The notes under the pieces: model-generated
Seen by the model: the letters and a program-made list of their open reading frames with translations, nothing else
What the model was told of the DNA's origin: nothing
The model's database searches: none
Program-made: the position numbers and the translations under genes
Part shown: positions 1 through 42,787 of the stretch, piece after piece
Numbering within the stretch: position 1 is the stretch's first letter
Layout: every line of letters starts with the position of its first letter
NCBI GenBank assembly: GCA_001800825.1
Contig: MGWD01000025.1
Location: 15,303-58,089 of the forward strand
DNA: 42,787 nt
Direction: 5' to 3'
DNA from: Euryarchaeota archaeon RBG_19FT_COMBO_69_17
GTDB lineage: Archaea > Thermoplasmatota > Thermoplasmata > RBG-16-68-12

Positions 1-962
1 ACGACGGAGTCGAGGATCTCCGCCCTCGCCCCGACGACGCTCCCCTCGAGGACGATGCTGTTCCGGACGATGGCGTGGGCTTCGAGCCGCACGTCGTCGT
101 AGAGGCATCCGTTGTCGAGGACGCTCTCGGCGAGGAGATGGGCGCCGGGGCCGACGTAGCACGGGCCCACGAGGGTCACGCCCGGCTCGACCCGGGACGC
201 CGGATCCAGGATCACGGGCCCTTGGATCGTGACGCCTGCGCGGCGCAGGGGCTTCCCTTCCCTGCGCACAATCTCCATGGATGCTTTCCAGAGGTCGTGG
301 GGCCTCCCGATGTCCATCCACACACCGGAGAGCCGTTGGCCGTACAGGGCGAGGCCCTTCGCGAGGAGCTTCGGGAACAGGTCTTTCGAGAAATCGAACT
401 TCTCGTCCGCCGGGATGAAGTCGAGGACTTCGGGCTCGAGCACGTAGATCCCGGCGTTCGCGAGGCGGGAGAACGCCTCCTCCTTCGACGGCTTCTCCCT
501 GAACTTCACGATCCGGTCCGACGGGTCGAGCCCGACGATCCCGTACTGGGTCGGGTCGTCGACCTCCGTGAGGGCGATCGTCCCCACGCCACCCTTGCGC
601 TTGTGGAACTCGGACAGGGCCTTCAGGTCCACGTCCGCGAGGATGTCGCCCATCGCGACGACGAACGTCTCGTCGATGAAGTTCGCGACCCGGCGGACGG
701 CGCCGGCGGTCCCCGCGGGGTTCTCCTCGAAGCTGTAGAGGATCGACGCGTTGTACCCCCGCCCGTCCCCGATGCTCTTGATGATCGTGTCGCTGAGGTA
801 CGCGGTCGTGACCACGATCTCCTGGAACCCCGATGCGGCGAGGGACCGGAGGACGTACTCGATGCAGGGCTTCCCCGCAACGGGCATCATGGGTTTCGGC
901 CGCTTGTACGTCAGGGGTTTGAGGCGGGGCCCCTCCCCGCCTGCGAGGACGATCGCCTTCAT
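1..962 (-). CDS. sugar-1-phosphate nucleotidyltransferase (NTP-transferase fold plus C-terminal left-handed beta-helix); C-terminus runs off the window
   Basis: My own minus-strand translation from ATG at 962-960 gives MKAIVLAGGEGPRLKPLTYKRPKPMMPVAGKPCIEYVL..., which carries the LAGGxGxRLxPLT signature. Hexapeptide-like repeats appear near the window edge. It is absent from the ORF track because it is open-ended. Its ATG overlaps the stop of the upstream gene (ATGA at 959-962). Confidence 0.8.
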   Translation of the reverse strand, partial: MKAIVLAGGEGPRLKPLTYKRPKPMMPVAGKPCIEYVLRSLAASGFQEIVVTTAYLSDTIIKSIGDGRGYNASILYSFEENPAGTAGAVRRVANFIDETFVVAMGDILADVDLKALSEFHKRKGGVGTIALTEVDDPTQYGIVGLDPSDRIVKFREKPSKEEAFSRLANAGIYVLEPEVLDFIPADEKFDFSKDLFPKLLAKGLALYGQRLSGVWMDIGRPHDLWKASMEIVRREGKPLRRAGVTIQGPVILDPASRVEPGVTLVGPCYVGPGAHLLAESVLDNGCLYDDVRLEAHAIVRNSIVLEGSVVGARAEILDSV

Positions 963-1831
963 CGGCCTATCTCCACGCGCCCCTTCCGGAGGAGGGCCTG
1001 GAGCGCCTCGTCCGCGGACGCCTCGAGCTTCTTCTCGTCGAGGAGGGCCGCCCGGACCGCGCGGTTCTGAGCTCGGATCAGGTCGCGGGCCTCGCGAGCT
1101 TCCGCGCGCTTCGTGGTCCGCTCGGAGAGGACCTTCTCCCGCATCTCGAGGACCTTCGCGTGGATCTCGTCCGCCTTCGCCTTCGCATCGAGGTACGCCT
1201 CGTGCTTCTGGTCCCCTTCCTGGCCGAGGGTTGTGATCGACGCGACGAGGGCGTCGAGCTCCTCGTCGAACGCGCGGGCCTTGTCGGACGCCTCGACGGC
1301 GGCCTTGTGCTCCCGGTCCGCATGGGCGAACAGCTCCGTGATCGACGCGTCCACGTCCTGGACCTCCTTGAAGACCCCGTCCTGCTCCTTCTTGAGGCCT
1401 TCGAGCTCCCGCATCTGTCGGAGGCGGGCCTTGAGGTCGTCGAGGAGCTCATTCTCCTCCGCGAGGGTCAGGGTCGCCGTCTGCTGACGGAGCTCCATCG
1501 CCGCGACCTCCCGCTTCGCGCGGCGCAGCTCCTCACCGAGGGACCCGCCCATCGTCGTCCGGAGCCTCCGTCTCATCTCGATGAGGGCTTTCGCCTTCTG
1601 CTGGAATGCGTCCCTCCGCGCGCGGTGGGCGCGGGCCTCCGCGACGAGGGCCGAGCGCTGGCCCTTGAGCTCCCGGAACCTCCCGCTCAGCTCGCGTTTC
1701 TTCTCGTGGACGAGGTCCCGCTCCTGGCGCAGGACGCGGCCCTCGTCGTTGAGGGCGTCCCTCTTCTCGAGGAGGCTCTGGAGCTTGATCTCCGCTTTCT
1801 CCAGCTCAGAAAAACTCTTCTTGCGGACCAA
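959..1831 (-). CDS. conserved archaeal coiled-coil protein (COG1340-like)
   Basis: The 290-aa ORF is E/K/R/L/A-rich with heptad-like periodicity throughout (KAEIKLQSLLEKRDALNDEGRVLRQERDLVHEKKREL...). It has lysine usage despite the high GC and is translationally coupled to the downstream nucleotidyltransferase. The family assignment is from memory. Confidence 0.6.
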   Translation of the reverse strand: MVRKKSFSELEKAEIKLQSLLEKRDALNDEGRVLRQERDLVHEKKRELSGRFRELKGQRSALVAEARAHRARRDAFQQKAKALIEMRRRLRTTMGGSLGEELRRAKREVAAMELRQQTATLTLAEENELLDDLKARLRQMRELEGLKKEQDGVFKEVQDVDASITELFAHADREHKAAVEASDKARAFDEELDALVASITTLGQEGDQKHEAYLDAKAKADEIHAKVLEMREKVLSERTTKRAEAREARDLIRAQNRAVRAALLDEKKLEASADEALQALLRKGRVEIGR

Positions 1832-1876
1832 GGGCTCCCCCGGGGGGACGATCTGCGGCTATTTGGTGAACCGCCA

Positions 1877-2689
1877 TTAAGCTTTCGCCCTCGCAATCGC
1901 GTCCGTCAGGAGAGCGATCTCCTCCGGGCGGAGTTCCTCCACGCGCCGCCGGAGGTACGGGAGCCCCAGGAGGATCCGCTCGAGGGCCTCGGGGGAGCCC
2001 GCGAGGCGGCGCCACGCGAGGCGGAGCCCGTTCTCGATCGTCTTCCGGCGATGCTCGAAGAGGGCGTCGACGACGGCGTCGAACAAGTCCGGGTGTTCGA
2101 GGGGGAAGGGCGGGGGCCTCGGCTCGAGCCGCACAAGGGCGGAGTCGACCCGAGGCTGGGGCCGGAACGCGTTTCTCGGCACCCGCTCGAGGACCTCGCA
2201 CTTGGCCCGGCGGTACACGCCGACGGAGAGGCGGGAGTAGTCCGGGGTGCCGGGGCCGGCGACCATCCGCCGGGCGAACTCCCACTGGTACATGAGGACC
2301 GCACGGTCGAAGGGGGCCGCGAGGAGGCGGAACGTGAGCGGCGAGGAAATCCGGTAGGGGAGGTTCGAGGCCATGACGTCGAACGGCGGCCACTCGACCT
2401 TGAGGGCGTCCCCGTGGACGATCTCCGCCTCGGGGATCTCGTCCCGCAGGTACGCGGCGAGGATCCGGTCCGCCTCGATCGCGACGACCTTGCGGGCCCT
2501 CGCGACGAGGCCCCGGGTGAGGACCCCGAGGCCCGGGCCAATCTCCATGACGACGTCGTCTCGCGTGACCCGGGCGTGGTCGATCTGCCTCGCGGCGACC
2601 CGCGCGTCGACGAGGAAGTGCTGCCCGAGGCCCTTCCGCGGCCGCGCCCCGAGGCGCGCGAGGATGCGCGCGGGGTCCGAGGTCGCCAT
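1877..2689 (-). CDS. ksgA: 16S rRNA (adenine1518/1519-N6) dimethyltransferase
   Basis: 270 aa with GQHFL, a SAM-binding EIGPGLGVLT motif and NLPYxISSP, all typical of KsgA/RsmA/Dim1. Confidence 0.93.
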   Translation of the reverse strand: MATSDPARILARLGARPRKGLGQHFLVDARVAARQIDHARVTRDDVVMEIGPGLGVLTRGLVARARKVVAIEADRILAAYLRDEIPEAEIVHGDALKVEWPPFDVMASNLPYRISSPLTFRLLAAPFDRAVLMYQWEFARRMVAGPGTPDYSRLSVGVYRRAKCEVLERVPRNAFRPQPRVDSALVRLEPRPPPFPLEHPDLFDAVVDALFEHRRKTIENGLRLAWRRLAGSPEALERILLGLPYLRRRVEELRPEEIALLTDAIARAKA

Positions 2690-2734
2690 GGCCCGGGGAG
2701 GGACGCCCCGCGATTTAGGCTTGAGCCCGCGACG

Positions 2735-4411
2735 TCACACGGCGAAGGAGATCGTCACGCTCGAGGCCCGGTCGGCCCCGAGGGTCGCCATGAGGGAGTA
2801 CAGGCCCGGGGTCAGGACCCCCATGGACGAGGACACGGACCACGTCGAGCCGCCCGACGGCAGGTACACCCGGTCCTGGTACGTCCAGAGGAGCCCGCCG
2901 AGGGAGTCGAACAGGGCGAGGGCGATCGTGTCCTCGATCACGTACGTCAGGGGATCGTCCCCGCGCTGGACGAGGACGGTCGCCGTCGCGGACCCGTCGG
3001 GGGCCACGCGGGCCTGGAGGTCCGCGATCCAGTGGGTCCGGTTCCCGCCGCCCGGCAGACCCTCGTCGAAGTCCGTCGCGAGGTACGCGGCGGTCCGGTA
3101 CGTCGTCAGGGGGGCGATCCGCGCGACGCTCGGGGTGATCGACAGGACCGCCTCGTAGGGGCCGTCGAGGCCGCGGGCCTGGATGTCAGGGCCGTAGAAG
3201 GAGAACTCCGCCCACGTAAGGCCGTCCGACCACCACGTCGTCGTCTGGAACCCGGTGATCTCCGTCCGCCCGTCCCCCGAACGCAAGGTCCCGACGAGGT
3301 CGAAGCCCGACGAGAGGTAGACCTCGACCTCCGCGCGCACTCGCAGGGCGTCGTACCGCCCGTCCGCGTCCCAGTCGTCCGTCGCCTCCTCGAAGGCGCC
3401 CGTGTAGCGGGCGATCTCCATCGTGTCGTCGTAGTCCGACGCGGCGTAGGGGGCTGTGCGGCCACACAGGGTCTCCGGATAGTAGGGATACGGGTAGGAG
3501 AGGCCGGGATCGACGACGCCCGTGCCGTTGTACCAGTCGTTCATCCCGTAGATCGTGAGGGAGAATCCCCAGGGCCCATCCTGGCCGCCCATCCGGATCT
3601 GGTCCCCGCGGAACCGCAGGACGACGGACGTGTCCCTCGTGTCGAGCCGGACATCGTCGTACGCCCAGGCGACGCTCCACCACCCCTGGTTCGGGTCCGT
3701 CGGGGCCGTGTGGAGGTCCCCGTTCACGCTGAACAGCCCGGGGGTCGTCACGACGACGTCCGCGCGGATCTCGAGGAGGTCGTACAGGCCGTCGTCGTCC
3801 ACGTGGACCGGGACGTCCGCGTAGGTCCCCGTGAAGCGGACGGGGCGGACGAGCTCCTCGAAGTCCGTCGCCCGGTATGCCTGGGTCGTCGCGTTCCACG
3901 TGACCCCGGAGGGCCACGGGTACGGCTCAGGCATGATGAGGCCGGGGTCCAGGAAGCGCGGGACGTCCCCGTTGTAGAGGACCGCGCGGACGAGGTACGG
4001 GCCGTCGACCCCGGAGCGGTGGATGTCCGTCCCCAGGAAGGCGAAGCGGACCGTCTGGGCGCCGGCGGGGAAGAAGTAGCGCTCGTAGGCGCTCGCGAGG
4101 ACATACTCGGGCCAGATCGTCTCGTAGCGTACCGGGATGGGATAGGGGCCCAGGCAGTCGCCCGTCGCGGGCGGCGTGGAAGAGAGGAGGCTCGCGGAGA
4201 TGTCCCAGTTCCCCGCGTCAGGGAGGGTCACGTCGGCCTCCACGACGAGCCAGTCGTATGCGCCATCGCCGTCCGTGTCGAGGCCATAGTCCGTCCCGGG
4301 ATCGCCTTCGAAAGGGGCCGGATCGAAGGCGGAGAAGACCGTGAACGCGGCGCCGCCGGTCGCGAGGCTCAGGGACAACAACAGCACGATCGTCCGGAGG
4401 GTCAGGAACAT
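2735..4411 (-). CDS. secreted protein built from 3-4 tandem ~145-aa repeat units, unknown function
   Basis: N-terminal signal-like segment MFLTLRTIVLLLSLSLATGGAAF. Repeat landmarks recur: Y-x-A-T/S-D-F/Y-D/E-E starting each unit, then DGxYDxLxVxAxV, then G-x-DGPY/W. No C-terminal TM segment. Confidence 0.8.
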   Translation of the reverse strand: MFLTLRTIVLLLSLSLATGGAAFTVFSAFDPAPFEGDPGTDYGLDTDGDGAYDWLVVEADVTLPDAGNWDISASLLSSTPPATGDCLGPYPIPVRYETIWPEYVLASAYERYFFPAGAQTVRFAFLGTDIHRSGVDGPYLVRAVLYNGDVPRFLDPGLIMPEPYPWPSGVTWNATTQAYRATDFEELVRPVRFTGTYADVPVHVDDDGLYDLLEIRADVVVTTPGLFSVNGDLHTAPTDPNQGWWSVAWAYDDVRLDTRDTSVVLRFRGDQIRMGGQDGPWGFSLTIYGMNDWYNGTGVVDPGLSYPYPYYPETLCGRTAPYAASDYDDTMEIARYTGAFEEATDDWDADGRYDALRVRAEVEVYLSSGFDLVGTLRSGDGRTEITGFQTTTWWSDGLTWAEFSFYGPDIQARGLDGPYEAVLSITPSVARIAPLTTYRTAAYLATDFDEGLPGGGNRTHWIADLQARVAPDGSATATVLVQRGDDPLTYVIEDTIALALFDSLGGLLWTYQDRVYLPSGGSTWSVSSSMGVLTPGLYSLMATLGADRASSVTISFAV

Positions 4412-4448
4412 GGAATCGCACCCTGCCCGACGCCTAGGGATGTCTCTC

Positions 4449-4457
4449 CATATAAAC
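4449..4457 (-). promoter_or_regulatory. TATA-like box (TTTATATGG on the minus strand) upstream of the secreted repeat protein
   Basis: This is the only AT-rich element in the 4412-4539 gap. It lies about 40 nt upstream of the ATG at 4411 and is preceded by a purine-rich BRE-like GGAGGACG. Confidence 0.4.
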
Positions 4458-4539
4458 GTCCTCCGGATGTTCGGGGACCCCCGAACGACCCCGAAGGGCC
4501 CCGACCAACCCTTATTACAGGCAGGGTCGATGGGGGCGC

Positions 4540-4833
4540 GTGCCCGTCGGCCCCGGGCCCGTGGCCCTCCAGGCGGAGGGAGGCCTGCCGTGCGTGACCG
4601 TGGGGATCCTCATCGGCGTCCTCGTCCTCGTCCTCGCCTTCCTCATGGCCTACCAGCGATACATCGCGGGGAAGAAGCCCGTCCAGCACCTGTGCGACTA
4701 CTGCGGGCACATGGTCTCCGTCGTGAGCGACTGCCACCACGCGCCCGTCCGGGAACGGTTCCTCCACGGGATCTGCCTCGAATGCAAGAAGGAGTGCCGG
4801 CTCGTCTGCGCGAAGTGCAAGCGGCCCGTGTAG
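4540..4833 (+). CDS. small membrane-anchored Cys-rich (zinc-ribbon-like) protein
   Basis: One TM helix (VGILIGVLVLVLAFLMAY) followed by CDYCGH...C-HH...CLEC...CAKC. The start more likely is GTG 4594 or 4600, since GGAGGGAGG at 4575-4583 looks like a Shine-Dalgarno site. Confidence 0.6.
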   Translation: MPVGPGPVALQAEGGLPCVTVGILIGVLVLVLAFLMAYQRYIAGKKPVQHLCDYCGHMVSVVSDCHHAPVRERFLHGICLECKKECRLVCAKCKRPV

Positions 4834-5073
4834 GCCGGCGCGAGGAGTCGCTTCACGCACCCCCCGTCGGAAGGGCCTTCCCCCTCCGCGACGGGCCTCC
4901 ACTCCGAGGTACGAGTGGATGAAGGTCGGCTGCGCCGCTCGGGTGCGGGACTTCTCCGGGCGGCGGGCGAGGATCGGCTCATCGAACTCGCCCGACGTAC
5001 CTCCACCTCGCGGTACGCGGGAGGACCGCCTCGGAGGCCCTCTCCCTCGCGAACCTTTATCCCCTGAGGCCGC

Positions 5074-6156
5074 GTGGTCCCGCGCGTGCCCGTCGCGGAA
5101 CGCCCCTGCGGCTCCCTGATCCGGGGGACCCTCCCTCAGGGATGTGCCCAATGCACGGAGGGCGCGAAGATGGTCCTCTTCGTCACGGGCCACTGCTCCT
5201 TCCACTGCTTCTACTGCCCCGTGTCCGACGAGAGGATGTACCGGGACGTCGTCTACGCGGACGAGAAGAGGGTCGAGCGGGACGAGGACGTCCTCGAAGA
5301 GGCCCGCGCGATCCGGGCGAAGGGCGCGGGGATCACGGGCGGGGATCCCCTCGAGGCCCTCGACCGGACGTGCCACTACATCCGCCTCCTGAAGGCGGAG
5401 TTCGGGCCCTCCTTCCACACCCACCTCTACACGATGACGACGGACCCTGTGAAGATCGAGGCCCTCGCGGACGCCGGGCTCGACGAGCTGCGCCTTCACG
5501 TCCCCCCAGGCCTTTGGGCCCGGGTCGGGTCGAGCGGCTTCACCGCGGCCGTGCGCCTCGCGAAGGCCCGCGGGATGACCGTCGGGCTCGAGGTCCCCTT
5601 GATCCCCGAGCACGAGGCGGACCTCGTCCGGCTCCTCGAGTGGGCGGAGGCGGAGGGCCTCGCCTTCGTGAACCTCGACGAGTTGGAGTTCTCCGACGCG
5701 AACTACGGGCGGATGAAGGTCCACGGATACGTGAACAAGCACGATCTCTCGTACGGCGTCAGGGGGGCCGACGACGTCGCCCGGCGGATCCTCGGACGGG
5801 TCTGGAAGGTCACCGTCCACTACTGCACGAGCGGGTACAAGGACGCCTGGCAGCTCCGGAGCCGGATCAAGCGCAGGGCGGAGACGGTCCGACGGCCGTG
5901 GGACCTCGTCACGGAAGACGGGACGCTCCTGAAGGGGATCATCGAAGGGGACGGCCTCGACGGCGTCCTGGCGGCCTTGCGGCGGACGCACAAGGTCCCC
6001 GAGGACCTTATGGCGTACGACCCCGCGCGGGGGCGGATCGAGATTGCGCCCTGGATCCTCGAGGAGATCGCGCCCCGGCTGGGCCGGGCCTCCTTCGTCG
6101 TCGAGGAGTATCCGACGGCGGACCCCCTCGAGGTCGAACGGACCCGGCTGCCGTAG
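5074..6156 (+). CDS. radical SAM protein (COG2108-like, pyruvate formate-lyase activase-related)
   Basis: CX3CX2C cluster in GHCSFHCFYCP, preceded by a CAQC pair, with a GGDPL motif. The start may be GTG 5086, which lies about 26 nt after TTTAT at 5056-5060. Confidence 0.85.
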   Translation: MVPRVPVAERPCGSLIRGTLPQGCAQCTEGAKMVLFVTGHCSFHCFYCPVSDERMYRDVVYADEKRVERDEDVLEEARAIRAKGAGITGGDPLEALDRTCHYIRLLKAEFGPSFHTHLYTMTTDPVKIEALADAGLDELRLHVPPGLWARVGSSGFTAAVRLAKARGMTVGLEVPLIPEHEADLVRLLEWAEAEGLAFVNLDELEFSDANYGRMKVHGYVNKHDLSYGVRGADDVARRILGRVWKVTVHYCTSGYKDAWQLRSRIKRRAETVRRPWDLVTEDGTLLKGIIEGDGLDGVLAALRRTHKVPEDLMAYDPARGRIEIAPWILEEIAPRLGRASFVVEEYPTADPLEVERTRLP

Positions 6157-7129
6157 CCGCGCACGCCGCGCAGAGGATCCGTCCCGGGTCGGCGAGGGAC
6201 CACGGCGGGTCCTTCCCCCCGCATCCCTCGCAGGAGACCCCGCGGACCCGTCCCGTGAAGGCGTCGATCCGCACGTCGACGGCCCGGCCCCTGGAGAGAC
6301 GGAGCCTCCCGCGGACCCCGAGCGCGAGGACCGCGCGCACCCCGACGAGGACGGCTCGCACCCTCGGCTCGTGGCGCTCGAGGGCCTCCACGAGCCGACG
6401 GTCCCGTTCCCCCTCGATCGTCCGAACGACGTCGTCGGCGACGGACGGGTCCGCCTCCCGGATCTCCGCCACGGTGCGGTCGAAGTATCCGAGGATCCGA
6501 CGGACCTCCTCCTCGAGCCGCGCGAGGGACTCCCGCCGGAAGGACTCGACGAGCCCTGCGGTGCGGGCAGCGAGCGCGTCCCCCGCGGCCCGGTACAGGG
6601 ACGTAAGTTCAAAGCCCGTCGAGGGCCACAAGGCCGCGGGGTGAGCCGCCTCCGCGAGGGGCTCCGGGACCTCCCAGGCCTCCGAACCGTCCGCCGGGAC
6701 TGCAAGGACATGGATGGACTCCCGCTTCTCGTCCGACTCGAGGATGAGGCGGAACGGGAACAGGAGGATCCACATGGATTCCGTGCTCTCCCGGATGAAA
6801 CGCGCGGAGGCGAGTCCCACCGGCGCGAGGGACGAGCCGACCCAATCCTCCCCGGGAGGTTCGAACCGGGCCGCATCCCACCGGCCCCGCCGGATCGCAA
6901 AGGCGAGGACGCGCTCGAGGAGGTAGCTGCCGGGCGCGAGCAGCTCCGCGTCCGTGCGGGCCGCGACCTCCGGGTCCAACGTGATCCGGAGGTCCCCCGG
7001 TGCGTCGAGGTCCGTCGCGAGCCCGGGGGGCATGTGGACCCAGAGGACACCATCCTCCTCGGAGACCTCCGCGCCCGCGTCCTCGAGGGCGTCGCGGACG
7101 AAGGCCTCGAGGCCGTCGCGCGAGCTCAC
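6008..7129 (-). CDS. SNF2-helicase-associated protein with a C-terminal CxxC-x16-CxxC zinc ribbon (possibly YqhG-like)
   Basis: 373-aa ORF whose ATG overlaps the SNF2 stop (ATGA at 7126-7129). The protein-like sequence ends at the ribbon (C300, C303, C320, C323; ribbon ends near 6161). The last 50 aa are an R/P/G/S-rich tail lying inside the convergent radical SAM gene. Confidence 0.7.
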   Translation of the reverse strand: MSSRDGLEAFVRDALEDAGAEVSEEDGVLWVHMPPGLATDLDAPGDLRITLDPEVAARTDAELLAPGSYLLERVLAFAIRRGRWDAARFEPPGEDWVGSSLAPVGLASARFIRESTESMWILLFPFRLILESDEKRESIHVLAVPADGSEAWEVPEPLAEAAHPAALWPSTGFELTSLYRAAGDALAARTAGLVESFRRESLARLEEEVRRILGYFDRTVAEIREADPSVADDVVRTIEGERDRRLVEALERHEPRVRAVLVGVRAVLALGVRGRLRLSRGRAVDVRIDAFTGRVRGVSCEGCGGKDPPWSLADPGRILCAACAATAAGSVRPRGGPPSDTPRRRRRPGPAGARSPRGSRAQSRSAPARGRTP

Positions 7130-8892
7130 GCCGCCGCCTCCCCGAGCGCCCCGAGGACCTCCTCGTTCCTGGCGCGGACGTCCTCGTAGCGGGCCTTCGC
7201 GGCGACGAGGCTCTCCCCGAGCCGGCGGAGGGCCGCACGCCGCGCCTCCGCCTCCCGGAGGGCCCAGATGTCCATGAGGACCTCCTCGAAGGATCGCCGC
7301 TCGTCGAGGTCACCGAGGATGAGGTCGAGCTCCCCCACGACGAGCTCGAACATGTGGATCTTCCGGTCGAGGAGCTCGAGGAGGTACTCCTCCACGGTGT
7401 CCCGCGCCCACACGTTGACGACGTGGACCTCCCGGTCCTGCCCCAGACGGTGGACGCGGCCGATCCTCTGCTCGATCCGCAGGGGGTTCCACGGGAGGTC
7501 GTAGTTCACGAGGGTCCGGGCGAACTGGAGGTTGCGCCCCTCCCCGCCCGCCTCCGTGCTGAGGAACACGCGCTTGCCGCCGCGGAACCCGCGGACGGCC
7601 TCGTCCTTCGCGGGGTGCGGCAGACCGCCATGGTAGACGGCCACGGGCACGCCGTCCGCCTCGAGGCCCCCCCGGAGGTACTCCAAGGTCCGCCGGTACT
7701 GGGTGAAGACGAGGACCTTCTCGTCCGTGGACGCGAGGAACCGGCGGAGGTGGTCCGCCTTCACGTTTGCGTGGATCGCGGCCGCGCGTACGTGGAGGGC
7801 GGCGAGGCGTTCCCGCTCCTCGAACCCGAAGAGCGGACCCGCCGCCATCTTCCGGAGGGTCGCTGCGGCGGCGAACGTGCTGCTCCCGATCTCCCGCTGG
7901 AGGACGATGAGGGTGAGCCTCGCCGTGAGGGGCAGCCAGCCGCCTCCGCCCGACCACGCGTCCCGGACGAAGTCCGTGACGTCCTCGTAGAGCTCCCGCT
8001 CCTCCCGACCCAGCTCGACCGCGAGGCCGTGGACCCGCCTCGGAGGCAGGACGAAAGAGATCCCGCGGCGGTTCCTCACCATGACATCCCGGAGGCGGCG
8101 ACGGAGCTCGGGGACCCGGGCGGGGACCCGACGGTCGGGGCTCGCGACGTACCGCTCGAGGAACGTGTCGTACGTGTGGAGCTGGCCCGGCTTCAGGAGG
8201 CTCACGAGGTTGAACAGCTCGTCGAGGTTGTTCTGGACGGGGGTCGCCGTCAGGAGGAGCATGTACTTCTTCCGGAGCCCCGCGACGAAGCGCCAGTTGA
8301 GGGACGCCCGAGACTTGAGCCGATGGGCCTCGTCCACGATGACGAGGTCCCAGGTCCGCGCCTGGGCGGCCGCCCGGTGGGGCTCGCGCTTCGCCGTGTC
8401 GAGGGACGCGATGAGGAACGGGCGCCCCTCCCAGTCCCTCGTGGAGCGAAGGAGCGCGAAGGGGAGGGAGAACTTCTCCTCCATCTCCTCCCGCCACTGG
8501 GTCGCGAGGGCGGGCGGGGTGAGGACGAGGGCACGCCGGACGAGGCCCCGAATCGCGTACTCCTTGAGGACGAGGCCGGCCTCCACGGTCTTCCCGAGCC
8601 CGACCTCGTCCGCGAGGACCGCGCGGCCCCGAAGCTCCTGGAGGACCCGGAGGGCCGTCCGCTCCTGGTGCTCGTACCGCGCGACGCCGCGGAGGGTGGG
8701 CCACGCGAGGAGGACGTTGAACCCGTGGACGAGGGAGCGCCGGTGGGCCTCGAGGTTCAGCCGCCATGCTCGGGGGCCGTCCCCGGGTCCTCGGCCCGCG
8801 AGGGCGAGGACCTCCCGGTCCGCGTCGGGGGAGAGGAGGCCGGTCCGCGTCGAGGGGGAAGGCGTGGCCTCCCCAGAGGAGGCCGTCATCAT
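7126..8892 (-). CDS. SNF2/Rad54-family helicase
   Basis: Motifs DEVGLGKT (I), VIVDEAHRLK (II), LLLTATPVQNN (III) and QRIGRVHRLGQ (VI). The track ORF extends to 9000, but a TTATTATC box (minus strand, 8948-8955) lies inside that extension. I therefore prefer the ATGATG at 8892-8887 as the start. Confidence 0.9.
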   Translation of the reverse strand: MMTASSGEATPSPSTRTGLLSPDADREVLALAGRGPGDGPRAWRLNLEAHRRSLVHGFNVLLAWPTLRGVARYEHQERTALRVLQELRGRAVLADEVGLGKTVEAGLVLKEYAIRGLVRRALVLTPPALATQWREEMEEKFSLPFALLRSTRDWEGRPFLIASLDTAKREPHRAAAQARTWDLVIVDEAHRLKSRASLNWRFVAGLRKKYMLLLTATPVQNNLDELFNLVSLLKPGQLHTYDTFLERYVASPDRRVPARVPELRRRLRDVMVRNRRGISFVLPPRRVHGLAVELGREERELYEDVTDFVRDAWSGGGGWLPLTARLTLIVLQREIGSSTFAAAATLRKMAAGPLFGFEERERLAALHVRAAAIHANVKADHLRRFLASTDEKVLVFTQYRRTLEYLRGGLEADGVPVAVYHGGLPHPAKDEAVRGFRGGKRVFLSTEAGGEGRNLQFARTLVNYDLPWNPLRIEQRIGRVHRLGQDREVHVVNVWARDTVEEYLLELLDRKIHMFELVVGELDLILGDLDERRSFEEVLMDIWALREAEARRAALRRLGESLVAAKARYEDVRARNEEVLGALGEAAA

Positions 8893-9011
8893 CGGGTGGG
8901 GGTCCCTTCGCCCGCAGGGTGCGAGCGGCCGCCGCATGGCCCCCCGCGATAATAACCCCTTCGCCGGGCCCCCGACACCTTCACCCTCCGGCGCCGCCAT
9001 GCCCGGCCTTC

Positions 9012-9173
9012 ATGAACCCGATCGTCGTGATCGTCGGGCTCGTCCTGTTTGTCGCGGGGTTCTTCGTCCCCGGATGGATGGGGTGGGTCGTCCTCATCGT
9101 GGGCGTCGGGGTCCTCGCCTACGGGGCGACGATGAAAGGCAAGCCCGCGGCGCAGAAGCCCCCAGGACCCTGA
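9012..9173 (+). CDS. small two-TM membrane protein (53 aa)
   Basis: ATG at 9012, in frame with track ORF 8766..9173. Sequence MNPIVVIVGLVLFVAGFFVPGWMGWVVLIVGVGVLAYGATMKGKPAAQKPPGP has two hydrophobic helices and a basic tail. The upstream part of the track ORF is R/G/P-rich noise. Confidence 0.5.
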   Translation: MNPIVVIVGLVLFVAGFFVPGWMGWVVLIVGVGVLAYGATMKGKPAAQKPPGP

Positions 9174-9185
9174 GTGTGCCCGCGA

Positions 9186-9611
9186 TCAGGCCACGGACAC
9201 GCTCTGGATCGCGTGGTGACGGGCGATGAGGTCCCTCGAGATCCGGAGATTTCGCCCGTCCCTTCCGATGGCCCGGCCCTTCTTCGTCGACTCCACGGTG
9301 ACCGTCGCATGGACGATGTCCCCGCGCTTCTCGATCTGGACGCCTTTCACGTCGTAGTTCCGGAACACGTTGGCCACGAACTTGTCCGGCTGGTCCGAGT
9401 ACTCGACGACGTGGATGTCCTTGTTCAGCAGGCGCTTGAGCTTCGCGACGTGCTCCCCCCTCTTGCCGATCGCCTTGCCGATATCCCCCTCCTTCACGAC
9501 GAAGATCAGGCGGTCTCCGCCGATCACGCAGTCCACGACCGTCGTCCGAGTCGTGTCCTGGAACAGGGCCACGTACCGCATCGTCTGCTCGTCGAACGTG
9601 ACCTCGGCCAT
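9186..9611 (-). CDS. nusA: archaeal transcription factor NusA (two KH domains)
   Basis: Starts at an internal ATG (9611). The sequence MAEVTFDEQTMRYVALFQD...GKAIGKRGEHV...GRAIGRDGRNL carries two GxxG KH signatures. Position after rpl30e is conserved. Confidence 0.93.
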   Translation of the reverse strand: MAEVTFDEQTMRYVALFQDTTRTTVVDCVIGGDRLIFVVKEGDIGKAIGKRGEHVAKLKRLLNKDIHVVEYSDQPDKFVANVFRNYDVKGVQIEKRGDIVHATVTVESTKKGRAIGRDGRNLRISRDLIARHHAIQSVSVA

Positions 9612-9619
9612 GGGCGTCC

Positions 9620-9895
9620 CTAGGCGCTGAGGATGTTGGACTCCCCGGGGCTCAAGACGGCCACCGCGGCGACACTGAACGGCACGCCGCACGCGGCCCC
9701 GAGCTCCACGTTCGTGCCGGGGAAGCGGACGACGCGGACGTCGCCGAGGGTGCCGAGCGCGTCCTCAGGGCAGTTCGAGGCCACGACGACGAGCTTCGCC
9801 TGCCGCGCCTTGGCTGCCCACCGGACTTCGCGGATGCCGAATCGGACGTCCCCCGTGTCCGTCGCGACCTTGAGGGCACGGTTCACATCGATCAT
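9620..9895 (-). CDS. rpl30e: 50S ribosomal protein L30e
   Basis: 91 aa, [12 protein letters not shown]...[13 protein letters not shown]...[18 protein letters not shown]. Its ATG overlaps the rpoA'' stop (ATGA). Confidence 0.92.
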
Positions 9896-11448
9896 GCGTC
9901 CACCTCCGGTTCCCGCACGACGGGGGCCGGCGGCGGGGCGGGCTTCGGGACCGGCTTCGGGAGGTTCACGGGCGGCTTGTATTCGAGGTTCACCGCGCCG
10001 GTCCCGAGGGTCACGGGCTGCCCCACGATGACGTTCTCCGCGACCCCGTCGAGGTAGTCCACCTCGCCTTGGATTGCGGCCCTGAGGAGGTGGTGCGCCG
10101 TGATCTCGAACGCGGCCCGGGCGAGGACGGACGACTTCCGCCCCGAGATCCCGTGCCGCCCGATCGCCTTCACGTCCCCGTCGTTCGTCATCATGTCGGA
10201 GACAAGCATGATGTGGCGGATGTCGACCGTGAGCCCCTGCTCCTGGAGGGTGTTGTACGCCTCGTTGATGATCGCGTTCCTCGCGGCCTCAATCCCCAGG
10301 ACCTCGTAGATCTCCTGGATCGAGTTCGTCGTCGTCTTCGCCGCGTCGACGTACGCCAGCTCGAGGATCTTGGAGAGGTTCGAGCCCTCCGTGTAGATCA
10401 CGTAGCCGTCCCCGCGCTTCTTGATGATCGCCCGGCGGATCCCGTCGATCCCCTTGATCTTCGTCGTGCGGACCTGCTCGACGAGGCGCTGGAGCTTCTT
10501 GTACGACGGCTCGCCCGCCTCGAAGACGACGGCCTTCGCCTTCTTCTCCGTCGTCCCGACCGTGCGCCGGACCTCCTCGACGGAGCCGAGTTTCTTCAGC
10601 CGCTCCTCGATCTCCGCCCACGTGACGCCGCGGGACCGGATCCGATGGTCGTCGGGGTACGCGAGGACCCGCATGTGCTCGAGGTCCGTCTCGATGTCCG
10701 CGATGTCCTCGAGGATCGTGACCTCGATCTCCGTCGCGATCTTTCGCATCTTCTCAAGATCGTTGTGCCCCGACTTCACGTGGATCTCCATGATCGGGGT
10801 CGAGGGGACCCGCCGCGCGTCGACGATCTCGATGAGCCGCGGCAGGCCGAGGGTGACGTTCATCTCTGCAACTCCTGCGTAGTGGAACGTCCGCATGGTC
10901 ATCTGGGTCCCGGGTTCGCCGATGGACTGGGCGGACACGATTCCCGCACTCTCGTTCGGGTCGATTGCGTGGATGTCGAACTTCTCGCAGACCTTCTGGA
11001 GGACCTCGAGGAGCCGCTTCCGGGAGATCTTGAGCCCCTCAATCTTGCGGGCGAGCTCGCCCACGACGGACCGAGGGAGCCAACGCCCGAGCTCCTTGAG
11101 GCCGTCCAGGACCTCCTGCTCCCCCGCCGCGAGGGGCGGGGACTTCGTGGGGATCTTGAGCGGGACCTCCGGCTCCCCTTCCACTTCCCGGGCCGCCGGA
11201 CGTCTCCGGACCTCCGCCTTCTTCGGCTTCGCGGGGACCTTCCGGGCGGGCTCCGCGGGCGGGGGGGTCCCGAGTTTCTTGAGGAGCTTGACCGCCTCCT
11301 TCTCCGAGATGAACCTCTTGAGCCGCTCGACCTTCGCGCCCTGGAGCTTCTCGAGGGTGAACCCCGCGTCCGCGAGGATCTCTGCCGTCTTCTTCGAGAT
11401 CCCCCGGTTCCGCAGGGCCTGGACCGTCGCTGCGCGCGCCACCGTCAC
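9892..11448 (-). CDS. rpoA2: DNA-directed RNA polymerase subunit A'' with an N-terminal HhH-like extension
   Basis: [23 protein letters not shown] and the rest of the A'' core are present. The GTG start at 11448 overlaps the rpoA' stop (GTGA). About 95 extra N-terminal residues precede the canonical core. Confidence 0.95.
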
Positions 11449-14234
11449 TCCTCCGCGGGAGGCTCCTCCTCCTCGACCTCGATCTCCTCCTCGCTCAGCT
11501 CGACGTACATGTCCTTCTCCGTGAGCCCGTAGGAGGCCATCTCCTGCTCCCGGAGCCGCTCCTTCCACGAGGGCTCCTCGCCGAGGACCTCCTGGAGGAC
11601 GTCATCGATGTCGACCGCGTGGCCCTGGACGCTCCGGGATGGGTCCACGCCGTCCTCGCCGAACCGGAACTGGATGATCGTGTTCGCCGTGTTCCGCACG
11701 GTCCCGTCCTCCTTGACCTTGAGGTCCTCGAGGGCGTTGATGAGCCTCCGCTGCATGTACCCCGACCGAGACGTCCGGACGGCCGTATCGACGAGGCCTT
11801 CGCGGCCCCCCATCGCATGGAAGAAGTACTCCGTCGGCCGGAGCCCGCTCTTGTACGACGATTTGACGAAGCCTTTCGCCTCGGCCCCGAGATCGCCCTT
11901 CCGGAAGTGGGGCAGGGTGCGGTTCCAGTAGCCGCGGCTGAGGCGCTCCCCACGGACAGCCTGCTGGCCGATGCAGCCTGCCATCTGGGACAGGTTCAGC
12001 ATGGACCCTCGGGCACCGGACCTTGCCATGATGACCGCGGAGTTCTCGATCCCGAGGTGCTTCCCCGCGATCTGGCCTGCCTGGTCGCGGGCCCGGCCGA
12101 GGACCTTCATCGCCTCGACCTCGAGCGTCTCCTCGAGGGACCGCCCGGGCATCTGCTCGAGTTCCCCACGCTTGTACGCCTCCACGAGCCCTTCGACTTT
12201 CTCCACGGCCTGCTTGAGGACGTCCGCGATCTGCTTCTTCGCCTCGTCAGGGATGTCCTCGTCGTCGATCCCCGTCGTGAAGCCGCGGACCATGATCGCC
12301 CCAATTGCGAGCTTCGTCGCCTTGTCGATGAACTCCCGCGCCGCGTCGGGGCCGTAGTCCCGGGCGAGCTTGTCGAGGATCTTCCCCTTGAACGCGCCGA
12401 CCGCGTTCTCGTCCACGGTGCCGGACTCGAGCTCGCCGTCCTTGATCACGACGAGGGAGTCCTCATCCCTGAGCTCCTTGAGCCCGATGTCCCCCTTCGG
12501 GGCGATGGAAGACTTGAACGTCATGCTGAGGTCCTTCGGGAGGATCATCGTGAAGAGGAGCTTCCCGGACCAGTACTCCTCCCCGCCCTTCTTGACGTCC
12601 GGCGGGGGCAGGTCCTTCACGTCGATCTTGCTCAGGATGTACGTGACCTCCTCCCGCGTGAAGCGGCTGTCCTTGTGGGTCAGGAGGAAGGCGCCCGTGA
12701 TATGGTCGTGGATCCCGCCGATCACGGGCCCGCCGAACCGCGGGGAGAGGATGTGCTCCTGGACCCGCATGAGGACCCGGGCCTCCGCCCGGGCCTCCTC
12801 GCTCTGAAGGACGTGGAGGTTCATCTCGTCGCCGTCAAAGTCCGCATTGTACGGAGGGCATACCGCGAGGTTGAAGCGGAACGTCTTGTGGGCCATCACG
12901 CGTACCTCGTGGGCCATCATCGACATGCGGTGGAGGGAAGGCTGCCGGTTGAAGAGGACGATGTCCCCGTCGACGAGCTGCCGCTCGACCGTGTAGCCCA
13001 GCTCGACGGCCTCCGCGACGACCTCCGCATTCTTGTCCGTGACCCGGATCCTCCGGCCGTCGGGCCGAATCACGTAGTTGACCCCGGGGACGTACTCCCC
13101 GAGGGCGCCCAGGGGCGCGGGGCCGCGCTTGACCCACTGCTTGACGATATCGAGGTTGTACGTCTGGACGTGGACGGGCACTGTGAGCTCGCGGGCCGCC
13201 TCCACGGGGACGCCGACCTCGTTGATCGAGAGGATCGGATCCGGGGAGATGACCGTCCGCGCGCTGAAGTTGACCCGCTTCCCGGAGAGGTTCGAGCGGA
13301 AGCGGCCCTCCTTGCCCTTGAGGCGCTGGACGAGGGTCTTGAGGGGCCGTCCCGAGCGGTGCCTCGCGGGCGGGATTCCCGACGTCTGGTTGTCGAAGTA
13401 TGTCGTGATGTGGTACTGGAGGAGCTCCCACAGGTCCTCCACGATGAGCTGGGGCGCTCCAGCGTCCCGGTTCTCCCGGAGCCGCTGGTTGATCCGCAGG
13501 ACGTCGACGAGCTTGTGGGTGAGGTCGTCCTCCGAGCGGTCGCCGGACTCCAGGGTGATCGACGGGCGGACGGTCACGGGCGGCACGAGGAGGGCCGTGA
13601 GGACCATCCACTCGGGCCGTGCGACCTCGGGGTTCATCCCGAGGACCCGGAGGTCCTCGTTCGGGATCCGCTCGAGGCGCTCCCGGACCTCCTTCGGGGT
13701 GAGTTTGTGGCCGTCCTCCCGGAACGTCGTGGGTTTGTCGAGGGTGACCTTCCCCTGCTCCTCCCCGCAGTGGGGACAGCGCTGCCGCTTCGTTGCCTCC
13801 TTCGCCGTCTCCTTCGAGACGAGCCCGACGTCGGTCACGTCGCCCCCGAGCTCCTCGACTTGCTCCATCTCCGCTATGTACTCCATCGCCTGCTGGCGCG
13901 TGAGGAGGAGCCTCCCGCAACGGCGGCATGTGGCCTGGAGGAGCTTCTTGATGTCCTTCACGTACCCGACGTGGATCACGGGCATCGCGAGGTCGATGTG
14001 GCCGAAGTGCCCGGGGCAGTCGTCGACCTTGCCGCCGCACGTCTTGCATCGCAGGCCGGGCTCGATGACTCCAAGATGGGAGTCCATGAGGCCCATATCG
14101 ATGGGGAAGCCGTCGTCGTCGTACGTGTCCGCCGTGATGATCTTCGTGGCCGACATCCGACGGATCTCGTCCGGACTCAGGAGGGCGAACTTGATCGCCC
14201 GGATCCGCTTCGTGACCCCGCGCATGGACATCAT
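11445..14234 (-). CDS. rpoA1: DNA-directed RNA polymerase subunit A'
   Basis: Zn-binding [18 protein letters not shown], the catalytic [10 protein letters not shown] motif, and 929 aa from the ATGATG at 14234. This start overlaps the rpoB stop. The upstream 55 aa of the track ORF are noise inside rpoB. Confidence 0.97.
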
Positions 14235-17200
14235 TTGAGGTCCTCCAGTTGGAGGCGCATGGCCACGCCCAGGGACAGGAGCTCGTCGAGGAGGAGCTTG
14301 AACGCGTACGATGTCTGCACGGGGTAGATCTTCGAGGTGTTCTCGCAGACAGGGCAGCGCAGGGCGCCCTTCCGGTCCTTGATCGCGAAGTGGCCGCATT
14401 CCAGGTTCCCGCAGACGTATTGGATCGTGCCGTCGGACTCATCGAGGAGGCGGTCCTTGATGACCATCGCGGCCCCGTGGCCGATGAGGCAGTCGCGTTC
14501 CATCTCCCCGAACCGGAGGCCGCCCTGGCGGGACCGACCCTCCGTCGGCTGCCGCGTGAGGATCTGCACGGGCCCGCGGCTCCGGACGTGGAGCTTCCCG
14601 GACACCATGTGGTGGAGCTTCTGGTAGTAGATGACCCCGACGAAGATCTCGGCGGGGATCATCCGGCCCGTCTTCCCATCGTAGAGGATCTCCTTCCCGT
14701 TCGAGCGGAAGCCGTTCTCCTCGAGAGCCCTCCGGAGGGCGTCCTCCCGCTCCCCGGAGAACGGTGTGCCGTCGATGAAGCGGCCCTCCATGGATCCGAC
14801 CTTTCCGCCGATCTGTTCGAGGACGTGGGCGACGGTCATCCGCGATGGGATCGCGTGAGGGTTGATGATGAGGTCAGGGATGATCCCCTGGGCCGTGAAG
14901 GGCAGATCCTCCTGGGGGGCGATGAGCCCGATCACACCCTTCTGGCCATGGCGGGACGCGAACTTGTCCCCGAGTTCGGGGACTCGTAGGTCGCGGACCT
15001 TCACCTTCGCGAGCTTGGAGCCGTTCTCGGACTCCGTGAGCATGACGGAGTCGACCCAGCCGCTCTCCCCGTGCCGCACGGTGATCGACGTCTCCCGCCG
15101 CTTCTGGGGCGTCAGGAAATCCGTCTCCTCCTCGAGGAAGCGGGGCGGGCTCGTCTTCCCGATAAGGACGTCCCCGCCCGTGACGAGGACCTCGGGCGAG
15201 ATGAGCCCATCGTCGGGCGTGAGGTTCGCATACGACAGGTCGGCGCGGGCCCCGCGCACGTCGGGCGAGGGGATCTCGAAGTGGTCCTCCTGCCCGCCCG
15301 GGTAGCGGCGCTCCTCCGCGCGGTACGTGCGCATGAACGAGGAGCGGCCGAGGCCGCGGTCGATGGAGGCCTTGTTCATCACGATCGCGTCCTCCATGTT
15401 GTACCCGTGGTACGACATGACCGCGACGACGAAGTTCTGGCCCGCGGGCCGCTCGTTGAAGGAGACGTACGGCATCGAGGCCGTCTGGACGAGGGGTTTC
15501 TCCGGATAGTGGAGGAGATGGCTCCGCGTGTCGGGCCTGGCGCGGTAGTTCGAGGCGCCGAGGCCCAGAGACTGCTTCGCCATCCCCGCGCCCATCGTGA
15601 CCCGCGGGGAGGAGTTGTGCTCCGGATAGGGCACGAGGCCCGAGGCCACGCCCAGGATGACGAGGGGATCCACCTCGAGGTGGCTCGTCTCCTTCGTGAT
15701 GTGAGACTTCACCCGGAACGTCTTGCGGCAGTGGCGGCACTCGAGCTCGACGTCCTCTTCCCGGGACCCGAGGTTCACCCACGTGACGTCGTTCCGGGAC
15801 AGGGGGTGCTTGCACTCCTTGCACCGGGGCGGGACGTCATACGGGTAGATCGCGATGAACGCGTCCTCCTCTTCCTCGGCGTCGATCCATTCGACGACCC
15901 CGTTCCGCACGAGGTCGGAGAAGCGGGAGCGTCCGAGCTTGAGGTCCTCGAGGTGCTTCTTCGAGAGGACGAGGTGGCCGTCCTTCACGACGAGAAGGGG
16001 CCTGCGGATGCGGCCCTCGTCGCAGTTGATGATGATCTCGCCCATGTTCTCGTCGTAGCGCACGTTGACCTCGTGGCTGAGGAGTCCTGAACGGCGCCGC
16101 TCCCGGATCTCGGAGACGAGCATCGTTGGATCCTCATGGAGGCCCACGAGGTCCCCGTTCACGTAGACGCGAGTGAGGTCGCTCTGCTGGCCCTTGACCT
16201 GCTTCGTGCCGAGGTCCGCGAGGAGGAGCTTGACCTCGTCCTCGGGGAAGCCCTCGGAGACGTCGATGACCAACGCACAGTTCTTGACGAGACCACAATT
16301 CTGGCCTTCCGGCGTCTCGTTCGGGCACAGCCGGCCCCACTGGGTCGGGTGCAGGTCCCGCGCCTCGAAGTGGGGCTGGGACCTCGTCAAAGGGGACGTG
16401 ACCCGGCGCAGGTGACTGAGGGTCGACATGTTCGACGTCCGGTCGAGGAGCTGGCTCACCCCGGCGCGGCCGCCGACCCAGTTCCCCGTCGCGAGGGCGT
16501 GGAGGAGCCGCTGGGTCAAGAGGTCGGGGCGGATCGCGGACGCAATCTTGAGCTCCCGCCGCCGGGCGTAGGACCGCTCGAGCTGGTACTTGAGGTCCTT
16601 CACGAGGTTCGCGAAGGCGACGCGGAAGAGGTCCTCCATGAGGTCCCCCGCGAGCTTCAGGCGCTTGTTCGCGTAGTGGTCCTTGTCGTCCTCCCGTCGC
16701 ATCCCGAGGGAGAGCTCGAGGACCGTCCTCGCGACGCGGCCCAGGAAGATCGCCTTCTTGATCCGGTCCTCCCGGGTGTCGCCGAGGTGGGGGAGGAGGG
16801 AGCGATCGAGGATCGATTCGACCTTCTTGATCCGGTACTCCTTCGCCTGGCCCGTGGCGAACTTCTTCTCGAGGTAGTTGATCGCGTCGTCCTTCGTGAG
16901 GATGCCGTTCGGCGGGTACAGCTTCTTGTTCTTGACCTCCTCGATGTTCGCGTACACGATGTTCGCCATCGCGGGGGTCGAGACGATCGCGTTGTGGATG
17001 TCCTCGTCCTTCTCCATCCCCAGTGCCTTCATGAGGATGATGAGGGGAATCTGACCCGAGGCGGTTGGGACGGAGACGATGAGCATGCCGTCCTTCTTCT
17101 TCTCCATGAGGGTGAGGGCCCTGTACCCCTCGCGCTGGGAGAAGACCTTCGCGACCTCGACCTTCCGGCCGTACCGCTCGTTGAACTCAACGAGGACGCG

Positions 17201-17824
17201 GTTCGGGGCGAGGTCCTCGAGGCTGATGAGGGTCCTCTCCGTCCCGCCGATGATGAAATACCCGCCGGGGTCGTAGGGGTCCTCCCCCTTCTCGACGAGC
17301 TTTCGCTGGTACTCATCGTGGCTGAGCTCCCCCTCCGTCTCGAGGTTCTCCTTGTACAGGAGGCACTTCTTCGACTTGACCATGATCGGGAGGTTCCCGA
17401 CGTGGACCTGTTCCGGTTCCCGCTCGATCCCGTTCTCGATGACCGTGAAGTCGAGGTAGATCGGAGCCGTGTAGTTCAGGTTTCGGAGGCGCGCCTCCAT
17501 GGGGCTCAGGGCGTGAGTCGCCCCGTTCGCCTCCTTGACGACGGGGAGGCCGAGCTTGATCGTGGGCTTCGCCTCCATGTCGATCCGTCCGCGCTCGTCC
17601 CGCTTGCGCCCGATCCGGATCTCGATGACGTCCCCTTCCGTCCGGTCCTCGTCGAGGCGGATGATCCCCCGCCGCTCGTCCTCCGGCGAGGAGCGGTGGT
17701 TGTCCACGATCCGCTGCATCCTCGAGTTCGGGTTGTCGATCGTGGGGAGGAAGTCGTTGAACGACGCGATGTGATGGTTCACAATAGAGCGTTCCCGAAA
17801 GAACGCGTCGATGAGTTCCCGCAT
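14231..17824 (-). CDS. rpoB: DNA-directed RNA polymerase subunit B (unsplit, 1197 aa)
   Basis: Full-length single ORF with SRHGQKG, GEMERD and a C-terminal Zn ribbon (CGNLECGH...CPVC). There is no B'/B'' split. Confidence 0.98.
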
Positions 17825-17827
17825 GCC

Positions 17828-18121
17828 CTACCTCCCGATGACCAACCGATACGCTTCCGATACGCCCGCCGTGCTGCTGACCCGCGTGACGCGGATGATC
17901 CGCCCTTCCTCAATCGGCCCCTCGATCCTCTCGAGGACCTGGATCACGGGATCGCTCCGGCGGATCTTCGGGAGCTGGTCGCGGGTGATCCGGAGGGCTT
18001 TCAGGGTCTTCTCCGCCTCTTCCTCCGGAACGAGGCGGTGCTCTGGCACGAACTGGTGCTCCAAGACGTTGAACCTCAAGGGGGGTCCTCCCTGGGCGGC
18101 CTGGTCTGTCCCACCTGGCAT
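17828..18121 (-). CDS. rpoH: DNA-directed RNA polymerase subunit H (Rpb5 homologue)
   Basis: FNVLEHQFVPEHRLVPEEEAEKTLKALRITRDQLPKIRRSDPV...RVSSTAGVSEAYRLV. The true start could be the internal TTG (LRFNV, near 18079). Confidence 0.9.
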   Translation of the reverse strand: MPGGTDQAAQGGPPLRFNVLEHQFVPEHRLVPEEEAEKTLKALRITRDQLPKIRRSDPVIQVLERIEGPIEEGRIIRVTRVSSTAGVSEAYRLVIGR

Positions 18122-18156
18122 GTCACCGTTGCGGCCGCCCTACGGGCCCGCGGGGA

Positions 18157-18189
18157 CTTTCGGGGTCCCCGCACGGGCCGCGGGGCCCT
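18157..18189 (-). other. predicted tRNA intron 3 (33 nt, position 59/60, hBHBh')
   Basis: Central helix U54UCG57 paired with CGAA, bulges AA|A and AG|U, inner helix GGG/CCC, plus a 6-bp CCCCGC/GCGGGG hairpin. Confidence 0.72.
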
Positions 18190-18211
18190 TTCGAACCCCG
18201 GACCACCCGGT

Positions 18212-18242
18212 CTCTCTCCAGCCTCCTTGGGGGAGATGTGGT
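18212..18242 (-). other. predicted tRNA intron 2 (31 nt, canonical position 37/38, hBHBh')
   Basis: Central helix C32UUU35 paired with AGAG, bulges UA|A and AG|A, inner helix CCA/UGG, plus a CUCC/GGAG hairpin. Confidence 0.75.
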
Positions 18243-18259
18243 TAAAAGCCGGATGCTCT

Positions 18260-18286
18260 TTCTAGGGGCGACGGGATCGCCGTCCT
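18260..18286 (-). other. predicted tRNA intron 1 (27 nt, position 20/21, relaxed BHB)
   Basis: Sequence AGGACGGCGAUCCCGUCGCCCCUAGAA. The central helix is exon CUAG paired with intron CUAG. The bulges are GU|A and AA|A. The D stem forms the outer helix but is interrupted by A14 and G15. Confidence 0.6.
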
Positions 18287-18354
18287 ACCTAGCTGAGCTA
18301 CGGGCCCTCGGGCTGGCGGCGGCGACATGCGACCGCAGTCCAAATGGACCCCTC

Positions 18355-18362
18355 TAATTAAA
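18355..18362 (-). promoter_or_regulatory. TATA box (TTTAATTA on the minus strand) upstream of tRNA-Lys and possibly the RNAP operon
   Basis: Strongest AT-rich element between 18308 and 18467, about 47 nt upstream of the tRNA 5' end. This implies a short leader that would be removed by RNase P. Confidence 0.5.
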
Positions 18363-18467
18363 CTTTGCGGCCGATCGGACGCTCCCAGCCTCGCGGCAGC
18401 ACGTCCCGGGCCTTTTTCATCGGACAATCTGGATAATAATCGCGCCTCCGGAGGGACCCCCACAACG

Positions 18468-18475
18468 TTTTATAG
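18468..18475 (+). promoter_or_regulatory. TATA box TTTTATAG for the Zn-ribbon/aEF-1beta pair
   Basis: Centred about 26 nt upstream of GTG 18498, which fits a leaderless geometry. Confidence 0.55.
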
Positions 18476-18497
18476 ACCGCCGTTCTTCCGGCCGGCC

Positions 18498-18668
18498 GTG
18501 AGCCCCTCGGAGAACCGGTGCGCCTCCTGCGGCGCCGTGCTCGTCGGGAGAGGGACCACGTCGTTCCCCTGCCCGAGCTGCGGCCAAAGCCGTATCGGTC
18601 GCTGCGCGCGATGCCGGGACCAGTCCGTCGCGTACCGCTGTCCCCATTGCGCCTTCGAGGGCCCCTGA
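18498..18668 (+). CDS. small Zn-ribbon protein (COG2888-like) commonly found upstream of aEF-1beta
   Basis: GTG start in frame with track ORF 18327..18668. Sequence VSPSENRCASCGAVL...FPCPSCGQSRIGRCARCRDQSVAYRCPHCAFEGP has four CxxC pairs. Synteny with ef1b supports the call. Confidence 0.75.
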   Translation: MSPSENRCASCGAVLVGRGTTSFPCPSCGQSRIGRCARCRDQSVAYRCPHCAFEGP

Positions 18669-18677
18669 GGGACGCGG

Positions 18678-18938
18678 ATGGGGTCCGTCGCGGTCACCCT
18701 GAAGGTCATGCCCGAGGGGATCGAGGTCGACCTCGAGGCGCTCAAGGCTTCCGTCCGGAAGGCCCTCGGATCGAGCTTCCGGACCCTCGAGGAGCGGCCC
18801 GTCGCATTCGGCCTCCGGGCGATCCATGCGGTCGCCATCGTCGATGACGCCGCGGGCGGGTCGGAACCCCTTGAGCAGGCCCTCTCCGCGATCCCCGGGG
18901 TCTCGAGCGTGGAGACGCTCGACGTGGGCCTCGTGTGA
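18678..18938 (+). CDS. ef1b: translation elongation factor aEF-1 beta
   Basis: 86 aa, VAVTLKVMPEGIEVDLEALK...RPVAFGLRAIHAVAIVDDAAGGSE...IPGVSSVETLDVGL, typical of aEF-1beta. Confidence 0.93.
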   Translation: MGSVAVTLKVMPEGIEVDLEALKASVRKALGSSFRTLEERPVAFGLRAIHAVAIVDDAAGGSEPLEQALSAIPGVSSVETLDVGLV

Positions 18939-18942
18939 AGGC

Positions 18943-19677
18943 TCAGTACGCCATCTCGCCGGAGAGGAACGCGCGGACCTCCGGGGTCTGCGAGGCCTCG
19001 AAGATGTCCCGGGCGGGCCCCACCTCCGCCAGGCGTCCCTCGAGGAGGACCCCGACCCGGTCCGCAAGCCGCCTCGCTTGGAACAGGTTGTGGGTCACGA
19101 TCACGATCGTGGAACCTGCCTCCCGACGGTGCCGGAGGACCGCCTGTTCGAGGAGGCGCACGTTCCCCGGATCCAGGTTCGCCGTGAATTCGTCGAGGAA
19201 CAGGACCTCGGGCCGGAGCACCGCGGCCCGCGCGAAGGCGATCCGCTGCTGCTCTCCGCCGCTCAAGCGGTCCGCCCTCTGCCCTGCGGCTTCGAGGAGC
19301 CCGACGAACGCGAGGGCCTGGAACACCCGGACCCGGATCTCCCGGGGATCGACCCCGCGGAGCCAGAGCCCGTACGCCACGTTCTCGAACACGGTCGCGC
19401 GGAACGTGGAGGGGTTCTGCATGATCATCGCCATCCGGCGCCTCTGGTCGAGAGCGGCGGGGGACCCCACGGACACGGAGGCCCCGTGGAACCGGATCTC
19501 GCCCGAGTCGGGCGCGTCGAGGAGGTCCAGGAGGCGGAGGGTCGTCGTCTTCCCGACCCCGCTCGGCCCCACGATCGCGAAGATCTCCCCCGCGGAGATG
19601 CCCGCGTCGATCCCCCGGAGGACCTCCTTTCCGCCGAAGGACTTCCGGACGCCGTGGAGGGAGAGAGGCGGGATCAC
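18943..19677 (-). CDS. tupC: tungstate ABC transporter ATP-binding protein
   Basis: Walker A GPSGVGKT, signature LSGGEQQR, Walker B VLFLDE. The GTG start at 19677 overlaps the tupB stop (GTGA). The track ORF N-terminal extension is R/G/P noise. Confidence 0.85.
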   Translation of the reverse strand: MIPPLSLHGVRKSFGGKEVLRGIDAGISAGEIFAIVGPSGVGKTTTLRLLDLLDAPDSGEIRFHGASVSVGSPAALDQRRRMAMIMQNPSTFRATVFENVAYGLWLRGVDPREIRVRVFQALAFVGLLEAAGQRADRLSGGEQQRIAFARAAVLRPEVLFLDEFTANLDPGNVRLLEQAVLRHRREAGSTIVIVTHNLFQARRLADRVGVLLEGRLAEVGPARDIFEASQTPEVRAFLSGEMAY

Positions 19678-20324
19678 AGGACCCCACGCCCCTGGAGCCG
19701 CTGGAGGACCGCGAACACCGCGAACGCGATCCCAAAGAGGATCACGCCGAGGACCGTCGCCTCGAGGTAATGGGCCTGGGAGGTCTCGAGGACGATCGCG
19801 GTCGTGAGGACGCGCGTGTGGCCGCGGATGTTGCCGCCGACGATGAGGACGGCGCCGACCTCGGACACGGCCCGGCCGAATCCGACCATGACCGCCGTGA
19901 CGACCCCGAGCCGCGCCTCGTGAAGGGCCGTCGCGCGCCACTGGCGATCGTCCGCGCCCAGCGTGCGGGCCGTCTCGTGGAGCCTCCGCTCCACGGCCAT
20001 GACCGCGGAGATCGTGAGCCCCATGACGATCGGGATGACGAGGAAGGTCTGGGCGATGACCATGCCGATCGGGGTGAAGAGCCAGCCGAGGGCGCCGAGG
20101 GGGCCGTCGCGGGAGAGGAGGAGGAAGACGAGGAGCCCCGCGAGGACGGGCGGGAACCCGTAGAACGTGAACGCGAGGGTCCGGACGAAGTTCCTCCCGG
20201 GGAACTCCTTCAAGGCGATGAGGGCCCCCAGGGGCGCGCCGACGACGAACCCGATGAGGGTCGACGTCCCTGCGACGAGCAGGGAAAGCCCCACAATCTG
20301 GAGGACCTCCGCGTCAACCGACAT
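19674..20324 (-). CDS. tupB: tungstate ABC transporter permease
   Basis: 216 aa, multi-TM, with an EAA-like loop (HETARTLGADDRQ). Overlaps the tupA stop by 11 nt. Confidence 0.85.
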   Translation of the reverse strand: MSVDAEVLQIVGLSLLVAGTSTLIGFVVGAPLGALIALKEFPGRNFVRTLAFTFYGFPPVLAGLLVFLLLSRDGPLGALGWLFTPIGMVIAQTFLVIPIVMGLTISAVMAVERRLHETARTLGADDRQWRATALHEARLGVVTAVMVGFGRAVSEVGAVLIVGGNIRGHTRVLTTAIVLETSQAHYLEATVLGVILFGIAFAVFAVLQRLQGRGVL

Positions 20325-21210
20325 GGCCGCACCCGTCTTGCGCTTCCGGATGGAAAGGCTGCTCCCCGCCGGCCGTGTAGTTCCCGATGAGGCCCTGCCC
20401 GCGGGGCGAGACGAGCCACCTTGCGAAGCCCAGGGCCCACGATGACTTCACGTTCGGGTGGAGGGCCGGATTCACGGGGATCACGCTATAGAGGTTCTGC
20501 AGAGGCGGGTCGTTCTGCACGTCCACTTCCAGGTCCAGACTCGATCGGCGGACGAGGAAGGTCCCGTTGTCCGACAAGGTGTACCCACCGAGCTGGGACG
20601 AGACCTCGAGGGTCGCAGCCATCCCCGAGCCCGCCTCCCGATACCAGGAGTCAACGTCCGGGTCCGGGGTGTAGTTGACCCATCCCCAGATCGTCCGCTC
20701 CATGATGTGGGTACCCGAGTTGTCCGCACGGGATACGAAGAGAGCGCGGGACGAGAGGATCCGCGCGAACGCTGCGGTGGCGTTCGTCAGGCCCCGGATC
20801 CCCGCGGGGTCGGACGCAGGCCCCACGACGATGAACTCGTTTCGCATCACCCGGCTCCGGCAGAGGCCGTGGCCCTGGGCCATGAAGTCGAGCTCTATGG
20901 CGGGCGCGTGGACCATGACGATGTCGGCATCCCCCCGCCGGGCCACATCGAGCGCCTGTCCCGTGCCCACGGCGACGTACCGCACGCCGATCCCGGAGTC
21001 CCGCGAGAACTCGGGGAGGAGGTAATCGAGGAGTCCCGAGTCCCGCGTGCTCGTCGTCGTCGCGAGGACGATGTAGGCCTCGGACGACGAGGCGAGGGTG
21101 ACGGCCAATCCGGCGGCGACGAGGAGGAGGGAGAGCCCGAAGGCCGCCCGCCACGCAGTCACGAACCCGGGCCACGGGAGGGGACGCGGGGTCCGATGGA
21201 TGCGGGACAT
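20314..21210 (-). CDS. tupA: tungstate-binding periplasmic-type protein
   Basis: Starts at an internal ATG (21210). It has an N-terminal TM anchor followed by VLATTTSTRDSGLLDYLLPEF, which carries the TTTS signature of TupA-type binding proteins. The track ORF extension to 21690 is antisense to mscS. Confidence 0.8.
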   Translation of the reverse strand: MSRIHRTPRPLPWPGFVTAWRAAFGLSLLLVAAGLAVTLASSSEAYIVLATTTSTRDSGLLDYLLPEFSRDSGIGVRYVAVGTGQALDVARRGDADIVMVHAPAIELDFMAQGHGLCRSRVMRNEFIVVGPASDPAGIRGLTNATAAFARILSSRALFVSRADNSGTHIMERTIWGWVNYTPDPDVDSWYREAGSGMAATLEVSSQLGGYTLSDNGTFLVRRSSLDLEVDVQNDPPLQNLYSVIPVNPALHPNVKSSWALGFARWLVSPRGQGLIGNYTAGGEQPFHPEAQDGCGHVG

Positions 21211-21295
21211 GGGCCCGAGGTCGGGCAAGCCGTGTCCCGTAATAAAAGAGCCGCGGCCATCGTCCCGCACCCGGCTTAACCACATCCGCCAAACC

Positions 21296-21303
21296 TTATG
21301 TAA
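21296..21303 (+). promoter_or_regulatory. TATA-like box TTATGTAA for the mscS-like gene
   Basis: Centred about 26 nt upstream of GTG 21325 (leaderless geometry). Confidence 0.4.
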
Positions 21304-21324
21304 GCGGCGCCTGCTCCCCGCGGC

Positions 21325-22665
21325 GTGTTCCCCCTGGAACTCCAGGTGGAGGGCGACGCCCTTGCCGCGCTCATCGCCCTCCTCCCGTACATCGCGGTCA
21401 TCATCCTCGTCGCCGCGTGCATGATGTGGTTCCTCGCCTTCATGTCCCGGTACTTCGAGTACCTGAAGACCCTCGAGAGCCGGTGGCTGGACCGGGACAC
21501 CCTGGGCTTCGTCCACCGGGTCCTCGAGGTCGTCTGGATCGCCTCCATGGCGATCCTCGTCCTCGGAATCGCCCAGACCCAGAGCCCCGTCCTCCGGGAA
21601 GGCCTCGTCGCCTTCCTGAAGAGGGTCCCGTCCCTCTTCTTCGCCCTCTTCGTGATCTTCATCGCGGCCCTCGTCGTCCGCATCCTCCACCGCTTCGCCG
21701 CGTTCCTCCGCGGGGAGCTCAAGGTCAAACCGAAGCGGATCGCGCCCCCGCGGGCCCTCGCCTTCACGGAGGTCGTCCTGAAGTACCTCATCTACGCAGC
21801 CGCAGTCGCCGTCGCGGTCCTCGGCGCGATCCGCACCCTGCCCGCGGAGGACCAGACGTACTTCGCGATCATCGCGTGGCCGAGCGCGGAGGTCACGGTC
21901 CCCATCGCCGTCGCGGTCCTCCTCGCCCTCCTCGTTATCGCCGTCGCGGACCGTTTCGTGAACTCGATCTTCGAGGACATGAAGAGACGGACGAAGAAGT
22001 TCACCGCTCGGGTCGTGGACGAGTTCAAGTCAATCGCCCGGTACGCGGTCTGGCTCTTGGGCGCCATCGTCCTCGTGTTCGTGCTCCTCGACATCATCCT
22101 GACCGAGGAGCGCCTCGTGATCTTCGCGATCGGATTCGTCGCCTTCCTCCTCCTCGTCGCGGTCCTCACGTTCGACCCCGTGAGGAACGCCCTCGCGGGC
22201 GTCACTCTCATGCGGGCGGACCCCTTCGACGTGGGGGATCGCGTGAAGATTGGCGCGGACCTCGTCTGCGATGTCGTCTCGATGAGCCTGACCCTCACCC
22301 AGGTGCGAACCCTCCGGGGCGAGAGGGCCACGTTCCCGAACGCGCAGCTCCTCCGGACGCCTATCGTGAACTTCAGCCGCTCGAAGCCGTACGCGATGTC
22401 CGTGGAGATTGGGGTGGGCTTCGAGGTGGGCCACGACCGGGTCCGGGAGCTCCTCGTGAAGGCGGCCCGGGAAACGGCGGGGATCGTGCCCGAGCCGCCG
22501 CCTGCGGCCTTCACGAAGGACGTCCGAGGCGACGCGATCGTGTACCAGGTCCTCGCGTACACGGACCGGCCCGAGCGGATGAAGGAGACGAGGTCGGAGC
22601 TCATCGACCGCATCCAGGACGGCTTCGCCGCGGCCTCGATCCGGCCTCACGGCGGGGCCGCCTAG
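21325..22665 (+). CDS. mechanosensitive ion channel protein (MscS family)
   Basis: Several N-terminal TM helices, then an MscS beta-domain (PFDVGDRVKIGADLVCDVVSMSLTLTQVRTLRGERATFPNAQLL...PIVNFSR). GTG start. Confidence 0.88.
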   Translation: MFPLELQVEGDALAALIALLPYIAVIILVAACMMWFLAFMSRYFEYLKTLESRWLDRDTLGFVHRVLEVVWIASMAILVLGIAQTQSPVLREGLVAFLKRVPSLFFALFVIFIAALVVRILHRFAAFLRGELKVKPKRIAPPRALAFTEVVLKYLIYAAAVAVAVLGAIRTLPAEDQTYFAIIAWPSAEVTVPIAVAVLLALLVIAVADRFVNSIFEDMKRRTKKFTARVVDEFKSIARYAVWLLGAIVLVFVLLDIILTEERLVIFAIGFVAFLLLVAVLTFDPVRNALAGVTLMRADPFDVGDRVKIGADLVCDVVSMSLTLTQVRTLRGERATFPNAQLLRTPIVNFSRSKPYAMSVEIGVGFEVGHDRVRELLVKAARETAGIVPEPPPAAFTKDVRGDAIVYQVLAYTDRPERMKETRSELIDRIQDGFAAASIRPHGGAA

Positions 22666-24950
22666 GACGCGCCCTTCCGCAGGAGGAGGACGGGGCACCG
22701 GGCGAGCTTCACGATCCGGTCCTCCACGGGCCCGAGGGCGAACTTGCGAAGGCCCCCGGGGGACGACGCGCGGACGAGCAGGACGGACGCCTCCGCGCTC
22801 TCCTGGAGCGCGACGCTCTCCCATTGTCGAGAGTACAGGATGCGGTGCTCGATGGAGTGGCCCCGCGCGTGGCCCTCGGCGAGGAATGACTCCGCCTCCT
22901 GCTTGAGCCGCTCCGCCTCCGCAGGGTCCCCCGCGAGCCCGAGGACCTCGATCGCCGGGTGGTCCTCCTCCGCGAGGATGAGGGCGAGCTCGTCAATCCC
23001 GGAGAGGGGCCAGATCGGGCTCGTGAGGACGACGAGGCGCTGGAGGGGCGTCCGTAGCCCCTCCGTCTTGAAGATGGCGATGTCGCACGGGGCGTTCTCG
23101 ATGAGGTAGTCCAGGTTGCTCCCGAGCATCCGCCGTTCGCCCTCCACGCGGGTTCCCCGCCAGCCCGTGACGAGGAGGTTCACGGCCTCCTCCCGGAGGG
23201 TGTCGAGGATGATCTCGTACACCTTGTGTCCGATCTTCACGACGGGGCGGGTGTCGACGCCGAAGCGGGACGCCAATCTCGAGACCTTCTGGAGGCCCTT
23301 GATCCGATCGTCCACGTACCGGAAGCGGATCGCCTTCGGCGGGAGGTTTCTCGGGATCTCGACGACGTTGAGGAGGCTGAGTTCCGCGCCCCGGGCGCGG
23401 GCCACGCGGGCGGCGAACTCCACGAGGTCCGCGTCCTCGAACTCCCGTAGGGGGAGGAAGACCCGGTATCGCTCGAGCTCGACCGCGTCCTCCGCCGCCG
23501 TGAGGACGTCCGCGATCTCGGGCTGCGCCAGCGCCCCCACGCGGATCGCTTGGCGACCCCCCGCGAACCAATGGAAGATGAGGCCGAGGGCGACCCAGAG
23601 CAGGCCCAGGTACGTCGCGAGGGCCCCCGCGGGAAGACGGCTGTCCGCGGCGCCGGGGTAGTTCCACAGGACCGCGCCGACGACGATGTTCAGCGCGACA
23701 GCAACGATGGGGACCGCGGGCACAAGCGGGACACGGAACCCGGGCGCCGTCCTGCGCTCCCGGCGGCGGAGGGTGACGACGGAGGCCTGCACGAAGGAGA
23801 ACAGGAGGAGGAACGCGAGGCTCCCGAGGATCGCGATCGTCTCGAGCCCGAACGCGAAGAGGCTCGCGGAGAGGGCGGCGGTCGCGAGGAGGGCGAAGAT
23901 GGGTACGTCCCGGTTCCCAACGGACGCGAGACGGCCGGGGAGGAACCCGTCCCGAGCCATCTCGAAGGACGTCTTCGTGGCCGCCGTGAGGTTCGCCCCG
24001 AGGGCGCCCCACATGACCGCGATTCCGACGAGGAGGAAGGCGCCGCGCATCCCCGGGACCGGCAGGTTCGCGAAGCCGACGAGGGCGAAGTCCTCCGGCG
24101 TCCCGGAGCACGCCTCGCACGCCGGCCATCCCGCGACGGACGACGAGGGCAGGTTACCAAGGACCGCGGTGACGAGGAGCGCATAGACCCCGAGGGAGAG
24201 GATGACCGCGAGGAGGATCCCCCGGGCGACCGTGCGCTCGGGCTTCTTCGTCTGGTCCGCGAGCTGGGCGATCACCTCGAACCCCTCAAAGGCGAGGAAG
24301 AACACGCCCGCCCCGACGAGGAGGCCGAGAAGGCCCGGCTGCGCGTCGCCCGCGCCAAGGCCCCGCGGGGGGCCGGGCAGGAGCGCGTACACGATTCCGA
24401 CGCCGGCGAACGCCAGGAGGACAACGACCTTGCCCAGGGTGAGACGCCCGAGCGCCCGTCGGGAAACGTGGACCCGGCCGTAGTGGAAGGCGACCGCAAA
24501 CCCGAGGGCCGCGACGGCCGCGAGCCGCTCCCGCCCCCCCAGGGGCTCGAAGGGCGTGTCGGACCGGGCGAGGAACTCCACGAGGAACGCGCCGAGGCCG
24601 AGGGCGCTGAGGGCCGTCGCAGCGACATGGCCGCCCCAGGAGGCCCATCCGCTGAGGAAGCCGCTCGGTGCGGGGAGGGCGGAGCGCACCCAGGCGTAGG
24701 CGCCCCCCGCGGCCCCGGGGCGTCCCGACGCGAGCTCCGCATAGCCGAGCCCCGACAGGAGGACGATGAGGCCCGCGAGGACGACGCTGAGGAGGGTCAG
24801 CCCCCCCGCGACCGTGAACGTCGCGCCGGAGAGGAGGAAGATCCCCGCCCCGACCATCGCCCCGACGGCCGCCATCGTCACGTCGAGGAGGCCGAGGTCC
24901 CTCGTGACTCGAACGCGGACTTCGTCCCGCACGGGAGAGGGGGACGCCAC
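22662..24950 (-). CDS. APC-family amino acid/polyamine permease fused to tandem universal stress protein (Usp) domains
   Basis: 762 aa with about 12 TM segments in the N-terminal 440 aa (GAGIFLLSG motif). The C-terminal region has two Usp-like alpha/beta domains (VLLVRASSPGGLRKFALGPVEDRIVKLARCPVLLL). Confidence 0.85.
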   Translation of the reverse strand: MASPSPVRDEVRVRVTRDLGLLDVTMAAVGAMVGAGIFLLSGATFTVAGGLTLLSVVLAGLIVLLSGLGYAELASGRPGAAGGAYAWVRSALPAPSGFLSGWASWGGHVAATALSALGLGAFLVEFLARSDTPFEPLGGRERLAAVAALGFAVAFHYGRVHVSRRALGRLTLGKVVVLLAFAGVGIVYALLPGPPRGLGAGDAQPGLLGLLVGAGVFFLAFEGFEVIAQLADQTKKPERTVARGILLAVILSLGVYALLVTAVLGNLPSSSVAGWPACEACSGTPEDFALVGFANLPVPGMRGAFLLVGIAVMWGALGANLTAATKTSFEMARDGFLPGRLASVGNRDVPIFALLATAALSASLFAFGLETIAILGSLAFLLLFSFVQASVVTLRRRERRTAPGFRVPLVPAVPIVAVALNIVVGAVLWNYPGAADSRLPAGALATYLGLLWVALGLIFHWFAGGRQAIRVGALAQPEIADVLTAAEDAVELERYRVFLPLREFEDADLVEFAARVARARGAELSLLNVVEIPRNLPPKAIRFRYVDDRIKGLQKVSRLASRFGVDTRPVVKIGHKVYEIILDTLREEAVNLLVTGWRGTRVEGERRMLGSNLDYLIENAPCDIAIFKTEGLRTPLQRLVVLTSPIWPLSGIDELALILAEEDHPAIEVLGLAGDPAEAERLKQEAESFLAEGHARGHSIEHRILYSRQWESVALQESAEASVLLVRASSPGGLRKFALGPVEDRIVKLARCPVLLLRKGAS

Positions 24951-24995
24951 GGGCGGAGAACGAGGGAAGGACTACTTGAGTCTATGTTGAAGGGT

Positions 24996-25529
24996 CTACG
25001 CGTCCGGCTTCGTCGCGGACTTCACGATCATGGAGCCGAGGGAGTGGAACACGGTCTCCACGTTCTCTCCCGTTTTCGCGCTGGTGAGGTAGTAGGGCGC
25101 GTCGAACGCCTCCGTGGCCTGCCCGACTTGATCCTCCCCGAAGGCGGCCTGGTCCTTCAGGTCCGTCTTGTTCACGGCAAACACGACGGGAATCTCCCCG
25201 ACCGTGCGGAAGACGGACTCGACCCAGGAATCGAGGTCCTCCAGGGTGTCGTACCGCGTGAGGTCGGCGACGGCCAGGATGCCCTGGGCCCCGTGGAAGT
25301 AGGCCTCCCGGAGGAGCTCCCGGAAGCCCTTCGAGCCCATGATGTCCCAGATCGTCATGTCCATCTGGATCGCCCCGCCGCCCCGCTCGTCGAGGGTCAT
25401 CTCTTTCTTGGAGACCTTCGCCCCGAGGGTGACGATGTAGCGGTCGTCGAACTCATCGAGGACGTAGCGGCGGATGAGCGAGGTCTTCCCCACCGCGTGC
25501 TCGCCCACGAGGCAGATCTTGACCTTCAT
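24996..25529 (-). CDS. Ras/Rab-like small GTPase
   Basis: Starts at an internal ATG (25529; the track start is TTG). G1 GEHAVGKT, G2 Thr in IVTLG, G3 WDIMG, G4 NKTD, G5 TSAK. Confidence 0.88.
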   Translation of the reverse strand: MKVKICLVGEHAVGKTSLIRRYVLDEFDDRYIVTLGAKVSKKEMTLDERGGGAIQMDMTIWDIMGSKGFRELLREAYFHGAQGILAVADLTRYDTLEDLDSWVESVFRTVGEIPVVFAVNKTDLKDQAAFGEDQVGQATEAFDAPYYLTSAKTGENVETVFHSLGSMIVKSATKPDA

Positions 25530-25660
25530 CCGACGGGGCTCTGCCAATCTCGCACGACCTCGAGGACGGGCGCGGGTCCTCCCGTGCCGATGGCATCCGA
25601 CACGCTCTATTTAGTCGTTTGTGAGTCATTTCGCGGCGACGAAACCTGAGCCCCGCGACT

Positions 25661-25760
25661 CCAGACGACGCGCTGCGGGAACGGTATTTCGATGCCCTCG
25701 CCGGCGAAGCGTCGGCGGATCGCCTCCCCGATGTCGCTCGTGCCCACGGAGCAGGTGACG
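25661..25760 (-). pseudogene. possible relic of an MscS-family C-terminus
   Basis: The minus-frame peptide VVTCSVGTSDIGEAIRRRFAGEGIEIPFPQRVVW resembles the conserved MscS C-terminal (a/b)GIEIPFPQ block. Upstream sequence in the same frame is R/S/P noise and there is no plausible start. Confidence 0.35.
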
Positions 25761-25913
25761 ACCGCGGGGGAGGACCGCGAGGACGATCCGTAGGAACGCC
25801 AACCCAGCGACCGGGGCGGCGGGGGCCATACGGGGCCACGCGACGGCTGCATGGGAGACAGTGGTTGCGCGCGAGACGCGCGCGGGCGCGCTCCTTGCGA
25901 TTCGGGTCGAGCA

Positions 25914-33435: not shown

Positions 33436-33798
33436 CTATCGGGGCTGAGAGCCAATCCCCCCGGAGAGGCGCCGGACCGCGCGGTCCGCGAAGGCCCTCG
33501 CCATGGCCCGGTCGATCCCGTAGCCGAGGACCCCGTTCTCCCGCTCGATGATCTCCCCGTCGCGGAAGAGGGCGATCGTCGGCACGACGTCGACCGCGTA
33601 GTCCTCCCAGAGCGGGTTCGACTCGTCGTCGAGGAAGACGCTCACGAACCGCGCGCGCAGCTCGTCGCGAAGGCGTTCGAACTCCGATTTGAACCGCCGG
33701 CAGAAGGGGCACCACGTCGCCCAGAACATCACGACGGCGGGCTCGGGCGACTCGAGGACGATCCGGCGGAACGCGTCGGGGTCCCGCGCCTCTTCCAT
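33436..33798 (-). CDS. thioredoxin-fold protein (WCPFC active site)
   Basis: Starts at an internal ATG (33798). Sequence MEEARDPDAFRRIVLESPEPAVVMFWATWCPFCRRFKSEFERL...VPTIALFRDGE. The rest of the 1370-aa track ORF is antisense to polD. Confidence 0.85.
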   Translation of the reverse strand: MEEARDPDAFRRIVLESPEPAVVMFWATWCPFCRRFKSEFERLRDELRARFVSVFLDDESNPLWEDYAVDVVPTIALFRDGEIIERENGVLGYGIDRAMARAFADRAVRRLSGGIGSQPR

Positions 33799-33933
33799 CA
33801 GACACCGACGAGCCGTCCCTCTCCGATAAAGGTTCGTCCGTGAATTTCCGAGGTCCGCAGGCCGCGCGCGACCAAAGGGATATACGCCGCACTCCGGATA
33901 CGGCGCCTCGCGTCGTCTTCTCGAAGGGATGGA

Positions 33934-36900
33934 ATGGTACCCGTCGTCGTCTCCGAGGACTTCCGGCACTACTTCGAAGGCCTCCGCGCGGAGGTCGAGC
34001 GGTCGTACCGGGTCGCCCGACAGGCCAGGGCGAGGGGCTTCGACCCCGAGCTCGACGTGGAGACGCCCCTCACGGAGGACCTCGCCTCGAGGGTCGAGCG
34101 CCTCCTGAAGGACTACGACGTGGAAGGGGTCGCATCCCGAATCCGGGAGCTGGGGAAATCCCATGACAGGGAGGAGACCGCGATCCTCGTCGCGAAGGAG
34201 ATGGCCCAGCGCCCCGCCCCGAGCAAGGAGAAGGCCGTCGAGCGGGCCGTGCGGGTGGGCCTCGCGATCCTGACGGAGGGGATCCTCGTCGCGCCCCTCG
34301 AGGGCCTCGCGGACGTGAAGATCAAGCGGAACGGGGACGGCTCGACATATGTCGACCTGTACTACGCGGGCCCGATTCGCTCCGCGGGCGGGACGGGGCA
34401 GGCCCTGAGCGTCCTCATCGCGGACGTCGTCCGCCGGGAGCTGGGGATCGGCCGGTGGCAGCCGACCCGCCAAGAGGTCGAGCGGTTCAAGGAGGAGATC
34501 CCCCTCTACAAGCAGGTCCAGCACCTCCAGTACACCCCGACGGACGACGAGATCGCCCTCATCGCCTCGAACTGCCCCGTGGGCCTGAACGGCGAAGGGA
34601 CGGAGGACGCGGAGATTTCGGGGTACCGGGACCTGCCGCGGATCGAGACGAACCGAATCCGCGGGGGCGCGTGCCTCGTCATCGCGGACGGGATGTGCCT
34701 GAAGGCCCCGAAGATCCAGAAGCACGTGAAGAAGCTCCGGATCGACGGCTGGGAATTCCTCGACACGTACCTCCAGGGGAAGGGCGGGAAGCCCGAGGAC
34801 TCGAAGGACGACCATGGGGTCGAGCCGAGCGAGAAATTCATCCAGAACATCCTCGCGGGGCGGCCCGTCCTGTGCCACCCGAGCCGCCCGGGCGGGTTCC
34901 GCCTCCGGTACGGGAGGACGCGGGCGACGGGCCTCGCGGCCCTCGCGATCCATCCCGCGACGATGCGCATCCTCGACGATTTCATCGCGGTCGGGACGCA
35001 GATCAAGACGGAGCGGCCGGGGAAGGCCGGCGCCGTGACGCCGTGCGACCGGCTCGAAGGGCCTATCGTCGTCCTCGACACGGGGGACATGGTGGAGATC
35101 GACGACGCCACGATCGCGGTGACCCTCGCCCCCCGCGTCCGGGTCATCGCGGACCTCGGGGAGATCCTCGTGCCGTTCGGCGAGTTCCTCGAGAACAACC
35201 ACGTCCTCATGCCGGGGGCCTTCGCGACCGAGTGGTACGGAGTGCTCCTGGCCGCGAAGCTCGGGTCCCGCCCCGCGGGCTGGGAGGCCGCCGACGCGGC
35301 CCTCGCCCTCGCGTGGTCCCGGGAGCTCGGGGTTCCCCTCCACCCGCGGTACAACCTGTTCTGGCACGACCTCACGGTCGAGGAGATCCGGACCTTGCGG
35401 GAGGCCGTCGCGGCCCGAGGCCGCCTCGAGGAAGGCCGCCTCGTGCTCCCGCGGGACGAGTCCCTCAAGGAGGTCCTCGTGCGCCTCGGTGCGACCCACC
35501 GCGTCCGGGACGGGGAGGTCGTCCTCGACCGGCACACGGAGGCGTTCCTCGCGTGCCTCGGGATCGACACGTCGACGGGCGGGCTCGCGGCGCGGGAGGC
35601 CCCGGACGCCGGGGACCCCCTCGCGTTCGTGTCCGCCCTCGCCGGCTTCCCCGTGAAGGCTCGAGGGCCTACGCGGATCGGCGCGCGGATGGCCCGGCCT
35701 GAGAAGGCAGCCCCGCGGAAGATGCAGCCCGCCCCCCACGCCCTGTTCCCGATCGGCCTCGAAGGGGGGCCCCAGCGCCTCCTCACCGACGCGGCCACGA
35801 AGGACGTCGTCGAGGTCGAGGTCGGCCTGCGGACGTGCTCCGCCTGCGGGAAGCGCTGGTTCCTCCCCCGGTGCACGTGCGGGGGCCACACCCGACCCCG
35901 GAACATGCCCGCGCGCCAGCGTATTCCCCTCCAGGAACTCCTGCGCACGACCCTTCAGCAGCTCGGGGAGCCGGAGCCCGCGGAGATCAAGGCGGTCCAA
36001 GGGATGATCTCCCGCACGAAGACGCCGGAGGCCCTCGAGAAGGGGATCCTCCGGGCGAAGCACGGGATCTACGTCTTCAAGGACGGCACGACGCGGTACG
36101 ACATGACGAACCTGCCCCTCACTCACTTCGTGCCGCGGGAGGCGGGCCTCACCGTCGAGGCCGTGGTCCGACTCGGTTATGCGCGGGACGCGGACGGGCG
36201 GCCGATTGAGCGGGACGACCAGATCCTCGAGCTCCGGACCCAGGACATCGTCGTCGCGCGGTCCTGCGGGGAGTACCTCGTCCGCGTGGCGGCGTTCGTC
36301 GACGACCTCCTCGAGAAGGTGTACCGCCTCCCGCGGTTCTACGACGCCCGAACCCCCGAGGACCTCCTTGGGCAGCTCGTCCTGACGTTGGCCCCCCACA
36401 CGAGCGGCGGCGTCCTCGCCCGGATCGTGGGCTTCACGGACGCCCAGGCGTGCTTCGCCCACCCCTACATGATTGCCGCGCGCCGGCGGAACTGCGACGG
36501 GGACGAGGACTCCGTGATCCTGCTCCTCGACAGCCTCATCAACTTCTCGCGGTCCTTCCTCCCGGACAAGCGGGGCGGCCTCATGGACGCCCCCCTCGTC
36601 CTCACGATCCGGATCGACCCCAACGAGATCGACAAGGAGGCCCACAACCTCGACGTCATGTCGGCGTATCCGCTCGCCCTGTACGAGGCCGCGGAGCGGT
36701 TCGCCCATCCCCGGGAGGTCGAGCCCCAAATCGACACGGTGTCCAAGCGGATCGGGAGCGTCCTCCAGTACGAGGGCTTCGGGTACACCCACGGGACGTC
36801 GGGGATCGTCCAGGGGCCCGTGGCGTCCGCGTACGGGCAGGGAGGGATGATCGAGAAGATGGACAAGCAGCTCGAGCTCGCCCTCAAGATCCGTGCCGTC

Positions 36901-37242
36901 GACGCGGACGACGTCGTCTCGAGGATCGTCGTCCACCACTTCCTTCCGGACCTCATCGGGAACCTGAAGGCCTTCTCGAGCCAGCAGGTCCGGTGCACGA
37001 AGTGCGGGGAGAAGTACCGCCGGATCCCCCTGCGCGGGCGCTGCCCCGGATGCGGGGGGAACCTCACCCTCACAGTCCACGAGAGCTCCGTGAAGAAGTA
37101 CCTCGAGGTATCGAAGAAGATCACCCAGCAGTACGACGTGTCCCACTACCTGAGGCAGCGGATCGACCTCATCGAGGAGGCGATCGCGTCCCTCTTCACG
37201 AACGAGAAGGTCCAGTCCCTCAAGCTCGACGACTTCTTCTAG
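33934..37242 (+). CDS. polC: DNA polymerase II (PolD) large subunit DP2, no intein
   Basis: 1102 aa with conserved DP2 blocks (YAGPIRSAGGTGQA, NCDGDEDS, HTSGGVLARIVGFT). C-terminal Zn ribbon CTKCGEKYRRIPLRGRCPGCGG. Confidence 0.96.
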   Translation: MVPVVVSEDFRHYFEGLRAEVERSYRVARQARARGFDPELDVETPLTEDLASRVERLLKDYDVEGVASRIRELGKSHDREETAILVAKEMAQRPAPSKEKAVERAVRVGLAILTEGILVAPLEGLADVKIKRNGDGSTYVDLYYAGPIRSAGGTGQALSVLIADVVRRELGIGRWQPTRQEVERFKEEIPLYKQVQHLQYTPTDDEIALIASNCPVGLNGEGTEDAEISGYRDLPRIETNRIRGGACLVIADGMCLKAPKIQKHVKKLRIDGWEFLDTYLQGKGGKPEDSKDDHGVEPSEKFIQNILAGRPVLCHPSRPGGFRLRYGRTRATGLAALAIHPATMRILDDFIAVGTQIKTERPGKAGAVTPCDRLEGPIVVLDTGDMVEIDDATIAVTLAPRVRVIADLGEILVPFGEFLENNHVLMPGAFATEWYGVLLAAKLGSRPAGWEAADAALALAWSRELGVPLHPRYNLFWHDLTVEEIRTLREAVAARGRLEEGRLVLPRDESLKEVLVRLGATHRVRDGEVVLDRHTEAFLACLGIDTSTGGLAAREAPDAGDPLAFVSALAGFPVKARGPTRIGARMARPEKAAPRKMQPAPHALFPIGLEGGPQRLLTDAATKDVVEVEVGLRTCSACGKRWFLPRCTCGGHTRPRNMPARQRIPLQELLRTTLQQLGEPEPAEIKAVQGMISRTKTPEALEKGILRAKHGIYVFKDGTTRYDMTNLPLTHFVPREAGLTVEAVVRLGYARDADGRPIERDDQILELRTQDIVVARSCGEYLVRVAAFVDDLLEKVYRLPRFYDARTPEDLLGQLVLTLAPHTSGGVLARIVGFTDAQACFAHPYMIAARRRNCDGDEDSVILLLDSLINFSRSFLPDKRGGLMDAPLVLTIRIDPNEIDKEAHNLDVMSAYPLALYEAAERFAHPREVEPQIDTVSKRIGSVLQYEGFGYTHGTSGIVQGPVASAYGQGGMIEKMDKQLELALKIRAVDADDVVSRIVVHHFLPDLIGNLKAFSSQQVRCTKCGEKYRRIPLRGRCPGCGGNLTLTVHESSVKKYLEVSKKITQQYDVSHYLRQRIDLIEEAIASLFTNEKVQSLKLDDFF

Positions 37243-37568
37243 GCCGCGGCCCGCGCGCGGGACCGCTCGACCCGCACCCGAATCGCTCCGATGGCCACGA
37301 GGGCCATCCCGAGGAGGAGGACGCCCAGGACGAGGAGGGGGAAGTACTCGACGGTCAGTTCCGCGAGCTGGGTGGGCATCCAGCCGGACTCGAGCCCCAG
37401 CTGGTCGGGGCCCATGAGGTACGCCCCCACGAGGGCGAGGCCGAGGACCATCACGGCGATCCCTAGCTTCGCGACGGCCGGGGTGCGGAGGGTGTAGGCG
37501 CACGCCGGGCACACCCACACGGCGTCCTCGGGCAGCTCGCGGAGGCACTCGGGACAGCGTGAGGCCAT
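37239..37568 (-). CDS. small Zn-ribbon membrane protein (109 aa)
   Basis: Starts at an internal ATG (37568). MASRCPECLREL...WVCPACAY is followed by two TM helices. Its stop shares the palindrome CTAG (37239-37242) with the polD stop. Confidence 0.6.
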   Translation of the reverse strand: MASRCPECLRELPEDAVWVCPACAYTLRTPAVAKLGIAVMVLGLALVGAYLMGPDQLGLESGWMPTQLAELTVEYFPLLVLGVLLLGMALVAIGAIRVRVERSRARAAA

Positions 37569-37642
37569 CGGTCCCCGGAGTTGGGCGGCCGGGAAAAACC
37601 TTCCGTTCTGCGGGACCTCCGCCCGACGCGCCTGGACAAGCC

Positions 37643-37650
37643 TTTTGTAG
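37643..37650 (+). promoter_or_regulatory. TATA-like box TTTTGTAG for the GT-C-like gene
   Basis: Centred about 26 nt upstream of ATG 37672. Confidence 0.4.
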
Positions 37651-37671
37651 CGGGGGTCGGTTCGCGACGGG

Positions 37672-39366
37672 ATGCGGGCGTCGTCCCGGTGGGCCCTCGC
37701 CGCGATCGTCCTCGCGGCCATTGGGATCCGGCTATGGCCCGTCCGGGTCCACTCGCACTGGGGCTCCGATGTGGGGGAGTACTACGCGATCCTCCGGGAC
37801 CTCCTCGCCTCGGGCCGCGTCTCGACGGAGTACGCGGGCTGGGGCATCACGTATCCGTACTTCCCGGGGATGTTCTTCGTCCAAGGAGCCGCCGTGGACG
37901 TGGGGGGACTGTCCGCCCCCGTCGTCGTGAACTTGCTCGTGCCCGTGCTCGGCGGGCTCGTCGCGCTGCCCGTCTTCGTCCTCGCGGCCTCCCTCGCGCG
38001 GGACGAGCGGGCGGGTCTCTTCGCGGCCGCCCTCGTCGCGGTCGCATTCCCCCACGCGTTCCCGACCTCCCACACGGCGCCCGCGACCCTCGGGGACCTC
38101 CTCGCCATCGCGTCGCTCCTCCTCTTCGTCAAGGTCCGTCGGGACTCCCGGGCGCTTCCCCTCGTCGTCCTCGTCGGGCTCGGGCTCGTCGTGACCCACC
38201 ATCTCTCCCTGTACTTCCTCCTCGTCATGGAGGTCGCGTCCCTGTTCGTCCGCGGGATGATCCGGCCCGCTCACCTGTCACGGGGGACTTTGCGGGAGAT
38301 CGGCGCCCTCGGGCTCGTCGTCGCGGCGACCCTCGGCTTCTGGCTCGGGTACGCGACGACGTTCCGCGACGGGATCCTCCGGGACGTGGATGTCCAGCCG
38401 TGGTGGCTCCTCCTCGCCGCCGCGCCCGTGGCGGTTGGCCTCATGGCCCTCCTCGTCGTCCTCCGCCGAAGGACCGCCTGGCGCTACCGTCCGCGGCTCC
38501 CCGACCTGCGCCGATCCGCCATCCTCGCAGGGGTCGCCCTCGCCGCCGTGTACGTCGTCCTCGCGGACGCCGTCTTCGTCTTCATCCCCGGGACGACGAT
38601 CGCGCTCTCCCCCGCGGCCCTCATCCTGTTCGCTCCGCTCTACGTGCTCGTGTCGTTCTCCGCGGCCGGGCGGCAGGCGCTCGACATGCATCCGGACGGC
38701 ATCCGGCCCACGGCGTGGCTACTCGGGCTCGTGGGGTCCGTCCTCGTCGGCGCGGCGTTCGCGCCGCGCACCCTCATCCCGTATCGCCACATGGAATACG
38801 TGATCATCGTCCTCGCGATCTTCGCGGGCCTCGGGTTCGTCCGGACCCTCGATCTCGCGGCCCTCCGGCCAAGGGCGAGGAGCCTCGCCACCCTCGCCTG
38901 CGCGGGCCTCCTCGCGGCGAGCGCACTCTCCGTTTACCCATCGAGAGACGTCCTCGGGGGATGGCAGGAGGGGTTGCGGCCGCAAGCCGTGGACGCGGCC
39001 TACTGGTCCCGGGACCGCGTGGACGGCCTCCTCCTCGCGGACCATCAGGCGTCCAACGTGGCGTTCGGCTTCGGGGGCGTCGACGCGACATGGGACCGCA
39101 CGACGGCGCCCCTCCTCGCCCCCACCTTCGAGGACGCGCGGGCGGGGATGCTCGCCGTGCCATCCCCGTCAGGGGTTCGGGACGTCGCCTACGCATGGGT
39201 GGACGAGGACACGGAGCGAGGGGTGGCCCTGTACCCGTGGGAGCCCGCGGCGCCCATGCCGCCCGAGGCCGTCGCGAAGTTCTCCGAGTCACCCTTCGTC
39301 AAGTTGTTCGACAACGGGTTCGCGCGCGTGTACTGGGTCGCGTGGGGCTGCGACGGATCCTGCTGA
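37672..39366 (+). CDS. polytopic membrane protein, candidate GT-C-fold glycosyltransferase (ArnT/PMT-like)
   Basis: 564 aa with about 11-13 TM helices and an acidic first loop (HWGSDVGEYY). A soluble C-terminal domain follows. It heads a cluster with GT4 and GT2 genes. The function is inferred from architecture only. Confidence 0.5.
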   Translation: MRASSRWALAAIVLAAIGIRLWPVRVHSHWGSDVGEYYAILRDLLASGRVSTEYAGWGITYPYFPGMFFVQGAAVDVGGLSAPVVVNLLVPVLGGLVALPVFVLAASLARDERAGLFAAALVAVAFPHAFPTSHTAPATLGDLLAIASLLLFVKVRRDSRALPLVVLVGLGLVVTHHLSLYFLLVMEVASLFVRGMIRPAHLSRGTLREIGALGLVVAATLGFWLGYATTFRDGILRDVDVQPWWLLLAAAPVAVGLMALLVVLRRRTAWRYRPRLPDLRRSAILAGVALAAVYVVLADAVFVFIPGTTIALSPAALILFAPLYVLVSFSAAGRQALDMHPDGIRPTAWLLGLVGSVLVGAAFAPRTLIPYRHMEYVIIVLAIFAGLGFVRTLDLAALRPRARSLATLACAGLLAASALSVYPSRDVLGGWQEGLRPQAVDAAYWSRDRVDGLLLADHQASNVAFGFGGVDATWDRTTAPLLAPTFEDARAGMLAVPSPSGVRDVAYAWVDEDTERGVALYPWEPAAPMPPEAVAKFSESPFVKLFDNGFARVYWVAWGCDGSC

Positions 39367-39408
39367 GCCGCCAGCCTTTAAGCCCCGCTGCCGGTTGCGG
39401 GCACATCC

Positions 39409-40500
39409 ATGCGCCTCGCCGTCCTCCATGACCACCTCTCCTTCATCGGGGGCGGGGAGCGCGTGGCCCTCACCCTCGCCTCGGCGCTCGACGCGGACCT
39501 CTTCGTGACGGACCTCGATCCCGAGCTGCCCCGGCGCATGGGCTCGCCTGACGTCCGCGTGGAGCAGATCGCGAAGGTCCCCGACGTCCCCACCCTGCGA
39601 CAGTCCGCCCAGGCGAAGGCCTTCCGGCGGCTCTCCCTGCCCTCGTACGACGGATACGTGCTCTCCGGGAACTGGACCGTGTTCGCCGCGGCGAGGCACC
39701 GGCCGAACCTGTGGTACTGCCACACGCCCGTCCGGGTGTTCTACGACCTCCGGGACTCCTTCCTCGAGGGGCTCACCCTCGGCAAGCGGCTCGCCGCGGA
39801 GGGCTGGATCCGCCGATGGGAGCCGCGGTACGAGTCCGCCGTCGCCGGGGTCGACCGGATCGTCGCGAACAGCCGGAACGTCGCCGACCGCGTGAGGAAG
39901 TACCTGGACCGCAGCGCAGCGATCGTCCATCCTCCCGTCGACACCCGGCGCTTCCGGTTCCGCGAGGTGGGCGACTTCTGGCTTTCCGTGAACCGGCTCT
40001 CCCACGAGAAGAGGATCGGCCTGCAAATGGACACGTTCCGGGACCTGCCCGAGGAGCGCCTCGTCGTGGTCGGCGGGCCCCAGGCGGGCGTGGACGCAGG
40101 GCGCTTCGTGAGAGGGCTTGATCCCCCCGGGAACGTGGAGTTCCGTGGCGAGGTCGACGAGGCGGAGCTCCTCGACCTCTACGCGAGGTGTCGGGGGCTC
40201 TTCGCGACGGCCCATGACGAGGACTTCGGCCTCGGGCCCGTGGAGGCGATGGCCTCCGGCAAGGCCGTCGTCGCGGTGGACGAAGGGGGGTATCGGGAGA
40301 CGGTCGTCCATGGAGAAACAGGCTGGCTCGTGCCTCCCGAGAAGGACGCCCTCTTCGCGGCCGTCCGGAGCGCTTCCGCGGGCGACTTGGGCGGCATGCG
40401 GGCGGCTTGCGAGGCGAGGGCGAAGGCCTTCGACGCCGCCGTGTTCGTCGAGCGAATGAGAGCCCTCGTCGAGACGATGGTCGGCGGGGCGATGCCATGA
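39409..40500 (+). CDS. glycosyltransferase family 4 (GT-B, RfaG-like)
   Basis: 363 aa with a C-terminal E-x7-E-type block (DEDFGLGPVEAMASGKAVVAVDEGGYRETVVHGETGWLV). Confidence 0.88.
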   Translation: MRLAVLHDHLSFIGGGERVALTLASALDADLFVTDLDPELPRRMGSPDVRVEQIAKVPDVPTLRQSAQAKAFRRLSLPSYDGYVLSGNWTVFAAARHRPNLWYCHTPVRVFYDLRDSFLEGLTLGKRLAAEGWIRRWEPRYESAVAGVDRIVANSRNVADRVRKYLDRSAAIVHPPVDTRRFRFREVGDFWLSVNRLSHEKRIGLQMDTFRDLPEERLVVVGGPQAGVDAGRFVRGLDPPGNVEFRGEVDEAELLDLYARCRGLFATAHDEDFGLGPVEAMASGKAVVAVDEGGYRETVVHGETGWLVPPEKDALFAAVRSASAGDLGGMRAACEARAKAFDAAVFVERMRALVETMVGGAMP

Positions 40501-41513
40501 CGGGCCGGGCCTGCGTGGTCGTCTTGAACTGGCAGGGCCGGAACTACATCCGCGACTGCCTCCGGGCGGCGCTCGCCCAGACATACGAGGACGCCCGCGT
40601 GATCGTCGTGGACAACGCGAGCACGGACGGGTCGCGGGAGATTGTACGGGACGAGTTCCCCGAGGCGACCCTCGTGCCCCTCCCGGAGAACCTCCACTTC
40701 GCGCGGGGCACGAACGCCGGCGTCGAGACGGCTCTCCGGGACCCCGAGTGCGCCTACGTGATGACGCTGAACAACGACACGCGCATGGAGCCGGATGCGC
40801 TCGCGGCCCTCGTGGCGGGGATGCGGGACCCGCGCGTCGGGGTCGTCGCGGCGAAGCTCCTCTTCATGGACACGGGCCGGATCAACAGCGCGGGGATCAG
40901 CCCCACGTTCGACGGGAGCGGAGTGGACCGCGGGTGGATGCAGGCCGACAAGGGTCAGTTCGACGCCGCGCTCGACGTCTTCGGGGCGTCCGCGGGGGCG
41001 GCCGTGTACCGCCGGGAGGCCCTCGATCGCGTGGGCCTGTTCGACGGGGACTTCCTCGCGTACTACGAGGACCTCGATCTCGCATGGCGGCTCCGGCTCG
41101 CAGGGTGGGAGGCCCGCTTCGCGCCGGGAGCCCGGGTCCACCACACGTACTCCGCCTCGACGAGCCCTCGTGCCATCTGGAAGACCTACCAGGGAGAGAG
41201 GAACCGGATCTGGAACCTCGTCCAGAACTACCCTTGGCGGTACGCAGCCGTTGCGGTCCCGTGGAACGCGTCCCGGGTGGCGTCCGCCCTGGGCCGCCAC
41301 CTCCTTCGAAAGCGGAGCCCCCATACAGACTCGCCGACCCTGAGCGCCTTCACGTCCGCGATCATCCGGGCGAGGCTGGACGCGTATGCGGGGATGCCGC
41401 GGGCCCTCGAGAAGCGAAGACGCCGTCGTGCGAGCTTGTGGGTCGACCCTCGGGCCGTGGGACGATGGCTCCGCACCTATGGGGTACGAATCCGGGACAT
41501 GCCCTTCGACTGA
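40497..41513 (+). CDS. glycosyltransferase family 2 (rhamnosyltransferase-like)
   Basis: Starts at an internal ATG (40497) that overlaps the GT4 stop (ATGA). Sequence CVVVLNWQGRNYIRDCLRAAL...VIVVDNASTDGS...LNNDT...YYEDLDLAWR. Confidence 0.88.
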   Translation: MTGRACVVVLNWQGRNYIRDCLRAALAQTYEDARVIVVDNASTDGSREIVRDEFPEATLVPLPENLHFARGTNAGVETALRDPECAYVMTLNNDTRMEPDALAALVAGMRDPRVGVVAAKLLFMDTGRINSAGISPTFDGSGVDRGWMQADKGQFDAALDVFGASAGAAVYRREALDRVGLFDGDFLAYYEDLDLAWRLRLAGWEARFAPGARVHHTYSASTSPRAIWKTYQGERNRIWNLVQNYPWRYAAVAVPWNASRVASALGRHLLRKRSPHTDSPTLSAFTSAIIRARLDAYAGMPRALEKRRRRRASLWVDPRAVGRWLRTYGVRIRDMPFD

Positions 41514-41906
41514 TCAGGGCCGCGGAGGGTTCGGGAAGCACGCCGTGCACATGGGGTCGATGTCGCCGAACCGCTTATGGTATTCGCAGAAGCGCGCGGT
41601 CTGCATGAGGTCCATGCAGAACTGGTTCAGGACAGCGATCTGCTGGGACTTCGGCAGCCCCGCGTGGATCTTCGCGGCGAGGTCGTCCACGAACCCCGAG
41701 ATCTCCGGGAATCGCCGGAGGATCTCCTGGTCCACCCCGCGGCTCTTCGTGTTGTAGTGGCTCACCGCGGCCTGGGTGATCCCGAGGGCCTTCGCGACGT
41801 CGACCTGCTTCATGTCGTACTTGCGCAGGAGTTCCTGGGCGAGGCGGGCGCGGATCGTGGGGAGGAGTTTCGCCACGACGACTTCCTGAGGTTGGAGCAT
41901 CTGCAA
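41514..41906 (-). CDS. HTH (XRE-like) transcriptional regulator with a C-terminal Cys/His cluster
   Basis: 130 aa. The HTH is MKQVDVAKALGITQAAVSHY. The C-terminus is FCMDLMQTARFCEYHKRF...CTAC. Its stop abuts the GT2 stop (TGATCA at 41511-41516). Confidence 0.8.
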   Translation of the reverse strand: MQMLQPQEVVVAKLLPTIRARLAQELLRKYDMKQVDVAKALGITQAAVSHYNTKSRGVDQEILRRFPEISGFVDDLAAKIHAGLPKSQQIAVLNQFCMDLMQTARFCEYHKRFGDIDPMCTACFPNPPRP

Positions 41907-42419
41907 AGCCGCCCGCGGAACGCCGACTTCCTCCTAGATATAACATCGTATTTAACCGTGACGACTTTTCTCTCGCGGGCGAGAACTCCGCCGGCCGCAT
42001 GGCGGCCGATTCATGGTTGCGGGCCTAGGCCTCAATCCCCGTGCGCCAGGAATCATCTTCGACGGCGAGGACGGGCGAACGTCGGTGGAGGTCGGCGGAC
42101 CGGAGGTGCAGGGTCTCGCCCGGGCCGAGGGCGCGGATGCTGGACTCGAGATCCTGGGTTTCTCCGACCACGTAGCCTAGGACGTTCATGTCGGGTCCGT
42201 TCCCTTCGCCATCGTCATCGGGGCATCGAACGACTCGGTCCTACTAATATTTGAGCGCGACAAAAATTCCTTTGGGAATAGGCGGGAGGGAGCCTCGTCG
42301 ATCGTCGGCCTAGCTCGTCAGCTCGCCGAAGCCGCTCGCGCGGAACGGCGAGCTCACTTATACTCTGGAACTCATGGGCAGCCGCCCGGCCGAGGGTATC
42401 GCTGGGAGGGGTATCGAGG

Positions 42420-42602
42420 ATGGCAATGAAAGGCGGAATGGGCGCGAAGATGGTCTCGTGCGACTGCGGCTTCATGATCCAGAGCCCGAGCGAGAACGAG
42501 GTCGTGAAGATGACCCAGATGCATGTGAAGGATACGCATCAGAAGGCCGTGTCCTCTGGCGACGTAATGAAGATGATGAAGCCGGGCATGATGATGAAGT
42601 AG
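42420..42602 (+). CDS. small metal-binding protein (DUF1059-like)
   Basis: 60 aa. SCDCGFMIQSPSENEVVKMTQMHVKDTH matches the DUF1059 pattern as I remember it. GAGG lies 4 nt before the ATG, and CTTATACTC at 42357-42365 is TATA-like. Confidence 0.7.
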   Translation: MAMKGGMGAKMVSCDCGFMIQSPSENEVVKMTQMHVKDTHQKAVSSGDVMKMMKPGMMMK

Positions 42603-42633
42603 GGCGCTCACTTCGAGCCCGCCCTCGCCGAGA

Positions 42634-42706
42634 AGCCACCAGGGAGAATTGAACTCCCGACCTGCCGCTTACAAGGCGGCTGCTCTACCGACTGAGCTAT
42701 GGTGGC
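42634..42706 (-). tRNA. tRNA-Thr (anticodon UGU), no intron
   Basis: GCCACCA-UA-GCUC-AGUCGGUA-GAGC-A-GCCGC-CUUGUAA-GCGGC-AGGUC-GGGAG-UUCAAUU-CUCCC-UGGUGGC-U is a clean 73-nt cloverleaf. Confidence 0.93.
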
Positions 42707-42731
42707 GCGCGGAGCCCATGGTCGCCAGGTG

Positions 42732-42737
42732 TAAAAG
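42732..42737 (-). promoter_or_regulatory. TATA-like element (GCTTTTACAC on the minus strand) upstream of tRNA-Thr
   Basis: Centred about 28 nt upstream of the tRNA 5' end at 42706. Confidence 0.45.
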
Positions 42738-42787
42738 CGTTTCCCGGCCCCGGGACGATGCGGGCGGGTTCGTTCATTCTCATTCCT

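Follow-up and report, generated by a model that had tools for sequence, protein, structure and literature searches.

A tRNA-Lys(UUU) gene interrupted by three introns, and its orthologs in Thermoplasmata

A tRNA-Lys(UUU) gene composed of four exons and three short introns was found on the minus strand of the window (the whole stretch of 42,787 nt that was analysed), beside the genes for RNA polymerase. The gene is almost certainly real and functional. The explanation that we prefer, and regard as very probable when taken as a whole, is that of a working, vertically inherited tRNA gene whose three introns would be excised by the splicing endonuclease EndA at bulge-helix-bulge (BHB) motifs. Multi-intron tRNAs are already known; what is new is the presence of three introns in a lineage where they are uncatalogued.

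Anatomy of the gene and its splice motifs

A sequence-only reading of the window had placed a tRNA-Lys(UUU) gene with three introns between 18143 and 18307. The minus-strand sequence given in that reading matches the window exactly, and direct inspection of the strand, read from 18307 to 18143, resolved it into four exons and three inserts. These parts and the features of the flanks are listed below.

18143..18307, minus strand: whole tRNA-Lys(UUU) gene, 165 nt, four exons and three introns, CCA not encoded
18287..18307, minus strand: exon 1, tRNA positions 1-20 (acceptor 5' strand, D-stem 5' strand, D-loop to U20)
18260..18286, minus strand: intron 1, 27 nt, D-loop position 20/21, relaxed HBh' motif
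18243..18259, minus strand: exon 2, positions 21-37 (D-stem 3' strand, anticodon-stem 5' strand, anticodon UUU, A37)
18212..18242, minus strand: intron 2, 31 nt, canonical position 37/38, strict hBHBh' motif
18190..18211, minus strand: exon 3, positions 38-59 (anticodon-stem 3' strand, variable loop, T-stem 5' strand, T-loop to A59)
18157..18189, minus strand: intron 3, 33 nt, T-loop position 59/60, strict hBHBh' motif, 6-bp GC hairpin
18143..18156, minus strand: exon 4, positions 60-73 (U60, T-stem 3' strand, acceptor 3' strand, discriminator G73)
18354..18370, minus strand: BRE/TATA-like element CCGCAAAGTTTAATTAG, ~47-63 nt upstream of the tRNA 5' end, proposed from sequence inspection only
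18310..18330, minus strand: leader arm of a leader-trailer stem of ~20 bp that prolongs the acceptor stem
18118..18140, minus strand: trailer arm of the same stem, pairing with the leader arm

Excision of 18260-18286, 18212-18242 and 18157-18189 had been predicted to leave a 74-nt cloverleaf, and the spliced product was called tRNA-Lys(ttt) by ARAGORN. All four stems are present (acceptor stem of 7 bp, D stem of 4 bp, anticodon and T stems of 5 bp each), as are G18G19, U33 and the UUCGAAU T-loop. On the Rfam tRNA model RF00005, intron-less orthologs that differ from the spliced product at 5 positions scored 71.7 and 69.3 bits.

The unspliced locus was called neither by ARAGORN nor by Rfam, whether at the gathering threshold or at E<=1. 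When inserts 1 and 3 were deleted and insert 2 was kept, ARAGORN called a tRNA-Lys(ttt) with a 31-nt canonical intron. Since standard pipelines miss the gene, these metagenome-assembled genomes (MAGs) would appear to be without tRNA-Lys(UUU). No further interrupted tRNAs were found in the window, where the T-arm motif GGTTCRA occurs outside coding sequence at this locus only and where Rfam at E<=1 returned no additional candidate.

Archaeal BHB motifs have two 3-nt bulges with 4 bp between them, and cleavage takes place behind the second base of each bulge. All three inserts fit this geometry, in the sole register that gives the mature sequence and with central helices paired at 4/4 positions, as the sequence-only reading had drawn them. 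In intron 1, C16 U17 A17a G18 pair with CUAG of the intron, the bulges being G19 U20 A and A A A21. An inner helix is present and the outer helix is the D stem, offset by the unpaired A14 G15; the motif is relaxed (HBh') because the 3' cut site sits in a 2x3 internal loop that the D stem closes. The central helix of intron 2 is formed by C32 U33 U34 U35 with AGAG, flanked by the bulges U36 A37 A and A G A38, with the anticodon stem as outer helix and CCA/UGG as inner helix. That of intron 3 is formed by U54 U55 C56 G57 with CGAA, flanked by A58 A59 A and A G U60, with the T stem as outer helix and an inner helix GGG/CCC that is followed by the hairpin CCCCGC/GCGGGG. Both of these motifs are strict (hBHBh'). 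The three exon-intron pairings, the GC hairpin and the relaxed outer helix of intron 1 had all been anticipated from the sequence and were all present.

Other kinds of interrupted gene were considered. A split or permuted tRNA gene was ruled out, as its four exons follow one another in order on a single strand, all inside 165 nt. Group I and group II introns span hundreds of nucleotides and have a conserved ribozyme core; a self-splicing intron of either group was ruled out here, the inserts being 27-33 nt long with zero matches to Rfam intron families. Intron transposition, as in Thermoproteales, is expected to give similar introns, and no sequence likeness was evident among the three.

Under the preferred explanation, a precursor of at least 165 nt would be transcribed, probably from the BRE/TATA-like element at 18354-18370, which is the only AT-rich stretch noticed in the inspected flanks (18050-18400) and is conserved in the closest relatives. 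The transcript could possibly run on into rpoH-rpoB. In each motif, four exon loop bases would pair with four bases near the 3' end of the intron, and EndA would cut at six sites in total, in the 3-nt bulges on either side of the central helices. An RtcB-type ligase would then join the exons into the 74-nt tRNA, and CCA would be added afterwards. EndA cleavage, RtcB-type ligation and CCA addition are the established archaeal pathway.

In the unconstrained fold of the 165-nt precursor (-94.2 kcal/mol, z = -4.6), the acceptor and D stems form, along with the helices of introns 1 and 2. Two aspects of the folding count against the preferred explanation: the T-arm region is paired otherwise in the unconstrained fold, from which the intron-3 motif is absent, and the fold with all three motifs enforced is ~14 kcal/mol less stable.

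Neighbourhood, orthologs and conservation of the motifs

The rpoH gene starts at a TTG codon (18079), 63 nt downstream of the tRNA; next come an unsplit rpoB (1197 aa), rpoA', rpoA'', L30e and NusA. The window has a GC content of 64-73%, encodes PolD DP2 and contains a 5S rRNA gene that stands alone; its gene content is of the euryarchaeal type, as had been noted earlier. Among species-representative genomes, the best rpoB matches were soil MAGs of 92-93% identity, labelled Thermoplasmata or Methanobacteriota archaeon (EA_, SMAG and MFD series), while more distant matches belonged to Methanomassiliicoccales, other Thermoplasmata and DHVE2. Overall, the rpoB relatives are Thermoplasmata and Methanomassiliicoccales MAGs at 60-93% identity, and the host is not a member of Crenarchaeota/TACK. 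The window is assigned to a GC-rich soil Thermoplasmata archaeon related to Methanomassiliicoccales.

A tRNA-Lys(UUU) gene was found upstream of rpoH-rpoB in 69/80 related loci, and when the interexon stretches were removed, 70/70 sequences (the 69 loci and the window) were called tRNA-Lys(ttt). These orthologs carry 0, 1, 2 or 3 introns, invariably at positions 20/21, 37/38 and 59/60, in the following combinations.

No intron: 20 genes
D-loop intron only: 2 genes
T-loop intron only: 3 genes
D-loop and T-loop introns: 29 genes
D-loop and anticodon introns: 3 genes
All three introns: 13 genes (the window and 12 loci)

The intron-less orthologs prove which parts of the gene are exons. The D-loop intron is the most frequent (47/70), the other two being present in 45/70 and 16/70 genes, and it is the canonical 37/38 intron that is most narrowly distributed. 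Presence and absence of the introns track the rpoB tree clade by clade, as seen in a neighbour-joining sketch in which the placement of one locus (L018, a long branch for which the wrong ORF was taken) is disregarded. On this tree, zero introns were found in the Thermoplasmatales/DHVE2-like branches and in Methanomethylophilaceae. The form with D-loop and T-loop introns occurs in several clades, Methanomassiliicoccus MAGs among them (L019, L021 and L022), and the 37/38 intron is limited to one subclade that holds the window and in which three genes are without the T-loop intron. The three-intron gene is no one-off, and D-loop and T-loop introns are widespread in Thermoplasmata.

Comparison of the window with the 12 three-intron orthologs showed exons that are 86-100% identical (95-100% in 11/12, and 86% in L025), while intron identity is only 37-89% and intron length varies from 19 to 67 nt. 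Exon 1 has 0 to 3 mismatches across 60+ orthologs. The failure of standard tools to call the locus would fit a decaying tRNA pseudogene that has received three insertions, with a separate, intact tRNA-Lys(UUU) serving translation. This is very improbable, given that four species-level relatives (L002, L003, L004 and L028) with diverging introns have kept exons of 100% identity, that exon stem changes are compensated across orthologs, and that the intron helices covary (see below). Furthermore, the position beside rpoH is kept across the class, where the intron-less versions are plainly a working gene, and the one population SNP falls in an intron. A functional gene with three introns remains the preferred explanation.

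Covariation was assessed on gap-free constructs of the motif cores (A2, A3 and A4), in which pairs were counted and compared with shuffled and slid controls. The percentages of paired helix cells given below come from constructs registered on the assumed splice sites, which somewhat favours the model; the observed covariation was reached by 0/500 shuffles for every intron.

Intron 1: helix cells paired 96.3%, shuffled mean 80.3%, 0/500 shuffles reach this value, best slid control 45.9%
Intron 2: helix cells paired 92.0%, shuffled mean 79.9%, 0/500 shuffles reach this value, best slid control 57.7%
Intron 3: helix cells paired 91.8%, shuffled mean 78.1%, 0/500 shuffles reach this value, best slid control 71.6%

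The inner helices show two-sided (compensatory) changes at 5/5 pairs in each of the three introns. Between D-loop bases 16-18 and intron 1, 3/4 pairs are compensated, with changes from UA to CG in 10 sequences and from AU to CG in 7. Compensatory changes are thus seen in every BHB helix that is free to vary. Joint changes of an exon loop base and an intron base are difficult to account for unless the splice motif is under selection, and on the strength of these counts the BHB helices are maintained by selection.

The window is metagenome-derived, which would leave room for an assembly or binning artefact, such as a chimeric join or collapsed repeats. Its exact RpoB protein was found on 17 contigs of JGI and ENA assemblies, and the 165-nt gene was recovered from six independently assembled contigs, belonging to different JGI and ENA assemblies, which are identical save for one SNP. 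Homologous three-intron genes are also present in 12 other species-level genomes from different studies. An artefact is refuted by these observations, and its probability is negligible. The SNP (C/G at 18221) lies in the inner helix of intron 2, where the G allele, present in 4/6 contigs, closes a mismatch.

A candidate splicing endonuclease and the relaxed D-loop intron

Neither the window nor any of the 80 rpoB loci gave an EndA hit in Pfam scans or in a search with a local HMM. A profile built from the units of M. jannaschii, A. fulgidus, S. tokodaii, M. kandleri and ARMAN retrieved only Methanococci-, Methanopyrus-, Asgard- and ARMAN-like proteins, and a profile of the long-type Archaeoglobi enzymes retrieved Archaeoglobi proteins only. 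The successful search scanned metagenome contigs with a DNA pattern, biased towards GC3, that encodes the motif G-x-K-[FY]-G-x-x-F-x-x-Y; it returned 120 metagenome loci, and 75/120 encode an EndA homolog.

A coherent EndA family of ~350 aa was found on GC-rich soil contigs (VBMI01, VBMF01, JAIBJG01, JAHKKK01, JAXAXI01, JAIYTB01, JBFONA01, JASDBE01 and ERZ27254793). Its members are annotated as tRNA-intron lyase, in MAGs labelled Thermoplasmata, Methanobacteriota or Thermoplasmatota archaeon. The Pfam domains follow the order N, C, N, C, corresponding to two tandem units in a single polypeptide (alpha'2-like), and over its full length the protein can be aligned with both the fused M. kandleri enzyme and the A. 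fulgidus alpha'2 enzyme. The catalytic triad Tyr/His/Lys is intact in the C-terminal unit, and in the N-terminal unit the His is replaced. Neither the Crenarchaea-specific loop (CSL) of P. aerophilum and A. pernix nor the ARMAN-2 insertion (ASL) before the catalytic His is present.

None of the assemblies with this EndA family is among those that gave the rpoB matches. The accessions VBMI01 and VBMF01 fall in the series of EA_ MAGs with three-intron genes, and this numbering suggests that they come from the same study. Likewise, one family member, P0279, was found in ENA ERZ27254793, with a 99.7% identical copy in JGI Ga0209642, and both numbers are close to those of samples holding the window's rpoB, which points to one sample series. 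The connection of the ~350-aa EndA with the window's own genome is circumstantial, its one support being the proximity of accession numbers.

The absence of a continuous outer helix in intron 1, together with a related EndA that has neither loop, counts against the preferred explanation, given that CSL and ASL have been reported as necessary for relaxed motifs (PMC5829648). It favours an alternative in which the gene is real and EndA does not remove all of its inserts: the relaxed D-loop insert, with the D stem offset by A14 G15, would be removed by another activity, inefficiently, or last, and the locus might be a regulated or slow-maturing tRNA. A similar case is known in M. kandleri, where pre-tRNA-Glu(UUC) has an HBh' D-loop intron just before A21 in addition to a canonical intron (Kaneta et al. 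2018, PMC5829648). Removal of that D-loop intron is inefficient with the A. fulgidus alpha'2 EndA and slow with the loop-less EndA of M. kandleri itself (PMC5829648). Against this alternative, no exon-intron contact in the data set covaries more strongly than the one that intron 1 makes through its central helix and 5' bulge, which argues that an EndA-type geometry is selected, and the presence of the D-loop intron in more orthologs than either of the other two (47/70, against 45/70 and 16/70) means that its removal must work. We therefore consider incomplete removal by EndA unlikely, and excision of all three introns by EndA is retained as the preferred explanation.

A broader and more speculative proposal, which we advance tentatively and hold to be possible rather than probable, is that a large Thermoplasmata clade, Methanomassiliicoccus included, routinely splices relaxed D-loop HBh' introns and T-loop introns with a two-unit, alpha'2-like EndA that lacks CSL and ASL. 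If this were true, either an independent route to broad specificity would exist, or the rule that alpha4 and alpha'2 enzymes cut only strict canonical introns would fail in vivo.

Comparison with known archaeal tRNA introns

Positions 20/21 and 59/60 are listed among the known archaeal intron positions (PMC4090602), and three introns are the known maximum per tRNA gene (PMC8450103, PMC4033280). Among the 217 archaeal genomes of the tRNAscan-SE 2.0 census (2021), all 16 three-intron genes are from Thermoproteales, and zero three-intron genes are recorded among the 6970 tRNA genes of 144 euryarchaeal genomes (PMC8450103, Table S7), in line with the earlier remark that multi-intron tRNAs are unusual for the lineage of the window. 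No published description of multi-intron tRNAs in Thermoplasmata was found in the literature. The census includes three Methanomassiliicoccales genomes, which share the order-level neighbourhood of the window and contain 13 canonical and 6 non-canonical introns, with one two-intron gene and no three-intron gene (PMC8450103, Table S7). The two-intron gene, which figures there as no more than an entry in the table, is consistent with the form of the same tRNA-Lys that carries D-loop and T-loop introns, and may correspond to it.

According to reviews, Euryarchaeota with alpha4 or alpha'2 enzymes have single canonical introns only, while (alpha-beta)2 or epsilon2 enzymes equipped with special loops are associated with multi-intron and non-canonical tRNAs and are said to be required for relaxed motifs (PMC4090602, PMC4033280, PMC5829648). 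A maximally interrupted tRNA in Thermoplasmata, where the EndA of the relatives is alpha'2-like and without loops, would be an exception to this textbook rule, and the pairing of a relaxed D-loop intron with a seemingly narrow-type endonuclease presents a puzzle over enzyme specificity.

The number of introns is shared with the three-intron genes of Thermoproteales such as Pyrobaculum and Thermofilum (Sugahara et al. 2008; PMC8450103, Table S7), which likewise have colinear exons and at most three short BHB-type introns, at non-canonical positions that include the D- and T-loops, with removal by EndA and ligase (here predicted). Those hosts belong to TACK, whereas the host of the window is assigned to Thermoplasmata, and their EndA is an (alpha-beta)2 enzyme with the Crenarchaea-specific loop, in contrast to the tandem two-unit, loop-less EndA of the window's relatives. 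The nearest known precedent is the M. kandleri pre-tRNA-Glu(UUC), which is euryarchaeal and shares the relaxed D-loop HBh' intron and the 37/38 intron; its EndA, like that of the window's relatives, has no specificity loop. It differs in having two introns, none of them in the T-loop, and its EndA is an (alpha-beta)2 heterotetramer rather than the single two-unit polypeptide of the window's relatives. ARMAN-2 (Micrarchaeum; PMC3239211) is another non-TACK lineage with many non-canonical introns, but its EndA is a three-unit epsilon2 enzyme with the ASL, whereas that of the window's relatives has two units and no such insertion. A eukaryotic nuclear three-intron tRNA gene also carries a single intron in each of its three arms, and their removal depends on BHB motifs, although it is processed by a eukaryotic Sen complex and belongs to an unrelated lineage.

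The orthologs found here, with 0-3 introns at fixed positions on dated branches, constitute a natural series for the study of tRNA intron gain and loss, and the same series could be used for testing what the enzyme can cut.

The leader-trailer stem was inspected for a BHB motif of its own, by which the tRNA would be an EndA-excised unit in the manner of pre-rRNA. This was rejected, as the bulges are of 1 nt or on one strand and are not conserved. In the three-intron clade, the interrupted precursor may be held together by this covarying stem, and maturation may release the tRNA from a common transcript with the RNA polymerase operon.

Pairing around and within the tRNA-Lys gene

The flanks of the tRNA-Lys(UUU) gene pair with each other in the window to form an imperfect stem of ~20 bp, which prolongs the acceptor stem and is composed of the following arms:

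18310-18330, minus strand: leader arm, flank just outside the tRNA end
18118-18140, minus strand: trailer arm, flank just outside the tRNA end

This leader-trailer stem is also present in the related rpoB loci L001-L007, L010, L025 and L028, and is maintained across the three-intron clade. Compensatory changes (UA to CG, GC to CG) were observed among close relatives, and the stems of L006, L010, L007 and L025 are unrelated in sequence. Duplex z-scores were below zero in all the three-intron genes (n = 13/13), and those of most intron-less genes were spread around zero. No bulge-helix-bulge motif was found within the stem, which may be a clamp on the ends of a heavily interrupted precursor or a mark of excision from a longer transcript.

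Comparison of six contigs of one population revealed a single polymorphic site, window position 18221 in intron 2, with C in the window and one contig, G in four contigs and N in one. The G allele has C5 of the intron as its partner, and the inner helix becomes longer.

Probable promoter and adjacency to the rpoH operon

Two elements frame the tRNA-Lys gene and its downstream spacer:

18354-18370, minus strand: BRE/TATA-like element CCGCAAAGTTTAATTAG, upstream of tRNA-Lys
18079, minus strand: TTG start of rpoH, preceded by GGGAGGA

No AT-rich element was seen in the 63-nt spacer between tRNA-Lys and the rpoH start (18079-18142, minus strand), suggesting that the tRNA and the rpoH-rpoB-rpoA operon may lie on a shared transcript. 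The tRNA-Lys gene adjoins rpoH in 69 of the 80 Thermoplasmata loci. None of six public gene-call tables, which cover protein-coding genes only, contains a feature at the tRNA-Lys locus. In one public call, the spacer that separates aEF-1beta from the tRNA promoter contains a 59-aa ORF (L218 178-355, plus strand, corresponding to window ~18470-18647).

endA neighbourhoods in soil Thermoplasmata

Comparison of the soil Thermoplasmata endA loci L201-L217 and L224 showed that the gene neighbourhood of the ~350-aa two-unit splicing endonuclease is conserved, with a divergent PDDEXK_19/HTH_3 protein gene upstream and a convergent HAD hydrolase gene downstream, often followed by a DUF1028/PG_binding protein gene. 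Only the catalytic His is missing from the N-terminal unit, which otherwise has the full length of an EndA unit, whereas the structural units reported in Thermoplasmatales, Halobacteriales and Archaeoglobales are shortened.

Other genes in the window

Two further RNA genes were detected:

26935-27055, plus strand: 5S rRNA gene (74.4 bits)
42634-42706, minus strand: intron-less tRNA-Thr(UGU) gene (73.8 bits)

The 5S rRNA gene stands alone, with no 16S or 23S nearby. With tRNA-Thr uninterrupted, interruption does not extend to all tRNAs of this genome. Among protein-coding genes, a 183-aa ORF (24996-25547, minus strand) of this archaeal genome matches small GTPases of the Ras/Roc/Arf type strongly (E = 1e-32 for Ras). 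A 1540-aa ORF (27124-31746, minus strand) probably encodes a large adhesion or surface protein; its domains are double zinc ribbons, a lamin-tail domain, and repeats of the TPR and DUF11/DUF7507 types.
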